20,000 nt of DNA from Vermamoeba vermiformis (lineage: Eukaryota): contig JBEWZL010000118.1 of the NCBI GenBank assembly GCA_045837725.1, positions 45,060 through 65,059 on the forward strand. Reading direction: 5' to 3'. A program made the translations under genes and the position numbers. The stretch's first letter is position 1, and each line of letters begins with the position of its first letter. Shown here in pieces: positions 1-20,000 of this stretch. The notes beneath the pieces were generated by a model that had not been told where the DNA came from, searched no databases, and worked only from the letters and a program-made list of their open reading frames with translations.

Positions 1-1674
1 TGACTCGTTGCTGGGCTATTACAAAAACATGGCCGAGGACAGCAAAGACACCAAGTTCACCGACAGCGACAACGTGCTGTACTGCGCCTTCAACTTCCCT
101 GCTGTCTTGCTCACGCTCGGTCGAGGTCGTTGGATCGAACTGAGCGACCTGTACGCCAAACTGGTCAAAGATCTGCAGTGGAAAGTACGCAGGACTTTGT
201 CGTTCTCTTTGCACGAAGTCGCAAATATTCTTGGTACTGAACTCACCGAGGAGCATTTGCTGAGCACTTTTGAATTGTTCTTGAAGGATCTTGATGAAGT
301 AAGTAACCTCGATCTCAAAAATTTTATTTTTATTTTTTTTCTATTTATCTGAACTATTGGAATATACTTATTAATGCTCTGCGGTGATGGTATTAATTTT
401 AAATAATTTTTAGGTCAAGGTTGGAATTATTGCTCATTTGACTCAGTTCTTTGGCGTCTTGTCTCAAAAGAGCCGCGAACAGTATCTGTATATTTTGACT
501 GAAATTCAAAAAGACAGCGTCAACTGGCGATTCAGGAAGTTAATAGCGAAGTAAGTCTTATTCAATCAAGTCGAAAATTAAATTTCAGATCTGTTCGATC
601 TCGCGAAACTAATCGAAATTTTTCTCGTTAACAGACAAATGGGAGAGTTAAGCGAACTGTATTTAAATAGCATCAACAACAATAACACCAACACTAATGC
701 CGAAACACCTAAACCAAGCGAAAACAAAGAAAAGACCGAGGAAGACGAGATCCGCGAAATTGAAAAGAGTTTGATGCCTCAAGCACTGCCTCCGGGTGAT
801 GTTATCGTCTCTGTCACTTTGGCTCTACTTCACGACTCTGTTGCTGCGGTTAGAAAGGCTTTGCTTAAAGGAGTAAGTCAAAATTTTAATCCAAGATCCG
901 CTCTTTTTTTTAGGATAAAATTCTTAAAAAAGGGTCCCCCTAAGATTCTAGCGAGTTATTTGACTCGTATTAACGACTATTACATTAGATTGGTAAAATT
1001 ATAAATATTGTGGATAAACTGCCCGAGAAGAGGAAGGTATTCTTGGACGAAATTAAATCATTGGTCGACAGCAATGTTTATCAGACGAGGCAAATGTAAG
1101 TACTTATTGCATTCATTATTATGCACCATATTAGATGATATTCAATTCCTCTGGCATCATATTTTAATTCTATCGAAATTTTTCGATCCGCTTTAAAACG
1201 ACGGATCTGCATCAAACCGACAAACCTTTATTGACCTTGCACTACAATAGGTATGGAACTATTGCCGAGCACTCTGTAACGCACGTGTCGGCCGAATTAT
1301 TCGAAGCAGAGTTGTTGCCCTTATTGTTGGAGAAGGCGATGGTCGATCCAGTTCCGAACGTCCGAATTACTGCTGCTCGCGCGATGAAAAAATTATCCGA
1401 GCATGGTAAGTGCTTCAAGGAGAATACTAGCACTAGAGTATGAGCTAATTTTCATGAATTAGAACCGTTTTCAAAGAACAGTAAAGTCATGGATGCGGTC
1501 GAGACACTCAAAAAGGACAAAGATCGCGACGTCATCTTTTATTCTGGCGGTGATCCTCCTCCACGAGGTCGACCAATTGATGAGCCTTTGTTACCTGAGG
1601 AGGTGAGTTGAAATGGAAAAATGTTTACGCTTTGACTTTTATTGACCGAATTCTCGCAGCGAAACTCAAAGTGA
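1..1674 (+). CDS. PPP4R1: Serine/threonine protein phosphatase 4 regulatory subunit 1 (HEAT-repeat protein), 3' part; 5' end outside window
   Basis: Exons <1-298, 414-550, 635-872, 989-1095, 1251-1405, 1463-1602 and 1660-1674 join in frame across GT-AG introns. Recognised motifs: YCAFNFPAVLLTLGRGRW, WKVRRTLSFSLHEVANILG, FLKDLDEV|KVGIIAHL, NWRFRKLIAKQM, DPVPNVRITAARAM, DKDRDV. AATAAA at about 1724. Confidence 0.88.
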
Positions 1675-1971
1675 CAAGACTAAACGGAATTTAAAACAAA
1701 ACGACAATTCGTGTAGTAAGTGCAATAAAACAAACGTTAAACTCGAGCTTGGTTTATCAAGGGATTTACCGATCAACGACACGCATCAAAGGACATGCCA
1801 CAGGGTGTGTAGAACTATTCCTTTCCGTGTGTCTCGGGCAGCTAATGGGAATTCAAAGCGACTGGTCTTAGACCAGTGGCTGGCTTTGAATGTTGAATAG
1901 CTAGGTCGTGACTGTGCCAGAAACTTCCAAAACAGGTCGTGCCTTTTCTGAACTACGGCCATTTTCGATGC

Positions 1972-4614
1972 TTATTTCGCTAGTACATCTCGCACAAGCT
2001 TGATATGTTCGAACGGAATAATATCGAATTGGCTTAAATGAACGAAGAAAGCATTGAACTCCTCCGTGTTTCGTGAAGTGGTGCCGTGCTGATGCCTGTC
2101 CCAGTGATAGTGCAAGAGAGATGCAACGGCATTGCACAGCGAAGGTATGATACGTCGTGCGAGACTAGCAGCAGTGAGCGGCCAAGAGTGAGGCACAGCG
2201 TGTTGAATAGTTACGTCGTCTGGATGGATCCAAATGTCTGCGAGATAGGCCTGAAAGGGATGCGTCCGTTTCTGAGTTTTGTTGGTCCATTGCTTTGGCT
2301 TGTACGGCGAGTCACGCCCAAACCAAGCACCTCCCTTGCAGAAGGTGTGTACTGCAAAGTTGTCGTCGTAAGTGTCTTGGTACCACAGCGATTTGATCAG
2401 GGGCATAAGAATTAAGTTCAATAGTCTGCGGGTGAACTGATGAATGAGTCCAATTGGCGACTTCTTTCTTTGCTTTTTTGGTATTTGCAGTCTGAATGGA
2501 CTTGGGTTCGGAGTAATGCTGCCCCACATATTGCCCGTGAAATTCCATTCGTGATCACTAACAACATACTTCGCATTGCCCTCTGCGCGTTCAATGCGAC
2601 TCCGAAGCTGTTGATAGTCCGGCACTGCCATATCTAGCTGCCGAATTAACTTGTCGCTGAAACTTTGAACGAGCCTCATGAAGTCGGAAACTTCATTGTG
2701 TTGCACATTCAAAGCTCGAAAAAGTGCAGAACTTTGGCCATCGATTGTGGCATCCACATCTAATAAACATTGTTGTTGAATATTAATCGTTCTATTCCAT
2801 TGAAATTCATGAAAGAATCGTGGCCTCGGCAAGTTGTGTGTAAGATTAGTCGCTGATTCAGCCGTGTTTGCTGCTATAATATCTTTGACCATTGATCGTG
2901 CTCTGTCGATCGCCTCTTCAATAGTCGTAACGTGAAACCAATCAAACACGTGAGAAATATAATCCATGGGACCTCCAGCGTAATATGATTTCCAAACAAA
3001 TATGCCACTAATTGAGTTCTCTCCAACCAACCGAAATATCACGTGATAGATCACGTAGTCGTTAACGTACAAACAGAAATTGATGACTGTGTAGGGTTCG
3101 TTGATCCATTTGCTAACTTTTTGTGTACCAACGCAGTAATTTGGACCAACGGACTTGAAGTGCCAGAGAAGAGTTGCTAGCTCAGGGTACGTTTTGTAGA
3201 GCTCATCTATGAAGTTCCGATGAGATTTCAAGTACGCCCGGTCATTGTTCTTTCGTTTGAGTGCTGCAGATGTCCAGTACCAGGCACGCGTGATGTACTC
3301 CCAAAAAGTCGTTGATACGGTAGCGCTCTTATTGTCATATAAATAAGCTCCATAAGTCATGTCCGAAATTTCCAACAATTCGCTGGGAACGCACAGCGCT
3401 TGCGAGCAATAAAAAGTGCGCCAGAATGAGCTGCTGCCGATAAATTTGCAAAAATACGAACTCGTTGTTCTAAACGTGAGAATTGCTGGCAGATCCGTCA
3501 AGTTCAAAATTGATTGAAGGATCTCCGTAGGCATGTCAGCTAAGTAATTGAATCCTCCATCGCTTTCATGCCAACAGTGGCTGATTTCAGGGACTAAATT
3601 GACTGCAATAGATCGTTCTCGGCTCAGTGCCTTTTGTTCTCGATTTCTTGCGGTGCAAGTCAGTCGCATGTTAGCGAAATATTCGAGCGTTGTATTCTCG
3701 TCTAACATTTCTTCCAAAATGCGTGGCTCGGCAGCGAAATCTGGTGGCTAATTAATAATGCAAATAAAGATACGTGTTATGCAAGACTTACTTCCCAAAG
3801 GCAGATCTACTTTTCTCATCGGCATTTTTGCGATGTAGCTGATCCATTCGACAATCAAATCGTCCGGCGTCTCCGAATAATCTGACCGTGATATTAGTTT
3901 CTATGAGCGATAATTCACATTTATATGTACCTCCAATTCGCAGAACATCGAGCTCGATGCAATGAATTTTTAATGTCGATAATAATGTTCGTTGCAGGTT
4001 TGCGTCAAGAGAGAAATCTAATACCAACTTCTTTATGTTCGGATAAGCCACCAATAATTCATTGACTTGACTGAGCAGTCGAGTGCTATCCTCTGGCGAG
4101 AAACTGCCGCCTCGGATGCCGAATCCTTCGAGCTTAATGTTTCGCACTATTAGAGCATTGATAACACGTACTAATGGTTCGATAATATCGGATGGTAGGT
4201 CCGTATGGTACGGGTAACGAATGTAAAGGTGTGATAAGGAGCTGTTACGCAGAAGGTTCTCACACAACAGATCGAGTAACTCTGTTTGTTGGGCAGGATT
4301 CAATTTATCTGAAATTTCTATAGTGGCATTAATAGATATTACTAAGATTTATGCGCGCATACCTAGCTCTAAATATTGAACATTGTCCGATTTGGCCACT
4401 CCGTCAATTAACTTAAAATTATGGGTGAAGCTGGGCCAGCCCTGCACTTTTTGAGCACTATATTAATACGCTAAATATTCTAATAATTAAAAAATTATTT
4501 AAAATTACCATTTGTTTTCCATTTCGTTCGTGTATTAATGAAATAATCAGCTAATGCTTCATCATTGACCGTGACTTTGTCAAAGTCTATCCAGCCGTAG
4601 GCGCCAAACTCCAT
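1972..4614 (-). CDS. LRR-like N-terminus + internal F-box + unknown C-terminal region (5' end uncertain; possibly a decaying gene or two genes)
   Basis: F-box motif YLADMPTEILQSILNLTDLPAILTFRTTSSYFCKFIGSSSFWRTF at about 3549-3412. Upstream exons ~4457-4363, 4308-3931 and 3881-3792 join in frame to the large exon 3740-1972 via introns 4362-4309, 3930-3882 and 3791-3741. LRR-like segments LSHLYI, LEGFGI, IKKLVL, LDVLRI. Putative first exon 4614-4509 (MEFGAYGW...) does not join cleanly. Confidence 0.6.
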
Positions 4615-4783
4615 GGTAGCGTTGTCGGTAAACAGAAATAATCGAGATCGATCCAAGAAAGCCCAACCCAAAATCTTGCAGGAGGCAATTCCACCAATAA
4701 TCCAAGAATTAAATACCTACGTCAGTTAACTCGAGCGTGTTGGTTCTCAACCGTTTATTTACACAACACAAATTGGGTTCTTT

Positions 4784-7700
4784 CTAAAACACTTCCTTTC
4801 TGAAGTAGAATTGCGTCCCTGAAGTTTTGCTGTGCTTGCGGCAATGAACCTGAAGGGATTTGGCTAACGCACTTGGCCCGCAGAAGAATACACCAATGTC
4901 TACAAAAATATTTGGATCAGATCGGTTTAATTTTGGGTAATAATAACTTACTTTCGTTTGGATAGAGTTCCTGCATATAGTTGAAAATAATATCGAACTT
5001 TGGTCTGCCCCAATAAGTCTTTGATTTCAGACCAGTAACGATGTCTTTCGACTGCTTGTTGTACTCTTGTTCGAGGCCGTAATGCAGCAGTGTGGATCTC
5101 AAATCGTTTTTGTTGAACGTGCTCGTCAAGAACGTGTTGACTTCCAAGAAATCACTCGCGTTTTGTTTCTGCAAGTCACTCAGCAGCTCGCCAAACCATT
5201 GGAACAGAATCTTGTTCGCGTGTGATCCAATAAAAATGTACTTTTTTCAACTTGAGCTCGTTTTCTGTGTCGTTCTCGAGTCTGTACCGAATGTGCTTTA
5301 AGATTGATGCGAACGGCGTAACGCCTAAAGGTTCATAGTTAGGTATGACCGGTAACGTGTGCTAACAATCTTACCAATGCCAGTGCCGATCAACATCACG
5401 TGCTCGTAATCAAACACGTGCTCACTAGCCGAGCCAAACGGTCCGTCAACATAGAGCCGTGGTGTCTTCTTCTCCTTAATGCAGTAATCGTACAGCTTCT
5501 TGGTCCAATTGCCGAGAGACTGCAACTTGTTAGAGCCAGCAGCTATGATATTGAAAGCTTACTCTAATGTGCACGGAGATGTAGGGCTCTTCAGGGCAAG
5601 AAGTCAGAGTGAACGGGTGCCACTCGAACTTGGACAGATCGGGACTGTTCAAGAAGATGTATTGACCTGACTTGTACTTCCAAGTGTCCGTGGGCTTGCT
5701 CATTTGTAAGCGGAGCACTTTGGCGGGCAGTGGCGTGGCCTGCAGATAATTATTAGTTCTATCCAGCACGAGCACGAGGTTCACTCACCGATTCTAGGGT
5801 GACTTTCTGCTTAGCACGTACAATTCGAATGATTCTTTCCACGAGGTAAATAGTGCCGAAGAACACGAACCACTTGTAGTACTCTGGGGGCTGAAGCACT
5901 GCACCAGTACCTGCAATAATGTTAACTATTGGAGCACTCTTGTCTTGTTTTCGTACCGTGTGCAATCAGCAGGGCGTAAAATACGATGAACAGGTGGTGC
6001 GTGTACCAAAATCTCTCGAAGTTCTCTGCACGATATTTTCTGATGGCACAGACGTACATAATGATCATGACGCAAATCAAAATGTGCCCAGTGATGCCTG
6101 CAATCTTCGCGTACGTGATTTGCCAGAACTCGAGACCAGCGTATTGTGGCACGACCGGGGCAACAACCTCTGCTGGCGCTGCAGCCGCACGTGCATTGGT
6201 GATGTAGTGCGCGACACTTTACGTTGTATTAGCGCTGTAAGGGCAAGATACGGACACTTACACATGACCTACAGTGGCGCCTATGATCACATAAGCGATG
6301 CAACGATGGAACAGAATGTTTTTATCGAGGGGCACAATGTCTTTGACCCACGTCGACCGTAGCCTAATTGCGCTAATTAATGTGTGTCGGTGGGTAATAT
6401 TAAGACATACGCAGTTAAAAAGTTCCTGCAGACCATCAGCAGTAGAAGGCACGTGTCAATAATTAGCACGTGTGCGAAGCCTCGAGAGATAGGCACGCTC
6501 CATCCAATAGTTTGAACTAGCTCGTTGCGTTGAATATAAATAACTACGTGTAACGTTGGTTAAATAAGAGGTAAAGGCAAAATCAAATCCGCGCCAGAAT
6601 ATCATTTGTCTGTTGCTTACTTAAAAACTTCCACAGGAAGAACCCAATATTTAACAAAATGAAGAATAGAATAGCTGTAAAGTTGGGCCATTCTGTTTTG
6701 AAGTAAGAACGCACAGCCCGCTAAAAAGATCAAGGTTGGTAAAAAAGAGATCTTTAAAAATGATATTTATAGATAATTACCAAAGGCGCAATTGGATAAA
6801 TTTATATACATTTTGGGAATTTTTAATTAATATTATTCAACGATGTAACTTACGCATCCAGTTCGTTTTCGTTTCTTGATCGCAGGTTGTTTGTAGTACT
6901 GCGGATAATAATTCTCGTCTTCATCCTCAGCTCTATATCTTTTAGGCAATCGATGTTTCTTCTTTTTCTGTTGCGCTCCGTTCTCTTCGTTCTGTTCTGG
7001 ATTTTTGTTTGGCACGTCTATGACAACTTCTTGCCTGCGTTCCAACGAGTGTCGGGCCTGACTACGAGGTAAGTATACGATCGATAACTATAGGTTAATT
7101 GTTATAGCGTACTGATTCAATCGAAGCACGTCGCTGATCAATTCTTTCGACCAAATCGTTCATATTCGCGTCTTTCGTATTATCTTTTGAAATTGTCATC
7201 TCGCCTACATTTTTGCTTCCCAAATAACCTGTCAAAATGTATTAATATATGATTAGCTTTCTAGCAAGAGTTAGTCGTACCAAGCATGGCAGTCTTGAAC
7301 TCTTCGTAACTAATAGATTTATCTTGATTGGTGTCCATCTTATCGAATACGTTCTTAATAACTTGTTCGATCTGTTCTTCATCTAATTTTAAATCGTTTT
7401 CGACCAGACTGGCGCGAATAATGTGATTGATGTTGTCGTACGTTAACACTCCGTTATTATCGGTGTCGTACAGCTTAAAGGCAACTAAATAATTTTATGA
7501 TTAGATAAAATGATTAGTGAGATTAATATTACGCACATAATATCTTCTTTTCAATATCATCTTTTGGGTTCAACATCTCGAGCCACAAAAGAAAGTCCTT
7601 CAAGTTCACTGCTTCCACTTCTTCATCGTACGACACCGAGTCAGACGAGTTGCTACGCGATCTTCTTTCTACACATGTACTAATTAGGCAATACTGTCTC

Positions 7701-8447
7701 ACTTACGCAACCATGAATTTCGCGTGGTAAAATTGATGGGTTTGAATTCTTCGTTAAATTTCAGCGTTTTTCGTGTGGCGTTGAAATTAATGATAAACTG
7801 AATCAAATTAACTTACGCATCGTTGCTTCTTTCGCAGGCTTGCCTTCTGAAGCCTTGGACCTCGAGGAGCGTGACTCATCCAAACTTCTGCGACCTGAGA
7901 AGATGTTCTCTCGCTCCGGCGATCTCGTTTCATCCATGCTCAACCTTTCTCTGATAGGTTCTTCGCGAGTGGGTCTTTGGTTAGTGTTGCTTTGTCCCGC
8001 GCTTGGATGATCCTGATCCTTGTTCGCGTCCGCAGTAGCCACGAAAGACGAGACTTTAAGTTTATTTTTGCCAACATGGACACTAATAGTCAAGTAAGTC
8101 AACAAATAATTAGATATATTTGAGCGTACCGAAATATTGCGGGCTGTTTAAAGAGATCGAACAAGCGATCGACGTAGAAATTGTTTTTTAATCCAAAGAA
8201 TTTCTTAAAGCCTTCTTTATCAACCCATTCTTCAGTTATCCCAGCGTCGATGGCTTTTTGATAGTTTTCTAGAACATTTTCCACGGATTCAGGAGAGGCT
8301 ACAAATTTTTTTATTGTTAAAACATTATAAATTATTGTCAAATCATTTTTTATTACCTCCTTGACTTTCGTAAAACGCAATTAGCTCCTGTCTTTTGTCA
8401 TAGACCTTTCGGTTGGGAGGCTTGCTATTTTTTCGTTTTTTTTCCAT
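4784..8447 (-). CDS. Calcium-regulated NADPH oxidase (NOX5/NoxC/RBOH-type) with N-terminal EF-hands; apparent +1 frameshift near 5205
   Basis: ATG 8447, TAG 4786-4784, many short introns. EF-hands FAFKLYDTDNNGVLTYDNI and FDKMDTNQDKSISYEEF. Heme-ligating histidines in NILFHRCIA...GHV and FERFWYTHHLFIVFYALLIAHG. FAD motifs SGQYIFL and EWHPFTLTS. NADPH motifs VDGPFGS, LIGTGIGVTPFASIL, IGVFFCGP and C-terminal FRKEVF. Confidence 0.93.
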
Positions 8448-8739
8448 GATCTGCGCTGTGGTGGTGAAGCGTAGTTATACAAAGTAATTTCCATTCATTT
8501 TTTAAGCGCGAGCCAATCGTTATTTATTCCTTTTTAATCACCACACGTGTTTTGGCGTTGTACTAAAATGGCAAAAAATCTCTCGCACGTGCGTGGAAAC
8601 GTGCCTTTTTGCTGTCTGATTTCAAGAATTAGTTAGTGAGTACGTAAAGTCAAATAAGAGAGACGCAGATTAACGTAAAGATAGTCATTTATTGCGCATC
8701 AGAGCGTCAATTAATTAGCCAAGAGATCTGAGGGTCTTC

Positions 8740-9140
8740 TTACGATTGCTCGTCGTCGAGTTGTCCAGAGCGAGCGTAATGTTCTTCTTTGGGCACCTCA
8801 TTGTGCGTAAACGCGTCGGCAAGTTCTTGGGGATCTACGTCCGTATCTGAATTTTCGGTAAATATCGAAAAATTATTTATAAATCTACAATGCAAGCTAC
8901 GCACCTAATACGCCTCCCCAATTAGCTTTGCCATTTCCACTTTTCTTTACTTCACCAATCGGTCTTCCATTTCTCGAGACATGGCGATCCATTTCTTTCT
9001 TCGTTTGCTTTCCCGGGACATGAGGGTTCGGATTTTTCTTATCTATAATTAAAACAATCTTAATAATTGGTATACACTTGCACAAATATAAAAACCTTAC
9101 GGTGAGTATTTTCTTTGGCAAAGTCAGGTTCTGCTTGCAT
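8740..9140 (-). CDS. Small (94 aa) hydrophilic protein with HABP4/SERBP1/PDCD4-N-type motif (possible ribosome- or RNA-binding factor)
   Basis: Exons 9140-9101, 9042-8905 and 8846-8740 give MQAEPDFAKENTHHKKNPNPHVPGKQTKKEMDRHVSRNGRPIGEVKKSGNGKANWGGVLDTDVDPQELADAFTHNEVPKEEHYARSGQLDDEQS*. The DRH.SR.GR...KK.G.GK.NWG motif is recognisable. Minus-strand AATAAA just downstream (about 8693-8688). Confidence 0.7.
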
Positions 9141-9367
9141 TTTTTCGTCGAGCAAACACGCTTTTGTTGTTGTTTTCAAGTTTAGATTACAATAGTATTG
9201 ATGTTCTGATTTTAAGATTGAGCTAAAGAGTTTTATCAAGAATTTGATCGAAATTCATGCATTTTTTGAAGTAATCGTGTTTGGATGGCGATCTGAATTG
9301 AACCCATGGCTTTAAACGGACCAAATAATGTTATTTATTTACAAAATAAATTAAAAATTCGGCGAGC

Positions 9368-10868
9368 TTACTCTGCATTTACGAGAAGAGCAGAAAACCA
9401 TTCGCTAATAACACGATCTATCCAGACTGGTTTCGTAGGCCACAAACCGTCGCTGAAACTGACATGACCGCCTTTGTTCGTCACTGCAATTACCAAGTTA
9501 GGATTATTTGTGTGCTTCGGAATGGCTTCGGGATCAATCAAAGGATCGTCGCTCGCGTTGACAAGTAATGTCGGGATAGAAATATGATCTAAGCGCTGAT
9601 GGCAACACGCATCACGATAATAATGATCTGGCGTCTCGTAGCCGTACAGCTTGCACGTGACATGCTCGTCAAATTGTCTCATTTTCCGCAGCTATAAATT
9701 GTGCACGTGTCAGAGATCAACTCCACAGCAATATTATATTGAAATGACTTACTGATACTACTTTTTCAAATTCAATGTCAAAGTGCTGACTCAAAATGTG
9801 TCTCTGACGCGTTATAGTTCGAATACTATCACGCGTCAATTTGATGTCGTAGAAGGGCTTCTTTGGCACGATAACAGCTGACTTTTCGAATTCATACGGA
9901 TTAGACACGGAGACTGCACCCGAGAGCGGTGTATTTAACCCTTCTTCGCCCAGGTATTTGACCTGTAAGGTTCACGTTAGCTCAGTGCACGTGTTAGATC
10001 GCGTTGTACGATGCGGAACTCACTAATAGCTGACTTCCTAACGAAAAACCTGCTGCAAATATCTTGTTGTCGGGGTATTTATCTCGCAGCCAATTAATCA
10101 CGTGACGCACATCGTCGGTGTGAGCGGCATTGTAAAGTCTTGGCGTCTAGGCAGAAAATTGATGAGCAAACTCAATTGAAACGATTTTTAGTGGAGGATC
10201 ATGTTAGTTATCGTTATGTTTACGGTACCTTTAGTTCCAGGCCGTTTGTGCCTCGGTAAGTAAAAGCAGCGCATTGAACTGGCACCTTCAACTGCTGATG
10301 CAAGTTAATGGCGCATTGGCAAATATATCCCGAGTTCGAATGACCGTTCAATCCTATGATATTTTGATGAGTGAGAAAACTCCGCATTGGGGAAACGAGA
10401 TCTTACCTGGAAAGAATATTACGATAGCAGTGTTGGAATCCATTGGTCGCTCAGACAAAATGTACCAATCAACTCCTACTATTCCTCCATCGTGTAAATC
10501 AACAATCTCTCTGCCGGCAAAATTATAAAATGTCCGAGAAAGTGGGAATTCGAAAGATATTACCGTTTCTTGCGTAAATTCATATCAGGTCGTAGAATAG
10601 ACCCAATAATTGTCATGATGTGACTGTTGTGCGCCCATATAGTCGGTTTATAATAAGTGAGAAGGGTTTTGCACTGGGATCCCAAAATGAAAATTAGTTT
10701 ATTAGCTTTAGCGAAGTCTAATTTACTTACTGCTTGCAAATAGCGAAGGTTTTTATTAGTTTCTAAATATATAAGCTTCGGGCGCTTGATAACCCGCAAA
10801 TAATAATCCAGAATGTAGATGGCGACAAAAAAGAATGAAAAGCGTCTTAGCGTTCTAAACCAACTCAT
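9368..10868 (-). CDS. Alpha/beta hydrolase of the ABHD1/2/3-YheT-Eht1 family with N-terminal membrane anchor
   Basis: Multi-exon. Motifs YKPTIWAHNSHIMTI, TYRGTNGLELK|TPRLYNAAHTDDVRHVI, nucleophile elbow GFSLG, VKYLGEEG, RQFDEHVTCKLYGY, catalytic Asp in NASDDPL and His in GGHVSF. The start codon could lie slightly upstream. Confidence 0.9.
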
Positions 10869-11153
10869 TCTCGAGTTAATAGTCAACTAACATACATAAA
10901 TAACGAGTTGTGGCCGCTGGTGTTCGGTCGGGTTAACAACTGAAAATGATTTTCGGGTCTCAACAAAACATTTGGGCGAGATCGCGATCAGAACAGCTCA
11001 AATCTGCACAACCGTGTAATTGAATAAGCTAAGTTGTTTAAAATTTGCTTTCTACGTCTATTAGACGCTTCTCGTCTAATATGAGCCTGTAAAAGCCGGG
11101 TTTTTTCCCAAGCAGATATTTTTAGTGTTTCTTTTCATGAGCCAACAAAGCAA

Positions 11154-13271
11154 ATGTTGACTAAGAACAGCTTATTAGTTGCGTTGTACATTTGTTTGCT
11201 AAGCGCAGTTTTTGCAAGCAAAGTATCTGGTAAGTACCGCAGCCTGTCAAAAAATCTTTGCTCATCTGCTCTTTTAACCCTGAAAATAGCGTTAAAATTA
11301 ATAAAATAATTAGTAGATTATTTTCTTACGGTTGATTATTAGAATTGTTGCATAACAATCGTCCGCCGGTCAATGAAAGAAAATTTATTAGCACCGCAAT
11401 AGAAACAGTTATTAATCAGGTAAAGCTATCTATAATCTTACGTTATTACTCCGTACTTAATTATTTGCGCTAGACCTCCTCGAAGATGGTCGATCCATAC
11501 TTATCGTTCTTGTTTGTGAATTGCTACCCCAATACTCTGGACACAACAGTTGAATATAGCGTTGATCCTAAGACCAATCGCCCAGACACGTGCGTTTCAG
11601 CATTAAATTTAGATGTCGAGCTCACGTTAGATCAGATTTGTTATTACGGGTGACATTCCCGCAATGTGGCTGCGAGACTCATCCGCGCAGGTGTTACCTT
11701 ATGTGCCTTATGCCAATCAAGACCCACACTTACAGGTGAGACTAGCGCAGCGTGTGCTGCCGAGCTGACTGTAATTTTAGAGCATGTTGCGCGGTGTGAT
11801 TAATCGTCAAGTACGCTCGGTCAACATCGATGTTTATGCCAATGCGTTCAATTTTAATGAAAGCACTGCCGGCCACTTGGTAAGAGTTATCATTTGAATG
11901 TTGCCAATGCTAACTGTGTCGCAGGATGATCACCGAATTCCACCGATGACTCCGAAGTTATGGGAAGGAAAATACGAACTGGATAGCTTGGCTTGGGTAA
12001 GTATAGATTAATACGCATTAGAGTCATATCTAATGTCTTTTGTAGATGTTGCGATTATCAGCTGAGTATTACGAAGTGACTCGGGACAGCTCAATGTGTT
12101 CAGATCCAGAGTGGAAAAAAGCTTTGTGGAGAATTATTGAGGCACGTAATAGATATTACTAAAGTGTATAAGCTAATTTTATGTCTGCAGGCCACTAAAT
12201 ATCAACAAAAATCGACTTCTGAAATGTCGCAAAACGACGAATACTTTTACTCATTCTCACGCTTGGCTTGGGATCAGAGCGAAACACTTCAAAATGGCAT
12301 TGGTGCACCTGCCTTGCATTGTGGTACGTTAAAATGTCACAAACAATAGATGGTAGCTTATAGACTAATTCGTAACCAGGTCTTTCACGCAGTCCTTTCC
12401 GTCCTTCAGACGATTCTCATCGACTACCATTCCCCGTAAGTACCGCGCTAACTATATTTATTCATGTATACTAATCAGCTGGGCTTGTAGGTCGCTGCCA
12501 ATGCGATGATGTCAGTCTCGATGAAAAAGATCTACGAAATGTTGCACAACGTAAGTGCTGATGGATGTCTTACTGTTATTTATGCTTTAAATAATAGGAC
12601 GCTAGTTGTCGCGACGAAAAGCTCGTTAATACCACCCGAGAGCTGTACCGTGAAATCGAACGAGCAGTGTGGGAGCACGGTGTTGTGCATCATCCTCACG
12701 TGGGCAGAATATTCGCGTTTGAAGTCGATGGTTACGGCAGTTTCTACGCCATTGACGACGCGAACATTCCCAGCGTGCTGAGTTTACCGTACTTGGGTTT
12801 TATCAAGGCCAAGGATGAAACTTATGATCGCACTCGCAAGTTCTTGTTTTCGGACAAAAATCCGTTTTATTTCAAAGGCACCAAAGGCCGCGGCATTGGA
12901 TCTCAGCACACGGGCATCGTACGTAATCACTCTAGTCTAGCAGCGCGATATTAATTTTTTGTTAGGACTATATTTGGCCCTTGTCCATTATCATGCAAGC
13001 AACTACCAGCGAGAACGATGCGGAGATTAAAGGTGCGTTTAAAGAACCGAAGATCTGTTCTCGTAATTAATCCTGTTTCGTTGCAGAGTGCTTGGAATTA
13101 CTTAAAAGCACGGATAATGGCACCGGATTCATGCACGAGAGCTTCTACAAAAATGATCCGAGCAAGTTCACCCGCACCTGGTTTGCTTGGGCAAATGCGC
13201 AGTTCGGTCATTTGATTCTAAAAATCGCCAAAGAAAGACCTTACTTAATCTTCGGTAATCAGCCTAATTAG
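11154..13271 (+). CDS. Secreted glycoside hydrolase family 125 (exo-alpha-1,6-mannosidase-like)
   Basis: Signal peptide [21 protein letters not shown]. Many short exons carrying [99 protein letters not shown]. Stop TAG 13269-13271. Confidence 0.93.
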
Positions 13272-13360
13272 GTTTAATTAGCTAGTATGTTGAATTAGTT
13301 GTAATAAATAGCATTATTGTTCTTGTTTCGAAGGTTTTTATTATCTTACAAGTTGGTTCG

Positions 13361-15340
13361 TTAATTATTAAATAAAGGAGAGGCTTCTGTCATGGCGGGA
13401 TTAGTCACTAAATGAGTTACATTAGCGGTTGAAAATTACAAACGATAGCACGATCCGATCTTACCTCCAAATCCGGTTTCGACCGGCCAATAGCCCCAGA
13501 CGAGCAAATAAATGTAAATATTCCACATGAACGTGTAATAAACGGTACTTATAGCTAGAAGGAAAGTAAGTAAAATAAATAAAATGAGCGGGTCTTACTA
13601 TTTCGTCCAAACGGTCCGACGGTGCCCGCGAAAATTCCAACGATGACTGATAAGATGCAAATAGCAGCAGGCACGCTGAAGTACAAAAATCTTGGCCGCA
13701 TATTGGGCGCCACAGAGTTAATCGACATGATGAACATGAAGCCGATCCAAAACACGATTAAAATAAACGACGTGCCGACGAGGTAATACACCACCTTATA
13801 ATTGAAAATGTTATCAATATTTCAGCAGTATAAAGGAACTTACTTGAATCAGAGTGACGTGATCTGGTACCGAGAAAATTGGCGTGAGTCGATCGCGAAT
13901 GCTGCAGCAAGAGTGAGTCATTTACGTAGGGAACAATCGATAACGTACCTCGAGTAAATGTAAAGTACAGTAGACATCAAGCCGTAGAACAACACGGCAA
14001 GTATCTTGGGCACATCCGCTTGTGTCAATTCGTATTTAGATCGTTGGCCTTTGAACTGTTCTACGACGAGGAACCAGAACAAAAATACGGCACAATAGAA
14101 GATCAATTCGAAGAATGCGTTCATAAAGACTAGGAACCAGCCACTAACTGCGTAGTCGGCAGGATAAAGCGGATCTGATCCAAATTTTGGTTTCAATAAA
14201 ACGACTGAATTAGCTACGTACTGTTGAAGAAAAACAAGCAAACAATCAGTGCGATAACAGCCCTATGGTGTGTTAATAAGGATCATTAGCCAATGTAATT
14301 ACGTACTTTTGCTCGCCCGTCCAATTCTTCTCAGATGCGTAAACAGATCGCAACTGCACGAAGAACGCGAAGAATAATATCAACGACGCCACCGAGAATA
14401 TGACGCGCAAAGCTATTGCGAGTTGAGAATATGCCACGGTTTGTTTGAAGAACTAATAAGCGTTAATAATGCGTCAGATCTTCGATTGACACCACGTACC
14501 TCGAACTTGACATCACCCAAAAATGAATCGTTGTGCAGGCCCAAAAATCTGACGCGCGCAAGATATAAATCATAGTCAATGTAATCTTCGTAGAGCAAAA
14601 TGAAGCTCAAACATTCTTGCGCGCCCTATTACAAACGTAATCTTAATATTTCGAAAGATATTTTTTTTCTTAATTCGACCTACCTCTAAGCATATAATGT
14701 CGTCGACTAGTGTCGTATTGCGCACTAATAGCGTCATATTGTCGGCAGCATAATTCATTCCTTCGAGCGATACTTCGATACGGACATTTTGATTGATGGC
14801 TTATAAGAATAAATTAATTTATAAGAATTATTAATATGATTATAATGCACTTACCATAGCCTTTCGTATTATAAGGCGTAACGACCAAATACCACAGTTT
14901 GTTTAGTTTGCTCGTGCTTATGCCCATCCATGGTGTCCAACCGCCCTAATTTCAACGCATAAGATTATCAATAACGTAGGAATGCGCGAATTAATTAAAT
15001 TACCTTTTTGAGCTCAACGCCGTCGCATTTCGCTGGATCCCATTCGTGAGTGAAGTCGTAACAGTGATAAGCGAAATATTCGCCTTCCTCTAGTATATCC
15101 GGGCCTAAAATAATTTTTGTTTGAATATTGACATAGAAAATCATCATTTTTGATAGATGCGAATAATTTAATGATTACGAAATTTTGTAATAAATTATAA
15201 AAGACGAGAGTAAATGTTGGTAGAAGCAAGCTACCTGTAGCGCCTAGAATTATAGCTCCTAATAATACTAGGACTGAAAGTCCTGCTGTGATCGCGAAGT
15301 ATTTTAATGGCACGACATCCACTCGCATCGCCTTCGCCAT
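13361..15340 (-). CDS. TMEM181: TMEM181 / Wntless-like multi-pass membrane protein
   Basis: Multi-exon. Segments YSQLAIALRVIFSVASLILF..NWTGEQK, FFNNPLYP..SGWFLVFMNAFFELIFYCAVFLFWF, PKILAVLFYG and WNIYIYLLVWGYWP follow my recollection of the TMEM181 motif order (WGIEQK, YNDPFFP, ALLLFW, NFYLYTLAFVYSP). Stop TAA 13363-13361; start ATG 15340 or 15328. Confidence 0.72.
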
Positions 15341-15705
15341 TGCTTTTGGCACGAAACACAACTATACTAGGCTACTTAATTGTGTTGCGCTGCGAAGACC
15401 GTCTTGAAAACTAATTATCGTTTTGCAACCAACGAGAGAACACAACAAGTAATTCCTCTTGGAGAATCTTACTACTAAGTTACTACACCGTTGCCTTGCT
15501 CGCTGAAACAACGTGCCAAACGAGAAAGCAAGATAGAGCGCAACGAGATGAGGTAAAAGGCAAACCGAATTACTAAATATAAATAAACGAGGATACTTGC
15601 AATTAAATTAACTAAAATCAATTTATTTATTGGGATTTTTATGAGTAACTACTAATTTTTGTGAAGATGGCGGATTTGCTAATAAAGATCTTCCAACCGA
15701 ATCAA

Positions 15706-17169
15706 CTAAATAAGAAAAACGAGTAACCAACCAAGCAAAGAAGCGCCAATCGCCACGCCATTGCTGGCCATGTTCGCGGTTGTTGGTGCATCAACCGTGA
15801 GAGTATTCGAAGTGTCTGTGGATGTTGGTGACGAGAATGGAGCAGACATGCTAGAACCAGAAACTGGCACGGGAGCGACGAATTGCGTGACACCACGATC
15901 CCACTGTGCCGCTAGTCGTTTCACGCCAAACATGTCAAAATTGAACGGAGTTCCTACGTTGAGACCAGGCGCGGTGTGTTCCTTCAAATGAAAGTCTACA
16001 GAGCTCGTAGTAGGATCAGCCAAGCCATCCCAGTTCACGAACGGATTGCCAGTACCAGCTTCACCGTGCGCTTCAGCAGCCACGGCGTCAGCGTTCAAGT
16101 CGCAGATGGGAGAACAACCGTCGATGCGATAGTTGTCGTAGAACCAGTTGTAGTCCGCATCGGCCCAGATAGACAAAGAGTTGACGACGTTGTGATACCA
16201 CATGTTGTTGTAGACTTTGTTGTTCGAGCCTTTTGCAATGTAGATGCCACCAGATGAAGTGTTGACGTTGGTAATCAAGTTGTTGTAGAATTGGAGACCG
16301 CTCATGGATCCTCCGTCGTCGGCAATATAAAGCGCAGGGCTCCAAGAGTTCGAGAAGATGTTGCCGTAGACACTCCAGTTGTACGCGTCGCCGTTGTTGA
16401 CACCAGCCAAGAACGCCGAGCCTTCAATTTTCCACCAGACGCAGTGACGAACGACCAAATTGGTGACCGTACCGAGGAACGAGATACCTTCGGTGTGCCA
16501 GTCTGCTGTGCTTTTGTTGTCCTTGAAGTACGAGAACTCTACGACCATGTTGTAGACGTCGGCAATGTGGAAGAAGACGCCAAACACGCTGTAGCCTGCG
16601 CAGTAACTGATGGTAATGTCGTGATTGCCGCCTTGGGTCAGTTTCATGGCAGCAGTCTGCGTCTGTCGATCTGCGTGTACGCTGGTGTGGCTCAACTTAA
16701 TGTGATGCACGTTAGCATTGAAGAAGATGAGAGCTTGTCCGACATTTCCGGTTGAATAGACGTCAAAACCATAGCCAGTGAACCACGCCCCAGGACCGCC
16801 GCCCACAGATCCGTTGACTTTGTAGTACGACGAGGCTACAGTGATTGTAGGAAAGCTTGCATTGCCAGTGCCATATTGATCGAGCCATCCAACATCAGTG
16901 CCGTGGTCGTTGGCAGTAGCTTTTTGAATAGTAATCCACTTGGAGCCGGAGACTGGATCGTTAAGTGTCAAACCGGGGTATTGACCGGAACCAACGTAGT
17001 AAATGTCTCCTCGAACCAAAGTAGCAGGAAGAGCGGTATATGCATTGGTCCAATCGTTTCCATTTCCGCTGCCACGAGCAGTTGCGAGGACGTAGTGCTT
17101 GGTTTGAGCAAAGCTAGTTGAGATGAGACTCGTCATGAAAACGAGCGCTAAAATGCTGGAGAGAGTCAT
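15706..17169 (-). CDS. Intronless 487-aa secreted, probably GPI-anchored right-handed beta-helix (pectin-lyase-like fold) protein
   Basis: Single ORF. Signal peptide MTLSSILALVFMTSLISTSFA; N-cap GSGNGNDWTNAY..LPATLVRGDIYYVGSGQY; Asn-rich parallel-beta repeats (VYGNIF, FYNNLI, NNKVYNNMWYHN); DFHL...DMFGVKR..WDRG C-cap; S/T/P-rich stalk; small-residue site followed by a hydrophobic tail ending at the stop. Confidence 0.8.
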   Translation of the reverse strand: MTLSSILALVFMTSLISTSFAQTKHYVLATARGSGNGNDWTNAYTALPATLVRGDIYYVGSGQYPGLTLNDPVSGSKWITIQKATANDHGTDVGWLDQYGTGNASFPTITVASSYYKVNGSVGGGPGAWFTGYGFDVYSTGNVGQALIFFNANVHHIKLSHTSVHADRQTQTAAMKLTQGGNHDITISYCAGYSVFGVFFHIADVYNMVVEFSYFKDNKSTADWHTEGISFLGTVTNLVVRHCVWWKIEGSAFLAGVNNGDAYNWSVYGNIFSNSWSPALYIADDGGSMSGLQFYNNLITNVNTSSGGIYIAKGSNNKVYNNMWYHNVVNSLSIWADADYNWFYDNYRIDGCSPICDLNADAVAAEAHGEAGTGNPFVNWDGLADPTTSSVDFHLKEHTAPGLNVGTPFNFDMFGVKRLAAQWDRGVTQFVAPVPVSGSSMSAPFSSPTSTDTSNTLTVDAPTTANMASNGVAIGASLLGWLLVFLI

Positions 17170-17890
17170 TGTTGTTAGTTCTTAGCTAATTGGAAATAAC
17201 CGAAAGATTGCTGTCCTTTTAACTCCATCGACAGAATCTTTGGTCCTGATCGGACCCAAGTTGTGTCCCCAGTAATCTTTTTTGCTGGAGAATTCAATTA
17301 ATTAGCATGCGCGTTGTTTATGATGCAGTGTAAGTCTTTTGTGGTGGCGCCGAAAAAATTTTTTTTGTGAGGATCCGCAAGACGCAACTTAATAAGTGCG
17401 CTCACTGGAACCGTGGAAAAATTGTTAATAATTTTCACAGTGGTGTCCTCGGGTTTAGCCGCGTAGAAAATCAATTACTTAGAATAGAATAAATTTTTTC
17501 GGCTGCCAAAATTGGCTGCCACCGGTATACCTCGAGGATTGTTGGATGGCTATTATGGCGCAACGGAAGTTTGCTTTCACAATTAAAATCGCGCTCCCGA
17601 AATATAGTAGCCTAGCATTGTCAGTTAAAATTCGTTAATTAATCCGGAGCGAAGTGGAGCTTACTAGCCACCTAATATTAGCATAGGCGTTAGAGCTGAG
17701 CGCTAGCATTCACGATCAAATGAAACAAACAAAAATAATATCAATCAAAGCGGAATAACACAAAGATATAAAAGGCACTTTTATTAACCGCTAATTTGAT
17801 CCGGATTCAGATTATTAAGAGCGTCGTTATCAGCGGCAAACCACGAATTGTATCGTCAATAGACGCGACAATAGAATTACGGAGCGGCAA

Positions 17891-18315
17891 ATGGTATGCG
17901 CAGATATTATGTAAATATTAATTAATTTAAATATTCCAGAGTTTTGATTTAATTCCGAACGAAACCGTGGTTGAAATTTTGAGCTATGGGCTTCAACCCT
18001 TTGTACCCTCAGAAGCTGTAAAGTAGGAGTATGCTAATTAAAAAAAAAAGGGGATTACTAACAACATCGTTTTTTAGATGGCTTACTATTTCAAAGCGGG
18101 TAAGCAGTCTGGTATGGCTATCGGTGGAATCGGCTTACTTATCTTTCTGGCCAAACGAAGAGATCTTCCGCAAGAAAGTTGCATTCTTACGAAACTTCCC
18201 GCTGCTTAGATATGTCGAAGTTATTGGGCCCTCGGAATACTGCAAGACAACCGAAGAGTCACTCAGCCTTATAACCCATTTAACGACGAGGGTTAGGGAT
18301 CCTCCTGTCACGTGA
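17891..18315 (+). pseudogene. Short or truncated F-box (LRR-type) gene abutting the putative mobile element
   Basis: ATG micro-exon 17891-17893, intron 17894-17939, exon 17940-18022, intron 18023-18077, exon from 18078. Translation MSFDLIPNETVVEILSYGLQPFVPSEAVKWLTISKRVSSLVWLSV...FLRNFPLLRYVEVI...HLTTRVRDPPVT* (107 aa). The stop lies inside the palindrome TGTCACGTGACA. Confidence 0.6.
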
Positions 18316-18675
18316 CACGATCCCGATCCGCGTTGCTAATTAACGCGTAAGTAAATCTTTTATTTATAATGATAATAGGTCCTAACTACAGTATTAGGGC
18401 CAAAGGACAGGTCTTTGCTTGCCACGGGCGAGCGAAGCGAGCCCGTGCAACAGCACCAAATCGCCGGTCCAGCAAATCAAGCTGCTGGACTGCTAAATCA
18501 ATTCGAACACGCAATTTTTAACGCGTCGCGAACAGAAGCACAACACAACAGATTTAGGTAAGTTATTTATTACAACAATGATATTATTACCTATATTCAA
18601 TGCTAGATCGTGTCCCGAGTGACACGAATCTAGATTTAAAATTCAAGACTTTCGGTTATTTAGCAAACCGAAGTC
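18296..18675. repeat. Cluster of short inverted repeats / hairpins
   Basis: Stems at 18296-18324 (includes 12-bp palindrome 18306-18317), 18329-18347, 18378-18401, 18401-18417, 18423-18447, 18467-18490, 18603-18633 and 18647-18675, each read directly from the sequence. Confidence 0.8.
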
Positions 18676-18779
18676 AAATTACGTTATAATAAATTACAAT
18701 AACTAACATATTAATATTTTAGGATCTCTTTGATTATTTTTGGTCCGTAATTCAATTTCGGGTCAGATTCGAAAAATTA

Positions 18780-20000
18780 ATGGCTGGTAAGTGTCGGAAT
18801 TTTTCATTCATCAATTTCGCACTAGTATTAACAGTTTATAACAGAATTTTCTTGCAATTATTGCGAGAAGAAGTTCAATAAAATCGGAAAGTTGAATTTC
18901 CACGTCAAAGACTGCCATCCAGAAGACGAGGAGAGCAAGAAGTGCCCGTTATGCAATAAAACATTCGGTTCTGTCTCGAACAAACTGCGTCACGAGCAAA
19001 CTGGCTGTCCAAAGGAGCGGAAGATCGTTTGGATTCCGCCCGAGGATGTCAATAAAGAGAAAATTAATAATCGCCACGTGAACCAACGCAATCAATTGAC
19101 AGACAACTCTCTCGAAATTATTCAAATGTTTAAGCAGTACTTGACAGCTGGCAGTACTTCAACCTTTATGCTCAGTCGTGGCAAACAGCAGCTCGAAAAG
19201 TCAAGTGTCGAGTCGTATGTCAGTCATTTTCGAGTGTATTTAGCATTTGTTGAGGTAAGGCAACTTATTTTGCCCGACTGTTAGCTAACTTAGCATGCAC
19301 AGAATGCAGAAACTGATCGCGATGTTATTGATTGCTTCCTTCGCGTTAAAACAATTAAAGACTATGTTCGGCACTTGACGGAATCAGAGTACTGTAAGAA
19401 GACGATACTTAACAGATTGCTTGCTTTGGAGCGATTCTGTGGATTTGTTGAAGAGAAGATTGATAATCTTGCAGCAAGCAATCTCACTTCTCGAAAACGC
19501 ACCAAGCCATTTGAAAAGACAGTTATAGAGACATTTGAGTGGCTCAGCGCCCAGATTAAAGTGTATCGTCCAATCGCAACAAAAGAAACCTTGGCACGTA
19601 ACAGCCGTGAGACTTACGAACAAGAGGGCCGCTGGATATCTCCTCAAAAGCTATTTTCAAAAGAACAAGAGCTTCGAGAGCATATTGACACCTTGATTAG
19701 TCAGTGCGAAACAAATCCTGATCGAAGGTACTTTGTTTTATATAGGTGCTGTGGTTCTAATTTGTAATACAGACCAACAATGGCAGACATCCAAGCTATC
19801 CAACGCTATTTGTTATTTGTGTTAGTGGTTCGCAGGCCACCAATGCGAGCCCAGAACTTCCAGCTTTTAATACTCGAGAAAGTTGAAAACCCAAAAGAAG
19901 CCAAGCACAATGCAGTTGTTTTTGAAGGGGAAGAAGTCATTTTGCAGTACAGTGAATACAAAACAAAGTCGTAAGTAATGTCAATTTGATAATGTAGATT
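18780..20000 (+). CDS. Tyrosine recombinase (integrase-like) with two N-terminal zinc fingers; intron-containing; truncated by the window edge
   Basis: Exons 18780-18786, 18845-19254, 19303-19727 and 19773-19970 join in frame. C2H2 finger CNYCEKKFNKIGKLNFHVKDCH; C2HC finger CPLCNKTFGSVSNKLRHEQTGC; core-binding (SAM-like) helices SSVESYVSHFRVYLAF and IKDYVRHL..YCKKTILNRLLALERFCGF; box-I-like Arg in PPMRAQNFQLL; Lys hairpin in QYSEYKT. The HxxR and Tyr motifs are not within the window. Confidence 0.75.

Follow-up and report, generated by a model that had tools for sequence, protein, structure and literature searches.

Tyrosine recombinases occur in eukaryotes in several settings, including Cryptons, DIRS-like retroelements, Starship captains, 2-micron-type plasmids and viruses, and to our knowledge their domesticated descendants have lost catalysis. 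In the description by Kojima and Jurka (2011, PMC3212892), CryptonF is reported to have an extra DNA-binding domain, and DUF3504 proteins and kindred domesticated derivatives are reported to have lost the tyrosine and the second arginine. At the level of protein families, the Phage_integrase model PF00589 also covers the recombinases of DIRS, PAT and Ngaro (PMC13465315). Here we describe a spliced eukaryotic gene at the right end of a 20 kb stretch of DNA (the window), whose product consists of a C2H2 finger, a C2HC finger, an RH hairpin, an Xer/Cre-type SAM-like domain and, after a helical linker, a catalytic domain of the tyrosine-recombinase/topoisomerase-IB type. The family to which it belongs is small, and none of the sources searched gives it a name.

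The window ends inside this gene, and its four exons, all on the forward strand, were joined by script into a coding sequence of 1040 nt, corresponding to 346 codons with no stop. Exon 1 (18780-18786) is the heptanucleotide ATGGCTG, a start codon plus 4 nt followed by a GTAAGT donor, and is separated by an intron 1 of 58 nt (18787-18844, GTAAGT to AACAG) from exon 2 (18845-19254), which carries both fingers, the RH motif and the first SAM-like core-binding helices. Intron 2 (19255-19302; 48 nt, phase 0, with GTAAGG, CTAAC and CAG signals and an in-frame stop inside) is followed by exon 3 (19303-19727), which completes the SAM-like core-binding domain at about 19460 and then encodes a long helical linker towards the catalytic domain. 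After intron 3 (19728-19772; 45 nt, phase 2, GTACTT to ACAG), the catalytic domain starts in exon 4 (19773-19970) with the RPPMRAQN and YKTK motifs. The first 30 nt of intron 4 (19971-20000), beginning with a GTAAGT donor, close the window, and the gene continues past its end. The gene is intact, with the window covering its first 346 codons and, probably, four of five coding exons. A further intron may lie in the 5'-UTR at about 18560-18722, and the short introns, with their GTAAGT, CTAAC or TACTAAC and AG signals, seem fungal-like in style.

The same arrangement was found in a metagenome locus (L003) with 73% amino acid identity to the window gene. The 7-nt ATG exon recurs there as ATGGCCG followed by GTGAGT, the exon lengths are 7, 410, 425 and 198 nt in both genes, and all three intron positions are common. 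The position of intron 2, as well as the position and phase of intron 3, is also shared with a further locus (L004), so that intron positions are kept at about 45% identity to the window gene. In addition, the end of exon 4 coincides with an ORF end or a splice point in P0015, P0007, P0053 and L003. Splicing and expression in a relative are indicated by P0051, which is intron-free across the introns of L004 (the L004 locus being 78-84% identical to it). Two RNA runs carrying the same species label as the window gave no reads on 17000-20000 and constitute no test of expression.

With exon 3 as the query, 36 relatives were retrieved; an initial word-index search with this exon had returned no match. 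Matches of six relatives searched against the 20 kb window by tblastn were confined to 18847-19971, with E values from 5e-17 to 2e-70, placing the gene model far beyond chance, and the exon pieces of the window align collinearly with the full-length relatives. In the latter, whose ORF occupies contigs of 2.3-2.7 kb, the catalytic half is followed by a low-complexity linker and a RanBP2-type finger. Closest to the window gene is P0052, which shares 75% identity with exon 4 and possesses the entire catalytic half plus the RanBP2 finger. The C-terminal RanBP2-plus-tail piece of L003 was predicted to fold with a mean pLDDT of 51 and three beta strands. Scanning JGI metagenomes with alignment A3 found no relative and with alignment A6 found L002-L004; a scan of GTDB genome contigs found none. 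The ESM Atlas returned unnamed clusters and one Phage_integrase cluster at 15%, which we treat as leads only. Searches of the CC-licensed PMC/bioRxiv literature yielded no account of a recombinase that combines C2H2 fingers at the N-terminus with a RanBP2 finger at the C-terminus.

The two fingers lie in exon 2 on the forward strand, finger 1 (18853-18918) following the C2H2 pattern C-x2-C-x12-H-x4-H and finger 2 (18943-19008) the C2HC pattern C-x2-C-x12-H-x4-C. Pfam models zf-Di19 (28.1 bits against a cut-off of 27.5) and zf-C2H2_jaz (23.8 bits against 22.6) matched this exon, and in the structural model of P0022, one of the relatives, both fingers take the form of a beta-hairpin plus a helix with pLDDT above 90. 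A conserved RH motif (19072-19077) follows, and then the SAM-like core-binding domain, called from the relatives at about 19108 to about 19460 on the same strand and interrupted by intron 2. Because intron 2 splits this domain, the separate exon pieces of the window gene gave no Pfam integrase match. By contrast, PF02899 scored above its cut-off in P0012, P0050, P0015, P0022, P0018 and P0011, spanning the exon 2/3 junction. The earlier note on this DNA had proposed that a 7-nt ATG exon and three ORF fragments splice into one protein headed by C2H2 and C2HC fingers; the uninterrupted 346 codons and the identical structure of L003 support the splicing, and both the patterns and the Pfam scores support the fingers.

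Beyond the core-binding domain, two catalytic residues fall within the window on the forward strand, namely the first arginine in RPPMRAQN (19846-19848) and the beta-hairpin lysine in EYKT (19960-19962). Both are invariant columns in alignment A4, and the first arginine motif was found in 16 sequences with exon 4 of the window among them. Full-length relatives continue through TIRK, LHD and YY motifs (STIRK, MLHD and RYY in P0052), and the second arginine, the histidine and the tyrosine pair are present in all 11 relatives reaching those positions, P0052 included. This R-K-R-H-Y set is kept across 21-75% identity, and its members occupy the expected secondary-structure places in the P0022 model. 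Given that the catalytic half beyond YKT falls outside the window, the second arginine, histidine and tyrosine of the window gene are predicted from these relatives. The histidine of the HxxR motif, three residues before the second arginine, is replaced in 12 of 12 relatives by serine (10) or glycine (2), and the position three after the first arginine is occupied by asparagine instead of glutamate or aspartate. With this histidine and this acidic residue missing, catalytic activity is not assured.

At the sequence level, the catalytic half has no link to any recombinase in the Pfam, PDB and hhalign-versus-Cre searches. PF00589 was not matched by six catalytic-domain sequences at E values up to 10 (only a chance SATase_N row appeared) or by full-length relatives at E values up to 0.01 and up to 1, a result to be read with the HMMER filters dropping many matches above E 0.1. 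DUF3504 (PF12012), DUF3435 (PF11917) and GCR1_C were likewise unmatched in the relatives. Searched against PDB sequences, the whole-family profile retrieved zinc-finger proteins only and the catalytic profile nothing meaningful (best E 0.079, a TFIIH p34 chain), while hhalign of the family against phage P1 Cre gave a probability of 0.9%.

The fold was examined on the AlphaFold model of P0022, with pLDDT above 90 over residues ~20-500. The model has two lobes, one being a helical core-binding domain and the other a catalytic domain in which a beta-hairpin and C-terminal helices are present. Foldseek placed it closest in the PDB to Cre, XerA, XerD, XerH, Tn1549 Int and Flp, with probabilities of 0.95-1.00 for most of these best rows and 0.57-0.63 for Flp. 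VIA comparison gave Z scores of 12.3-10 over 244-275 residues covering both domains, and 50 of 50 among the matches listed were tyrosine recombinases, repressor derivatives of them or type IB topoisomerases. Model residue 471 pairs with Cre residue 322, which would place Y473 at Cre Y324, a position mapped from the VIA alignment ranges only. Among viral models (BFVD), the best structural matches were recombinases of NIOZ-UU159, Klosneuvirinae, Heterosigma, Aureococcus, Tetraselmis and Pyramimonas viruses, with 309-424 aligned columns, and a virophage protein matched at 3e-3. Judged by the model of P0022, on which the fold was established, the window gene product is a tyrosine-recombinase-fold protein. 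The identity as a tyrosine recombinase claimed in the earlier note agrees with this fold and with the conserved downstream tyrosine of the relatives, the structure search it had suggested, run on the P0022 model, led to Cre, Xer and Flp as best PDB rows, and its placing of the PPxR...YKT signature closer to virus-type recombinases than to DUF3504 or DUF3435 proteins is in line with the Pfam results and with giant-virus recombinases being the best viral structural neighbours.

Palindromes are located 150-480 nt upstream of the gene. The palindrome at 18303-18322 (TCCTGTCAC/GTGACACGATC) has the core GTGACACGA in common with a near-palindrome at 18603-18633 (CTAGATCGTGTC-CCGAGT-GACACGAATCTAG), in which arms of 12 and 13 nt flank a 6-nt spacer. 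All three window matches to GTGACACGAWC with up to 1 mismatch lie within 18312-18629, where 0.57 would be expected in the window and 7 of 200 shuffles reached three. The 18303-18322 palindrome could be a regulatory or recombinase-binding site.

The constraint on the gene and its surroundings bear on what kind of gene this is. Comparison of the window gene with L003 gave a pN of 0.157 and a saturated pS of 0.77, with no stop in either gene, and environmental variants showed 12 exon differences, eight of which are synonymous. The X4 metagenome contig, covering 18518-19077, is free of differences over 18518-18664, shows 21 of them over 18665-18838 and has three within exon 2. For the relatives, each of the 20 clusters looked up at 90% identity holds 1-3 sequences on 1-3 contigs, and tblastn found no second copy or fragment of the gene within the 20 kb window. 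The 18.7 kb upstream contain intron-bearing cellular genes (F-box, ferric reductase, GH125, hydrolase and, at 15706-17181, beta-helix) and no reverse transcriptase or RNase H. Rfam and tRNA scans of the gene region gave no match, and a small F-box-like gene picked by eye at 17931-18315 was rejected as having no Pfam support. Taken together, exon lengths that are identical at saturated synonymous sites, cluster sizes of 1-3 and the ordinary nature of the neighbours indicate a low-copy, vertically inherited gene, and keeping exon lengths, the 7-nt exon and intron positions despite saturated synonymous sites is the pattern of orthologous genes. The earlier note had regarded a single copy syntenic across related species as the mark of a domesticated gene; of this, the data bear out the low-copy, gene-like part, from exon lengths, clusters and upstream genes. 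We thus cautiously favour an unnamed-family gene of the tyrosine recombinase fold that is a low-copy, vertically inherited host or domesticated recombinase rather than a proliferating transposon. In this favoured reading, the fingers together with the core-binding domain would grip a defined DNA site, the Arg/Lys/Arg/His set would activate the scissile phosphate, and the tyrosine (Y473 in P0022) would make a 3'-phosphotyrosyl link, by which the protein would cut and rejoin DNA as a site-specific recombinase or resolvase.

The alternative taken from the earlier note makes the gene the recombinase of a mobile element, either a Crypton-like DNA transposon that is autonomous or a larger one with cargo reaching to the right. 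Such an element would be excised as a circle and reintegrated site-specifically, with the fingers guiding end or target recognition. No evidence of a transposon or of a cargo element came from these data, and the left end from which the earlier note had the gene point inward is putative. The kept R-K-R-H-Y set fits such an element, given that, according to PMC3212892, domesticated Crypton derivatives lose the catalytic set and active elements keep it. Cryptons also have no terminal inverted repeats, and the earlier note stated that they carry introns; lox-like palindromes lie upstream of the gene. Several observations would further suit mobility: P0044 has a rearranged or tandem arrangement in which the catalytic C-terminus is joined to a part like exon 3, an order that tandem or circular copies could give; the stretch beside the gene may vary in structure, with 17606-18514 covered by neither metagenome; and in L002 a nested retrotransposon, whose rve integrase (DDE, Ty3/gypsy type) abuts intron 2, fits a mobile or dispensable gene. 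However, neither the single copy in the window nor the small size of all 20 clusters speaks for proliferation, and the gene structure has been kept at saturated synonymous divergence. Moreover, the family lacks the His that Cryptons have in their R-H-R-Y tetrad, DUF3504 and GCR1_C are unmatched, and we judge the long low-complexity linker and RanBP2 finger of the relatives to be unusual for a transposase. A Crypton-like element, which could itself be low-copy, is a possible reading that we hold to be the less probable one. A narrower version of the favoured host-gene reading, to which we give still less credence and which we put forward tentatively, is a single-copy, catalytically competent, host-encoded recombinase or resolvase kept by a microbial eukaryote lineage, its zinc fingers directing it to chromosomal sites for programmed rearrangement or resolution. 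The defined sites of such a host recombinase might be palindromes like 18303-18322 and 18603-18633.

If catalysis has been lost, the protein would instead be a recombinase-derived DNA- or chromatin-binding factor, as are DUF3504 proteins, Ndc10 or Gcr1. The missing HxxR histidine and acidic residue after the first arginine agree with this, as do the added fingers, low-complexity linker and RanBP2 finger, which recall a nuclear regulator, and the gene-like structure under strong purifying selection. By contrast, the second arginine, the histidine and the YY pair with the nucleophile tyrosine are invariant in 11 of 11 relatives, the first arginine and the hairpin lysine are invariant columns, and it is hard to see why a protein confined to DNA binding would conserve such a set; in known domesticated derivatives the tyrosine and the second arginine are reported as lost (PMC3212892). 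We consider a dead factor improbable. Far less probable again is a viral reading, with the gene as the integrase of a giant virus, polinton-like virus or virophage lodged in the genome. The best BFVD matches are giant-virus recombinases (E 1e-6 to 1e-5), with the virophage protein further behind, yet identity to those viral recombinases is only 13-18%, pattern scans of IMG/VR, one with A3 and one with A6, brought up no relative, four spliceosomal introns interrupt the gene, and its 18.7 kb upstream are ordinary cellular genes, as is the CobW-family gene upstream in L004.

The family widens the list of eukaryotic tyrosine recombinases by a new architecture with two zinc fingers in front and a RanBP2 finger behind. 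Its catalytic half is too divergent for any Pfam model, keeping the nucleophile and Arg/Lys/Arg/His and lacking the HxxR histidine, and its gene structure looks old and constrained. Mobility would make the family a new Crypton-like group whose targeting relies on zinc fingers. As a host gene, it would represent a rare eukaryotic retention of an apparently active tyrosine recombinase and, on the host-recombinase reading, an enzyme that the host encodes for a function of its own, apart from every known transposon, plasmid or virus. There is also a practical side, in that recombinases guided by zinc fingers offer natural models for site-specific recombination that can be programmed.

Compared with known systems, the family differs from Starship captains in having no DUF3435 (PF11917) match. 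DIRS, Ngaro, PAT and VIPER have a reverse transcriptase and RNase H in the element, and the side of the window gene that the window covers, 18.7 kb upstream, contains neither. Cryptons (CryptonF, CryptonA, CryptonI and CryptonS) are likewise eukaryotic tyrosine recombinase genes without reverse transcriptase; however, the histidine of their R-H-R-Y tetrad is absent from the family, neither DUF3504 (CryptonA) nor GCR1_C (CryptonF) is matched, and the family's fingers and RanBP2 finger do not appear in the portion of the Crypton description at hand (Kojima and Jurka 2011, PMC3212892). The giant-virus recombinases of protists and algae are the best viral structural matches, yet the window gene is intron-bearing and its neighbours are cellular. 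Domesticated derivatives (ZMYM2-4, QRICH1 and KCTD1; Ndc10/Gcr1) are similar in combining a recombinase fold with conserved intron-bearing host genes and extra DNA- or protein-binding modules, whereas in the family R, K, R, H and Y are retained wherever a sequence reaches them, and DUF3504 is unmatched.

The closest structural plan is that of Cre, XerA, XerD and XerH, which have the same SAM-like core-binding and catalytic domains (VIA Z 10-12.3) and whose PF02899 model matches the N-terminal domain of the relatives; the catalytic half, by contrast, has no detectable sequence similarity to theirs, and the family has serine or glycine for the HxxR histidine and asparagine for the acidic residue after the first arginine. 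It further adds two zinc fingers, an RH hairpin, a helical linker of ~100 residues, a low-complexity tail and a RanBP2 finger, and its gene is eukaryotic and spliced while those enzymes belong to bacteria, archaea and phages. The near-palindrome of the window at 18603-18633 resembles lox/FRT sites in layout, its function being putative. The catalytic fold also matches type IB topoisomerases (VIA Z 8-10.4, rmsd 3.1-3.8 A over 155-171 residues), and R-K-R-H-Y with the HxxR histidine replaced presumably corresponds to their pentad; the N-terminal domain of the family is instead Xer/Cre-like, and the zinc fingers suggest site-specific action instead of general DNA relaxation.

The recombinase gene at the right end of the window was read directly as four plus-strand exons, namely exon 1 (18780-18786, ATGGCTG), exon 2 (18845-19254), which encodes both zinc fingers, exon 3 (19303-19727) and exon 4 (19773-19970), which encodes RPPMRAQN...EYKTK. 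The introns are 58, 48 and 45 nt in length, with donors GTAAGT, GTAAGG and GTACTT and ..CAG acceptors at the exon borders, and with CTAAC-type branch sites. Joining the exons by their coordinates with a script gave 1040 nt, equal to 346 codons, with zero stops. Exon 4 leaves its last codon unfinished after two bases, where a GTAAGT donor begins at 19971, and, given that the window ends 30 nt past exon 4, the gene continues beyond it. The fingers in exon 2 follow the patterns C-x2-C-x12-H-x4-H and C-x2-C-x12-H-x4-C, and this exon exceeds the respective cut-offs of Pfam zf-Di19 and zf-C2H2_jaz. Thus, the sequence reading, the stop-free join and the Pfam matches bear out in every readable particular the splice model of the earlier note, including its 7-nt ATG exon, its fingers and its PPMRAQN...YKT signature. 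In the leader, GTAAGT..AG stretches at 18349-18380 and 18560-18722 resemble 5'-UTR introns of the recombinase gene, and L003, a metagenome locus carrying a relative, starts at the corresponding ..TTTTAG|G acceptor about 60 nt 5' of its ATG.

A full HMMER search with exon 3 against 1.84 billion representatives returned 36 proteins at E up to 0.001, one of which (P0021) was rejected as a spurious repeat protein. The three exon pieces of the window align collinearly with the long relatives, and tblastn matches of six relatives to the window were confined to 18847-19971 (E 5e-17 to 2e-70). Three genomic loci (L002-L004) came from a second metagenome scan. The L003 relative, with 73% amino acid identity to the window gene, has the same 7-nt ATG exon (ATGGCCG|GTGAGT) and introns of 50, 47 and 45 nt, the exons being 7, 410, 425 and 198 nt in both. 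In L004, at about 45% identity, introns 2 and 3 interrupt the gene at the same places and in the same phases as in the window. The ORFs of three more distant relatives (P0015, P0007 and P0053) end exactly at ..YKT.., the site of the window's fourth donor. The P0051 contig is without introns, is 78-84% identical to L004 and runs uninterrupted across the L004 introns, and represents spliced mRNA of a relative. Comparison of the window with L003 gave a pN of 0.157 and a pS of 0.77, the synonymous sites being saturated, and 8 of the 12 exon differences are synonymous among near-identical variants of the window gene in two water/aquifer metagenomes. Taken together, these results show that the window gene is intact, spliced, real, conserved and under purifying selection. 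At about L003:1565-1580, the frame of the catalytic domain slips when compared with P0052 and with L002, which is 99.6% identical to L003 and reads through this site; the alternatives are an assembly error at 3x coverage and a genuine frameshift in that copy.

Full-length relatives (P0018, 788 aa; P0022, 710 aa; P0050, 567 aa) and the 5'-incomplete P0040, P0041 and P0052 have one architecture. Two fingers, a conserved RH motif, Phage_int_SAM_1 (PF02899, above cut-off in six relatives) and a long helical linker are followed by a catalytic half with the motifs RP(T/P)MR(S/A)QN, KYKT, ..(S/G)TIRK(I/V)ME.. and ..MLHDP.TA..YY.., and then by a low-complexity S/P/N-rich stretch and a RanBP2-type zinc ribbon, conserved though below the Pfam cut-off. 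P0052, with 75% identity to window exon 4 and a sequence spanning the whole catalytic half, is the best stand-in for the part of the gene that lies beyond the window. The clade of the window (P0052 and L003) carries about 55 extra residues C-terminal to the ribbon, conserved (..HDI.SVLDR...G..IFK.NS.SKGITWVRAKHVP..) between L003:2078-2260 and the P0052 C-terminus. Three beta strands were predicted there with low confidence (pLDDT about 70 locally, 51 overall), chromo-like or Tudor-like as judged by eye only.

Sequence comparison linked the catalytic half to no Pfam family, to no PDB chain and, by profile alignment, not to Cre. The fold nevertheless emerges clearly from an AlphaFold2 model of P0022 (38-row alignment), in which pLDDT exceeded 90 for approximately residues 20-500. 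Among PDB entries, Foldseek matched this model best to Cre, XerA, XerD, XerH, Tn1549 integrase and Flp at E 3e-3 and weaker, modest values because the two lobes are set at a different angle, with probabilities of 0.95-1.00 for most and 0.57-0.63 for Flp. VIA re-alignment covered both domains over 244-275 residues (Z 12.3 to 10), and all 50 VIA entries listed were tyrosine recombinases, their repressor derivatives or type IB topoisomerases. The tyrosine-recombinase identity claimed in the earlier note is thus upheld by the fold comparison with Cre and Xer, and the model gives us high confidence in fold and family membership. Candidate active residues are placed in the model as in recombinases: R322 at a helix start, K361 at the end of a beta-hairpin strand, R437 at the start of helix 433-446, H464 preceding helix 466-473 and Y472/Y473 at its end. 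The VIA ranges pair residue 471 with Cre 322, so that Y473 falls at Cre Y324, named as the Cre nucleophile in PMC13465315. All 11 sequences long enough to cover these positions have the second Arg, the His and YY. Of 12 sequences, 10 have Ser and 2 have Gly at the His position of the canonical HxxR motif, and the residue three past the first Arg is Asn, indicating that the family keeps R-K-R-H-Y (first Arg, hairpin Lys, second Arg, His, Tyr) without two auxiliary residues. Catalytic competence of the protein is predicted with a fair degree of probability.

The family was not recognised by the Pfam models Phage_integrase, DUF3504 or DUF3435, and its architecture was not found described in the excerpts covered by a search of open-licence PMC and bioRxiv. 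It would represent a new family and architecture among eukaryotic tyrosine recombinases, but may still belong to a described clade. The suggested likeness to virus-type recombinases found some backing in structure. Among predicted viral structures, the P0022 model best matched recombinases of giant viruses of protists and algae (NIOZ-UU159 at 1e-6; Harvfovirus, Hokovirus, Hyperionvirus, Heterosigma akashiwo virus, Aureococcus virus and Tetraselmis virus at 1e-5 to 3e-5), which outranked phage integrases and a virophage protein. However, identity to them was only 13-18% and two IMG/VR pattern scans found no relative, and a viral origin of the gene is highly improbable.

Two palindromes sharing GTGACACGA lie within 460 nt 5' of the ATG, at 18303-18322 and 18603-18633. 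The latter, with 12/13-nt arms and a 6-nt spacer, has the layout of a recombinase site, for which Kojima and Jurka (PMC3212892) give 11-13-bp inverted repeats flanking a 6-8-bp spacer. All three window matches to GTGACACGAWC (up to 1 mismatch) fall inside 18312-18629 (0.57 expected; at least 3 reached in 7 of 200 shuffles). An environmental variant in metagenome run X4 shows 0 differences in 18518-18664, a sharply conserved block enclosing the 18603-18633 palindrome, and 21 in the next 174 nt (18665-18838; 5' leader and intron 1). The palindromes may belong to the promoter, be bound by the fingers of the protein itself or serve as sites of recombination; they fall short of a demonstrated left end. 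Directly 5' of the recombinase gene, two plus-strand ORF pieces at 17931-18315 flank an intron-like GTAGGA..TACTAAC..TTTTAG and may form a small gene, the first piece being F-box-like by eye (..FDLIPNETVVEILSY..) with no Pfam match. L004 carries a 22-nt inverted repeat with an 8-nt spacer (1231-1282; 77% complementary), unrelated in sequence to the window palindromes, between its CobW-family and recombinase genes.

The gene is present in a single copy within the 20 kb window by tblastn, and each of the 20 clusters examined at 90% identity held 1-3 sequences on 1-3 contigs. Relatives in source-listing database searches were Logan and JGI proteins only, unnamed or generically named, and cluster members came also from ENA and in a few cases NCBI, all without a specific name. 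The neighbours are ordinary, comprising F-box, ferric reductase, alpha/beta hydrolase, GH125 and secreted beta-helix protein genes in the window and the CobW-family gene in L004. Together with exon lengths and a 7-nt exon kept despite saturated synonymous sites, these features lean towards a low-copy, vertically inherited gene, and we give a low-copy host or domesticated gene roughly even odds or slightly better.

A Crypton-like element of the kind proposed in the earlier note, at low copy number, is a distinctly weaker candidate, favoured by retention of the whole R-K-R-H-Y set, the reverse of what PMC3212892 describes for domesticated Crypton derivatives; a dead DNA-binding derivative is unlikely. 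Three further observations are compatible with an element. L002 is 99.6% identical to L003 only from L002:2187 (L003:540, 9 nt into intron 2) onwards; in place of L003:1-539, L002:1-2186 (one N at about 1939) holds a Ty3/gypsy-type integrase (rve and Integrase_H2C2), with about 475 nt ending ..TGACA. This is probably an LTR retrotransposon inserted in the recombinase intron in one population, in which case some individuals can carry the gene in disrupted form. In P0044, as in P0010, one ORF joins the catalytic C-terminal part (STMRK..MLHD..RYY), a poly-Asp stretch and an exon-3-like core-binding/linker segment, zinc fingers being absent between them; in another organism, copies of the gene may lie in tandem, have been rearranged or be built differently. 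Finally, near-identical metagenome DNA from two independent runs (depth about 3x) covers 17000-17565 and 18518-20000 and leaves 17606-18514 uncovered in both, a 900-nt gap beside the gene that may reflect chance, strong divergence or structural difference.

If the protein is active, its fingers and core-binding domain would select the DNA site, and the Tyr would attack the scissile phosphate and become joined to it in a 3'-phosphotyrosyl intermediate, which both Arg residues, the His and the Lys of the hairpin would stabilise. The reaction would then proceed to strand exchange or to resolution, as in Cre and Xer, while the RanBP2 finger and tail may make nuclear, chromatin or RNA contacts. R-K-R-H-Y is the pentad of type IB topoisomerases, whose catalytic domains matched the P0022 model by VIA at Z 8-10.4, with the lowest rmsd values among the entries listed.
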